A stretch of DNA of 64,000 bases from IMG/VR virus record IMGVR_UViG_3300032216_001891, positions 1-64,000 of that record. One strand, 5' to 3'. A program made the position numbers and the translations under genes. Of the stretch, positions 1-64,000 are shown in pieces. Every line of letters begins with the position of its first letter. Position 1 is the stretch's first letter. The notes beneath the pieces are model-generated. The model worked only from the letters and a program-made list of their open reading frames with translations. It was not told the origin of the DNA and searched no databases. This stretch comes from a virus. Its lineage: Duplodnaviria > Caudoviricetes.

Positions 1-483
1 CCAGTTGTTCCTTGTGTTGCTGATCCGGTTGTTCCCTGGGCACCTGTTGTTCCTTGTGTTGCTGTTCCGGTTGTGCCTTGAGCACCTGAGTTGCCCTGTG
101 TTGCAGTACCTGTAGTTCCCTGGGCTCCAGTTGTTCCTTGTGTTGCTGTTCCGGTTGTTCCCTGGGCTCCTGTTGTTCCTTGTGTTGCTGTTCCGGTTGT
201 GCCTTGAGCACCTGTGGTTCCCTGTGTTGCTGTACCTGTGGTTCCCTGGGCTCCAGTTGTGCCCTGTGTACCAGTTGTGCCTTGAGTTGCTGTACCAGTA
301 GCGCCTTGAGCTCCAGTTGTGCCCTGTGTACCAGCGCCAGTGGTGCCCTGTGTACCAGTTGTGCCTTGGGCACCAGTTGTTCCTTGACCAGCATTAGTTC
401 CGCTTATTCCTTGCACCCCTTGTGCACCAGTTGTTCCTTGCGTCCCAGTAACACCTTGAGAACCAACATTGCCTTGAAGTCCA
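1..483 (-). repeat. Collagen-like Gly-X-Y coding repeat (QGTTGA / QGTTGTAT units)
   Basis: Tandem 18-24 nt units such as ccttgtgttgctgttccggttgt, seen directly. Confidence 0.9.
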
Positions 484-1205
484 GTGCTACTTAAATAACC
501 AACAGGAGTTGCACTCCCCAACACTGTTCTTTCGTAGGTCACTACAACAGAAGAGCTGTTGCCTGTTGCCCATAGGTTGATATTGCCACTGACAATGTTG
601 CTGGTAAATGTTGCTACAGTAGTACCAACGTTGCTAACTATCACACCATATTCGTTGTAATTTACTGTGGTTCCGTTGTTAAGGCTGTCTATGGTACTGA
701 CACGTAATTGATTGTTGACTGTATCTTTACTAGTGGTATACCAACTTACTGTGCTATTGCCACTGACAGGCACTGAGTCAATTAATGTAGGTGCTAGAGT
801 TGCTGTTGTTTGTCCAAGATAAATGCTGGGATTGATATTACCAATTAAAGCGAGACCAGTACCAGTTCCGCTACCCGAACTGTATGCTGTTCCATTACTC
901 CAAAACACACCGTTGGTAGTGATTAAATTAGCTGCCGTGTGGCTACCCGTGGTTAAATTAGCATAAGTTAATACTGAAACATTGGCATAATCAATGCCGC
1001 TGCTGTTGGTTAAAGAGGTTACAAATGCTTGGGTTGATTCATTCCAGTAAAATGCGGCATTTGGGACTAATCCCCCAGCACGATTCATTATCAAGCCAAT
1101 GTCTGAGTTGGCTATGCTGGCATTGCCGTGTAAAACGGTTAAGGTATCATTAAAAACTTCAACGTTGGTGTTTAAGTTATTAATTAGCGGGCGTGTTAAA
1201 GGCAT
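1..1205 (-). CDS. Collagen-like fibre/adhesin protein (partial, 3' end runs off the window)
   Basis: Missing from the ORF track. ATG at 1205 opens [25 protein letters not shown]..., which is open to position 1. It has a DIGLIMNR...AAFYWNE module, then (QGTTG[A/T])n repeats. A CTAAATA box lies upstream. Confidence 0.85.
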
Positions 1206-1228
1206 CTAAAATCCACAAGTGTATTACA

Positions 1229-1235
1229 TATTTAG
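1229..1235 (-). promoter_or_regulatory. T4-type late promoter box (CTAAATA)
   Basis: TAAATA core ~24 nt upstream of ATG 1205, directly after a terminator. Confidence 0.6.
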
Positions 1236-1236
1236 C

Positions 1237-1264
1237 AAAAAACTAAAGGCCCGCTGGGGCCTTT
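1237..1264 (-). terminator. Rho-independent terminator
   Basis: AAAGGCCC-cagc-GGGCCTTT stem followed by agTTTTTT on the minus strand, just after the stop of 1284..4892. Confidence 0.75.
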
Positions 1265-1283
1265 GGTGCTGATTTCGCCACAC

Positions 1284-4200
1284 TTATACGCGGCCAACAA
1301 CTATTTCAATTGATGCTTTGCCTACATAAGGTACATCTTCCAATGCTTTTCCAATTACCGTGCCCACTGTGGCGTTGTTGTTGACTTTGGCATAGCCAAA
1401 TCCTGCCGAAACCAGTAGATCTCCCTTGGCAATGGGTCCGATTACATTACACGGAACCCGGCCCTGTAATGCTAATGGTACTACATTGGGCCCAGTCAAT
1501 GCACCATTCATTAAATGTGCCGGATTGGTGGATACTACACCGGCCACTCTAGTAGTGTCGGCTTCGCCCAGTGTGACTTCAAACTCGCCACCAAACATCA
1601 ATACTTGCCCGGGTAGATACTGCTGATCTGCTTGATAGTTTTCTGCCAAGTCAGCATAAAGGGCAGTAGTTGATTGTCCGCTAAATGATACCCCATAAAC
1701 TGTAGCGTATCTGTAACTTGCTGAACCCAAATTCCATGTATTGTCTGCACTGGGTAAATTTGCTTGGCCACTGTGAAACAGCGTGTACCAAGCGTTCCAC
1801 GTACTGTCGATACCTTTGCGTATATTTAACTGTGGATATCCGCCACCGTTGGTTGCTGTAGAACCAAATGCTAACTGATAAGATGCGTCACCGGTACTTG
1901 CTGTAGTTCCACTCCAAGGAGCATAGGTTACTACTCCTGCATAGTTACCTCCTGTTCCGGTTGAACTTGCATTAACAAAATCGGCACGAATTGCATTTGG
2001 GGATGTGGTTGGTAATTTTGTTGCTGCACTTCTATCGCCGTCAGGAGAAGCAAGATAAGTTGCTGTACCGGCAGTTGAACCTTGAGCTCCTGTAGTGCCT
2101 TGAGTACCTGCGGTACCTTGAGTTCCTGTAGTTCCTTGTGTTGCGGTTCCTGTAGTTCCCTGTGTTGCAGTTCCCGTAGTTCCTTGAGTTCCAGTTGTTC
2201 CTTGTGTACCAGTAGCACCTTGAGTTCCAGTTGTTCCTTGACTACCTGTTACACCTTGCGTTCCGGTGATACCTTGCACACCGGCTGGTCCTTGACTACC
2301 TGTAGTGCCTTGTGTACCTGTTCCGGTTATGCCTTGTGTTCCAGTTGTGCCTTGTGAGCCAGTTGCACCAGTTGTTCCTTGACCGGCATTGGTTCCATTT
2401 GTTCCTTGTGTTCCTGTGGTGCCTTGACTTCCAGTTGTGCCTTGTGAGCCAGTTGTGCCTTGACCAGCATTGGTTCCATTTGTTCCTTGTGTTCCTGTAG
2501 TGCCTTGACTTCCAGTTGTGCCTTGTGAGCCAGTTGCACCAGTTGTTCCTTGACCAGCATTGGTTCCATTTGTTCCCTGTGTACCTGTAGTGCCTTGTGA
2601 GCCAGTTGCACCCGTTGTTCCTTGGGCTCCAGTTGTTCCTTGACCGGCATTGGTTCCGTTTGTTCCTTGTGTACCTGTAGTGCCTTGTGAGCCAGTTGCA
2701 CCCGTTGTTCCTTGGGCTCCAGTTGTTCCTTGACCAGCATTGGTTCCGTTTGTTCCCTGTGAGCCAGTAACCCCTTGACTTCCTGTAACCCCTTGACTAC
2801 CTGTTGTTCCTTGAGTACCTGTACCAGTTGTCCCTTGTGTACCAGTACCCCCAGTAGTACCTTGACTTCCGGTGATGCCTTGGGCTCCAGTTGTGCCTTG
2901 ACCAGCATTGGTTCCGTTTGTGCCCTGTGTTCCATTAGTGCCTTGAGCACCAGTTGTGCCTTGTGTTCCTGTAGTGCCTTGAGCCCCTGTAGTTCCTTGC
3001 GTTCCGTTAGTTCCTTGTGAGCCAGTAGCTCCTTGAGAACCAGTTGTACCCTGTGTTCCTGTAGCGCCTTGAGCACCAGTTGTACCCTGTGTTCCTGTAG
3101 TGCCTTGAGCTCCTGTAGTGCCTTGAGCACCAGTTGTTCCTTGTGCACCACTGGCACTATATGAAGCACTATTGCCGGCCCAGTATATACCAGATACAGT
3201 TGTTAATACACCGGCCATCAAGTTACCGTTGCTTGGGTTAAATTTTAAATTACCAGCAACACCGTTTGTAGTATTTCCCGCTGCCCCGACGTTGCCAAAT
3301 AATGGATAGAACGTTTGATTTGTGGTATACGGAGTTGCATTAGTATAGTATGCAATGTTGGCAGTTGCTACGGTACCGGCTACGTTGGTTGCCGACAATG
3401 TACCATTCAATGTTGTACCTGCATTACCTATTGTGGCAGCATTTACAGTGCTGGCTATAACGGTAGCTGAACTAGTAACAGCACCGGTATTTACACTTCC
3501 AGTGTACAATGCTCCAGCAATGCCAGCTCCGCCGGCTACGTACAGTGCACCTGCTGTTGATGAAGTAGTGCCAGTGGCCGCTGTGGTGTTGTTAAACCAA
3601 GCTGCACCACCTTTAAATGTACCAAGTTGACTCCCAGTGAATACATTGGCTGTATCTGTGCCTTTTGCCCAGTAAGTAAAATATCCATCTGCAACGCTAC
3701 GCCCAGCAAACGCCGCCGAGTCTGCTGTGTCATAATAATGGAATTTTAAACCAATATCAGCTGTGGTTGGAACTGTCAGTGGTGTTAGATCTTGTGGTGT
3801 GTTTAAGTTGATAATTGGGTCAGTGATACTTAAGGTACTTGCACCGATACTCACACTGTTGCCAGTAACAGTCAAATTACCAGCAATACTCAAATTTCCC
3901 TGTGCAGTGGTTGTGACTCCAGCTGTACCAAAACTGGTCAAACCAGCTAATGTTGTGACGTTGGGCTGACTTGCAGTATTAATTGTGCCGGTAAAACTAG
4001 TTGCTGTTAAGGCACCGGTGGCGGCATTATACGTCAATGTTGAATTAACTGCGGCCTGTGCGTTGCCTGTGGCGCTTTGAGCACTCAATACGGGATAATA
4101 AGTACCTGTGCTGGTATTTGTCACACCGGTGTAAATTGCGGCGTTGGCAGTTGCTATATAGCCTTGCCAAGTTCCGCTAAAATTTGTTGCCGATAATGTA

Positions 4201-4892
4201 CCAGTTGTTACATTATACGTCAATGTTGAATTAACTGCGGCCTGTGCGTTGCCTGTGACACTTTGACCACTCAATACTGGATAATATGTACCGGAACTAG
4301 TATTGGTTACACCGGTGTAAATTGCGGCGTTGGCAGTTGGTGCTGTTCCAGTCACTGCACCAAATGATCCAACTAGTACGGCACCGGTGTTACCTATTGT
4401 GGCAGCATTTACTGTACTTGCAATAACAGTGCCCGAACTGGTAACTGCACCAACTGCTAATGAAGTTAGTGTACCAACTGCGGTTATGTTTGTTTGACTT
4501 GCAGTGCTTAGTGTGCCAGTTAGAGTCGCTCCGCTATTACCAATAGTGCCAGCATTTACAGTTGCGGCTATGACAGTGCCCGATGCAGTAAATGAAGATC
4601 CTGTATATACCGCACCTGCATTACCTATTGTGGCAGCATTTACCGTACTTGCAATTACAGTTCCGTTAGAAGTTAAACTAGCCACAGTGGTCAGTCCACT
4701 GGCCGACAATGTTGTAAATGCACCGGTGCTTGGAGTTGCATTACCAATTGGGGTATTGTTGATGCTGACAAAAGTTTGAGATTGCCCATAGGACGTTACA
4801 TTACCTGCGGTAATAACATCACCATTGCCTGCAAAGATTGTAAGAGGACCTACTGTGAGGCCGTTTTGTACTACAAAATTACTGTTTGCCAT
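1284..4892 (-). CDS. Tail fibre with collagen-like stalk, knob-like region and C-terminal intramolecular-chaperone-like domain
   Basis: 1202 aa. Contains a ~350-aa Gly-X-Y tract and ends ...ADLAENY...VVSTNPAHLMN...ALQGRVPC...KGDLLVS...IGKALE, typical of auto-cleaving chaperone domains on phage fibres. Confidence 0.8.
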   Translation of the reverse strand: MANSNFVVQNGLTVGPLTIFAGNGDVITAGNVTSYGQSQTFVSINNTPIGNATPSTGAFTTLSASGLTTVASLTSNGTVIASTVNAATIGNAGAVYTGSSFTASGTVIAATVNAGTIGNSGATLTGTLSTASQTNITAVGTLTSLAVGAVTSSGTVIASTVNAATIGNTGAVLVGSFGAVTGTAPTANAAIYTGVTNTSSGTYYPVLSGQSVTGNAQAAVNSTLTYNVTTGTLSATNFSGTWQGYIATANAAIYTGVTNTSTGTYYPVLSAQSATGNAQAAVNSTLTYNAATGALTATSFTGTINTASQPNVTTLAGLTSFGTAGVTTTAQGNLSIAGNLTVTGNSVSIGASTLSITDPIINLNTPQDLTPLTVPTTADIGLKFHYYDTADSAAFAGRSVADGYFTYWAKGTDTANVFTGSQLGTFKGGAAWFNNTTAATGTTSSTAGALYVAGGAGIAGALYTGSVNTGAVTSSATVIASTVNAATIGNAGTTLNGTLSATNVAGTVATANIAYYTNATPYTTNQTFYPLFGNVGAAGNTTNGVAGNLKFNPSNGNLMAGVLTTVSGIYWAGNSASYSASGAQGTTGAQGTTGAQGTTGTQGTTGAQGATGTQGTTGSQGATGSQGTNGTQGTTGAQGTTGTQGTTGAQGTNGTQGTNGTNAGQGTTGAQGITGSQGTTGGTGTQGTTGTGTQGTTGSQGVTGSQGVTGSQGTNGTNAGQGTTGAQGTTGATGSQGTTGTQGTNGTNAGQGTTGAQGTTGATGSQGTTGTQGTNGTNAGQGTTGATGSQGTTGSQGTTGTQGTNGTNAGQGTTGSQGTTGSQGTTGTQGTNGTNAGQGTTGATGSQGTTGTQGITGTGTQGTTGSQGPAGVQGITGTQGVTGSQGTTGTQGATGTQGTTGTQGTTGTATQGTTGTATQGTTGTQGTAGTQGTTGAQGSTAGTATYLASPDGDRSAATKLPTTSPNAIRADFVNASSTGTGGNYAGVVTYAPWSGTTASTGDASYQLAFGSTATNGGGYPQLNIRKGIDSTWNAWYTLFHSGQANLPSADNTWNLGSASYRYATVYGVSFSGQSTTALYADLAENYQADQQYLPGQVLMFGGEFEVTLGEADTTRVAGVVSTNPAHLMNGALTGPNVVPLALQGRVPCNVIGPIAKGDLLVSAGFGYAKVNNNATVGTVIGKALEDVPYVGKASIEIVVGRV
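2077..3149 (-). repeat. Collagen-like repeat with 90-bp higher-order units
   Basis: tgacc(a/g)gcattggttcc recurs at 2461, 2551, 2641 and 2731 (90-bp period). Confidence 0.9.
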
Positions 4893-4945
4893 TTATTTTT
4901 CCCCGGTTCCATATTCCCCGATAAGGACATTAATTTAATTGAATA

Positions 4946-7900
4946 TTATATCAACATATACTGTCTTGTCAATCTCACTGTGTTGGTTGCATTTACCGCT
5001 GTAAATTGCAACAATGTATTTCCACCCGACACTGTGGCACTTAATATACCCAAATTACTACCAGTTGTGACGTTGGCATACTGAGCAATAGTGGCTGTTG
5101 TACCATTTTGTATAACCATTGCTTCCATTGCTTGATAACTTGTACCATTGGTGACCTGCACAATATACTTAGCACTGCGATATAAACTGTTGCTGACAGT
5201 GTCAATGGTAGTCGGTGTTGCAGCACTTGCTACAGACACATTGGCATCTTGCGATACTAAACCACCACCCGGAGGCATAGTGAACACCAGTACGTTTCCG
5301 CTTGTACCACTGCTGAATATTACACCTGCACTGTCGTCAACTAAAACTTGTACTTTACCGGCTATGCTGGACAGGTTAGTAACAGTTGAAGTTGTAGTCA
5401 ATGTACGAACGTCAATAATATCGGTTGCTAACGGAACTTCAGTAAATGTCAATGTTGTTCCACTTACAGAATACGCCAGTGTTGGAATTTGCACCACACC
5501 GTTTATACTTACAATCACGCTGGCTGTTGTAGCAGCTGTTGACAATGTAAATGTGTTAGTAACTCCACTAGGTGTAAACTGTTGATCTGCTATCACTGTA
5601 AACGATGCTGTACCACTTTGCCAACTTGAACCGGTATACCACTCAATTGAGTTGGCAGTTGAGTTGTAACGCAACATACCAGCGGTGTCTGTTCCCAGTC
5701 CTGCGGCACTTGGACGCTGACTGTTTGTGCCCACTGGTAACATGATACTGTCACTGGTGTTGATCAATAACTTGGCTCCCGGCACTGCCGTGCCTGCTGT
5801 AGCTGAATTACCAATGATTACTGTGTCGTATGTAGCGGGTCTAGCCCAAAATAAAGTTGCATCGTTTCTACCACGAACAATGAATTCGTTACCAGCAGTT
5901 TGACTGCCATTGAATATAGCAGCACCACCGGTGTATAGATTGGCACCAAAACTTGCTCCGCCCCAAACTTGGAAAGCACCTGTGTTGGCTGCCGGGGCAA
6001 CATTGGTTGGTAATTTTACAATAAATGTGCCCGAGTTTGTTGCGTTACCGTGGAATCTTGCAACTTCACTGTTGGCGTAGAAACTGCCTACACCCAAGAC
6101 TATGTCGTTGTAACTACCTGTCCAGTCTGTGCTTAATACCAAGTTACCGCCCACTGTGGCATTTGCACCGGATGAAAATAAATATCCGTCGTTTGATTTA
6201 GTAATTGAGTATGCTGGATCGTTAAACGCATCACCAGTGAAGCCCATGTCCATCCAGCCGTGGTCATTTGCCGGTCCTGGATAATTGTTACCGTATGCAA
6301 TGAAGTCACTGGATCCAGTGTTTGTAGCATTGATCAATGCATCTTGTGTAAACTGTACGCCTGGTCCTGATGTACTGGTGCCACGCTTGACAGCAATTGG
6401 ACTTGTTAACACTGTTGCCTGTGCCCCAGAACCCACAAACATTTGAGTTCCAATATTGACGTTTCCACCTACTCCAATACCACCGGGTGCTGCAATTACT
6501 AGGGCGCCACTAGTGACGTTGTTGGTATTACTACCGTTGGTAATCACCACGTTGGCACCTAAACTTGCTACACCTGTTGTACTGACGGTTGAGAATACAC
6601 CAGCACCCGTGAATGTAGTGGCAGTTAAGTTACCAGTTGCAGCATTGTAACTTAATGAACCGTTGACTGCGGCCTGTGCATTGCCTGTAGTGCTTTGAGC
6701 ACTTAACATTGGGTAATAAGTACCAGTGCTGGTATTGGTTACACCTGTGTAAATTGTGGCGTTGGCTGTGGTTGCTGTGCCGGTTATAGCACCAGAAAAT
6801 GCTCCAGAGAATGTAGTTGCCGTCAATGTTCCAGTACCAGCATTGTATGTCAATGAACTATTAACACCCACTGTGGTGTTACCACTGCTGGTGTTTGTGT
6901 TGCTAAATGTTGGATAGAATGTACCAGTTGTATAGTTTTGTACCTGCTCGTATAGTGCTATGTTGGCAGTTGCCACTGTACCTGCTACGTTGACAGCCGA
7001 CAGTGTCCCCGATAGTGCAGTTGCACTTAAAGTACCAGTACTGGGATTAAATGTTAAATTGGTTGCCACTCCAGTTAAACTATTACCTGTGGTGGAAATA
7101 TTACTAAACTGTGGGTAAAATGTTTGATTCGTAGTATATGCTGTCACTGAGTCGTATAAACTCACGTTGGCAGTTGCTACAGTGCCCACAACGTTGGTGG
7201 CAGTTACAGTACCACTAAAACTAGTTGCTGTCAATGCACCGGTTGCGGCATTATAAGTCAGTGTTGAATTCACTGCGGCTTGTGCATTACCTGTGACACT
7301 TTGAGCACTCAATACGGGGTAATAAGTACCTGAAGCTGTGTTAGTTACCCCGGTGTAAATAGTGGCGTTGGCAGTGGCCACAGTACCTTGAACTGTGCCA
7401 TTGAAGTTAGTTGCGGTTAGCGTTCCAGTACTGGGATTAAATGACAAGTTAGTAGCAACACCAGCAGTGGTATTACCTGCAGTAACTAAATTACTAAACA
7501 TTGGATAAAACACTTGATTTGTAGTAAGTGGAGTTACTTGTTCATAATATGCCACGTTGGCTGATTGGTATACCCCAGACGCAGTTGTTGGCGGAAGACC
7601 GGTCAAGTAGGCAGCATTACCTACAAAATACGGTGCCGATAAGTTACCACTGAATGGGTTTATACTAACTGTAGATACTGCACCCAGTGTACTATTTCCA
7701 CTGGTTATGTTGGCGAACGGCAAATAGTAAGTTTGGTTGTTGGTTAAGTTAGTGATTTGTTCGTACAATGCAACGTTGGCAGTTGCTACAGTACCTGCAA
7801 TGTTGGTTGAACTCAATGTTCCAACCAGTGTGGCACCCGAGTTACCTATTGTGGCAGCATTTATTGTCTGTGCTGTAACTGTAGTAAAGTTACCGGTACT

Positions 7901-9625
7901 GGAACCCAGTGTACCAATTGGAGTATTCTGTAAGCCGTTGCCCACATACAAGTTGCCGGTTATACTGGCATCGCCCCAGACCTGCATAGATCCAGTATTG
8001 GCTGATAAACCGCCGCCCACTACTCTGGCATTGGCTAAAATTGTTCCGCCGCCTTTGAATGTACCAAGTGTTGTTCCTGTAAATACGTTGGCAGTGTCTG
8101 TACCTTTGGTCCAATATGTAAAGTATCCGTCAACTACAGTTCTACCAGCAAAACCCGCTGAGTCTGCAGTGTCGTAGTAGTGGAATTTTAAACCAATATC
8201 ACTAGTAGTTGGAACTGTCAGTGGTGTTAGGTCTTGTGGTGTGTTTAAGTTAATAATTGGATCTGTAATACTTAATGTACTTGCACCGATACTTACACTA
8301 TTACCAGTTACAGTCAAGTTACCAGCAATGCTGACGTTGCTGTTAAAGAATGCAGCACCAGCAACACCTAAGCCACCCGAAACAACCAATGCACCACTGG
8401 CGTATGTAGTTGCAGGAGTGGAATTGGTTATTTGTACTTGCCCTGCCAATACGCTGGTACTACCAACGTTTAATGTTGTTACATTGGCAGCTACGGAATT
8501 AATTTGTCCTGTGCTTGGATTAACGTTGACCCCGGTTACTGCACCCAGTGTACTGTTGCCCGATGCTACGTTGGCAAATGGCAAGTAATAAGTTTGGTTG
8601 TTGGTTAAGTTAGTGATTTGTTCGTACAATGCCACGTTGGCAGTTGCCACTGTGCCAACAATGTTGGTGGCAGTTAAACTGGTCAATGCACTGCCGGCAC
8701 CTGAAAATGCAGTTGCTGTCAGTGTACCTGTGCTGGGCACAAATGACAAGTTAGTTGATACACCGGTAATACTATTACCAGCAACAGAAATGTTACTTAA
8801 TTCTGGATAAAATGTGTTTGGACTTGTACTAACCGGTGTTATTGTTTCGTATGTGGCCACGTTGGCCAAGTTAATACTGGTACCACCACCAATTGTGCCT
8901 TGGAAAGTACCGTAATAGTTTTGAGCATACACGTTGCCGTTGGTCAAGTTGATGTTGCCACTTACGCTGTTGATATTACCAGTTACACTCAAGTTGGCCC
9001 AGTTGGTAATACCTGTATATCCACTGTAAACAGCACCAACTATGTAAACCACGTTGCTTACGTTGGAAACTGTGGTTGGAACGTTTACATCAGGGAAATT
9101 TAAAATACCCGCTTGATAGTCAAAATACCACGAGTCACTGTTGGTACCCGAGTTTGTAACTGCTACAGTTCTAGGAGGCCCGTTGGGGTTGGCAGATGAA
9201 CCCTGTAAACCCGAAACGTCTAGTCCTGCGGGTCCAGCAAATACACCCACCTGATAACCTTGTCCGCCCACTGGAACTGGAATCCAGTTGTATAAGTTGG
9301 TTTGCCAAGTAGCACCAGTAAGCGAGCCAACAATCGTACTGGCCTGCACTGTAACCACGTTTGATATAGTTAAACCGCCCGGTAACCCTGTTGTTGGGTT
9401 GGCAGTAGTAACAATGTTACCACCAGTGATCATTGCCCCAAATGAAGTGTATCGAGGTATTGCGTAATCTAATTGATACAACGCTGTACCCAATGTTAAG
9501 AACGGACTTGCATTGCCCTCGTTGGCAGCCGCTCTTGAACTAACGTCTGTTTTGGCTACCCCGTATCCTACCTTTTTATAAAGATAATCAACAATTTGTG
9601 CGGATGTGATTGAAGCGTAAGTCAT
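4946..9625 (-). CDS. Large repeat-containing virion fibre/structural protein
   Basis: 1559 aa, T/G/N/A-rich. Eight copies of a ~55-aa TAN..Y..T..TYYP..S..GN..N.STG repeat and a C-terminal YRSAKY module. Confidence 0.75.
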   Translation of the reverse strand: MTYASITSAQIVDYLYKKVGYGVAKTDVSSRAAANEGNASPFLTLGTALYQLDYAIPRYTSFGAMITGGNIVTTANPTTGLPGGLTISNVVTVQASTIVGSLTGATWQTNLYNWIPVPVGGQGYQVGVFAGPAGLDVSGLQGSSANPNGPPRTVAVTNSGTNSDSWYFDYQAGILNFPDVNVPTTVSNVSNVVYIVGAVYSGYTGITNWANLSVTGNINSVSGNINLTNGNVYAQNYYGTFQGTIGGGTSINLANVATYETITPVSTSPNTFYPELSNISVAGNSITGVSTNLSFVPSTGTLTATAFSGAGSALTSLTATNIVGTVATANVALYEQITNLTNNQTYYLPFANVASGNSTLGAVTGVNVNPSTGQINSVAANVTTLNVGSTSVLAGQVQITNSTPATTYASGALVVSGGLGVAGAAFFNSNVSIAGNLTVTGNSVSIGASTLSITDPIINLNTPQDLTPLTVPTTSDIGLKFHYYDTADSAGFAGRTVVDGYFTYWTKGTDTANVFTGTTLGTFKGGGTILANARVVGGGLSANTGSMQVWGDASITGNLYVGNGLQNTPIGTLGSSTGNFTTVTAQTINAATIGNSGATLVGTLSSTNIAGTVATANVALYEQITNLTNNQTYYLPFANITSGNSTLGAVSTVSINPFSGNLSAPYFVGNAAYLTGLPPTTASGVYQSANVAYYEQVTPLTTNQVFYPMFSNLVTAGNTTAGVATNLSFNPSTGTLTATNFNGTVQGTVATANATIYTGVTNTASGTYYPVLSAQSVTGNAQAAVNSTLTYNAATGALTATSFSGTVTATNVVGTVATANVSLYDSVTAYTTNQTFYPQFSNISTTGNSLTGVATNLTFNPSTGTLSATALSGTLSAVNVAGTVATANIALYEQVQNYTTGTFYPTFSNTNTSSGNTTVGVNSSLTYNAGTGTLTATTFSGAFSGAITGTATTANATIYTGVTNTSTGTYYPMLSAQSTTGNAQAAVNGSLSYNAATGNLTATTFTGAGVFSTVSTTGVASLGANVVITNGSNTNNVTSGALVIAAPGGIGVGGNVNIGTQMFVGSGAQATVLTSPIAVKRGTSTSGPGVQFTQDALINATNTGSSDFIAYGNNYPGPANDHGWMDMGFTGDAFNDPAYSITKSNDGYLFSSGANATVGGNLVLSTDWTGSYNDIVLGVGSFYANSEVARFHGNATNSGTFIVKLPTNVAPAANTGAFQVWGGASFGANLYTGGAAIFNGSQTAGNEFIVRGRNDATLFWARPATYDTVIIGNSATAGTAVPGAKLLINTSDSIMLPVGTNSQRPSAAGLGTDTAGMLRYNSTANSIEWYTGSSWQSGTASFTVIADQQFTPSGVTNTFTLSTAATTASVIVSINGVVQIPTLAYSVSGTTLTFTEVPLATDIIDVRTLTTTSTVTNLSSIAGKVQVLVDDSAGVIFSSGTSGNVLVFTMPPGGGLVSQDANVSVASAATPTTIDTVSNSLYRSAKYIVQVTNGTSYQAMEAMVIQNGTTATIAQYANVTTGSNLGILSATVSGGNTLLQFTAVNATNTVRLTRQYMLI

Positions 9626-9644
9626 TCTTTGTTATTCCGTTATG

Positions 9645-12485
9645 TTATGATGCTGTTAATGACAATGCCGATATATATTGCCCAGCTGTCAATTTAAATC
9701 TTATGTAAATGTAGTTGCCCACAGCAGCGGTTGAGTTGGTAATACCAAACGATATTTGCATCTTACCACTACCCGTGCCCGAAGTAACTGCTGTATTGAA
9801 CGAGGGTACTGCACCGGTTACACAACCAGCCGATCCGTTACCAGCCGATCCGTTACCAGGAACACCGCCTGGATTGGATATGGCTGCAGTTAACCACCCA
9901 TTCCAAGTGGCATTACTCACGTTGGTGGCATTGGTACCACCTACACCGCCCGAAGTTGGCATGGCACAGAATATGTTAGCAGCAATACCAGTATAATTTA
10001 GGAAGAAAGTTGTAACACCGGCCTGTGCAAAACGCACAGTAAAGTACTGTGTTGATGCTTGACCGGTTAAGTTTGGTCCCACTGGCAAATAACCGGTTGA
10101 GTAGTTGGTTTGGTCGCAACGTATAACACCACTGGTTGGAGAAGCCCACCCAGTTACTGTGGCATCATATGTTTGTAACGGTGTTGTTGTGCTATTCCAG
10201 ACTGTTTCAGAACCAGTTATTGCATTACCAGTATCAGTTGCTTGTAAGTATTGAACACGATACATACCACCAGACACTGCACCAATCGGCGTTGTAGCAG
10301 CAATAGTAGTTTCGTCAATTGCAGTGCCAGTGCCGTTTTTCCATAATACCGTTACACCAGGTGCAAAACTTGTTCCGTTAGTACCGCTGGTGCCAGGAGT
10401 ATAGCCGTTAGTTACTGTTAATGTTGGCCCTAGAGCACTGTTACCAAAACCTGTAGCCAATGTACTAACGTTGGTTTCGTAATAGGCACTTGTACCGAAT
10501 CCATATGTGGGGTTACACAAATATCTTGGTAACGGTACAGTACCAGACCAATAACCAGCACTGGCCACTGCTGAGGTATATGGCACAGCAGTGGGAGCTT
10601 GGAAGCCGCCTGCGGCAGCAGTGGCACTGGTCAAGTTTACGTTACCGGTTGGATAAGTATCGCCGGATAAATTGTTTACGTTGCCTTTTAATCTAAACAC
10701 AGTACCGGATGTAAAATGCGGAATTGAGCTAGAGTAAGCCACCACGTTGGTGGTCAATGTAGCACTGGTGTTGGAGAATGTTGGTGTACCAGCAGCAGTA
10801 GAACTAATATCATTATACCACATCAGTGTGTTGGTATTGCCATTTGTGTATCCGCCAAGGTCTTCGATTAGAATACTGTTCCAGCCGGGCAACATACCTG
10901 CTGCGGCCGATATAGAAACGTTGGCACTGTACCAGAATCCAGCAGCCACTGTGCTCTTGATGTTGTTGTAGTCTGTATCGTTGACAATTGACAAATTACC
11001 ATTGGTCACTGTGCCCAATGCACCAGTTAAGTTTACAAATCCTGTTATGATGTTGCCACCGTACCAAGATCTTACGTTACCTTGACCTGACTTGATTGCT
11101 GCCAGTGTTGATGTTGCAATGGTATTGGCACGCACCGCTGAAAATGTTGTTCCGCCGGCCAACTGATAAGTGTTACCAGAAATATTATTTTGCTGTGTCC
11201 ATCCAGTACCACGTGCCGCATCACCGGTCATAATAGCCGATGTGGTACCGGTTGTGATACTGAATATACTTGCGGCGCCAACGGATGTTGCTACGTTGCC
11301 CGGGAAGTTGGGAGGTGCAGCCGGAGTTAACTTGCCTAAAATTTGATTTAATTGTGCGATTGCATCGGTCACGTTGGTTGTACTCGTTAATGTTATTGCG
11401 TTGCTTACCAGTTGTCCGGAACTGTTAGATCCCAACACCAGTGCATTGCCCGGGCTGAAACTCAACACTCCAGCACCGTTGGTGATTGCAGTATAGCCGT
11501 TGGCACCACCCGATATAGTCATGTTTGAGATTGAACCCAAGTTCAACAGTGTACCACTTAAACTGCTCACTGTGTTACCGGTGAGTGCAATATTGCCCAC
11601 AGTCAAATTGGCAGTGCCGGGGTTGAATGATAAGTTAGTTGCCACGCCGTGTGTGGTATTTCCAGCAGTCACCAAGTTACTGAACATTGGATAAAATGTT
11701 TGATTTGTAGTGTAAGGCGCAGTACAAGCGTAGAATGCGGTGTTACCAGAATTTGCTCCTGCAACTCCGGTTAAATAAATGCCCGACCCAACAAATGCAG
11801 TTGCGTACACATTGCCCGAGTTGGGATTAAAAAGGAAGTTTGGCGAAACACCGGTTACGCTGTTACCCGTGGTTGATAGGTTACTGAATTGTGGGAAAAA
11901 GTTAGCATTGGTGGTGTAGGCAGTGACCGAGTCATACAAACTCACGTTGGCTGTGGCTACAGTGCCTTGAACTGTACCGTATATCAATGCACCTGTGTTA
12001 CCAATTGTAGCAGCATTTATAGTAGCGGCTGTGACAGTGCCCGACTGTGCAAAAAGGTTTCCAGCTTTGATGTTAGCAAAGCCTGAATTATTTAAATTTT
12101 GTTGACTGGTACCGTAGGCGCCAGTTGCTGTTGTGGCAAATGCATTGAACGAAGACTCGTTCTCTCTCCATCCAAAAAATGCATTGACTGTTCCGTAGCC
12201 CGACAAGCTGGCCAAGTTTCGATTCACCAATAAACCAATGTCATAGTTGGCTAAACTGCCGGTATAACCGTTGTTAAATACGACAACCGGGTCGTTGATG
12301 TAGGTGTCGTTTGAATTGACTGTGGTTGTATTGCCCGAAACACTTAAATTACCTATAACAGTAACATTAGAATTTAATGTTAAATTAGGATTAAAATTAC
12401 TACCAACTAATGTGCCTGCTGCAATTTTAGTGTAGGTAATTGTGCTATCGGTAATTTGATTATTTTGTATTCGCGTTACAGCCAT
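9645..12485 (-). CDS. Virion fibre/structural protein
   Basis: 946 aa. MAVTRIQNNQITDSTI N-terminus, DPVVVFN...DIGLLVNR module, two copies of the 55-aa repeat. Confidence 0.7.
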   Translation of the reverse strand: MAVTRIQNNQITDSTITYTKIAAGTLVGSNFNPNLTLNSNVTVIGNLSVSGNTTTVNSNDTYINDPVVVFNNGYTGSLANYDIGLLVNRNLASLSGYGTVNAFFGWRENESSFNAFATTATGAYGTSQQNLNNSGFANIKAGNLFAQSGTVTAATINAATIGNTGALIYGTVQGTVATANVSLYDSVTAYTTNANFFPQFSNLSTTGNSVTGVSPNFLFNPNSGNVYATAFVGSGIYLTGVAGANSGNTAFYACTAPYTTNQTFYPMFSNLVTAGNTTHGVATNLSFNPGTANLTVGNIALTGNTVSSLSGTLLNLGSISNMTISGGANGYTAITNGAGVLSFSPGNALVLGSNSSGQLVSNAITLTSTTNVTDAIAQLNQILGKLTPAAPPNFPGNVATSVGAASIFSITTGTTSAIMTGDAARGTGWTQQNNISGNTYQLAGGTTFSAVRANTIATSTLAAIKSGQGNVRSWYGGNIITGFVNLTGALGTVTNGNLSIVNDTDYNNIKSTVAAGFWYSANVSISAAAGMLPGWNSILIEDLGGYTNGNTNTLMWYNDISSTAAGTPTFSNTSATLTTNVVAYSSSIPHFTSGTVFRLKGNVNNLSGDTYPTGNVNLTSATAAAGGFQAPTAVPYTSAVASAGYWSGTVPLPRYLCNPTYGFGTSAYYETNVSTLATGFGNSALGPTLTVTNGYTPGTSGTNGTSFAPGVTVLWKNGTGTAIDETTIAATTPIGAVSGGMYRVQYLQATDTGNAITGSETVWNSTTTPLQTYDATVTGWASPTSGVIRCDQTNYSTGYLPVGPNLTGQASTQYFTVRFAQAGVTTFFLNYTGIAANIFCAMPTSGGVGGTNATNVSNATWNGWLTAAISNPGGVPGNGSAGNGSAGCVTGAVPSFNTAVTSGTGSGKMQISFGITNSTAAVGNYIYIRFKLTAGQYISALSLTAS

Positions 12486-12513
12486 AATTATCCTTGGAAA
12501 TTATCTATAAAAG

Positions 12514-12520
12514 TATTTAG
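12514..12520 (-). promoter_or_regulatory. Late promoter box (CTAAATA)
   Basis: Intergenic, upstream of ATG 12485. Confidence 0.6.
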
Positions 12521-12538
12521 CCAATTTTTACTAAATTG

Positions 12539-13498
12539 CTAGACCGTATAGTAGGTTTTTTCTATTCTCAATTGATTTGAGCTGGTGGTACCGGTGGCCA
12601 AAAGATATGCTGTGTTGCCGCTGACATTTGCTGAGTATGTGACTGAGTTACCACCGGTGTTTAAGATTCCAAACGCAGTTACGGTTGCAACTCCGGCTCT
12701 TTGCAACAACATCACTTGTGCAAATTGCGAATCATATGGATTGGTGCTTGAAATTGAATATCTAGCACTTCTATAAAGACTTGTATCAATACTGTCAATA
12801 ATGGTAGCAGTTAACCCAACTGCAACATTACCGGTGTTGACTGTTGAACTGCTGACATTTATTGACAATACAGTACTGGCAATAAATCTAACATCGATGA
12901 TGTCAGAGACCAACGGAATTTCAGTAAATGTTATAGTAGTTCCTGCCACTGTGTAAGAAGTGCCCGGTTGTTGCACAGTACCGTTGATACTGACAATTAC
13001 ACCCGCTGTGGTGGCCGATTGATTCAAAGTAAAACTTTGACTTGTTCCGTTTGGTGTTATTATTTGATCCGTGATACTACTGGTCAACGGTATCCAAGCG
13101 GATCCATTGTAATATTCAGGCGAAGCATAATCTGTGTTGTAGCGTATATATCCGGTGGCAGCAGCAGATCTTTGTGCCGTTGAGCCCACAGGTAACCCCA
13201 CTGCCACTGTGTTGTTAAAAATTGTTACAGGAGTTTGATATGGTGTTATTGTATCGGCTGTGAGATTGCCGGTTATGCCAATATTGGCAGTTAAAGACGA
13301 GATAGTAAGGGTATTTGACCAAATTCTATCGCCATAGATTGTTGTTGTCAACACATTGCCATTGGCACTGACACCTAAATTTGGTTCAGCCGAGCTGAGA
13401 TCCAAATATTGGTATCTATCCAGTGTGACATTACCCGGTGCTGTGGTTATTACACGGTTACTGAGTAGTCGGCTTCGTCCATGGGTGTATTGATTCAT
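12539..13498 (-). CDS. Virion structural protein (paralogous to the C-terminal part of 4946..9625)
   Basis: LPVGSTAQR...GYIRYNT...EYYNGSAW, IVSINGTVQQP and YRSARY modules in the same order as in 4946..9625. Confidence 0.7.
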   Translation of the reverse strand: MNQYTHGRSRLLSNRVITTAPGNVTLDRYQYLDLSSAEPNLGVSANGNVLTTTIYGDRIWSNTLTISSLTANIGITGNLTADTITPYQTPVTIFNNTVAVGLPVGSTAQRSAAATGYIRYNTDYASPEYYNGSAWIPLTSSITDQIITPNGTSQSFTLNQSATTAGVIVSINGTVQQPGTSYTVAGTTITFTEIPLVSDIIDVRFIASTVLSINVSSSTVNTGNVAVGLTATIIDSIDTSLYRSARYSISSTNPYDSQFAQVMLLQRAGVATVTAFGILNTGGNSVTYSANVSGNTAYLLATGTTSSNQLRIEKTYYTV

Positions 13499-13499
13499 G

Positions 13500-13841
13500 T
13501 TATTGGTTCAATGTTTCCAATACGCTAAAAAGTGCCTGTGCTGCATTATTAGAGCTGGCTGTTATAAAAACACTGTCGCCGGTCATTAAAATAAGTCGCC
13601 CGGACATTAAATTAACTGCATCATTTGTGGGAATTTGAATTCCTGAGATTATTGTAGTGGGCGAGCTAGGAGCTGCTATGGGAACATAGTTTGCAGTAAT
13701 AGTGACAGAACTGTTGCCAATATTACTGACCTGTGCCATTAGCACCACTGTGGTATAGCCTGCAGGTGCTGTATAAACTGTAGAACCTGTAGTGGTCAAA
13801 TTGGCTGTGTACGTTTTAAATACATTTAATACTGATGCCAT
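13500..13841 (-). CDS. Small virion structural protein
   Basis: 113 aa, AAGGA SD, similar to 16061..16369. Confidence 0.7.
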   Translation of the reverse strand: MASVLNVFKTYTANLTTTGSTVYTAPAGYTTVVLMAQVSNIGNSSVTITANYVPIAAPSSPTTIISGIQIPTNDAVNLMSGRLILMTGDSVFITASSNNAAQALFSVLETLNQ

Positions 13842-13853
13842 GTTATTATCCTT

Positions 13854-15614
13854 TTAAATTACTGCTGTGTCTAGTGCTAATATATACGGTGTCATTAATG
13901 CAAACAAACTTCTGTTAAATGCATCGCCGGCAATAGTTCCTGTACCTTGGTTAACAGTTAAATTGCTACCAATCCAAAAATTTCCTTTTTCATCTGTGGC
14001 CGTGTAAGTTACTCTACCGCCGCCAGATGTAATCACATTTAAGTTGGCATTGGGTATTCCGCCATACTGCGGTAAGGCTGTGGCCAAGTTAGTACCAGCA
14101 CCAACATACTCAAATGTATGAGCACTGGCCACAACTCCACTGCGTTGATAAAATGTTACATTGGCACCCGGGGCTAGATTGGCAACATAAGTCTCAGGAA
14201 CAGTTACTCGGTAAGTGATTGAATCAATCGGTGTTATGGTATCGATACTGTAATAATTTGGATCGCCGGCAATGGTCATGACTTGGTTAACATTGGGTTG
14301 TTTTGGCATATTGGTTATCGTAAATACCCCGTTGGTGCTATAACCCGAGGTATTGCCATAGGTCAACAGTGGGCCTTTACCAGTGGCCATTAAGCCAATG
14401 TTACCAACACTGCTGTCACTGCCGTTTAATGTGCAGAATGATCCAGAATCGCTCCAAACTCCAACATTGGCGCCAATGGTGTATATGTTTACTAGTTGAG
14501 AGTACGCACTGTTTTTTAATCGAACACCGTATCCACCTTGATTGATCATTGTATAGAAACCCACAATCATACCTTTTGTACTCAAAGGACCCACAAAATT
14601 TCCGTCAACCATTACAGCACAGGCATTTGCCGATGTTGCCGATGATGTAATATTTTGTATATACGGGCTTACATAAAAATTCATATTGATCATGGCAGGA
14701 CTGTAGGCAAATGCATTGGCATTGTAATTTTTTACAGTAAGACCCCAAACGTAACTACCTCCAGAAACATAAAATATGTCTGAGTTGGGGTTTTGCGGTA
14801 TAATCGCCACCGAACGTATGGTATCGCCTATTAATGAAGTATTGTTGGGCAGAGTAACGGGATTATTTTCTCTGTATGTTCCCGGTGCTACATGTATCGA
14901 CGGCATACCGCTTTGTAAGTTATTGGTGGTTATGTAATTTACAGCAGATGATATTGAGGCAAATGGCGAATTAATTGTACCATCGTTGGTGGTGTCATTT
15001 CCGTTAGTAGCAACGTAAATTATGTTGGCACTGGTAGGAATAGTAACTGTTCCAGTTTTTATTTTTCCAGAGATAAAGTTTGCCACTGCTAAATTTGCTG
15101 CTGTTAGATTACCGGTTACTGTTGCAGTACCTGTGACCAAGTTAGTTACAATATTTCCCAATACATCGTTTATTAGTGCAACAGAATCGGTAACTGTGGT
15201 TGTGGTGGTGAGAGTCAGCGCCGGTGTTGTTAGATTGCCGCGAGTATTAGTCCCCAGTGCAATGTTGTTGCCCAGCAAGCCGCCGGCTAAATAGGCTATG
15301 TTGGCAAATGCCAAATTACCGTTACCATCGGTGTAGATGACATCTTTATTACTGCCACCAGCAATAACAACATTTGAAATTGTATTGAAACCGATCTTTC
15401 CAGTGTTACTAGTTATGGTATTGCCAAGAATGTAAAGATTGGCAATTCTAGCATTGCCGGTGCTGTCCAGTGCATATCCCGGAGTGGCTGTGTTGATACC
15501 AATTCTACGATTGTTGACATCAAAATAAACGAGATCGGTATCAACGGCTATATCAGTACCTTGGCGATCCAAGTTACTGTACAGCATGGGCCCTGATATG
15601 CGTCCTATTGTCAT
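13854..15614 (-). CDS. Tailspike-like protein with a pectin-lyase-like beta-helix
   Basis: IIYVATNGND...GTINSPFASISSA...IHVAPGTYRE is the typical N-cap of right-handed beta-helix domains. Confidence 0.65.
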   Translation of the reverse strand: MTIGRISGPMLYSNLDRQGTDIAVDTDLVYFDVNNRRIGINTATPGYALDSTGNARIANLYILGNTITSNTGKIGFNTISNVVIAGGSNKDVIYTDGNGNLAFANIAYLAGGLLGNNIALGTNTRGNLTTPALTLTTTTTVTDSVALINDVLGNIVTNLVTGTATVTGNLTAANLAVANFISGKIKTGTVTIPTSANIIYVATNGNDTTNDGTINSPFASISSAVNYITTNNLQSGMPSIHVAPGTYRENNPVTLPNNTSLIGDTIRSVAIIPQNPNSDIFYVSGGSYVWGLTVKNYNANAFAYSPAMINMNFYVSPYIQNITSSATSANACAVMVDGNFVGPLSTKGMIVGFYTMINQGGYGVRLKNSAYSQLVNIYTIGANVGVWSDSGSFCTLNGSDSSVGNIGLMATGKGPLLTYGNTSGYSTNGVFTITNMPKQPNVNQVMTIAGDPNYYSIDTITPIDSITYRVTVPETYVANLAPGANVTFYQRSGVVASAHTFEYVGAGTNLATALPQYGGIPNANLNVITSGGGRVTYTATDEKGNFWIGSNLTVNQGTGTIAGDAFNRSLFALMTPYILALDTAVI

Positions 15615-15622
15615 ATCCTGTC

Positions 15623-16057
15623 CTAGGCTGGCACGTTAGTGCTGTTGAGATTGTGAATTATATTAATTCTATTTGGACTAGAAGGTAAGCTGGGTGCCGG
15701 TGGTGGTGAAGTAAATGTTATTGTTGCTCCTGACACTGTATAGGCTGTATCTGGAAGTTGATACACACCGCCAATGGTTACAACAATATTTTTTGCATCG
15801 CTTTGTGATTGGCTCATTGTAAACACAGTAGCAAATCCGTTTCCCACTAAGTCATCAACAACAGGAGTTAATGTACCAATTTTAGCCACTTGATTCCATG
15901 TATTGTTGTAGTAGAATTCAATTCTACTAGAAGAACTATTGAATCGTATAATGCCATCCACAGGTGCATCACCATAACTGCTGTTGGGCACCATTGGTAG
16001 TCTAGCCGCTTGGCTACCTCCAGGAGTTAAGTCGGGGTTTTTTAAAAATCTTGCCAT
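15623..16057 (-). CDS. Virion structural protein
   Basis: 144 aa with GIIRFN...EFYYNNTW and IVVTIGGVYQ.P modules shared with neighbours. Confidence 0.7.
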   Translation of the reverse strand: MARFLKNPDLTPGGSQAARLPMVPNSSYGDAPVDGIIRFNSSSSRIEFYYNNTWNQVAKIGTLTPVVDDLVGNGFATVFTMSQSQSDAKNIVVTIGGVYQLPDTAYTVSGATITFTSPPPAPSLPSSPNRINIIHNLNSTNVPA

Positions 16058-16060
16058 GTG

Positions 16061-16369
16061 TTAGATTCCAATTGAACTTACAGTTGCAGTTACGCTGTTG
16101 CTTGCCGATGCATTGGCTGCAATAAAATCACCGTTGGCCAATACAAATTTTTCTTGATAAATGATCAAAGTGTTATAGGCCGATATAGTAACATTACCGT
16201 ATATAACTGAGGTTCCGTTTGCAACGCCGCCTGAAGGCACCACATACACATTGGCTTGTACCGATGAAGCAGTGTAGTTGCACAGGTGTATAGTTGTGAT
16301 TGCTGTGTTGCCCGAACTAGTGTAGATGCTAGAGGCTGTGGTTGTTAGTGTGGTATTTTGTATTGCCAT
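16061..16369 (-). CDS. Small virion structural protein (start corrected to ATG 16369, 102 aa)
   Basis: AGGA SD before MAIQNTTL. The longer ORF-track start overlaps the upstream gene. Paralog of 13500..13841. Confidence 0.7.
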   Translation of the reverse strand: MAIQNTTLTTTASSIYTSSGNTAITTIHLCNYTASSVQANVYVVPSGGVANGTSVIYGNVTISAYNTLIIYQEKFVLANGDFIAANASASNSVTATVSSIGI

Positions 16370-16377
16370 GTTTTGTC

Positions 16378-16896
16378 CTATCCAAAAATAATACTGTAAG
16401 CGATGCTGCGTTGTTTGGTAACCAACTCTTGATTTGTGTAATTTCCGTTGGTGATGTAAGTTCCCGAGCCACCAGCAGAGGGTGTGCCTGCATAAATTTG
16501 TACACTGGTGGCTGTGTCGTACACTCGAAATCCGTTGAGATTTAAGTTTGCTGTTAATCCTGTGGCTGTGGTTATGATGTTTCCGTATGCGGAGCCGTCT
16601 ACAGTGGTTTGCCAATTTTTTAATGTTTCGTTCCAACGCAATGCAACATTAGCACTGGATCCACGGTTCACTTCGATACCCGCATTTAGAGTGGGGGCTG
16701 TGGAGGAAGACACGTTGGCATTGAGCGTTATGATATTGTCCCAAATTGTAGTGTTGGTGGTGTTGATGCTAGTAGTATTACCAGTTACTAGTAAATTACC
16801 GTTGACTACAAGTGTATTGGTGTTGACATTTACATTATCAGAGGCGCCAATGCTCTGAATGGTATAATCACCAGAAATTCTTTTAAAAGTTGCCAT
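16378..16896 (-). CDS. Virion structural protein
   Basis: 172 aa, DNIITLN...AGIEVNRG...LRWNE module. Confidence 0.7.
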   Translation of the reverse strand: MATFKRISGDYTIQSIGASDNVNVNTNTLVVNGNLLVTGNTTSINTTNTTIWDNIITLNANVSSSTAPTLNAGIEVNRGSSANVALRWNETLKNWQTTVDGSAYGNIITTATGLTANLNLNGFRVYDTATSVQIYAGTPSAGGSGTYITNGNYTNQELVTKQRSIAYSIIFG

Positions 16897-16917
16897 CTTT
16901 ACAATCCTGTTATAGAG

Positions 16918-16924
16918 TATTTAG
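16918..16924 (-). promoter_or_regulatory. Late promoter box (CTAAATA)
   Basis: Between a terminator and ATG 16896. Confidence 0.6.
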
Positions 16925-16946
16925 TTGAATTGTTAGTATGCATATC

Positions 16947-16981
16947 AAAAAAAAACAACCTGTGTTGCCACAGGCTGTTTT
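16947..16981 (-). terminator. Rho-independent terminator
   Basis: AAAACAGCCTGTG-GCAA-CACAGGTTGTTTT stem with a GNRA loop and a T9 tail. Confidence 0.8.
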
Positions 16982-17022
16982 CAACTTGATTCATGCTGAT
17001 TCACGTCAGCTGATTATAGTTA

Positions 17023-17787
17023 TTAACCGCTGATTACTCTAGCAAAGCCCGATGTTATTGTGGCCGATGCTGATATGGCATTGCCGCCCAACACATAACG
17101 GAATCGAGTTGGATTGAAGCCGCTGGTGTAGTAGGTCACTGTGCCGTCTGTGCTGTCTCGTGTGCCATTGGTGGTGAAGTCATGTATATACTTGTTGTCA
17201 ATTCTACTTACTAATGTCATTGTGTTGGCCAACACAAAAGTAGAAGAGGAAACATTGCCAGTGATGGCCACTGCCACGTTGGTTGCAGAAACCACTGCTG
17301 TGACTTGAGCACCTGCTGCACCAATGTTGGCACTGGTGAATCCAAGAATATAGTCGCCCACACGTGGTGTTGCTACTGGACCAATGGTCGTACCCGAAGT
17401 CCAAGTAACCCAAGTTTGTGTGGCATTACCAGCAATGTTGGCTGCTGCTATGTTTGCACTGGGAATAACACAGATGTTAGCGAACAGGTTCATTTGACCC
17501 GCTGCCAAGGTTGTGTTGTTTACCAAACGACACGTACCCGATCTAGTTCCATCTGACACACGAAACTTGTGAGCACCTTTTTGTGCTGTGATACTGCCAG
17601 GTAAGGCACTACCACCAGTGATGAAAACTGTGGGTCGAATTTGTAAACCGGTTTGACTTGTTGCGCCACCCACACCACCAATGCGGTTACCGTTGACTAG
17701 TGTTGGTGTAACAAATCTATCCGTTTGTGATTGTGGATAGTTTACTGATGATACTGAAGTTGTTGTTGAAATTTTTAATTTTGCCAT
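17023..17787 (-). CDS. Putative virion protein of unknown function, monocistronic late gene next to gp23
   Basis: 254 aa, strong AAGGAGA SD, own promoter and terminator. Confidence 0.7.
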   Translation of the reverse strand: MAKLKISTTTSVSSVNYPQSQTDRFVTPTLVNGNRIGGVGGATSQTGLQIRPTVFITGGSALPGSITAQKGAHKFRVSDGTRSGTCRLVNNTTLAAGQMNLFANICVIPSANIAAANIAGNATQTWVTWTSGTTIGPVATPRVGDYILGFTSANIGAAGAQVTAVVSATNVAVAITGNVSSSTFVLANTMTLVSRIDNKYIHDFTTNGTRDSTDGTVTYYTSGFNPTRFRYVLGGNAISASATITSGFARVISG

Positions 17788-17801
17788 TTTGTTTCTCCTT
17801 T

Positions 17802-17872
17802 GCCCCTCAGGGCGTTAGCGTTCTAGGCCGCCCGAAGTGGTGCTCCGAGAGTCTCTCTTAGCGAGTGAACAT
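17802..17872 (-). promoter_or_regulatory. Riboswitch-like 5' UTR resembling the glutamine-II (Downstream-peptide) motif
   Basis: P1 UGUUC/GAACG, P2 CUC/GAG, linker GGAGCA...GGCCUAGAACG, pseudoknot GGGCG/CGCCC, and an alternative hairpin GCCC-UGAG-GGGC next to the SD. Confidence 0.5.
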
Positions 17873-17875
17873 GTG

Positions 17876-17882
17876 TATTTAT
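17876..17882 (-). promoter_or_regulatory. Late promoter box (ATAAATA)
   Basis: Directly after the gp23 terminator, upstream of the structured UTR. Confidence 0.65.
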
Positions 17883-17894
17883 GCCGTTGTCAAC

Positions 17895-17920
17895 AAAAAA
17901 CCTGCACTGGGCAGGTTTTT
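17895..17920 (-). terminator. Rho-independent terminator after gp23
   Basis: AAAAACCTGC-ccagt-GCAGGTTTTTT. Confidence 0.8.
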
Positions 17921-17945
17921 GTTTGATACAAATACTACAAAAATA

Positions 17946-19118
17946 TCACTGAAAACTAAGGTTGCTGATGCTAATTTCTGACAAATAATCGCCAGCATTA
18001 CCAAGAGAACTCGAAGTATTTGTTAATTCGACGTAGCCATATCTCGTCATAAAGCCAACTACTGGTTCAAAAGTAGCCGGATCTAAAACAACGCCACTAC
18101 TCATTAACGGAATATATGGGCAATAGAACGCAGCTGCATCAGCTTCGCTAGAACCCTTATAACCAACTAATACTGGAGTTGAATCGTTTCCATAACTGTC
18201 TACATAGATACGCATTGCGCCATTCAATGTACCAACAAACTTGGTGTTTGTAGGAGCTTCAAATGTACCTTCTGTTGTTCTAGCAAATGCACTAGTAGTT
18301 GCACTTTGCAACACTGTCAAAGCAGCTGGACTTACAACTGCCCAGTTACCAGCACCGCGACGTGTACGTTGAGCAATTAAGTTTGCTGAACGATTGATCA
18401 ACACTGCCAAAGCAGCATGCTCATCACCAACAAATGTTGCTGTACCTGAAACGCTGGACTGATCATATGCATAATCAACTGCACCCAAGCTACGTAAACT
18501 ACCTAAGATCTCTTGATCGATTTCTACAGTAATTTCTTGTGCCAATGCTGCCATGATTTCTGCTTCTACATCTAAACCATGCATGCTTTGTGCGTCTTGA
18601 GCCGCTTCAAATGTCCAACGTGCTGACAACTTACGTGTCTTGGCTTCTACTACTTGTTTCAAAATTTGAACGTTGATTCTGTTACCTGCTACACCTTCAA
18701 GTGCTGTTGTGGTTCTTGCGAAACCATCAGTTGAGCCTGAATATGCAGTTGCAATCTTGAATGGTGATAATGCTTCGTCACCAGCTACAGTACCAGTTGC
18801 ACCACCTGTACCTGTTACACCGTCAGCGTAACGTACACGTAATGTATGGATCTGTGCTACTGGACCTGTCATTGGCTGAACACCAACGATTTCGTTTGCA
18901 ATAACTGTAGGCATAACACGACGAATAACTGGTAGAATTACACGATTAAGTGTAGCCACGTTACTTGAGCCTGTTGCACCTGCTGTTGCAGTTTCCATCA
19001 AGTTTTTGCGAGTGTTTTCCAAAATTACACCCATTGTAGTTCTTTTACTTCCGTTTAAGCCTTCAAGCAGAGCGTCTTTGGTTTCGCCCCAACGGCTTTC
19101 TAATAATGCTTGTGTCAT
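17946..19118 (-). CDS. gp23: Major capsid protein
   Basis: RRVMPTVIANEIVGVQPMTGP, KTRKLSARWTFEAAQD, AFYCPYIPL and GFMTRYG are gp23 signatures. Confidence 0.97.
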   Translation of the reverse strand: MTQALLESRWGETKDALLEGLNGSKRTTMGVILENTRKNLMETATAGATGSSNVATLNRVILPVIRRVMPTVIANEIVGVQPMTGPVAQIHTLRVRYADGVTGTGGATGTVAGDEALSPFKIATAYSGSTDGFARTTTALEGVAGNRINVQILKQVVEAKTRKLSARWTFEAAQDAQSMHGLDVEAEIMAALAQEITVEIDQEILGSLRSLGAVDYAYDQSSVSGTATFVGDEHAALAVLINRSANLIAQRTRRGAGNWAVVSPAALTVLQSATTSAFARTTEGTFEAPTNTKFVGTLNGAMRIYVDSYGNDSTPVLVGYKGSSEADAAAFYCPYIPLMSSGVVLDPATFEPVVGFMTRYGYVELTNTSSSLGNAGDYLSEISISNLSFQ

Positions 19119-19144
19119 TTCTTTTTCTCCTATTTAGGGTTAAG

Positions 19145-20248
19145 TCACTTAAGCCCTGCCAAACGCTTTAACTCAACTACGTTGGTTCCAACATAGTTTT
19201 CCACGTTATTAGCAGTTTTATCACCAGTTACTACTTGACGACTCTCAGTTAAAACAGTTTGCTTTTCAGCAACTGGCTTAACGGAACTGTTGTTAAGTAC
19301 AGCTGGTAGATACTTATCAAATGCCGACTGTAACTTATCGGTCTGCACTGATTCGAGTAGTTCACTCATTACTGAGGCTTTCTCTTTGTTTAACGGTTTC
19401 AACAATTTTGCAAATGTTTCTTTGCGTTCTGCCGATTCCCGAATAATTTTAATTTCACGTTCTTTTGATTCAACTAATACTGATTTTTCTTCAGCAACTT
19501 GACGAGCTTCAGCAATCGCTTGCTTAGACTGTTGCAATTCAGCTTGCAACTTAGCAACTTCTTTGTTCTCATTTAAGTGAGTAACAGCAAATTCACTAGC
19601 AAAAGCTTCGAATAATCGACGACCAAACATGTTCTCACGAGCAAGTTGGATGTCTTCTTTGAGTTGAGTCATTTCTGTCTCTAGTTTTTCGGCGACTGAT
19701 TCTTTAACAAGTTCTGCACTGCGTTGTACAAAAGTCTTTTGTAACTCGGCTAATTTTTGTTTAGCGCCAGCTACCAATGCAACTTTAGTTTCAACCAATG
19801 CACGTTTGTCTTGTTCAAACTCTTGAATTTCTTCAGCTAACGCTTTGATTACAAAACTTTCGAGTTGAGCAATGCTGTTCTCGTATGTCTTGCGATCTGC
19901 ACGTAGTTCTTGAATTTCTTCAGCAAGTTTAGTAACCATAAAGTTATCAAACTTACCTGCTGATTCCACCATGCGTGAGTTAAACTTTGCACGGTCTTCA
20001 GCTAGAGCTTGTTTTTCTGCTTTAAATTCTTGGATTTCTGCAGATAAGGATTCAGTAACCATTTTGTCTAGAGCTTCAACCATAACACTTTTATCGTGTT
20101 CGTAACGACCAGCAAATTCTTCACGCAATTCTGCACGTACTTGCTCACGTGCTTCAACCAGTTTGGTTTCCCAAGCTTCGTTGATGGCCTGCTGTGTAGA
20201 TTCATTGATAATTCCGCTGTCTAATAATGTTTTGATAGCATCTAACAT
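19145..20248 (-). CDS. gp22: Prohead scaffold/core protein
   Basis: Glu/Lys-rich coiled coil between the protease and MCP genes. Confidence 0.85.
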   Translation of the reverse strand: MLDAIKTLLDSGIINESTQQAINEAWETKLVEAREQVRAELREEFAGRYEHDKSVMVEALDKMVTESLSAEIQEFKAEKQALAEDRAKFNSRMVESAGKFDNFMVTKLAEEIQELRADRKTYENSIAQLESFVIKALAEEIQEFEQDKRALVETKVALVAGAKQKLAELQKTFVQRSAELVKESVAEKLETEMTQLKEDIQLARENMFGRRLFEAFASEFAVTHLNENKEVAKLQAELQQSKQAIAEARQVAEEKSVLVESKEREIKIIRESAERKETFAKLLKPLNKEKASVMSELLESVQTDKLQSAFDKYLPAVLNNSSVKPVAEKQTVLTESRQVVTGDKTANNVENYVGTNVVELKRLAGLK

Positions 20249-20258
20249 TGGATATCTC

Positions 20259-20897
20259 CTATAATTTTAAATCTTTAATAAGGCCTACTACTGCCTTTTC
20301 TAACAACTTTTGTACTCTTTTATCAGTGCTGGCATCACGTGCCATTTCAAACATCTGTTGACCGCCCGTCATATTCATCAAGCCCTCATAGATTGCTTTT
20401 GGATATGCATTTGGTGCACTGGGTTGTGCTACAATGTCTACAGTAACGATTTCAAAATCGCTAACGTGTCCACTTCCTTCATTTACCTGACCAGATCCAC
20501 GACTGCTAACTCCCAGTTTAACGCCGCTTGTTAGCATGGCTTCTACCAGTTGTCCCATTGGGGTAGGTAATACTTTTAATTTTCCATAACCTGTGGGGCC
20601 ATCCATCCACATTTTAGTGATCATATGGCTCACACGGTCTAGATTAATTTTTAAATCATCCGGGTGATCTACTTCGCCTAATACCGAGTAGCCACCTTTG
20701 ATTTGATCGTTGATAGCAGAAACAGCACGTTCAATTTCTTGTACAGGATAAACACGTTGGTTAGCGTTTTTAACGCCGCCCTGGATGAATATCCCTTCCA
20801 TATAGAAATGCTTTTTGTCAGAACCCTCAGATGACTCCGACAACACCTTCATTTCGGCATTGTCAAAAGTCAAATGTTCTTTTAAAATTGTAGGCAT
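20259..20897 (-). CDS. gp21: Prohead protease
   Basis: EGIFIQG..KNANQRVYP, GEVDHP, GVSSRGSG and DIVAQPSAPNA motifs. Confidence 0.95.
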   Translation of the reverse strand: MPTILKEHLTFDNAEMKVLSESSEGSDKKHFYMEGIFIQGGVKNANQRVYPVQEIERAVSAINDQIKGGYSVLGEVDHPDDLKINLDRVSHMITKMWMDGPTGYGKLKVLPTPMGQLVEAMLTSGVKLGVSSRGSGQVNEGSGHVSDFEIVTVDIVAQPSAPNAYPKAIYEGLMNMTGGQQMFEMARDASTDKRVQKLLEKAVVGLIKDLKL

Positions 20898-20921
20898 ACT
20901 GTTTCTCGGTTCAAGTACGAA

Positions 20922-21920
20922 TTAACGTACTCGTCCTCCAATTTCAGATTTTGGGTTGATTGAACCGCCCATTGTCTCTTTTGCGCCGGCTTGCTTGCCT
21001 GACTCAGTGCCTTTTTTCTCAGCTCCGTGACCTTCTGCTGGAGCTTTTTGGTTCCACGGCTTGTTGCCACCTTTTTGATTTTTGTAGCCACCGTCTTTGG
21101 TTGCTAAAGGTTGCTCTTTTTTGCCCTTGGTATACTCGTTACTTGGCTCTGGAATTGGCTTGCCGTCTGCTGCTTTTTCTGAGCCGCCACGTGCAATGTT
21201 GTCAGTTGTTTCGCCATCAAACTTGCCTAGATCCTTGTTACGCACTACACCTTTGTTGTTGATTGCGGGCTTAGAATCGCCATCAGTAGCTGTACCTTTG
21301 CCAACTACTGAACCTTTTTCACTGGTCACGTTGGGATTGTAGATGTCGGCCATTTTGTTAACGTATTCTTTCATAACTTCTACGTCACTTAATTTACGTG
21401 AGCGTGATTCAAATGGTTTGTTGTCGGTGTCAGACTCTTCTGCATCATGATCCATTTCTGGCTCGTCTGTATCAAAGTCACTGTCCATCTCTGGCTCTTC
21501 GTGATCCATGTCATCCATGCTGTCCATGTCAGACTCTTCTCCGCCTAACATGTCCTTGAGTTCTGCCAATTGTGCTTCGAGGTCATCAATTTTACTAACA
21601 ATCTCTGAATGCTCGTCATGCTCGTCGCCTTCTGGGCCACCAAATGTTTCGGCTTCGTCGTCGAATTCATCGTCGCCACCGTCTAATTCAATTTCGCCCA
21701 TTTCTTCGTCGTCTTCGCCGAGACCGTGTTGTTGAGCTGCGTCATCTTGTTGATGCATATCTTGCACAAATCCTTGGGCTTGACCGCCACCGATTTCTTC
21801 GTCCATTAAACTCTCATAAATGTCGCGTGATTTCTCAACTACGATTTTATGGAATAATGCTTTAGCTGCTGCCTCGTCATCGTTGATAATGTGTTCTATC
21901 AACTGTTCGTATTTGTTCAT
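20922..21920 (-). CDS. Acidic prohead core protein (gp67-like position)
   Basis: 332 aa, very D/E-rich N-terminal half and G/K-rich C-terminal half, between portal and protease, AAGGAG SD. Confidence 0.6.
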   Translation of the reverse strand: MNKYEQLIEHIINDDEAAAKALFHKIVVEKSRDIYESLMDEEIGGGQAQGFVQDMHQQDDAAQQHGLGEDDEEMGEIELDGGDDEFDDEAETFGGPEGDEHDEHSEIVSKIDDLEAQLAELKDMLGGEESDMDSMDDMDHEEPEMDSDFDTDEPEMDHDAEESDTDNKPFESRSRKLSDVEVMKEYVNKMADIYNPNVTSEKGSVVGKGTATDGDSKPAINNKGVVRNKDLGKFDGETTDNIARGGSEKAADGKPIPEPSNEYTKGKKEQPLATKDGGYKNQKGGNKPWNQKAPAEGHGAEKKGTESGKQAGAKETMGGSINPKSEIGGRVR

Positions 21921-21965
21921 GTAATTCTCCTTTAAAGTAGCCGTGTTTTATTAAGCTATATATTA

Positions 21966-21972
21966 TATTTAA
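21966..21972 (-). promoter_or_regulatory. Late promoter box (TTAAATA)
   Basis: Intergenic, upstream of 21920. Confidence 0.5.
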
Positions 21973-22040
21973 TGATTTTGATAATATTGGGGGTCAAACA
22001 GGTGGTTTTTGCGGTATTTTTATGAAATGCTATAAAAACG

Positions 22041-22265
22041 TTACATCATTCCGCCTTCTGCGGGTGCAGAGGCATATTGAATCTTGGTTTGTTTCATCTT
22101 TTCTTCAAACTCTACTTTGCGAACATCCGATGCCATTCTTAAACGATTCAAGTGATTTAACGTTAATCTTGTCTTTCTAAGATCGTTGAGATGCTGAACG
22201 CTGTTGTCGTCTTTTTCAATTTCTCTGCCCGGTAGGGCTTCGTCATACATTTCAGTTAGGAACAT
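22041..22265 (-). CDS. Small head-module protein
   Basis: 74 aa, RKTRLTLNHLNRLR motif, downstream of the portal gene. Confidence 0.65.
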   Translation of the reverse strand: MFLTEMYDEALPGREIEKDDNSVQHLNDLRKTRLTLNHLNRLRMASDVRKVEFEEKMKQTKIQYASAPAEGGMM

Positions 22266-22272
22266 AGTAAAG

Positions 22273-22279
22273 TATTTAC
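22273..22279 (-). promoter_or_regulatory. Late promoter box (GTAAATA), probably leaderless transcript
   Basis: 7 nt before ATG 22265, no SD. Confidence 0.5.
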
Positions 22280-22288
22280 CAAAAACTC

Positions 22289-24010
22289 TTAAGCGACGCC
22301 GGGTGCGGATGCTGCTGGTGCTGGCCCTCCAGTGGGTGTACCTGCTCCCGCGGCGGCTCCGCCGGCTTCGGCTCCGGGCACTTCACTGCCTTCGGGTGGG
22401 GGTGCTAGATTTTCTAAATCACTGGCAATGCCACCGGCACTGATGCCTGCGGCTCGCATTGAACTTTGTCCTGCGTCCGGAGCTTCGGCCTCGCCTTTTT
22501 CCTCCTGCCACAGCATTTCATTTTCGCTCATTTCCATTTCAGTCAAGCCCAAGTAACGCTTCATTAGGAAACGTTTGCTGAGATAGGGGATCTGTTCCAA
22601 CTGTGTAAATGTAGCAATTTTAGCCGAATCAATGTCGGCTTGACGATACTGTGCAAAGTTTTGTGGCTCATTAAATGTCAAATCAAACAGTTGTCCGTCG
22701 ATGTTGATGCCGCGCCACTTCATAAACATCTTGAATTCTTTGTCTAGTCGATCCACAATCATGGCCTGTAGTCGCATGCAGTACTGGTTAAATCTCCATT
22801 CTTGTATCAGGGCCACTCCGGTTTTGCCGTCGCTGAAACTGCTGCCACCGTTGTCATCTCCCGTGGGGTGTGGCAAATAACTCGAGGGAATACGTAAACC
22901 ACGGAATAGTTTATTGGTAAAGAAGCGTAGGTCTGTGATTTCGCCCAAATTCTGTCCGCCCGGTAGTATTTCTACGCTAGAGCCTCTGCCGTCAGCTGTT
23001 TGTGGGAAGAAGAAGTCTTCGTTTGTGCTTAAAGGGTTATATGTGGCATCCATCATGTTTTGACCGCTGGCACTTTGTGTGGGGATTCTACGCTGACTTA
23101 TTTCGTTTTTAACACGTTCAATAAACGCCATGGCCATGTGTGTGGGCATGTTGCCCACGTCAATTTTAAACATTCTACGCTCTGGAGCACGTTGCACACG
23201 ATAGATAATGATCGAATCTTCCAGTAATTCTTTCTGTTTAAACACTTTAAAAATATTTTCCAACACACTATTACCAAATGGCCAAAATATGTCCAAGCCT
23301 TCAGTCAAACTCAAGTGCACCACATGTTCTGCATCCACTACTGATTCGTTTTGTGCATGACTGAATCTTGACCCTCCCGAATACGGGGTCCTTGGTTGCA
23401 CATAAGCACCGCTGGCTCCGCCCACTTGTGGGTGATTGGTAAATGTGTCCGATGTGGTCACTGCTGTTGTAGTTAAGTTTTGAAAGTTGGGATTGATGTC
23501 TTTTACTACATACTGCTCGGGTTTTTTACCCTCGCTTTCGTTTACAATCACTTTGGTGACCTTGCTCATTTCTGTCCAAAACAGTTTAAATGTCTCGGGG
23601 TCACGTATAAACACTTGATCACCGTACTTGATGGTGTTGCGTACAATTTTAAAGATACGCTTGTTTAATTCGTTGAGATTGACCCACTGTTGCAGTTGTT
23701 CTTTGATGATTTTAACTTCGTTGTCTGTGGGTTTTTCGTGAAAGTGTATGTCAAATGCTGTGAGGTTTTCGTCGTTCTTTTGTGTGCAGAACTCGGCCAA
23801 GATGTCTAAGGCTGCATTGACTTCCGAGTCCATGTCCATTTGCTCGTACTGGTTATAACGTTCAATACGGTTTGGGTGTCCAATATAAACTTCGGGTAAG
23901 TTGCTGCCAAACTTGGTGTGTCCCGGAGCAGCCATTGCGGAAGTACCACTGCCTATGGGGCTTGTAGCTCCAGGTATGTTACTGGTCTTGAAATATTTTC
24001 GCCATGCCAT
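22289..24010 (-). CDS. gp20: Portal protein
   Basis: LLEDSIIIYRVQRAPERRMFKIDVGNMP, EDFFFP and LPGGQNLGEITD are gp20 motifs. Confidence 0.96.
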   Translation of the reverse strand: MAWRKYFKTSNIPGATSPIGSGTSAMAAPGHTKFGSNLPEVYIGHPNRIERYNQYEQMDMDSEVNAALDILAEFCTQKNDENLTAFDIHFHEKPTDNEVKIIKEQLQQWVNLNELNKRIFKIVRNTIKYGDQVFIRDPETFKLFWTEMSKVTKVIVNESEGKKPEQYVVKDINPNFQNLTTTAVTTSDTFTNHPQVGGASGAYVQPRTPYSGGSRFSHAQNESVVDAEHVVHLSLTEGLDIFWPFGNSVLENIFKVFKQKELLEDSIIIYRVQRAPERRMFKIDVGNMPTHMAMAFIERVKNEISQRRIPTQSASGQNMMDATYNPLSTNEDFFFPQTADGRGSSVEILPGGQNLGEITDLRFFTNKLFRGLRIPSSYLPHPTGDDNGGSSFSDGKTGVALIQEWRFNQYCMRLQAMIVDRLDKEFKMFMKWRGINIDGQLFDLTFNEPQNFAQYRQADIDSAKIATFTQLEQIPYLSKRFLMKRYLGLTEMEMSENEMLWQEEKGEAEAPDAGQSSMRAAGISAGGIASDLENLAPPPEGSEVPGAEAGGAAAGAGTPTGGPAPAASAPGVA

Positions 24011-24031
24011 TGTGAATTGTCCTCTATGCTA

Positions 24032-24038
24032 TATTTAG
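24032..24038 (-). promoter_or_regulatory. Late promoter box (CTAAATA)
   Basis: Upstream of the portal SD and ATG. Confidence 0.6.
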
Positions 24039-24042
24039 CGTA

Positions 24043-26904
24043 TTATGTACTAGCATAAAGAAGTTTTTGTGCTATGTCTCTTTGATCCATCAAGGTTTTC
24101 GCAATTACCTCCATAATTTCATATTGCTTGATTTGCCAAGCGTCAACTTCTTTTTGCTTGTCTATCTTGGTGGCATAGTCGCCCAAGGCTGCATCAACTT
24201 TTGATTTGGCACGGTCTGTTTCTGTTATTTGTTTCATCATATCGTTCAAACCAATCATTGGATTGGTAATATCTTTAAGTGCCAGGGAAAAATCTGCTGG
24301 ATTAAATTTTGTTACGGTGTCGGCTATTTGTGCTGTCATGTCGCGAGACATGTTTAAGGACATATCTTTAAAAGTACCAGACAATTCTTCTGGAGTAAAT
24401 TTAGTTCCTGTGGTGGCCATTTGTGCAGTTATGTTTTGAGACAGGTCCTTAAACATGTCTTTGAAAGTACTAGCTAGAGCCTCTGGGGTAAATTTAGTTC
24501 CTGCGGTGGCCATTTGTGTAGTTATGTCCCGAGACAAGTCCTTAAATGTGTCCTTAAACATGTCTTTAAGTGCAATGTTTTTAAGTGCAAGAGAAAAATT
24601 TTCTGGAGTAAGCGTTTTTGCTAAATCAATCATTTGTGCAGAGATGTCTTGCGACTGGGTCGCTTGTTGTTTTGACTGTGCTGTCGCTGATCCAATAAAC
24701 GTTGCTACCAAATCCAACATTTGTGCAGAGATGTCTTGTGACTGTGGTTTCAATTGTGTTGTTGACAATCCTGCACTGGCGTTGGAAAACTTGTCTATTA
24801 TTGCTTTGTATCCGTCTGTGCCCGTCTTTATTGTGCCATCTGCTTGCAATGGTAGTACCAGCTCATTGCCGTGTAACATAGATAAAAATCCAGTGGTTGG
24901 GCCCGATGCAATGCCACCGCCGTCAAATTGCGGAATATTGCTGAAATAGTCTGCGCCGGTTTGTTGCACATTTGCTTCTCCGGCTTTGTTGTATTTGTCA
25001 TTGGCCTTACTTTGACTTTCCGTCATCCCTATCTGGAAGAATTTTTGAAAGAATCCACCTCCTTCAAATGCTTTTTTATAGTCAGCCGCAGCTGTTGCCA
25101 ATTGTTTTCTATTTTCCTCATCGCCGGGTTTCGCTGTAAGACTTGCTACATCAAACCCACTGTTGATAAATTTAATGGCTTTGTCAAATGCTTCTGCAGT
25201 TGCGTCTGCTGTTCTTTTTAATATTTCCCCGTACTCTTCTAAATGCTCTCCAGCCAGTTCTTCCATTCGTACTGCATTGTCCTGCATTGTTTTTGTTATA
25301 CTTGCAAAATTTGATTCAAGGCTGTTGGCACTTGCAGCCAATTTGGCCTGTGCATCCGATGCATCCTTAGATGCTTGCGTTGTACCTTCTTCAAGTTTGG
25401 CACCTGCCATTATTAATGAATTGTTAAGAGTGCTCACAGCTTGCAATTGACCATCGCCACTGAGCCTTCCGGCCATAGCAAGTGTTCTTGTATCTTCTAA
25501 ATGTTCTCTAGCATACTTTCCTGTCTGTTCGGTTAGTTTTCCGGACTCAATTAGTGCATCTTGTTGTTTTTTGTTTGCATCGCCCAGCGTTTCGTACTGC
25601 TGGCGATACTGTTCCATAATTTTAGGATTTTGTGTAATGGCTACGTTGGTTGCTGCATCGGCGATAGCAGTTCCGCCGGTACTAACAAACTCCATATAGC
25701 CCTTTTTCATAGCTTCCGGCATTGTAGCCAATTGTGCTTGTAATTTTTTTACAGCTTCGGGACCACCCTTGGCATAAGCTTCGGCCATTAAATCGGCTTC
25801 CATGGCTTGTGCCTTAGCTTTTTCCATTAATTTTTTAGCATCTTCACCAGTGATGTCGCTGATAATTTTTAAATTTTGTGCATATTCTCTAGCACCGCGG
25901 GCAAGTTCTGCAGGAGCAATATTTTTCAAATTTTCGCCAGCACTGCGTTGTTGTGCCATGTACTGAGCCATAATTTCGCCCTGCTCTTGATAATTATAAC
26001 CCAAAGCCAACATCTCGTTGCGTAAACTAGCACCACTCTTTCCTATAGTGTCCTTTGCAGACAACATGCCTTTGGCCAAAACTTTTACTGCATCGCCTTG
26101 GCTCAATCCCGATTCTCTCAGTTCTTGTCTAGAATTTTTTGCAGCATCTTGCAACAATGTTAAACTCAACCCAGCATCGTTTGCTATTGTACGCATTTCC
26201 AACATACCGTTGGCAAAACTGGCACCTTGCTTGGTATACACGTCCAGTGCTGTGGCAGACTTTTGAAACTCCTTGGCCATTACATCATTGGCTGTGTGTA
26301 GCACTGCGGCGGCTAGATCTGCCATGCCCTTGGTAGCAGCAGCAGCGGCATCACCTAGCCCAGAAATTATAGGTCCAACGATTGGGATTCCACCAAATGC
26401 ATGTGCTACTCCTGCACTGGCATCCGCTGCACCTTTTACAGCAGTGTTGGCCATGCTAATAAAGGTGTTTACCTGTCCTGCAGCGGCTCCTATGGGGTTT
26501 TTGGCCATTTCGTCATAGGAGGTGGCCATTTGTACGCCAAGGCCGATAACACTTTTGCCCAAGCTGCCTATGGTTCCGGTTATGGCACTAACTGCTTGCA
26601 CACCGCCCAGTAACGCCCGTTCAAACTTCAGTTGTGACAAGGCCACTTCACGTTCGGCCGCTAGTGCTTTTTTCTGTTCTTTAGTAAGTCCTGCTAGAGA
26701 TTTTTCATATTCATCGGCAGCTTTCTTTTGACTCTGGTAATCTTTTACCATGTTTTTAAAGATGCCTTGCGATGAATCTTGCTTTTTGGCATCTTTGCTG
26801 GACTTGTCCATTACTGCTAGGATTTTAGTCAAGGTTTCCTCAGAAGCTGCATTGGTAGCAACTACTTCGCCTACACCGGGTATGTTGATTTTTACATCTG
26901 CCAT
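24043..26904 (-). CDS. Tape measure protein
   Basis: 953 aa, Ala/Gln/Lys-rich and helical, with FDGGGIASGP..G....LHGNELVLP motif. Lies next to the tail-chaperone-like pair. Confidence 0.75.
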   Translation of the reverse strand: MADVKINIPGVGEVVATNAASEETLTKILAVMDKSSKDAKKQDSSQGIFKNMVKDYQSQKKAADEYEKSLAGLTKEQKKALAAEREVALSQLKFERALLGGVQAVSAITGTIGSLGKSVIGLGVQMATSYDEMAKNPIGAAAGQVNTFISMANTAVKGAADASAGVAHAFGGIPIVGPIISGLGDAAAAATKGMADLAAAVLHTANDVMAKEFQKSATALDVYTKQGASFANGMLEMRTIANDAGLSLTLLQDAAKNSRQELRESGLSQGDAVKVLAKGMLSAKDTIGKSGASLRNEMLALGYNYQEQGEIMAQYMAQQRSAGENLKNIAPAELARGAREYAQNLKIISDITGEDAKKLMEKAKAQAMEADLMAEAYAKGGPEAVKKLQAQLATMPEAMKKGYMEFVSTGGTAIADAATNVAITQNPKIMEQYRQQYETLGDANKKQQDALIESGKLTEQTGKYAREHLEDTRTLAMAGRLSGDGQLQAVSTLNNSLIMAGAKLEEGTTQASKDASDAQAKLAASANSLESNFASITKTMQDNAVRMEELAGEHLEEYGEILKRTADATAEAFDKAIKFINSGFDVASLTAKPGDEENRKQLATAAADYKKAFEGGGFFQKFFQIGMTESQSKANDKYNKAGEANVQQTGADYFSNIPQFDGGGIASGPTTGFLSMLHGNELVLPLQADGTIKTGTDGYKAIIDKFSNASAGLSTTQLKPQSQDISAQMLDLVATFIGSATAQSKQQATQSQDISAQMIDLAKTLTPENFSLALKNIALKDMFKDTFKDLSRDITTQMATAGTKFTPEALASTFKDMFKDLSQNITAQMATTGTKFTPEELSGTFKDMSLNMSRDMTAQIADTVTKFNPADFSLALKDITNPMIGLNDMMKQITETDRAKSKVDAALGDYATKIDKQKEVDAWQIKQYEIMEVIAKTLMDQRDIAQKLLYAST

Positions 26905-26915
26905 AGTTTTTTACG

Positions 26916-26941
26916 ATAAATAAACTTATACATCTATTTAT
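26916..26941. promoter_or_regulatory. Face-to-face late promoter pair (ATAAATA + at 26916-26922, ATAAATA - at 26935-26941)
   Basis: Both boxes lie in the 52-bp gap between the divergent TMP and gp26-like genes. Confidence 0.6.
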
Positions 26942-26956
26942 GGAGTTCAATTAACC

Positions 26957-27799
26957 ATGTCAAATCCCGCTAACAATCCTTTATCCGGTCATTTTAGGCA
27001 ACCGGCAATTTATTTAAAACTGCCCAGTCGCGGACGTTTTTATCCCAATAACACTATAGATTTACCAGTGACAGGAGAAATCCCTGTGTATCCCATGACT
27101 GTGCGTGACGAATTAACACTGAAAACCCCTGACGCATTGATGAACGGGGTGGGAATAATTAATGTTATTAAAAGTTGTTGTCCAAATATTCAAGATCCGT
27201 GGACCATGCCGGCAGTGGACTTGGATCCCGTTTTTATTGCCATACGTTTGGCCAGTTATGGTAAGGGCATGGACATCGATTGTATTTGTTCGCACTGCAA
27301 GGCCAACAACGAATACACAGTGGACTTGTCTGTGATACTGGATGGACTAGAGCAGGCCGATTATTCTACACCCGTGAAGATTGATGGATTGACATTTAAT
27401 TTCCGTCCACAGACTTACCAAGACATAAATCAAGCTGGACTTATAACCTACGAAGAACAACGTTTAGTTGATTCCATCATACTCAACGATGCCCTGAGTC
27501 AAGAAGAAAAAACAGCCCAATTCAATGCCAGCTTTGCAAAACTACAGCAAATGAATGTAGATTCAGTTACAGTAAGCATACACAGTATCGAAACCGAAGA
27601 TAACATTGTGGTAAAGGATCGCGAGCAAATCGCTGAATTTTTAAATCAGTGCAGTAGACAAGTGTACAACAGCATCAAAGATCATATACAGTCCCTAGTG
27701 GATACTTTTAAAGTAAAACCTTTGAAGATTATTTGTAGCGACTGCGAAAAAGAATTTGAAAACACACTAACATTTAATCAATCAAATTTTTTCGAATGA
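26957..27799 (+). CDS. gp26: Baseplate hub assembly/tail chaperone protein (T4 gp26-like)
   Basis: IYLKLPSRG, PMTVRDE, IAIRLASYG and two CxxC pairs (CSHC, CSDC). Ends NFFE. Confidence 0.8.
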   Translation: MSNPANNPLSGHFRQPAIYLKLPSRGRFYPNNTIDLPVTGEIPVYPMTVRDELTLKTPDALMNGVGIINVIKSCCPNIQDPWTMPAVDLDPVFIAIRLASYGKGMDIDCICSHCKANNEYTVDLSVILDGLEQADYSTPVKIDGLTFNFRPQTYQDINQAGLITYEEQRLVDSIILNDALSQEEKTAQFNASFAKLQQMNVDSVTVSIHSIETEDNIVVKDREQIAEFLNQCSRQVYNSIKDHIQSLVDTFKVKPLKIICSDCEKEFENTLTFNQSNFFE

Positions 27800-27869
27800 G
27801 GCTTTTGACTCTAACTACAGAAGAAATTTTTACGTGGTTGGATCAAATGGAACAGGAGTCAAAAGCCTT
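27787..27869 (+). promoter_or_regulatory. Programmed -1 ribosomal frameshift cassette (slippery T TTT TTC plus 13-bp stem)
   Basis: In-phase heptamer at 27787-27793 and perfect inverted repeat 27799-27811/27856-27868. The -1 frame is ORF 27796..28023. Confidence 0.7.
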
Positions 27870-28023
27870 GAGAGCCGAGCTGTTTAGTTTTTGTTGGTAC
27901 ATGCGTGGAGGTCTCACCTACAGCGAAGCCATGGAGCTGAGCTCCGAAGAACGACAGTTGATAGCCAAACTGATAAAAGAAAACATGGAAGTCACAAACA
28001 AATCGGGTATGCCATTCTTTTGA
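27796..28023 (+). CDS. gp51-like baseplate hub assembly protein, probably also the C-terminal part of a frameshift fusion
   Basis: WYMRGGLTYSEAMELSSEER motif, no SD, -1 frame relative to the gp26-like ORF. Confidence 0.7.
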   Translation: MRLLTLTTEEIFTWLDQMEQESKALRAELFSFCWYMRGGLTYSEAMELSSEERQLIAKLIKENMEVTNKSGMPFF

Positions 28024-28045
28024 TTTCTTCGAGTCTATCCTTTTG

Positions 28046-28096
28046 AGATTAGCTCTGCTAATCTATTTCTTTCACTTCGTTCAGAAATCTTTTTTT
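28046..28096 (+). terminator. Terminator-like hairpins at the convergence of transcription units
   Basis: AGATTAGC-tct-GCTAATCT, then ATTTCT...AGAAAT and a T7 run. Confidence 0.5.
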
Positions 28097-28106
28097 AATT
28101 ATTAAC

Positions 28107-36478: not shown

Positions 36479-39283
36479 ATGCCCATAAGCAGATTAAATC
36501 CTGTGGTGTCAGAAATCAATGCTAGAGCCAGTTCTAAAACTGCCACCGACGCTGTGGTCAAAGACAATGTTCCTGTTTTTACCCAGAATCAATTGTATCA
36601 GCCTGTTGAAGTTGCTAGAACACAAAACACAGGTACCGCGGTTCCCGCGGGTACCACTGAATTAACCACAGAAGAGTCGGCTCGCATTGACCCTTACAAT
36701 CCCAATTCGTGGGGCAGTGAAGGCGCCGCAGTGCCGTATACTCCCAACCCGGCACAACAGTCCGCATCAAACCAGCCCACCAGCCGCGGTAATCAAGCCG
36801 GAGGAGTGTTGACTCCTGCAGACCAATCCTCAAAGAAAAACACTTCCAATGCCGACGCAGACACAGCGGTGAGTTATCAAGTCTCGGGCAATCGATTAAG
36901 TCAATACAACAATTACACCTACGGTTTAAGTCTACATGCACTTAGCCAAGAGGACTACAGACAGCTGAACAACGATCCAAAAAGTTTTGCCATAGGTAAA
37001 GAACGTACACTGATCAGTTCTGCCAGTAGACACCATGCCACTAGGAATCAGTTTTTTACTGATGATTTTTACTTTAATGATTTAAAGTTGAGCACTGTGA
37101 TTGGACTCAATGCCACCAGTAGATCCAGCAACGCAATTGAAATTTCTTTTACTATTATTGAGCCCTACGGTATGACGTTGATTAATAGATTACTGGATCT
37201 CAGTGAAACTACACTGCAAATAGAAAACTATTTGCAAATTCCCTACATATTGGAAATTGATTTTTTTGGGTACAACGACGCCGGCGACATTGAGAAAAAA
37301 ATTACAGAATTAAATAAAAAAATTCCCATTAAACTAACCAATATGAAAATGCGAGCCACTGTGCAAGGCACCGAATATCAAATCACAGCAGTGCCATTTA
37401 ACCACCAGGCCAATTTTTATAATACACAATCACTTAAAACCACAGTAGAAGTCACAGCCAGTACTGTGGGCGAGTATCTCAACGATCGAGGGGCAGATGT
37501 TGCAACTGTCAACTCCTCCAATTCTGTATACACTAATATTAAAAAAGACAACGAGAGAAAAGAAACAATGGCCAAAAACATGTCCGCTCCTCCAGAGCTG
37601 GATCCAGAGGCCTATGGAATCACTGTTGCTAAACCAAACAATGCCCAAGCAACCACAGCACTTGATAAAAATGGAGGATCAACCTCCGCAGGGTCCGAAA
37701 GCAGTTTAAATCTTGTGGTCAAAACAAATCGAGGATTTGCAGCTGCCTACAATGCTTGGTACAAAACACTGGTGACGAATCGAGATCCTGCTATCCTAGT
37801 GCCAGATGAAATCTTTTTTAACATCACCAGCGACAAAATAAAAAATGCCCGTGTGGTTCCAAACAAAAAACTCAATGTAAACAAAGAAGAAATGGACAGC
37901 AGCGAAGCAAGTAAAAAAGCTAATGAAACAAACAAAGGCACAGGCGGAACAACAGCAGTTATTGCGGGCCAAGGCTCCAGTCAAACATTTACTGTCAATG
38001 CTGGAACTTCAATCCAATCGGTTATAGAACAGGTGATCACCAACAGCGAATTTATTACTAACCAACTAAAGGCCGAGGGCAGTCAAGCCAAAGATTCGTC
38101 TATTCCAACCAGTGCTGATGCACTCAGCAAGGCCGTGGGCAATAAGGATATAAATTGGTTCAAGGTGGTGCCCAAAGTTGAACTGACTAAGTTTGACAGC
38201 GAACGCCAAGAGTGGGGTAAAAAAATAACATTTGTCATCAGCGAATACATACATTACAATACCAGTGATGACCGTGCACCAAAATCTCGCTTGCCCCGGC
38301 CGGTTAAAGATTATCAATATTTCTACACGGGAAAAAATCAAGATGTTATTTCCTTTGATTTGGATTTTAATACTTTATTTTACACTGCTATAAACTTGGA
38401 CAAAAACGCCAAGACTGTGTCGGCAATGACACCCAACTCCAATGATGCCAACAAAGACAAGGATTCATCAAACAAGTCAAAAAAAACAGGATATCAAAAT
38501 GTGCTGAATGCCACAAAACAACCGTTGAGTGCCGATAATCCCAATTCCAGCGGCAGTAATTTAACCACTGCTGCGGCACAAAAAAATACCAGTTTTAGAA
38601 GTAGCATTTACAATCAAATTGGCGGCGACATGTTGAATTTAAAATTAAACATCATGGGCGACCCAGATTTTATTAAACAGGATGACATACTGTATTCCAT
38701 TGGCACTGCAGGATATACTCCAAATCAACAATTTGTCAACGGCGACACCGGCAGTTTGGTAATGGATCGCGGGGTTATATTGTGTAATGTGACATTTCAC
38801 ACTCCCTCGGACATTGACGAGGCCACTGGAGGACTGAGTTTTTACCGAGGTAACAAAAACAGCAGTAGTTTCAGTGGGCTATATCAACTGATAAAAGTCA
38901 CCAGCGAATTTCGCAGTGGTAAATTTACCCAAACTCTAGAAGGTTTTAGACTGAGAAATCAGCCCGGCGACGGTAAAGAAGACAGTGCCAGTGATTCCCA
39001 AAGAAACAACGAACCCACCGCGCCAAAAAACCTTGGTGCTGTGGTACAGAAAGCTAACACAGTTATTATCGACAATGCAAAAAAAGAGCCCAACAAAGAA
39101 GCAGAAACTATTGCTGATGAAACATTTGAAACCCCACCAGTGGCCACTACAGAATTAAGAGATGCTCCCGAGTTAGACCCTGATGCATACGGATTACAAA
39201 CAGTGGTAGATACTGCACCCACAGTGGCAATTGGTGACAACTCGATCACCACTGGTGAATCAATAATAGGTTACTCTATATAA
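36479..39283 (+). CDS. Baseplate hub protein (gp27/VgrG-hub-like)
   Basis: FTIIEPYG, Y.Y.YTGKN, IMGDP and SGLYQLIKVTSEF..GKFTQTL. Precedes the gp5-like gene. Confidence 0.6.
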   Translation: MPISRLNPVVSEINARASSKTATDAVVKDNVPVFTQNQLYQPVEVARTQNTGTAVPAGTTELTTEESARIDPYNPNSWGSEGAAVPYTPNPAQQSASNQPTSRGNQAGGVLTPADQSSKKNTSNADADTAVSYQVSGNRLSQYNNYTYGLSLHALSQEDYRQLNNDPKSFAIGKERTLISSASRHHATRNQFFTDDFYFNDLKLSTVIGLNATSRSSNAIEISFTIIEPYGMTLINRLLDLSETTLQIENYLQIPYILEIDFFGYNDAGDIEKKITELNKKIPIKLTNMKMRATVQGTEYQITAVPFNHQANFYNTQSLKTTVEVTASTVGEYLNDRGADVATVNSSNSVYTNIKKDNERKETMAKNMSAPPELDPEAYGITVAKPNNAQATTALDKNGGSTSAGSESSLNLVVKTNRGFAAAYNAWYKTLVTNRDPAILVPDEIFFNITSDKIKNARVVPNKKLNVNKEEMDSSEASKKANETNKGTGGTTAVIAGQGSSQTFTVNAGTSIQSVIEQVITNSEFITNQLKAEGSQAKDSSIPTSADALSKAVGNKDINWFKVVPKVELTKFDSERQEWGKKITFVISEYIHYNTSDDRAPKSRLPRPVKDYQYFYTGKNQDVISFDLDFNTLFYTAINLDKNAKTVSAMTPNSNDANKDKDSSNKSKKTGYQNVLNATKQPLSADNPNSSGSNLTTAAAQKNTSFRSSIYNQIGGDMLNLKLNIMGDPDFIKQDDILYSIGTAGYTPNQQFVNGDTGSLVMDRGVILCNVTFHTPSDIDEATGGLSFYRGNKNSSSFSGLYQLIKVTSEFRSGKFTQTLEGFRLRNQPGDGKEDSASDSQRNNEPTAPKNLGAVVQKANTVIIDNAKKEPNKEAETIADETFETPPVATTELRDAPELDPDAYGLQTVVDTAPTVAIGDNSITTGESIIGYSI

Positions 39284-39290
39284 CATCAAC

Positions 39291-39297
39291 TTAAATA
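39291..39297 (+). promoter_or_regulatory. Late promoter box (TTAAATA), probably leaderless
   Basis: 6 nt before ATG 39304, no SD. Confidence 0.5.
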
Positions 39298-39303
39298 CAC
39301 ATT

Positions 39304-42300
39304 ATGCCATTAGATAAAATAGCAGGAACCAAAATACCCAAATGGGCCACGAGAGAAGGTGTCTCGGGCATCAAGTTTGACACAGCCACATTCATGGGAG
39401 TGGTAAAGGACAACCGAGATCCCCGCAAACTGGGCAGATTACGAGTGTGGATTCCAGAATTTGGCCTAGGCGATCCCAGTGTAGAAACAGCATGGCAAAC
39501 AGTAAATTATGCCAGTCCGTTTTTTGGTGCAACATTTGTGGGAGATAAAACCACAAACAATCAATTTGAAACAACCAATCACACCTACGGCATGTGGATG
39601 GTACCCCCGGATGTTGGTAACCAAGTGCTGTGTACCTTTGTCAACGGAGACCCCGATCGTGGCTACTGGTTTGCTTGTGTCAACCCCACTATAGGGCATT
39701 ACATGGTTCCAGCCTTGGCCGGTGCTAGAAAAACCGACACCGAGTTGGCCAGTGCAGATTTAAAAAGCAGTTTGGTCACTGACGGTAGTCAAGTATTGCC
39801 GGTGGCAGAATACAACGAAAATCGCGACGATGCTTTTGCACCTGATGCTTATAATAACGCTAGGCCCATACACGAATTTCAAGCCAATGTACTGTTTCAA
39901 CAAGGCCTAGACCGAGATGCAGTTAGAGGAGCAATAAGCTCTAATAGCCAAAGAGAAAGTCCCAGTCATGTGTTTGGTATCAGTACTCCGGGACGAGCCT
40001 TGGGCAACGATCCCTCTGACGATCCTGAGTATGAGAAAAAACTAGCCAATGGCTCGATCAATATTCTTGACTACGAAGTCAAGGCTAGAAAAGGTGGTCA
40101 CACCTTTGTCATGGACGACGGTGATGTCACAGGAAATGATCAGTTGGTACGCATACGGTCATCTGCAGGACATCAGATCTTAATGAACGACACCGAAGGC
40201 ATCATGTTCATCATTAACTCCAGTGGCAGTAGCTGGATTGAGTTGAGTAAAAATGGCGACATGAACATCTATAACGGTGGTAGTTTCAGTGTTCGTGCTC
40301 AAGGAGATATAAATCTACGTGCAGACAAGAACGTCAATATCGAAGCCGGCAGTGCTTTGAATTTACGAGGTGGCACCTATGTCAACGCAGTCAGCGCCGA
40401 TATTAATATTTCGGCCACTAGTACCACCAACGTTCACGGAGCTAAAACCAATATTGGTGCCAGCGGCAAATTGATCGTGGGCGGTGGTGTAGTATCTGTG
40501 GGCTCTGACGGTGCCTTGGAGCTCAAAGGCGGCTCTGTGGCACTGGACACTGGCGGAGCCAACAATGCCGGGTCGGGAGTGAGTTTGCAAACTCGACAGT
40601 TTCCCGACACTAGTTACGATACTAAAACTCGACTATGGAACAGTGTAGCTGATCAGGCTGCCAGCATAGTGACAATATTTCCAGCACACCAACCTTGGGT
40701 TAAATCTTCTACACCTGGTGCTGGAACCGAAGCACCTATACAGATATTGCCAGTGAGTGTATGTCCACCTAGAACTGCCGCATCCCCTGGCGACTATATA
40801 TTACCCAAACCCAATGGAAATAAATTAGACCAGGGTAGAGTTGGCATGAATACTGCCAAAGGGTCAGCACCGTGGACCACAGACACAGCATTTTTAGAAA
40901 AAACCAAACAGGTGGCCTCTGCTGTGGGCTTTGCTAGTTATTTAGATTTGTTGGCGGCGATGATGTTGGAAACTATCTACACGTTTGATCCTAACATTAG
41001 GGGTGGATATAAAGACTTGTATGTGGGCCTGATTCAATTTGGGCCAGATGCAGCCAAAGAACAACGCACAACCACACAAGCCTTACAACAACTGAATCGA
41101 GTACAACAATTAGATAATGTTCAAACATATTTGTTAAATCGTAAACGAGAACGCAAGATAACTACTTTTAGACTCTGCGATGTCTATGCTTGTATAAACT
41201 GGCCGGCAGCAGCAGGTCAAGATCTTGGCTATATCTGTTATGGTGGAACCCAAGGTAATCCTGCTGGAAAAACTTATTCTGATCTTCAAGTCACTGCTTA
41301 TACCGCCAACAGTTTATTTGATACTGCTAAAAAAGGCTACATAACCTTGGGCGATTTCCAAACATACATGGAAGGGTATTTAACAAAAGTCAAACAAGCA
41401 CTAGCCAATGCTGGTGCAGTTGATCCCGCAGGAACACTACAATCCGGTTCGGGAATTAAAGTCACAGACAGTTCAGGAAATGCCATAGCTTCAGGATCTA
41501 AAACCACCAGTGCCAACACCGACGTCGGCATCAACAACGCATACGGTCGCACAGTATCATCCAGCTGTCCCAAAGATTGGTTAGGCAAGCAAGAAGTATA
41601 TAAATCTCCAACAGCCATCAGTAGCACAGCCCCCTTGTTGACCCAGGCCTACACTACTAATATGCATGCCGAACTGGGCTATTTTGAAAGCCAGTGGGAC
41701 TATGCCAGCACTGGTGGAAAAACCTCAACACCCGCAGGTGCAACTATTAACGTCGGCACCAAAGGTACAATATTGGTCATGGGCGACAGTATTGCTTATG
41801 GCACCGGCCAAGCACTACAGAAGAAATTGTCCGCAACCAGTGTCATGGCTCGAGTTGGCGACAACAGTACAACCATATTGTCCAATGCCAAAAATCCTCC
41901 AGCTCCGGCTGTGGGACGTGTAGGAACTTATCAAGATTATCAGTACGAAAATGATTGGGTAGGCAAGGTCAAAGTAGCAGTTATATCCTGTGGTAGTAAC
42001 GACATTGTCAAAGGTGTAGGCAACAAGGCACAGTTAATTGAGAACTTAAAAGCCATTAGATCTGCGTTACGAGCAGAAAAATACATTTGGATTTTACCCT
42101 ACGACAGCATAGCCTGCGGAGCCGTAACGCAAGTTGCCAACCTCACCGGCGATAAAACACTGTCTCTAACCGATTACTCTAGTGTTGATACACCACCACT
42201 ACACCCACAAGCCTACCCACCTGTAGCAGTTGCACTACAAAAAATGATAACCGAAATAACAGCTGGATCACCCGGCAGTGACACTACAGCCAAGGCCGCC

Positions 42301-43692
42301 ACACCGGGTGATGGCACAAGAATTGGCAAGTACCAAGTGGATGCTTACTTTTTGGCCGAAGCTGGATATATCAAACCCGATGCTATCAAACAATACGGCG
42401 CTCAAACACTGTCTAAAAATGAAAGTTGGACCGGCAAGGACAGCATACGCAGTCAAAAAGATTTCCTTGCTAATAAACAACTGCAAGATGATTTACAAAA
42501 TAAAGAATTTTTAACCAACTATAAAACACTAGTGTCTCTCAAAGGTATCAAACCCGAAGACGACATTTGCATGGCCGCCGGCATGTTATTTGTAGCACAC
42601 AAATATCGCAGTCCGCAACTGGCCACCGAGTGGCGCCAGACTGGTAAAGTAAAAACACCGCCCACAGTTTCTGGAGAAGCTGGTACTGCTGAAGAATACT
42701 TTAATCACGGTAGATATGCAATTGATGTGCTGAGTGCTCAAGCCATAACCGGCACCAGCAATGCCGCAGGCCCGATTGATCTCAGTATTGATCCCGACAC
42801 AGTGATGCAGTTTAGAGCCAGCGGAACACTGGGCGATCGAGCACACTTTGACGCATCTAATCCTGTACTGCGATCATCTACACTGCAAATGGCCAAGGCC
42901 TACAAGGAAAAGTACGGTAAAAAATTGCCAGTCAATACCTCTTATCGCAGTAATGAAGAACAGGCGGCATTGTATAACGCCTATGTTGCTAGAGGTAAAA
43001 CAGGAATACCTGCAGCACCTCCGGGATCAAGTCAACACAACTTTGGGCAGGCCATGGACATTCAACACGATGTATATGCACTTGACACAGAATTGGGTCT
43101 AGGCAAATACAATTTAAAAACCATCCCCAACGATTGGCCACATATACAAACAATCAACACCAAGGCCTCAGACGGCGACACAACACCTAAATCCAGTGCT
43201 CCGGGTGATCAGCTGGTGGTATTGATCACTGGTTTAGAATCGGCCGGCGAAGCGTACAAGACCGGGGTTCGAGCACTAGCTGCACAATTGACTGGAATGG
43301 GCGCCAGTGCAGAAGTGTTTAGTTGTACTAATATTGCCGGAGCCACAGCCTATGTCACAGCCAATCGTGGAACCAAGAAGGTAATATTAATTGGATTTAG
43401 TAAAGGTGCTGAAATAGTTAATCAAATGGCTGCTACAGGTATGAAAATAGATCTCATGGTGTGCATTGACGGATTCCCCACAGTGGGCATGCGTTTGGCC
43501 AATTTACCGTCAAATGTAGTACGAGCAGTAAATTACTATAATCCACGTAATTACGGTAATTCTGGTTACGGCAATCCTTATCCGGCTCCCCCGGCTGCCC
43601 CAAGAGTTACACACATAGCAAGCAGTGTCAATCATATGGCCATTGTGGCAGCTGTGTCAACTAACATAATCTCTGATGTGAAATCAGCGTAA
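39304..43692 (+). CDS. gp5: Baseplate central spike (gp5/VgrG-like) with several cell-wall hydrolase domains
   Basis: OB-fold DP..LGRLRVWIP...PPDVGNQVL, beta-helix GHTFVMDD/GHQILMND, then lysozyme-like, SGNH, M15 peptidase and alpha/beta-hydrolase motifs. Confidence 0.8.
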   Translation: MPLDKIAGTKIPKWATREGVSGIKFDTATFMGVVKDNRDPRKLGRLRVWIPEFGLGDPSVETAWQTVNYASPFFGATFVGDKTTNNQFETTNHTYGMWMVPPDVGNQVLCTFVNGDPDRGYWFACVNPTIGHYMVPALAGARKTDTELASADLKSSLVTDGSQVLPVAEYNENRDDAFAPDAYNNARPIHEFQANVLFQQGLDRDAVRGAISSNSQRESPSHVFGISTPGRALGNDPSDDPEYEKKLANGSINILDYEVKARKGGHTFVMDDGDVTGNDQLVRIRSSAGHQILMNDTEGIMFIINSSGSSWIELSKNGDMNIYNGGSFSVRAQGDINLRADKNVNIEAGSALNLRGGTYVNAVSADINISATSTTNVHGAKTNIGASGKLIVGGGVVSVGSDGALELKGGSVALDTGGANNAGSGVSLQTRQFPDTSYDTKTRLWNSVADQAASIVTIFPAHQPWVKSSTPGAGTEAPIQILPVSVCPPRTAASPGDYILPKPNGNKLDQGRVGMNTAKGSAPWTTDTAFLEKTKQVASAVGFASYLDLLAAMMLETIYTFDPNIRGGYKDLYVGLIQFGPDAAKEQRTTTQALQQLNRVQQLDNVQTYLLNRKRERKITTFRLCDVYACINWPAAAGQDLGYICYGGTQGNPAGKTYSDLQVTAYTANSLFDTAKKGYITLGDFQTYMEGYLTKVKQALANAGAVDPAGTLQSGSGIKVTDSSGNAIASGSKTTSANTDVGINNAYGRTVSSSCPKDWLGKQEVYKSPTAISSTAPLLTQAYTTNMHAELGYFESQWDYASTGGKTSTPAGATINVGTKGTILVMGDSIAYGTGQALQKKLSATSVMARVGDNSTTILSNAKNPPAPAVGRVGTYQDYQYENDWVGKVKVAVISCGSNDIVKGVGNKAQLIENLKAIRSALRAEKYIWILPYDSIACGAVTQVANLTGDKTLSLTDYSSVDTPPLHPQAYPPVAVALQKMITEITAGSPGSDTTAKAATPGDGTRIGKYQVDAYFLAEAGYIKPDAIKQYGAQTLSKNESWTGKDSIRSQKDFLANKQLQDDLQNKEFLTNYKTLVSLKGIKPEDDICMAAGMLFVAHKYRSPQLATEWRQTGKVKTPPTVSGEAGTAEEYFNHGRYAIDVLSAQAITGTSNAAGPIDLSIDPDTVMQFRASGTLGDRAHFDASNPVLRSSTLQMAKAYKEKYGKKLPVNTSYRSNEEQAALYNAYVARGKTGIPAAPPGSSQHNFGQAMDIQHDVYALDTELGLGKYNLKTIPNDWPHIQTINTKASDGDTTPKSSAPGDQLVVLITGLESAGEAYKTGVRALAAQLTGMGASAEVFSCTNIAGATAYVTANRGTKKVILIGFSKGAEIVNQMAATGMKIDLMVCIDGFPTVGMRLANLPSNVVRAVNYYNPRNYGNSGYGNPYPAPPAAPRVTHIASSVNHMAIVAAVSTNIISDVKSA

Positions 43693-43699
43693 TTTTAGA

Positions 43700-43706
43700 A
43701 TAAATA
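43700..43706 (+). promoter_or_regulatory. Late promoter box (ATAAATA), probably leaderless
   Basis: 7 nt before ATG 43714. Confidence 0.55.
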
Positions 43707-43713
43707 CAATACT

Positions 43714-44091
43714 ATGACTACACTATACAAAGGATTCAGCACTGTCAACAGATACAAAAAGTTTCGTGTCACTGACATTGACTTGATCAAACAAGATCTA
43801 ATCAATCACTTTAATATTAAAAAAGGTGAAAAAGTCATGCAACCGGACTTTGGTACTATTATTTGGAGCCTGTTGTTTGAGCCCATGACTGCTACAGTAC
43901 GACAGGCCATCATCGACGATGTAAAAACTGTAGTTGGTTATGATCCGCGTACCAATTTACAAAACATCACCATTAATGAATATCAAAATGGCATACAAAT
44001 AATGGTAGATTTACTGTATATTCCCACCAATCAATTGACTGCATTGAACCTGCAGTTCGATTCTCGCACACAACGACTCACAGTAAGATAG
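43714..44091 (+). CDS. gp25: Baseplate wedge subunit
   Basis: IKQDLINHFNIKKGEKVMQPDFGT.I..LLFEP...DPR. Confidence 0.9.
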   Translation: MTTLYKGFSTVNRYKKFRVTDIDLIKQDLINHFNIKKGEKVMQPDFGTIIWSLLFEPMTATVRQAIIDDVKTVVGYDPRTNLQNITINEYQNGIQIMVDLLYIPTNQLTALNLQFDSRTQRLTVR

Positions 44092-44119
44092 CTAATAATA
44101 TACGTTGTTTTCGATTGTA

Positions 44120-44126
44120 ATAAATA
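44120..44126 (+). promoter_or_regulatory. Late promoter box (ATAAATA)
   Basis: Upstream of ATG 44148. Confidence 0.55.
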
Positions 44127-44147
44127 CTCTATAAGGGATATTTACGC

Positions 44148-47100
44148 ATGTCTATCACTACACGTCAAACAAATTTATTGGTAAATCAGGACTGGACTAC
44201 CCTGTACCAAAGTTTTCAAAATGCCAACTTTCAAAGTTACGACTTTGAAACCATACGCAAAAGCATGATTGATTATTTACGTAACTACTACCCAGAAGAT
44301 TTCAATGATTTTACCGAAAGTTCAGAGTACATAGCACTGATTGACTTGATTGCTTTTTTAGGGCAGAGCCTAGCATTTAGAACAGATTTAAATGCACGTG
44401 AAAGTTTTTTTGACACAGCACAACGACGTGATAGCATTTTAAAATTGGCTAGCTTGATCAACTACAATGCCAAGCGTACAACACCGGCAGCAGGCTATTT
44501 AAAAATTGACAGCATCACCACAAGTGAGAGTGTGACCGACAGCAACGGATTGAATTTAGCCAACCTGTTGATCAATTGGAACGACACCACCAACGAGGAT
44601 TGGCAAGAGCAGTTTACTGCGGTATTTAATGCTGCTTTGATCAGCAATCAAAACATCGGCACTCCGGGTAACACACAAGACATCAACGGTATTTTAACCA
44701 GTGAATACAGCATTAACCTGTTGGGCGGTGTTATTCCCACCTACACTTTTAATGCTACAATAGAAGGTACAAGCACAGCATTCGAAGCGGTGAGTGCCAC
44801 ATCGGTGGGACAAAGTTATGTGTACGAAGCCAGTCCAGCACCCAGTGGTAGATTCAATATTTTGTATCAAAACGATAATCTTGGCAATGGCAGCAACAAC
44901 ACCGGTTACTTTGTTTATTTTAAACAGGGCACACTGAACAATTTAGTGCTAAATCTACAGCAAAGTTTACCCAACCGTGTGGTGAATGTCAATTACGACA
45001 ATATCAACAACACAGATGTTTGGCTATACAAACTAGACAACGCCGGAGTGCCCAGCTCCATATGGAGCAGTGTTCCTGCTGTGGCCGGCATCAATATCAT
45101 TTACAATCAAAGCACCAGTCGTAACCTATATCAAATCAACACAAGAGCCAATGATCAAATTGACTTGGTATTTGGTGATGGTAGTTTTGCCAATATTCCA
45201 CAAGGCAATTTTCAATTATTTTATCGAGTCAGCAACGGATTAAATTACAAAATTACCCCAGACGAAATGCAAAATATTGTAATTGCAATAAACTATGTCA
45301 GCAAAAACAACCGAGTAGAAACACTCACCATGCGTGCCAGTCTATACTACACTGTCACTAATGCTGCCACAAGAGAGTTGATTGATGATATTCGTGTGAA
45401 AGCACCACAGCAGTACTATACACAAAATAGAATGATCACCGGTGAAGACTATAATCTTTTCCCTTATACCAACTTCAGCAGTATTTTAAAAGTCAAGGCA
45501 GTGAACAGAACCAGTTCTGGCATCAGTAGATATCTAGATGTGCTGGATGTCACAGGCAAATATTCCAGCACCAATATGTTTGGCACCGACGGATGGTTAT
45601 ATCAACAAAATTCTGTACCCAGTTCAACGTTTAGTTTTACATCAACTAATGACATAAACAACGTAATTTATAACACAGTAATACCTATTTTAAACAGTAC
45701 TGAAGTCAAGCATTTTTATTATGCCAACTACACAAGATATGCTCCAGCGTCCACAACCACGTGGACTCAAGCCACTGCTGATTCTGGAAGCAGCTCCGGC
45801 TACTTGGTGAATGGCACTGTGATACAAAATGTAGGATATGTAACCAATACTAACTTTAAATACATCACCACCGGGGCACTATTAAAATTTACAGCCGGTA
45901 CAGGCAACTATTTTAACGCACAGAACATAATAGTATCGGGCACTCCTGTATACGCAAACGATAAAAAATACATTTGGTCATTGGTGTCCTCGGTCACCAA
46001 CAGCAACACACTGCAAATAACACAAAATATTCCCACTGGTGCTGTGCTTGAAAGTATTATTCCTGTATTTAAAAATGATCTCAGCAACTTGACTTTTGTC
46101 AACACCATGGTTAATTTGATAAAAAGTTATAAAAACTTTGGGATTAGATACGATGTGCCCGCACAGACTTGGAAGATTATTGCACCGGCTGATTTGAACA
46201 CCACCACTGCGTTTAGCCTGACCAATACTGGTAGCACCACGGGAACTGGATTAGACAGCAGTTGGATAATAGCATTTGCTTATAACGGGGTCAACTATAA
46301 TCTAGCTCATCGTAACTTAAAATATGTATTTGAAAGTTTAGAACAAACACGTTTCTACTTTGATAAAAAAGTAAAAGTATTTGACAGCAAGTCGGGATCA
46401 ACTGTGATTGACCAAGTTTCAATATTAAAAAACAACACAGCACCCGATAGTTTAACCGCAACACTGGGGCAGGATCAACGCTGGTATATTTACGACAATG
46501 TCATTACCGCCGACGGAAGAATCGACTATACACAGGTATTGGTTACCTTTAGTGCTGTTAATAACGATGGTGTTCCTGATGATCCGGATATTTTTAGCAA
46601 CATAGCCAATACCACACCCAGTGGACGATACGTATTTTTCCAACAAGTCACTGATGCCAACACCAATGCTGGGAATTTTTTAACAGCGGCTCCGGTAGAC
46701 AACACATCGATAGTAACAATATACACAACTCAAAGTGCTATATTAGCCAATCAAAATTTATATGTCAACGGGCAAGTATTTTATGCCACCAGTGAAAACA
46801 AATTTTATGTATTGTCAATATCTGTTGCAGGAACACGTACACTTGCACAGTCTACCAGTTACATAGCTGAAATTGGTAGACAAAATTTGAATTTCCAATA
46901 TAGACACAACAGTCCAAACACACATCGTGTAGATCCCAGTCCAAATAATATCATGGACCTGTACTTATTGACTGCATCATATACCTCGGACTACACAGCA
47001 TGGATACGTGACACCACTGATACTCTCACTGAGCCAGCATTGCCCACCAATGAAGAATTAAAATTAGCCTATGGTTCTGGTGCCACCAGCTTGGAAAATT

Positions 47101-47537
47101 ACAAAGCACTCAGTGACACAATTATTTACAATCCTGGTAGATATAAACCAGTATTCGGTGCCAAGGCCAACCCCTCCTTGCAAGCCACATTTAAAGTGGT
47201 TAAAAATCCAAATTTAATCATTAGCGACAACGATGTAATCAGCGGAGTAGTTGTTGCAATCAATACTTATTTTGACACAGCCAATTGGAACTTTGGTGAA
47301 ACCTTTTATTTCAGTGAATTGGCCACTTATTTACACAACGCATTGGCACCAAATGTAGCCAGCATTATTATTGTACCCGCCAGTACTGAGTTGGCATTTG
47401 GCGGACTCATGCAGATCAACGCCAATCCAGATGAAATTATTGTAAGCTGTGCCACAGCCGATAATATACAAATCATCAGTGCTATAACTGCTGCACAAAT
47501 TAATCAGACCTTGGCCGGGTCAAACATCATCGTATAA
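44148..47537 (+). CDS. gp6: Baseplate wedge subunit
   Basis: DFETIR, E.FFDTAQRRDS, FGDG and QNRMITGEDY are gp6 motifs. Confidence 0.88.
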   Translation: MSITTRQTNLLVNQDWTTLYQSFQNANFQSYDFETIRKSMIDYLRNYYPEDFNDFTESSEYIALIDLIAFLGQSLAFRTDLNARESFFDTAQRRDSILKLASLINYNAKRTTPAAGYLKIDSITTSESVTDSNGLNLANLLINWNDTTNEDWQEQFTAVFNAALISNQNIGTPGNTQDINGILTSEYSINLLGGVIPTYTFNATIEGTSTAFEAVSATSVGQSYVYEASPAPSGRFNILYQNDNLGNGSNNTGYFVYFKQGTLNNLVLNLQQSLPNRVVNVNYDNINNTDVWLYKLDNAGVPSSIWSSVPAVAGINIIYNQSTSRNLYQINTRANDQIDLVFGDGSFANIPQGNFQLFYRVSNGLNYKITPDEMQNIVIAINYVSKNNRVETLTMRASLYYTVTNAATRELIDDIRVKAPQQYYTQNRMITGEDYNLFPYTNFSSILKVKAVNRTSSGISRYLDVLDVTGKYSSTNMFGTDGWLYQQNSVPSSTFSFTSTNDINNVIYNTVIPILNSTEVKHFYYANYTRYAPASTTTWTQATADSGSSSGYLVNGTVIQNVGYVTNTNFKYITTGALLKFTAGTGNYFNAQNIIVSGTPVYANDKKYIWSLVSSVTNSNTLQITQNIPTGAVLESIIPVFKNDLSNLTFVNTMVNLIKSYKNFGIRYDVPAQTWKIIAPADLNTTTAFSLTNTGSTTGTGLDSSWIIAFAYNGVNYNLAHRNLKYVFESLEQTRFYFDKKVKVFDSKSGSTVIDQVSILKNNTAPDSLTATLGQDQRWYIYDNVITADGRIDYTQVLVTFSAVNNDGVPDDPDIFSNIANTTPSGRYVFFQQVTDANTNAGNFLTAAPVDNTSIVTIYTTQSAILANQNLYVNGQVFYATSENKFYVLSISVAGTRTLAQSTSYIAEIGRQNLNFQYRHNSPNTHRVDPSPNNIMDLYLLTASYTSDYTAWIRDTTDTLTEPALPTNEELKLAYGSGATSLENYKALSDTIIYNPGRYKPVFGAKANPSLQATFKVVKNPNLIISDNDVISGVVVAINTYFDTANWNFGETFYFSELATYLHNALAPNVASIIIVPASTELAFGGLMQINANPDEIIVSCATADNIQIISAITAAQINQTLAGSNIIV

Positions 47538-47549
47538 TTGGGAACAGCA

Positions 47550-50500
47550 ATGGCATCAATAAAAACTGCAAATTTTTTACCAGAAGTATTTAGAACGGAC
47601 AACAATCGTAAATTCTTGGGTGCCACCTTAGATCAATTGGTGACCCCACCGGATTTAAGAAAAGTCAATGCCTATGTAGGACGTAAATTTGCACCCACGT
47701 ATCAAAACTCCAATAACTACCAGCCCGAAAGCAGTGGCTTAAGACAGAATTATCAGTTGGAACCCAGTGTGGTTGTTAAAAACAAAACTGGTACAGTTGA
47801 TTTTTTCAGCAGTTACATCGATTTAATTAATCAAATTGCCTACAGTGGTGGTATAACCGACGATCACAGCAGACTATTTGCCACCGAAACCTACAGCTTC
47901 GATGGTTTATTTGATTTTGACAAATTTGTAAATTTTAATCAATACTATTGGCTCACCAACGGGCCTGCAACAGTTGACGTGTTTGGTGCCGGAGTTGATC
48001 AAACTCAAACTTTCACAGTGACAAGAGATGCCGGCACTGGATCTTATCACTTTTCTGGATCAGGCACGGCAAAGAATCCAGCACTGCGTTTGGCACGTGG
48101 CGGTACTTATAAATTTGTAGTGAATCAACCCGGATACCCTTTTTGGATTCAAAGTTCCGCGGGCACATCGGGGTTAAAAAATAATCAAAGCAATCTAAGC
48201 AGCAGAGATATACTGGGAATAGAAAACAATGGCACAGATGTGGGCACAGTTACATTTCGAGTCCCACAAGCCACAGCACAAGATTATTATGTTTATATGA
48301 AGTATCCCAACGACGACATAGTATCGGGCACTGTTGATGCATCAACCGAATTACACTACAGTCAAATTCAAGGTGCCACTCTCAGTCAACTCACAGCACT
48401 GGGTGGACTTGATGGGGTACGCTCACAGTTGTTGGGTAAAACTTTTATTTTTATCAATCAAGACATTGACGACTTGTACTGGACTGCCGGAGGCCTCACA
48501 ATACCAAGAGCCACACGTAGAAATGTTTGGCAAATCCAAGCGGTTGATCCATTGGCTGCTGATCCAGTTATTAATTTGATATCTGTTACCAATGTACTAA
48601 AAAATCAAAAAATTTATGTATCTAGTGGTCAAAACTATGCGGAATATAGTTTTTATTTAGACCTACAATTTTTAACATACAAACAAATTCCAAACATCAC
48701 AGCACCCCTTGATACAATATATTATCAAGACGGAGCAAGTGCCGGCTATGTTGGGCAACTTAATTTGGTCAACATCAACGACAATACATTGAAAGTAGAT
48801 GATGATATTGTTGGCAAATCAGATTATACCAGTCCCAACGGTGTTGTATTCACTAACGGCTTAAAAATTCAGTTTGATGCCAGTGCTGTTCCTGCCACTT
48901 ATGCCAACAGAACATACTATGTTGAGGGAGTAGGAACTGCAATACAATTATTACCGGAAACAGATTTTGTAACACCTGAACCTTATGCTGTCAATGGTAT
49001 TGCATCTCCGGATTATATCACAATCAATCGAGCCAGTCAAGATTTAAATCCTTGGACACGTAGTAACCGTTGGTTTCATATCGACGTTATCAAAGCTGCG
49101 GCTGAATATAACAATGATGTTCCTGTTTTTGATCAAAATGTTAGAGCCAATCGTCCTATAATCGAATTTGAAGCCGATCTACAGCTTTATAATTTTGGTC
49201 GTGTAGCAAAGACTCCGGTGGATATATTTGATTTGACTACAACTGATGCACGTAACACAGTAGAACTCAGTACAACGTTCCAATTAAACGGTGTTTCTTT
49301 ACAAAACGGGCAACGTGTAATCTTTGCCAATGATTTTGATCCCACAGTGAGAAATCAAATATTCATTATCAGTATTTCTGAAATCAATCAAACACCTGTG
49401 GTTACTCTAAGCCCAGCAGAGGACAGTGTAATCAGCACTTTCAATAACTTAATTGTGTTACAGGGCAACAACCGTGGTGTAGAATACTGGTTTGACGGTA
49501 GTGACTGGATTGTTGGACAGCAAAAAACTGGAGTGAATCAAACTCCCATGTTTGATGTGTATGATAACAACGGCATCAGTATTGGCGATACAGATTTGTA
49601 TCCGTTATCTACTTTTGCCACTGCTACTAATAATCTTGGCACGGTAGTGGGCGGAACAAAAATCTTTTCATACCGTACGGGCACTGGGGTTAATGATCAA
49701 ATTCTAGGGTTCCCTTTAAGTTATAGAACATTTAATCAAGTTGGGGATATACAGTTCAACAATGATTTTGATACAGATGTATTTTCGTATACACTTGCTT
49801 CAACAGCAACAACAGAAAATATACATTCCTTGGGGACACTGAGAAAAAATTCTGGACTGGTGAATGGTACGGCAAGAAACACATGGACCAAAGTTGTTGA
49901 GCCCAGTCGTCAATATCAAATAATATCCGGAGTATACAACGGAGTAAATCGTTACTTTGAAATAGACATACGACCCGAGGCTAGAAATACAATACCATAT
50001 TTTAAGGTATTTAAAAACTTTACTGAATTGACCACTGCACAGTTTCAAGTGGTATCGGCCGGTGTTAAACTGTATGTGAAAATAACTGATCCTGATCTAG
50101 TCACTGACGATAAAATAGATATTCTAATTTACAGCAAAACAGTCAGTGCCTTGGGACACTATCAAGTGCCCGATAATCTCAATTTCAACACAGAAAATGC
50201 TAACTTTGCCAGTTTAACTTTGGGTCAATTGCGTAATCATTTAGTAACACTGGTGTCCAATAGCAATCAAGTTACGGGATCGGCATTTGGCGACAACAAT
50301 CTTAGAGATAGGCCTATCAAAGCCCAAGGCGGAAATATTTTACAAAATGCCGGCCCGGTGTTGTACAGTGAATTATTTTTAGTTGATCCTGAAATTAATT
50401 TCTTAAAAGGGCTGGAGCTGGCAAGACACAACTACGGTAGGATTAAAAATAAAATACTTGAATCGGCCATCAAATTAAAAAATATAAACACCGATGATAT

Positions 50501-53500
50501 TCCCGGCATGTTGGACGCTATACTGTTGACCATTAACGGAGTAAAAAACAATTCGTTTCCTTGGTACTACAGTGATATGGTTCCTTATGGCCCGTTAAAA
50601 AACACCATCACTTACAAAGTGATTGAAGCAGAACAAACTGATTATGAAATAACAAATATATTTGTTGACACCAAGTTGAGTAATCAATCAGTATTGGTGT
50701 ATGTCAACAATGTTCAATTAACCAAAGGCACGGACTATGTATTTGATACTACCCGTGCTGGAATCACATTTAAAACTGCATTGGCGGTGGATGATGTCAT
50801 TACAATTAACGAATACAGCAACACAGACGGAAACTATATTCCTGATACTCCTACCAAGTTGGGATTATATCCTAAATTTACTCCTAAGATATATCTAGAT
50901 GAAACTTACGTCACGCCCATTAATGTAATACAAGGACATGATGGTAGTGTAACTCCAGCGTTCAACGATTTTAGAGATCAGTTACTGTTGGAATTTGAAT
51001 TACGCATTTACAATAATATTAAAATTGACACCACATTGGTCAGTGACAATATCTATAACACAGTTCCTGGTAAATTCCGCGAAACCGATTATAGTCTTGC
51101 GGAGTTTACACGGTTATTGAGTAAAAGTTTTTTACAATGGGTCGGGGCCAACAGGGTCGATTTTACCAGTAACACGTATTTTGTTGGCGACGATCCGTTT
51201 ACGTGGAACTTTGCTAGATTCGTAGACACAGTCAACGGAGAAGCGTTGCCGGGAACTTGGCGTGCCATTTATCAATATTTTTACGACACTGTAGCTCCCA
51301 ATACAGCGCCGTGGGAAATGTTGGGCTTTAGTGAAGAACCCGAGTGGTGGGAAACACGTTATGGAGTTGCACCCTACACCGGGGGAAATTTAGTAATGTG
51401 GGGCGATTTAGAAGTTGGTTACGTATGGAACAACGGTGACAGTTACACCGACACAAGATTTGCACGTCCGGGACTGTTGAGTATTATACCTGTGGACGAA
51501 AACGGCAATCTACGTAACCCAGCACAATTTTTAGTAAAGTCTTTCAACAGCAACCAAGCCAACGGTAGTTATGCAGTGGGCCAACAGGGCCCAGTGGAAA
51601 CAGCTTGGAGACGTAGCAGTGATTATCCTTATGCTGTGCAAGAAGCCATTGCTCTAGCCAAGCCGGGATATTTCTTTGGTACACTGATGGATGTCACTAG
51701 ATATTACAAAAATACAACTCTAGATCAATATACATTGAGCGATAGTTTACAACGTATCACTCCGGGGGCAATTCACATCAACGGTGAGAGTTCGGGCTCA
51801 GGCAACTATCGAGTTGCGGGATACATAAACTGGATTGCCGATTACCTACGTAGCCAAGGCATAGAACCAGTGAGCAAAATTACTGGATACTTGGACTTGG
51901 TTACTGTGCAATTGGCCTATAAAATGGCCGGATACAGTGATAAATCATTTTTACAAGTATTGGCCGAACAAGCCAGCCCCACCAGCACCACTAACAGTGT
52001 GGTAATTCCAGCAGAAAACTACACACTGGAATTGTATAAATCAACACCGGTGAAAACAGTCACCTACAGTGCAGTTATAGTAGAAAAAAGCGAAAACGGA
52101 TATACCGTGAGTGGATACGACACTGGTAATCCTTACTTTACAATTATTCCCAGTCTAGCCAATAATAATGCTTATCCCATAACAGTGCTAAACGACACTG
52201 GCATAGTGTATCAAGACTATCAAAAATACAAGATCACTGTGCCTTACGGATTTGAGTTTACCAATAAACAACAAGTGGTGGATTTTTTAATCAGTTATGA
52301 AAGATACTTGGTTGGTAGTGGATTTGTATTTGCTGATAAAGATCCCAACTTGGAAACACAGCGAGACTTTAAACTCAGTGTTCAAGAATTTTTAGCATGG
52401 AGTCAGCAAGGGTGGGCAGTGGGCACTGTTATGATATTGAGTCCGGTGTTGAATCACTTGACTGTAAACAACACCCAAGGAGTTATTGATAAAATAGAAA
52501 ATGCACCATTGCAATCTAGAATTTTAGATCCTGAATTTAATTTTATCAAGTACAACGAACTCACAGTGTCAAGAACCGACAACGTATTCACATTGACTGC
52601 TATATCTGGTCGCACCATAGCGTTGGCTGTGTTGGATGTAGTAGAATACGAACATGTGTTAATTTTTGACAATGTTACAGTGTTTAATGATGTAATTTAT
52701 GCACCAAAGTTGGGCAACAGACAATACAGATTAAAGCTAGTGGGACAAAAAACTGGTGCATGGACCGGTGCTCTTAATCCTCCTGGCTTTGTATACAACA
52801 GTGCCGCAGTGGACGCATGGCAACCTGGAGTTGATTATTTGTTGGGTAGTTTGGTGGTATACAAAAATACCTATTATACCAATACACAGAATTTAACAGC
52901 CACCACAACATTTGTGCCCGCACAGTGGAAACGCCTTGCTAAGAATCAAATTCAAACAGGGTTATTGCCAAATTTCAGTTACAACGCTGGAAAATCATTG
53001 AGATATAATAATTTCAATGACCCAGAATTACAAGGCGACTTTGCTAACTTTGTGGGTAACGAAGTGGGATTTACCCCTAGACAATACTTGACAAACTTTG
53101 GTATTGATACTCCCACACAGGCTAAATTTTATCAAGGGTTTATTAGACAAAAAGGCACACTGAATTCTGTCACAGCATTTACTGCGGCGGGATTCAACGG
53201 TGTAAGCAGCACAGTCAACTTGTATGAAGATTGGGCCATGCGTGTGGGAGAATTTGGTGCATTGAATAACAATAGATATGTTGAACTAATACTCAGCGAG
53301 GGTGTGTTCACGGGCGAGCCCGCTGTGTTTAATTTTTTAAACAACGGAGCTACAACCACTGACAACATCGTTGCTGTTTATCCCGATGACATATACCGGT
53401 CCAGCAAGGGTTACTCTCCTGCAATTTTTAAAGATAGAGACAACTCTAGTTTTTATGAAAATGATTTATTAACTGCTGGATATGTCAATGTTGCCGATGT

Positions 53501-56500
53501 AGATGCACAGATATTTAATATACAAGCATACGGACAACTCAATTCACAATTGGCCAATGTGGCTCCGGGTTACAAAATCTGGGCTGCACGAGACAACATC
53601 ACCACCAGTTGGCAAGTATATCGCGTAAACGAAACTAATGTACTGGTAAATTCAGTGTTCTATAATGTAGATTACACTGTTACAGTAACCACAACCCGAG
53701 CTCATGGTTCAGTTCGTGGTGATTATGTTGTGATCAAAGGATTTGACGGCCGAGTGGATGGGTTTTATCAAGTCTCGTCTGTGGTTGACAATTATAGGTT
53801 CAACATAATCATTGATGTCAACAGTTACCCGGTGCTGAAATCTGCAGGAACCATCACAGGATTGGGTGTTTTGTACCGATTACAATCACTGAGAATAAAA
53901 ACAGCCACAGACTTGAACGCCATCACTCCGTTGAATCAATGGCAGGATGGAGATAAATTATGGGTTGACCAAGATCAAAACACCGCGGGTTGGGTGGTAT
54001 ACAACAAGTCTACACCTTGGGTCACATCCAACGCCAGTGTGACGTCCAATCCTCTCAGTATGCAGTTAGATGCCAACAGTTACATCAGTAATTCAGGATT
54101 TGGTACAGTGTCGACTATAAATCAGACTGGTACATTTGCAGCAGCCAGTATGCCTAATTTAGGTAAGGGCAATGTAATTGCATTTGTCTCTAATATCTCC
54201 AATGGTTATAACTTTACCATGGTGGCTAATCTTGGTGCTCCAGTGGCCAACAGTGTGAGTTTATTTGGTGCCAGTTTAGATTCTGCTGGTAATTTATTAT
54301 ACGTTGGCAATCCCGGCAACGGAAGCACAGAGTATGGTAGAACGCATATCCATAAATTTGATGCTACTGGTACTCCTACTGTAAACACTACTGCTGTTAT
54401 TACTGCCCTCCTACAAGCGTCGGTTGATATTGAACCTGCAAAGACTTTATTTAAAACAACAACAGTTGGTGGAAGGCCACTAGGCGACATTAACAATTCT
54501 GGGACACTATCTCCATTGGATGCCTTGTACTATGGCCAATGGGATGCAGGAACCAACACAGATCCAGGGCAAATTTCTTGGATTACAGGAACGTTAAATC
54601 CATACATATTAGCAAACCCCACCAATTATGGGGCATATCTTAATTACTTCTTTACTTTATCACAAACATTATCGAGCCCATTCACCGGTAATATCGGAGA
54701 TCAATTTGGCTACAGTGTAAGTGCCAGTAGTGATAGTGCTTGGTTATATGTTGGCGCTCCCGGTGCCGGCAATGTGTATGTGTATCATGCCAATGCCAAC
54801 GGTTATTACAGTTATGCCAACACCATTACAGGTAATAGTTATGTCACTTCAGGCAATGCTATATTGGCACGATTTGGCCTTGTAGTTAACACCACCTCCG
54901 AGGGCGATTACACTGCCGTTGGTGCTCCAGGCGAAACTGTCGCAGGCGTATCATCGGCTGGTGCAGTTTATACGTTTAATCGCAGTCAAGAATCATTTGT
55001 TGCCACAGGCAATACAGCATATTATCCACAGTACCCGATCACTGCCAGCACCTTATTGGTAACAGTCAACGGTAATGTTGTAACCACAGGTTACACCAGT
55101 AACAGCAGTGCTGTGACATTTACAGCAGCTCCGGTGGTGGGTACAACAATCACTGTCGACACCAACAAGATACAATTGGTAAAAAAATTAACAGAAACTA
55201 TACCCGGCAGTGGAAATCAATTTGGAACAGTGGTACACATAGCCGGTAATGATGCAGATGTATATGCATCCAGCCCTGGTTATAACGAAGTGGGATACCA
55301 CAGTGGTGTTGTTTATAGATTTGCCAACTACGGTGCCAATTACGGCACAGCCACTGGCAATGTATACGATCCAGTAGTCACTGTGGGCGATAACCTGTAT
55401 ATTAACGGACGACTGGTGACATTTGGAGCCAACGCCACAGGTAGTCTTGTGGGCAATTTGCAATCCATTGTGGCTAATATTAATTCGGCCAATATACCAG
55501 GGATCACCGCAACAGCACAGGATTATGGATTGTTGACTCTAACTAGTAATGTAGCAATACCATACAAAAAATTATTGATTACCCCGGGCACAGGAACAGC
55601 GTTGGCTAATATTGGACTCGATGTTTACACTAATGTTCAATCTATCAAGCACCCTGGTGCTGCCGATGTTAACTCTTTTGGTAGTCAACTTACATCCAGT
55701 GTGGATAGTACCAATTTAATAATCAGTGCTAGTCGAGGGCAAACTAACACAGCAATGACTTTTGATCAAATGCTGACTCGGTTTGATGCAGAAGCTACAT
55801 CATTCAGCGACACACAAGCAGGTTCTGGGGTAGTATACATTTATGGATTGGTTGAAGGATCGTTAACTTCAAGTACATTGGATCAGTATGTATTGGTACA
55901 ACAGTTACAAAACAATGCAGTAAGTTCCAATGATCAATTGGGCAGTGGATTGTCGATGAATGTCGACACAATATTGGTTGGGGCTCCCGGAGACAGCAAT
56001 CATCTAACTACTGATTCAGTGAGCCAAGCATTGACCAGTATTCCCAATGCTGGCACCTACTACACATACAAAAACATCAGCGGTAATGTGGGATGGGACA
56101 TCATCAGCAGTGAACAACCTCGTGTGGACATTGACAGTATTACTAGAATGTACATATACAACAATGTCACTGATACACTATTGACAAACTTTGATCATAT
56201 TGATCCAGTCAAGGGCAAGTTACTGGGCATTGCCGAACAAGACCTAGACTATATCACTGCATACGACCCGGCTGTTTACAATGCCGGCGGTGGGCCCGAA
56301 GCTGGCCCCCTAGGCGGAGCCAGCCCTGACTTTCACTGGGGCGCTGCACAGGTTGGAAAAACTTGGTGGGACACCAGCTTGGTTCGGTATGTTGATTACG
56401 AACAAGGAAATTTAACCTATCGTGCCAATCACTGGGGCGAGATGTTCCCGGGCAGTACAGTGCAAGTATGCGAGTGGGTAGAGAGTTCTGTTGTACCTGA

Positions 56501-59500
56501 CCAATACACCGGCAGTGGTGTACCTCTTTATACAGAATTTCAATCTTATGTTGAAGAAAACTACGTAGATACAGCAACCAAAGTTGTACGCACTAGATAT
56601 TACTTTTGGGTCAAAGATAAAACCACTGTAGAAACAAATTCAACAAGACGAAACAGTGTTAAAATTTTACAAGAAATTATTGCCAACCCCACTGCTCAAT
56701 CGGTACCCTATGCTGCAGTACTACGCAACGATGCTGTGGCTTTATATAATATTGGTGACTACTTAACTGGTGCCGGCAACACAGTGGTGTTTCACGCTGA
56801 TACAGATGCACTCACTAATACCAACATTATACACAACGAATGGCAACTGGTTCAAGAAGGCAACAGCAATAGTTTAATACCTGATAGAATTGTTGAAAAA
56901 ATGATCGACAGTCTAGCCGGAGTGGACCGGTATGGAAATACAATTCCCGCAGTAAATTTATCCCCACAGACACGTATTGGATTAGACTTTACACAAACTG
57001 TGTTTGTGGACAGAATGCTGGCCTTGAAAAACTTTGTCGAGTATGTCAATAATGTAATGATTCAACATCCTATTGTAGAACAACGCAACATCAATAATTT
57101 ATATAGTGCTGAAGCCCAGCCCGACATCACTGAGTATGATCTTGCTATTGCCTCCCGTGCCGAATTGGACTACATCAACACTGCAACTTTATTATCAAAT
57201 TACACTGTGTTAGTAATCGCTGACGAAACACAAAACGAATTATGGACTATGCACACATGGACCGGAACAGCATGGTCCACTGTTCGCACTCAAAGTTATT
57301 ATACTCCGTTTTACTGGAGTTTTGCTGACTGGTACGACAGCACCTACAACTCCAGTGACACCATAAAATATTCGGCCAACACCTATGCCGATTTAGCTTC
57401 TCTAACCCCAACCGTTAATGATTCGGCTCGAGTGGCCAACAGAGGCAATGGTGAATTTGCTGTTTATCGTTATAACGGTACGATGTGGGATTTAGTAGGA
57501 CTTGAAAATGGCACTGTTCAATTCGACAGCACATTGTATACCAGTGCAGTGGCCGGCAACGAGATCAGAATACTATTTGAAACTGTGCGTGATGATATTT
57601 TTGTCGACACACTGATTGGTAACTTTAACGGATTGTTCTTTTATTTGATCAACTACATTCTAACCGAACAAAAATCTGTGGATTGGATATTTAAAACCAG
57701 CTTTGTTACAGTGTTACATCAACTAAAAAAATTAGAACAATTCCCAGCGTATATTCAAGACAACCAAACATACTATGAGAATTACATCAACGAGGTCAAA
57801 CCGTATAGAACCAGCATACGTGAATATTTGATTAATTATCAAGGCAGTGATGCGTTTTCTGGAGACATTACAGACTTTGATATACCAGCAACTTATATTG
57901 CCAACATCAACGCTTATCGTAGTCCAGATGGCAGTTTACCGTCAGACAGCTACAGTTTAACTACATTACCTCAATATAGCCAGTGGAATAACAATCACAG
58001 TTACAGTATCAATGCAGTTACAGTGAGTAACTCGGGTGCTAACTACTACACAACTCCCACAATTACAGTGATCGGTGGTGGTGGTACAGGTGCCACTGTA
58101 GAGGCAGTACTTGATGTAGTCAGCAACACTATTGCTAGATTTGATGTTGTTAATGCAGGATCGGGATATACTTCTACACCCACAATACAAATCAATGGAT
58201 CGGGCATAAACGCTGCTGGTTATCCAAAATTAGTGTCTGAGCAATACATCACCAGTGTGCCCTTACAAACTATAACTCTTGTGGGCAACGCTGTTGTTTA
58301 TGTAGGCAACATTATTACACAGCCCCTCACAGGTGCATCGGGGGTAGCCTACACAGCATCTACCGGCAACATTATTACTTTGAAAGATGTTGTTGGTACA
58401 TTTGTCAGCAACCAATGGTTATTTAGCGACTCTAGTAATTTATCGATACGCCCGGGAGTTGCCACAGTGTCAATGAAGTTGACCGGCAATCTTTCTGCTT
58501 ATACAGGCAATATTATTACCCAACCCGCCAGCGGTGCTCGAGCAGAGGTATATTCCGACTCCTCAGGAAAAGTCGTATCACTGTGGAACTACTCGGGAAC
58601 TTTTATTGGTAACGCATATCTATATAGAAATGGCTCAAATCTCAATGTTAGGCCCGCATACTACACTGTTTCATCAGTTCCACTCGCTGTTCCTTATACC
58701 ACTTTTGTTGATCAAAGTTACAATAAAGTTAGAACATTTACCACGCACGTAAAATTTGATAGAACCTCATATTCCAGCAATATTTCAGCATGGAAACCCA
58801 ACATCACTGTGACAGCAAATTCACGTGTGAGCTATCAAGGCAGTGCATACCAGGCCAATTCTACAGTGTACAGCAGTGCAACACTTAAATTAACTGCCAA
58901 CGTTTCGGCCAATGTGGGCGACTATATCACACAGAGCAACAACTCCACAGCCAATGCTAGAATCATTTCAATTGCCAGCAACAGTTTAATCACAGTGGCC
59001 AATTTGAGTGGTAATTTTATAAGACGTACAGGTAATATTGTAATTAATGGAGTCACTTCTATTGCTGCACCAATATCGGTTACAAATATATTTGACTATG
59101 GAAAGTATTCATTATTAGCAACTGCCAATTTAACCAATGCCAGCGATCGAATTACTGCTGCTTATCAACCTGGCTCGGGCATGCCAAGTTTAGACCTAGC
59201 ACAGTTAATGTCGGGAATAGAGTATCCGGGTGTACAAGTACAGGGTGTAAAATTTGGAGCTACAACTTCAAATATTTCATCTAACGTACTGTATTATTAC
59301 AGCAGTACTTCAACCTTGTATAGTTCCAATTTGGCCTTGATTGATTTTACCATGTATGGGCTACAACCTAAATTACCCGTATCTGTTGTTAATAACGATA
59401 CCGGATTTAGAAGTAATGTTACTATATTAAATATCACTCCAGGATCAATATTTTTAGTTGGATCGATGCCCGACATCACACTGGGCTCCAACGTCAGCAT

Positions 59501-60443
59501 AGTCTACTACGACTACAATGACCCTGCATATTTAGACACCAATATACAGAGTTTTTATAATGACTCAGCATTGGGTACTAGACCCGAGGACATCAATGTT
59601 GATGGTGGCAGATACTACGATACCTATAGTAGTCATGCTCCTGAAGAACTAGTACCGGGCATAACATTTGATAGTTTAAACATGGCAGTGTATACACAAA
59701 TTGGGGCAGCCAACGTTGGGTATCGTATAGTTCACAACATGAATACCAATGCTGCTAGTACAGATATTAGTTATTGGCCGCAGTACTATGCTATCCGCTC
59801 GGTGGAAACTTCTCCGGTGCTGACGGCAAACTTGAACTTAACCGACACCGATATATATGTAAGTAATGCAGGATTATTACAAACACCAGATGCCGCGTAT
59901 GCAGTACCGGGAGTAATTTACATAAACGGCGAAAAAATTGTATATTACACTGTTGATATTTACAACAATGTATTGGGACAGATACGTCGTGCAGTGGATG
60001 GTACCGGAGCACCTGCCGTGCATCCTGCGGGATCTCTAGTCAGTGATGCATCGGCACACTATCGGTTACCATCGTCTAGCACTGGCAGTGCCAACGTGCA
60101 TTTGAGCAGTTGGTTAAACTTGAGCACAAGTTCTTACCCGCAAGAATTTTTAACATTGTCCGCAAATGCCACTGTGTTTGCAGGAAATACTGTTACTCAA
60201 TTTGCAACCGGGGCGTCGGGTATAGTAGCAGCCAACAGTACTGGAACTACAATCGCACTATGGGCGGCCAATATCACTGGAACATTCTCTGCTAATATCT
60301 CAGCCAACACTTATGTTTATAGAAATGGCTCTAATTTAAGTGCTAAAACCACAGGCATTTCGTACACAGTGGTTGACGGATCTGGGTTGGCGGGTAGTAG
60401 TACGACTCAAGCGGAGTTTATCAAAAGCCATCAAACCCAATAA
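47550..60443 (+). CDS. Giant baseplate wedge/adhesin protein (gp7-like position), ~4300 aa
   Basis: Follows gp6. Has DFDKFVNFNQYYW, EVKPYRTSIREY, FG-GAP-like repeats and CBM-like W..G..Y..G..V.Y motifs. ATG 47550 preferred over TTG 47538. Confidence 0.75.
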   Translation: MASIKTANFLPEVFRTDNNRKFLGATLDQLVTPPDLRKVNAYVGRKFAPTYQNSNNYQPESSGLRQNYQLEPSVVVKNKTGTVDFFSSYIDLINQIAYSGGITDDHSRLFATETYSFDGLFDFDKFVNFNQYYWLTNGPATVDVFGAGVDQTQTFTVTRDAGTGSYHFSGSGTAKNPALRLARGGTYKFVVNQPGYPFWIQSSAGTSGLKNNQSNLSSRDILGIENNGTDVGTVTFRVPQATAQDYYVYMKYPNDDIVSGTVDASTELHYSQIQGATLSQLTALGGLDGVRSQLLGKTFIFINQDIDDLYWTAGGLTIPRATRRNVWQIQAVDPLAADPVINLISVTNVLKNQKIYVSSGQNYAEYSFYLDLQFLTYKQIPNITAPLDTIYYQDGASAGYVGQLNLVNINDNTLKVDDDIVGKSDYTSPNGVVFTNGLKIQFDASAVPATYANRTYYVEGVGTAIQLLPETDFVTPEPYAVNGIASPDYITINRASQDLNPWTRSNRWFHIDVIKAAAEYNNDVPVFDQNVRANRPIIEFEADLQLYNFGRVAKTPVDIFDLTTTDARNTVELSTTFQLNGVSLQNGQRVIFANDFDPTVRNQIFIISISEINQTPVVTLSPAEDSVISTFNNLIVLQGNNRGVEYWFDGSDWIVGQQKTGVNQTPMFDVYDNNGISIGDTDLYPLSTFATATNNLGTVVGGTKIFSYRTGTGVNDQILGFPLSYRTFNQVGDIQFNNDFDTDVFSYTLASTATTENIHSLGTLRKNSGLVNGTARNTWTKVVEPSRQYQIISGVYNGVNRYFEIDIRPEARNTIPYFKVFKNFTELTTAQFQVVSAGVKLYVKITDPDLVTDDKIDILIYSKTVSALGHYQVPDNLNFNTENANFASLTLGQLRNHLVTLVSNSNQVTGSAFGDNNLRDRPIKAQGGNILQNAGPVLYSELFLVDPEINFLKGLELARHNYGRIKNKILESAIKLKNINTDDIPGMLDAILLTINGVKNNSFPWYYSDMVPYGPLKNTITYKVIEAEQTDYEITNIFVDTKLSNQSVLVYVNNVQLTKGTDYVFDTTRAGITFKTALAVDDVITINEYSNTDGNYIPDTPTKLGLYPKFTPKIYLDETYVTPINVIQGHDGSVTPAFNDFRDQLLLEFELRIYNNIKIDTTLVSDNIYNTVPGKFRETDYSLAEFTRLLSKSFLQWVGANRVDFTSNTYFVGDDPFTWNFARFVDTVNGEALPGTWRAIYQYFYDTVAPNTAPWEMLGFSEEPEWWETRYGVAPYTGGNLVMWGDLEVGYVWNNGDSYTDTRFARPGLLSIIPVDENGNLRNPAQFLVKSFNSNQANGSYAVGQQGPVETAWRRSSDYPYAVQEAIALAKPGYFFGTLMDVTRYYKNTTLDQYTLSDSLQRITPGAIHINGESSGSGNYRVAGYINWIADYLRSQGIEPVSKITGYLDLVTVQLAYKMAGYSDKSFLQVLAEQASPTSTTNSVVIPAENYTLELYKSTPVKTVTYSAVIVEKSENGYTVSGYDTGNPYFTIIPSLANNNAYPITVLNDTGIVYQDYQKYKITVPYGFEFTNKQQVVDFLISYERYLVGSGFVFADKDPNLETQRDFKLSVQEFLAWSQQGWAVGTVMILSPVLNHLTVNNTQGVIDKIENAPLQSRILDPEFNFIKYNELTVSRTDNVFTLTAISGRTIALAVLDVVEYEHVLIFDNVTVFNDVIYAPKLGNRQYRLKLVGQKTGAWTGALNPPGFVYNSAAVDAWQPGVDYLLGSLVVYKNTYYTNTQNLTATTTFVPAQWKRLAKNQIQTGLLPNFSYNAGKSLRYNNFNDPELQGDFANFVGNEVGFTPRQYLTNFGIDTPTQAKFYQGFIRQKGTLNSVTAFTAAGFNGVSSTVNLYEDWAMRVGEFGALNNNRYVELILSEGVFTGEPAVFNFLNNGATTTDNIVAVYPDDIYRSSKGYSPAIFKDRDNSSFYENDLLTAGYVNVADVDAQIFNIQAYGQLNSQLANVAPGYKIWAARDNITTSWQVYRVNETNVLVNSVFYNVDYTVTVTTTRAHGSVRGDYVVIKGFDGRVDGFYQVSSVVDNYRFNIIIDVNSYPVLKSAGTITGLGVLYRLQSLRIKTATDLNAITPLNQWQDGDKLWVDQDQNTAGWVVYNKSTPWVTSNASVTSNPLSMQLDANSYISNSGFGTVSTINQTGTFAAASMPNLGKGNVIAFVSNISNGYNFTMVANLGAPVANSVSLFGASLDSAGNLLYVGNPGNGSTEYGRTHIHKFDATGTPTVNTTAVITALLQASVDIEPAKTLFKTTTVGGRPLGDINNSGTLSPLDALYYGQWDAGTNTDPGQISWITGTLNPYILANPTNYGAYLNYFFTLSQTLSSPFTGNIGDQFGYSVSASSDSAWLYVGAPGAGNVYVYHANANGYYSYANTITGNSYVTSGNAILARFGLVVNTTSEGDYTAVGAPGETVAGVSSAGAVYTFNRSQESFVATGNTAYYPQYPITASTLLVTVNGNVVTTGYTSNSSAVTFTAAPVVGTTITVDTNKIQLVKKLTETIPGSGNQFGTVVHIAGNDADVYASSPGYNEVGYHSGVVYRFANYGANYGTATGNVYDPVVTVGDNLYINGRLVTFGANATGSLVGNLQSIVANINSANIPGITATAQDYGLLTLTSNVAIPYKKLLITPGTGTALANIGLDVYTNVQSIKHPGAADVNSFGSQLTSSVDSTNLIISASRGQTNTAMTFDQMLTRFDAEATSFSDTQAGSGVVYIYGLVEGSLTSSTLDQYVLVQQLQNNAVSSNDQLGSGLSMNVDTILVGAPGDSNHLTTDSVSQALTSIPNAGTYYTYKNISGNVGWDIISSEQPRVDIDSITRMYIYNNVTDTLLTNFDHIDPVKGKLLGIAEQDLDYITAYDPAVYNAGGGPEAGPLGGASPDFHWGAAQVGKTWWDTSLVRYVDYEQGNLTYRANHWGEMFPGSTVQVCEWVESSVVPDQYTGSGVPLYTEFQSYVEENYVDTATKVVRTRYYFWVKDKTTVETNSTRRNSVKILQEIIANPTAQSVPYAAVLRNDAVALYNIGDYLTGAGNTVVFHADTDALTNTNIIHNEWQLVQEGNSNSLIPDRIVEKMIDSLAGVDRYGNTIPAVNLSPQTRIGLDFTQTVFVDRMLALKNFVEYVNNVMIQHPIVEQRNINNLYSAEAQPDITEYDLAIASRAELDYINTATLLSNYTVLVIADETQNELWTMHTWTGTAWSTVRTQSYYTPFYWSFADWYDSTYNSSDTIKYSANTYADLASLTPTVNDSARVANRGNGEFAVYRYNGTMWDLVGLENGTVQFDSTLYTSAVAGNEIRILFETVRDDIFVDTLIGNFNGLFFYLINYILTEQKSVDWIFKTSFVTVLHQLKKLEQFPAYIQDNQTYYENYINEVKPYRTSIREYLINYQGSDAFSGDITDFDIPATYIANINAYRSPDGSLPSDSYSLTTLPQYSQWNNNHSYSINAVTVSNSGANYYTTPTITVIGGGGTGATVEAVLDVVSNTIARFDVVNAGSGYTSTPTIQINGSGINAAGYPKLVSEQYITSVPLQTITLVGNAVVYVGNIITQPLTGASGVAYTASTGNIITLKDVVGTFVSNQWLFSDSSNLSIRPGVATVSMKLTGNLSAYTGNIITQPASGARAEVYSDSSGKVVSLWNYSGTFIGNAYLYRNGSNLNVRPAYYTVSSVPLAVPYTTFVDQSYNKVRTFTTHVKFDRTSYSSNISAWKPNITVTANSRVSYQGSAYQANSTVYSSATLKLTANVSANVGDYITQSNNSTANARIISIASNSLITVANLSGNFIRRTGNIVINGVTSIAAPISVTNIFDYGKYSLLATANLTNASDRITAAYQPGSGMPSLDLAQLMSGIEYPGVQVQGVKFGATTSNISSNVLYYYSSTSTLYSSNLALIDFTMYGLQPKLPVSVVNNDTGFRSNVTILNITPGSIFLVGSMPDITLGSNVSIVYYDYNDPAYLDTNIQSFYNDSALGTRPEDINVDGGRYYDTYSSHAPEELVPGITFDSLNMAVYTQIGAANVGYRIVHNMNTNAASTDISYWPQYYAIRSVETSPVLTANLNLTDTDIYVSNAGLLQTPDAAYAVPGVIYINGEKIVYYTVDIYNNVLGQIRRAVDGTGAPAVHPAGSLVSDASAHYRLPSSSTGSANVHLSSWLNLSTSSYPQEFLTLSANATVFAGNTVTQFATGASGIVAANSTGTTIALWAANITGTFSANISANTYVYRNGSNLSAKTTGISYTVVDGSGLAGSSTTQAEFIKSHQTQ

Positions 60444-60477
60444 ATATAAGAATACAGTTTTGTGGTGACAAAAAGCA

Positions 60478-60484
60478 ATAAATA
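60478..60484 (+). promoter_or_regulatory. Late promoter box (ATAAATA)
   Basis: Upstream of ATG 60507; supports that start over GTG 60462. Confidence 0.5.
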
Positions 60485-60506
60485 TATAGATATAATTAGG
60501 TACACT

Positions 60507-61199
60507 ATGACAGACACAACTCAACACTCCCAAACCCCAAAACCCGAGCCTAGACCAGATGATGTGGGCGGAATATATGTTCGCGGACATATTAAAATTT
60601 TTGATCCAACGACTCAAGAAGTTTTAGTAGATAAATCAAACGCTATACACTACGAAAACATCAGTCAAGCCATTGCCTACTGTTTGGCCAATAAAAATGG
60701 CACAAACGGTAATTTCATCTATGAAATGCGATTTGGCAACGGTGGATCCAGTATTGATCCAACCGGGGTCATTACATACTTGCCGCCCAATACCACTACA
60801 CAAAACAGTAACCTGTACAATCCCACTTACAGTAAAATTGTTGATGACACAACCAGTGCAAACCTAGACCCCACAAGAAATTACATACAAATTCGTCATG
60901 TTCCCGGCACAGTTTACACAGATATATTGGTGAGTTGCTTGCTAGACTACGGTGAACCAGCGGGGCAAAGTGCATTTGACAACAGTCAAACACTAGCAGA
61001 TACATACACATTTGATGAATTGGGACTGGTGGGACGGGATCCCACTGGCACAGTTGATGTATCGGGCAGTGGAACATTCACCTCCGACGCCGGACCCCTG
61101 TTGACTCATGTGATCTTTCATCCTGTACAAAAAGCACTGAATAGATTGATTCAAGTTGACTATACAGTGAGAATACAAACCTTGACAAATTTAAGCTAG
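60507..61199 (+). CDS. Putative baseplate/fibre-attachment protein
   Basis: GHIKIFDP, FGNGG, FDELGL and LLTHVIFHPVQK...VDYTVRI. Confidence 0.65.
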   Translation: MTDTTQHSQTPKPEPRPDDVGGIYVRGHIKIFDPTTQEVLVDKSNAIHYENISQAIAYCLANKNGTNGNFIYEMRFGNGGSSIDPTGVITYLPPNTTTQNSNLYNPTYSKIVDDTTSANLDPTRNYIQIRHVPGTVYTDILVSCLLDYGEPAGQSAFDNSQTLADTYTFDELGLVGRDPTGTVDVSGSGTFTSDAGPLLTHVIFHPVQKALNRLIQVDYTVRIQTLTNLS

Positions 61200-61207
61200 G
61201 ATAAACA

Positions 61208-63199
61208 ATGAGCTATACTATTACCCAAACTGATGGAACAATAATATTACAGTTGCCCGATGGCACTGCTGATGGGCCAGACGTTAATCCTGGGTTGAAC
61301 AGAACTGACATCAACTTAATTGGCAAAAATTACGCCACCTATGGGTTGATACAAAATGAAAATTTTATAAAATTATTACAAAATTTTTCCTATGATACTC
61401 CGCCGTTGAATCCGTTAATTGGACAACTGTGGTATGATACATCTGATAGTTTTTTAAAAGTATATTCGGGTAGCGTATGGTCGGCAGTGAGTCCATTGAC
61501 AGTGGGCGACACCGCACCGTCGCCCGCAGTCACGGGTGCAGAATGGTGGGACACTGTAAATTATCAACTTAAAATGTTCAATGGCAGCAACTGGACCACC
61601 ATTGGTCCAGGTTATAGTTATTTAGATGGTATTTCTGGTGCCATAGTTGAATCTATATTAGACACTCTCAGTGCAACTCACGTTGTAATTAAAATGTACA
61701 TCAAAGGTGTAGTAACCAGTATCATCAGCAATGATGCGGCATTTACTCCGGCAGTGGCCTTGACCGGGTTCTCCACAATACAAACTGGTATCAACATGAG
61801 CACTGCTTGTTCGGGTATCTTTATTGGAACAGCAACCAACAGTCAAAATTTAGGCAACATTGCTCCTGCCAACTATGCAAGAAATGACATCACTTCGGTG
61901 TTTGCAGCAAACCTATACATTGGGGGCGGCAATCTTACATTTAAGTCAGCCACCAGTGGTGCCGCCTCCATCAGCAACCCGGTATTGAACGCCAATGTCA
62001 CTGTATACAACAATGTTGGCGGCGTAACGACACCAACATTAAATATCAATGGGGCAAATGGGTTGATAACAGTGGTGGGTGATCCTGTTTCTGCCAAAGG
62101 CGTCGCAACAAAGAACTATGTTGACAACAATATAGCCACAGCAGTGGCTCCACTGGCACCGTTGGATAGCCCGGTGTTGACGGGAACTCCAACTGCAACT
62201 ACAACTTTGATCACCGACAATAGCACTAGAATAGCAACCACAGCATTTACTCAGGCTACTATTGCAGATAGTTTACTTATTCTTTCACAATACGCAAGAA
62301 ACGACGTCAATTCCTCTTTTGCAGCCAATATCAACATTGGTGGAGGTAGATTGGTATTTAACTCGGCTGTTGGTAGTGCTTCCATCAGCAACACAGTATT
62401 GAACGCCAATGTTATTATATACAGCAATGTTGGTGGGACTAGTACACCAACACTAACTATTAATGGATCAACTGGATTAATCACAGTAGTGGGTGACCCC
62501 ACTACTAATTTTGGAGTAGCAACAAAAAAATATGTTGACGACAGCATAGGCACAGCAGTGGCTCCACTGGCACCGTTGGATAGCCCGGTGTTGACGGGAA
62601 CTCCAACTGCAACTACACCCGCAACTGTCAATGACAGCACTAGAATAGCAACCACAGCATTTACAAAAGCTGCCATTACAGACAGTTTAACCATTCTTTC
62701 CCAATACGCAAGAAACGACATTGATTCCTCTTTTGCAGCTAATATCAACATTGGTGGAGGTAAATTGACATTTAAATCAACTCCGAGCGGGATCGCTTCT
62801 ATTAATAATACTGTATTGAATGCCGGAGTTACTGTGTACAACAATGTTGGTGGGACTAGTACACCAACACTAACCATCAACGGATCAACCGGATTAATCA
62901 CAGTAGTGGGCAACCCCACCACTGAGTATGGAGTCGCAACAAAGAAATATGTTGACGATGGCATAAACAACGCAGTATCTCCATTAGCTCCAAAACTAGA
63001 TCCCTCGTTGACAGGAATTCCACTATCGACTACACCCGCAACTTCTGACGACAGCACTAGAATAGCAACCACAGCGTTTACAAAAGCTGCCATTGCTGCC
63101 AGTACACTGTCGCTATGGCAAGGCAGTCACCAATTTGTCAGCACTGTTACTCCCACAGCGTTAGATGGTGCAGTGGGAGATTTTTGGTTCCAAATCTAA
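61208..63199 (+). CDS. Tail fibre protein with three ~138-aa tandem repeats
   Basis: LIGKNY..YG...NENF..LL N-terminus, GQLWYD, ATKKYVD and SPVLTGTPTA...STRIATTAF fibre motifs. Confidence 0.8.
   Translation: MSYTITQTDGTIILQLPDGTADGPDVNPGLNRTDINLIGKNYATYGLIQNENFIKLLQNFSYDTPPLNPLIGQLWYDTSDSFLKVYSGSVWSAVSPLTVGDTAPSPAVTGAEWWDTVNYQLKMFNGSNWTTIGPGYSYLDGISGAIVESILDTLSATHVVIKMYIKGVVTSIISNDAAFTPAVALTGFSTIQTGINMSTACSGIFIGTATNSQNLGNIAPANYARNDITSVFAANLYIGGGNLTFKSATSGAASISNPVLNANVTVYNNVGGVTTPTLNINGANGLITVVGDPVSAKGVATKNYVDNNIATAVAPLAPLDSPVLTGTPTATTTLITDNSTRIATTAFTQATIADSLLILSQYARNDVNSSFAANINIGGGRLVFNSAVGSASISNTVLNANVIIYSNVGGTSTPTLTINGSTGLITVVGDPTTNFGVATKKYVDDSIGTAVAPLAPLDSPVLTGTPTATTPATVNDSTRIATTAFTKAAITDSLTILSQYARNDIDSSFAANINIGGGKLTFKSTPSGIASINNTVLNAGVTVYNNVGGTSTPTLTINGSTGLITVVGNPTTEYGVATKKYVDDGINNAVSPLAPKLDPSLTGIPLSTTPATSDDSTRIATTAFTKAAIAASTLSLWQGSHQFVSTVTPTALDGAVGDFWFQI
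61874..63095 (+). repeat. Three tandem ~415-bp intragenic repeats
   Basis: YARND codons at ~61874, 62291 and 62705. An identical >60-nt block occurs at 62137 and 62551. Confidence 0.9.
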
Positions 63200-63202
63200 C
63201 CT

Positions 63203-64000
63203 ATGACCTATTTACCATACGGACTAACTAGAATCAAACAAGGTTCCACATGGAAGCCCTTAAGAAGCCTTTGGTATAAAAACTCTGCGGGCACCTGGAC
63301 GCCAGTAAAAACAGCATGGACCAAAAGATCTGATGGAGTATGGGAAAGAATTTATCCTACACCCGCCGGTGTCAACACTGTGACCACTGCTCCTATTGCA
63401 GTAGAAGTATACCAAAATTGGTATCCGGCTGTAAAATTTATAGATTTTGTCAATACCGGCGATAGAGCGTTGACCATTGCCAATGTTGTTGCTTACGACG
63501 GTGCAAAAACCAGCACCACGTTGACCCTATCGGGCATGAACGGTGGTGTACCTTATACCATGGGCGTTGGTGGCACCGGATATCTCGAGGCTAAAATTTA
63601 TGGTACTGTGCTGGGAACCAGCACAGGTAATATCACCTTTGTCAACGATGTTGGGTATTTTGGTTCTGATGGTAATGTTGCTTACTGGCCCGGCAATCGA
63701 ACTGTGATTCCCATTACCACCACAGTATTGCCCGGTTATAGCGATATCACTACTAATCCCGGTGCTGGTAAAGAGTACATCTACTACCAAGGTAAGTCTT
63801 ACTCGGGTCTATGGAACATTGAACTCACCAACATCGGTCAAGGTGCCAATCTTGTAGTGTCCAGCGTCACATCTGGCGGCTACATAGGAGTTGATAATTT
63901 TGCTGGTACTATTGGCTTTAATCCCAACAGTGTCAGCGTGCCTATTACCCTTGCCAATTTAAAAGCTGGTACATACCAAGATCAAATTGTTGTCAATAGC
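63203..64000 (+). CDS. Fibre-tip/adhesin-like protein with Ig-like domains (partial)
   Basis: Not in the ORF track. MTYLPYGLTRIKQGSTWK..WYKNSAGTWTPVK..W..RSDGVWERIYP (Trp-rich fibre-docking-type N-terminus), then NTGDRALTI and TNIGQGANLVVS. Open to the window end. Confidence 0.75.
   Translation, partial: MTYLPYGLTRIKQGSTWKPLRSLWYKNSAGTWTPVKTAWTKRSDGVWERIYPTPAGVNTVTTAPIAVEVYQNWYPAVKFIDFVNTGDRALTIANVVAYDGAKTSTTLTLSGMNGGVPYTMGVGGTGYLEAKIYGTVLGTSTGNITFVNDVGYFGSDGNVAYWPGNRTVIPITTTVLPGYSDITTNPGAGKEYIYYQGKSYSGLWNIELTNIGQGANLVVSSVTSGGYIGVDNFAGTIGFNPNSVSVPITLANLKAGTYQDQIVVNS

Follow-up and report, generated by a model that had tools for sequence, protein, structure and literature searches.

The gp26-family locus

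The window (the whole stretch of 64,000 nt analysed here) belongs to a viral record that is a 154-kb fragment, estimated to be 44% complete. It carries a gene of the gp26 family whose 3' end reads AAT TTT TTC GAA TGA, and a second reading frame that opens in the -1 register at the end of this gene. The features of the locus are as follows.

26957–27799, plus strand: gp26-family gene in the 0 frame, 280 aa, the predicted short chaperone form (assigned by Pfam PF12322, PHROG 150 and alignments)
27787–27793, plus strand: slippery heptamer T TTT TTC in X XXY YYZ phase, seen in the sequence and in phase in 172 of 172 related loci read
27794–27798, plus strand: spacer from heptamer to stem, consisting of GAA (the final sense codon of the 0 frame) and the start of the ATGA overlap
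27793–28023, plus strand: -1 frame extension (the "T" part), 76 codons RMRLLTL...GMPFF plus stop, beginning at the C of the heptamer
27797–27812, plus strand: 5' arm of the long-range stem, with the perfect part AGGCTTTTGACTC at 27799–27811 and the conserved core GGCTTTTG at 27800–27807
27813–27839, plus strand: inner helix AACTAC (27813–27818) / GTGGTT (27834–27839), which belongs to the minimum-energy fold and stacks on the outer stem
27855–27870, plus strand: 3' arm of the long-range stem, with the perfect part GAGTCAAAAGCCT at 27856–27868 and the conserved core CAAAAGCC at 27860–27867
24043–26904, minus strand: 953-aa gene, divergent from the gp26-family gene, a candidate tape-measure gene by its size, repeats and conserved layout

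Profile searches revealed that the 280-aa ORF matches Pfam PF12322 (T4_baseplate) over residues 33–280 with E = 1.1e-17 (65 bits; the cut-off is 24.5) and belongs to PHROG 150 ("baseplate hub"), which confirms the label "gp26-like" given to it in the first-pass annotation. The protein contains two CxxC pairs (C111/C114 and C260/C263), and the FF at its C-terminus was invariant in the alignments. An AlphaFold model (pLDDT 88.6) predicted a mixed alpha/beta fold with the two CxxC pairs. Comparison of this model with the PDB by Foldseek returned nothing at E ≤ 0.001, and the HK97 chaperone 2ob9 stood at rank 49 of the list (E = 1.8, TM 0.35 on target). A wide search with VIA-align matched it only to generic helical hairpins, with Z no higher than 7.9, and a profile search of PDB sequences with the same protein gave nothing relevant.

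The -1 extension was modeled as a three-helix domain (pLDDT 92). Its annotatable part is an ORF of 75 codons (ORF75, 27796–28023), whose ATG at 27796 forms an ATGA overlap with the 0-frame stop of the gp26-family gene, TGA at 27797–27799. ORF75 had no credible match in Pfam or PHROGs, and tblastn matched it only to Atu_ph07, Phosso and, weakly, XacN1. A search for longer homologues scored 0 of 77 candidates as single-ORF fused relatives of the 76-aa domain, which is weak evidence. ORF75 had been labeled "gp51-like"; its position and frame agree with this, as does a weak motif (Y..M.LS..ER...KLI.K), the only part in register when its profile was aligned with T4 gp51 or the cyanophage -1 ORF, but those profile comparisons themselves were not significant (E = 0.07–0.22). 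We therefore do not claim that the extension of this clade is homologous to gp51; the likeness is a weak one and appears positional rather than statistical.

Re-reading of the window reproduced the coordinates and sequences first given for the heptamer, the two ORFs and the 13-bp stem, as well as the inner helix and the extension of the stem by G·U pairs. No purine-rich ribosome-binding site was found upstream of the ORF75 ATG in the window sequence, as first described, and translation across the heptamer with a -1 slip is predicted to read ...NFF-RMRLLT..., giving a fusion of 279 + 76 = 355 aa, again as first proposed. Inspection by eye revealed no Shine-Dalgarno-like stimulator upstream of the heptamer.

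The arms AGGCTTTTGACTC and GAGTCAAAAGCCT form a perfect 13-bp inverted repeat; nowhere else in the 64 kb do perfectly matching arms of at least 13 bp lie within 120 nt of each other. G·U pairs lengthen the stem to 16 bp (27797–27812 with 27855–27870), so that the spacer measures 5 nt to the perfect stem, 3 nt to the G·U-extended stem and 6 nt to the core stem shared across the clade. The minimum-energy fold has -28.1 kcal/mol, at a modest z of -2.35 against shuffles of this single sequence. The arrangement (in-phase heptamer, spacer of 3–6 nt, stem of 13–16 bp, -28 kcal/mol) is that of a classic -1 frameshift cassette. Note that the heptamer occurs 18 times in the window against 16.7 expected, which is not above chance; because of this chance frequency and the modest fold z-score, the significance of the signal rests on comparison with relatives.

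Conservation of the heptamer, the -1 frame and the stem

The survey comprised 172 related loci: 82 long-gp26 loci from IMG/VR besides the window, 10 records of cultured giant phages and 80 cyanophage-type loci. The 82 long-gp26 loci (41–86% identity) were read out of 568 relatives counted, with a search that used a closer four-sequence alignment; 72 of them are non-identical, by junction, to each other and to the window, and the remainder are duplicates or loci retrieved twice (L001, L008 and L186). The 10 cultured records represent nine phages, namely Atu_ph07, Phosso, Cassandra, PA5oct, RaK2, 121Q, SCTP-2, RsoM2USA and XacN1. The nearest cultured relatives of the window, at about 30% identity, are giant phages: Phosso, Atu_ph07, PA5oct / Cassandra / MIJ3, the RaK2 / 121Q / PBECO4 group, XacN1, SCTP-2 and RsoM2USA.

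The in-phase heptamer was present in all 172 loci, as TTTTTTC in 170 and as TTTTTTT in two, counts that overstate independence since the loci are mutually related. The two variants are those of RsoM2USA, where the T run extends to T9, and XacN1; the other seven cultured giant phages have TTTTTTC. The codon before FF was AAT, AGT, CAT, CGT, TCT, GCT, GGT, GAT or GTT across the survey (AAT, AGT, CAT, CGT, GAT, GCT or GTT in the long-gp26 clade), always with T at the wobble position. Among 61 distinct long-gp26 proteins, F278 was encoded by TTT in 61 of 61 and F279 by TTC in 61 of 61, whereas three other conserved Phe columns in the same set showed mixed codons (49:12, 35:20 and 40:18). Since the residue before FF varies while its wobble T is fixed, and since the FF codons are invariant, the constraint acts on the nucleotides. 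The conservation of TTTTTT[CT] proposed as a check in the first-pass annotation was thus found in every relative with a -1 ORF, at synonymous positions too, and FF in non-slippery codons, which that annotation had named as evidence to the contrary, was seen at none of the 172 loci; it occurs as TTC TTT in T4, where no such ORF lies downstream.

The 0-frame stop followed the heptamer by 3, 9, 12 or 18 nt in the long-gp26 clade, and the -1 frame stayed open for 69–75 more codons in every long-gp26 relative. Alignment of 57 non-identical sequences of this clade revealed a core stem, GGCUUUUG/CAAAAGCC, 6 nt past the heptamer, with a variable extension; the inner helix varied among relatives in both sequence and position. 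Covariation was analyzed with a 15-pair structure taken from the window, using as controls a 3' partner slid by 1–3 columns and 500 shuffles. Pairing was found in 80.5% of cells, compared with 60% or less with the slid partner, and 34 cells carried double changes, compared with 13.7 ± 2.9 in shuffles, none of the 500 reaching 34. Columns 18/83 were U-A in 47 sequences, C-G in 8 and broken in 2, and the switch consists of a synonymous change of CTT to CTC matched by a change of AAA to AGA. On the gp26 protein tree the U-A to C-G pair required at least 6 state changes, so the stem switches do not go back to one inherited event. Since conserved residues (RLL and KA) are encoded in the arms as well, conservation alone would say little; the evidence lies in the paired changes and the slid controls. 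Compensatory changes, the other check suggested at the outset, were present and arose independently on the tree.

More distant lineages carry different stems at the same spacing of 4–6 nt. XacN1 has a perfect stem of 11 bp and locus L079 one of 10 bp, each after a 6-nt spacer, and PA5oct has a stem of 9–11 bp; in RsoM2USA an 11-bp hairpin was seen by eye further downstream, and a few distant relatives showed no stem in a simple search. In 75 cyanophage-type sequences the region after the heptamer yielded no consensus structure, which indicates that a stem is not universally required. The covariation-supported stem is a property of the long-gp26 clade and not of the cyanophage clade.

The cyanophage-type loci from IMG/VR all contained NNT TTT TTC (80 of 80; preceding codon AGT in 44, TCT in 27, GCT in 6, AAT in 2 and GGT in 1), always with the stop 3 nt after the heptamer, and their -1 ORF of 60–68 aa is well conserved. 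In the Synechococcus phage S-BM1, gp26 ends AGT TTT TTC GCG TAG with the same in-phase heptamer, and the -1 ORF is the "T4-GC_12 gp51" of the database record, annotated from an internal ATG only (31 aa). T4 gp26, in contrast, ends GAG TTC TTT GAG TTA CTA TAA and then runs into gene 25; FF is still conserved there but non-slippery, and neither the signal nor a downstream -1 ORF is present. T4 instead has gp51, which matches PF12322 over residues 1–201 (E = 4e-52) and continues into a 48-aa C-terminal extension. Between this extension and the cyanophage -1 ORF, hhalign detected homology with a probability of 94% (E = 1.5e-7). Gene number was linked to the signal: complete genomes with the signal (Atu_ph07, RaK2, PA5oct and S-BM1) contain one PF12322 gene, and T4 contains two. 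One gene with the signal as against two genes without it suggests two routes to the same protein pair, which, judged from the sequences, would be a single gene plus a slip or, as in T4, one gene for the short form and a second, already fused paralogue for the long form.

Decoding of the junction

We consider it highly probable that the junction is decoded in two ways by a -1 ribosomal frameshift, giving a short and a long tail assembly chaperone of the G/GT kind. Most ribosomes would stop at the TGA and yield the 280-aa short form; a minority would shift back by one base at U UUU UUC, where both Phe tRNAs would re-pair, the pause probably coming from the long-range stem-loop that begins 3–6 nt downstream. 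The slipped ribosomes would read CGA AUG AGG... in the -1 frame and complete the 355-aa long form with a 76-residue C-terminal domain predicted to be helical. Both the ribosomal nature of the slip and its efficiency are presumed from these features.

The main mechanistic rival is transcriptional slippage, in which RNA polymerase would add one U at the T6 run and a minority of mRNAs would encode the fusion in one frame. This we judge improbable. It is consistent with the homopolymer run, which is T9 in RsoM2USA, and with the cyanophage clade, where no downstream structure is conserved; moreover, the -1 Arg codon needs the conserved C of the heptamer as well. However, this C keeps the run at exactly six T in 170 of the 172 loci, though a longer run would favor slippage, and slippage of bacterial RNA polymerase usually needs about 8–9 or more T, for which six is short. 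A covarying stem 3–6 nt downstream is furthermore a hallmark of ribosomal frameshifting; such a stem has no known role in polymerase slippage, since it does not yet exist as RNA while the polymerase is copying the run.

Translational coupling without any fusion is very unlikely in our estimate. According to this explanation, ribosomes would terminate at the TGA and reinitiate at the overlapping AUG to make a free 75-aa protein, and the hairpin would merely block independent initiation. The ATGA overlap without a ribosome-binding site, which the window shares with about a dozen relatives, agrees with this, and a stem at the start codon would tie downstream translation to the upstream ribosomes. 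The start codons of the relatives speak against it: ATG stands at the junction in about a dozen loci, but most have ATA and others a different non-start codon there; no ATG, GTG or TTG occurs for 23–89 nt in L056, L066, L068, L069, L071, L073–L075, L079, L083, L086 and RaK2, and the -1 ORFs of Cassandra and PA5oct lack all three along their full length. An N-terminal part that is conserved but has no start codon means that the -1 ORF is not an independent gene and must be entered at the heptamer. Coupling would also leave unexplained the invariant NNT TTT TTC at synonymous sites and the first -1 codon, CGN (Arg), which is invariant in the alignment and sits 5' of the ATG of the window, and T4 gp51 and the cyanophage ORF show the extension working as a fusion. 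Coupling cannot be the general mechanism. Since the -1 ORF of the window opens with an ATG in the ATGA overlap, reinitiation may accompany frameshifting there and add some free 75-aa protein.

That the heptamer merely encodes a conserved Phe-Phe, that the stem reflects conserved residues and that the ORFs are independent genes is hardly credible: T4 gp26 keeps FF even though it does not frameshift, TTTTTTC stands at chance frequency in the window and the arms encode RLL and KA, but the FF codons and the preceding wobble base are invariant only where a -1 ORF follows, paired substitutions (including the synonymous CTT to CTC with AAA to AGA) keep the stem, and the downstream ORF is startless in most relatives. 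The -1 frameshift that the first-pass annotation had read from the window alone has thus gained in weight, with a heptamer that is kept, a stem that covaries and a downstream ORF that lacks a start in most relatives.

The proposed chaperone pair and comparison with known systems

The short form would be the ortholog in role of T4 gp26 and the long form that of gp51; together they would be the tail assembly chaperone of this phage, a functional equivalent of lambda G/GT, and would probably act on the tape-measure protein and the tail tube during tail assembly. This role is suggested by membership of the family, by T4 genetics and by the work of 2022 cited below. The earlier proposal that the pair is the G/GT equivalent of its lineage is well founded on the comparative results, among them that T4, which lacks the signal, carries the already fused paralogue gp51.

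The 953-aa gene is a plausible candidate for the tape measure and would as such be the presumed client of the chaperone. A large divergent neighbor was found in seven of the nine cultured relatives (Phosso, Cassandra, RaK2, 121Q, PA5oct, SCTP-2 and RsoM2USA) and was absent from Atu_ph07 and XacN1; that of RaK2 is annotated as tape-measure-like, and that of PA5oct was found in virions. The 953-aa protein had no match in Pfam or PHROG, and BLAST against RaK2 ORF088 and T4 gp29 was not significant. A T4-type portal gene lies upstream of the gp26-family gene, as does the divergent 953-aa gene.

In PMC3004832, gp26 and gp51 of T4 appear among the chaperones of hub assembly, and gp51 is recorded as missing from the virion. 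According to passages in two later papers (PMC10885494 and PMC12846349), the tail assembly chaperones of T4-like phages were identified by Vladimirov, Gautam and Davidson (Virology 2022; 566:9–15), and the same work is credited there with poly-T -1 slip sites in T4-like N-terminal chaperone genes; a passage in the former adds that some T4-like phages, instead of frameshifting, encode the short form and a longer fusion in separate genes. The first-pass annotation had taken such a pair to be undescribed for T4-like phages. That remark did not hold, and going by these passages a frameshift-made chaperone of T4-like phages has been known in kind since 2022.

What is possibly new is the membership of the giant-phage clade, the mis-annotation of database records and the covarying long-range stem. 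With reserve, we take two things as perhaps unreported: that chaperone frameshifting may reach across the whole RaK2 / PA5oct / Atu_ph07 / XacN1 radiation and its many uncultured freshwater relatives, and that the slip there may be driven by a lineage-specific, covarying long-range stem that is absent in cyanophages. In genomes with the ATGA overlap, such as that of the window, reinitiation could yield a third product as well, the free 75-aa domain. The long chaperone form was missing from the database records of all nine cultured giant phages inspected, and for five of these phages the -1 ORF was either not annotated or annotated only as a fragment. The annotation of an essential tail-assembly gene would accordingly need correction across a large group of giant phages, including phages studied for therapy or biocontrol, among them RaK2, K64-1, 121Q, PA5oct, Atu_ph07 and XacN1. 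The comparison also sets side by side two routes to one protein pair, one gene plus a slip and the paralogous genes of T4. Furthermore, it offers a natural test set for recoding, since one clade combines the heptamer with a covarying stem and the other has the same heptamer but no stem that could be detected, and this contrast could reveal how far a U UUU UUC site depends on a stimulator.

Compared with T4, the N part of the protein likewise belongs to PF12322, and in both systems the short and long forms share this N-terminal domain. T4 uses two divergent paralogous genes with TTC TTT, whereas here one gene would serve both forms; the N part in the window is about 70 residues longer than T4 gp26, its 76-aa extension is not detectably similar to that of gp51, and the heptamer is followed by a covarying long-range stem. 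The slip sites reported for T4-like phages are likewise poly-T, and the -1 ORF of the cyanophage type is homologous to the gp51 extension. The cyanophage "gp51" (T4-GC_12, S-BM1) has the same position, frame and heptamer as the -1 ORF of the window but belongs to another sequence family (the alignment comparison was not significant), and cyanophages differ further in having no consensus downstream structure and a stop always exactly 3 nt past the heptamer.

A conserved tail-chaperone frameshift of long-tailed phages was reportedly described by Xu, Hendrix and Duda (in Mol Cell, 2004). As with lambda G/GT, slipping by -1 close to the 3' end of the short ORF is predicted here to produce a less abundant long form that gains a C-terminal domain, and the gene adjoins a very large candidate tape-measure gene. 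The slippery heptamer of lambda is G GGA AAG and that of the window is T TTT TTC. Unlike in lambda, the gene is divergent from the tape-measure candidate and not simply upstream of it, and the N part differs from lambda G in its four-cysteine motif. The protein also differs from the solved tail chaperones, to which no similarity of fold or sequence was found. Classic bacterial -1 frameshift sites stimulated by a stem-loop, such as that of E. coli dnaX, resemble the window in combining an X XXY YYZ heptamer with a short spacer and, beyond it, a stable stem-loop. In contrast to these sites, the window has no upstream Shine-Dalgarno-like stimulator, its long-range stem encloses a loop of about 42 nt with a second helix in it, and its 0-frame stop lies one codon past the slip site.

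Annotation of the -1 ORF in cultured-phage records

The -1 ORF, the frame entered by the proposed -1 slip at the heptamer of the gp26-like gene, is missed or truncated in the database records of Atu_ph07, RaK2, Cassandra, PA5oct, RsoM2USA and S-BM1. The Atu_ph07 record (L002 4837-5067) contains only a 40-aa piece starting at an internal ATG, and S-BM1 (L092 3061-3252) has the ORF shortened to a 31-aa 'gp51'; the RaK2 (L005 2328-2543), Cassandra (L004), PA5oct (L088) and RsoM2USA (L090) records lack any annotation of it. The joined product was annotated in none of nine cultured giant-phage records.

Slip sites and early stops in related loci

The RsoM2USA slip site (L090 about 2262-2272) is a nine-T run, GTT TTT TTT TCC, followed on the 3' side by an 11-bp perfect hairpin (TCTCGTGATTA/TAATCACGAGA); transcriptional slippage is a realistic alternative to the proposed -1 slip at this run. 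Comparison of the junctions of cyanophage-type loci (L093-L172) revealed a 0-frame stop, mostly UAG, exactly one codon 3' of the heptamer in 80 of 80, and this fixed stop may itself aid the -1 slip where no stem is detectable. In a T4-like IMG/VR contig (L184), the frame of the gp51 homologue ends after 120 codons and the tblastn match spans residues 1-247; this early stop may reflect a frameshift or a contig assembly error.

Neighbourhood of the gp26-like gene

Divergent neighbour of the gp26-like gene (window coordinates)
24043-26904, minus strand: 953-aa candidate tape measure with tandem peptide repeats

The inverted-repeat search of the window picked up these repeats (DMFKD...ITAQMAT.GTKFTPE, e.g. 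24346-24460) too, in the form of an imperfect 27-nt inverted repeat. The 953-aa protein matched no family in Pfam or PHROG. By eye, an ATAAATA motif (26921-26931), a near-match to the T4 late-promoter TATAAATA, lies ~25 nt 5' of the gp26-like start, and GGAG is at 26942-26945.

Cysteine pairs of the gp26-like protein

The gp26-like protein (26957-27799) carries two invariant CxxC pairs, C111/C114 and C260/C263, which suggest a four-cysteine zinc site. We know of no described metal site in tail assembly chaperones; weak Pfam matches of T4 gp51 to zinc-ribbon families fall in the same region as these pairs.
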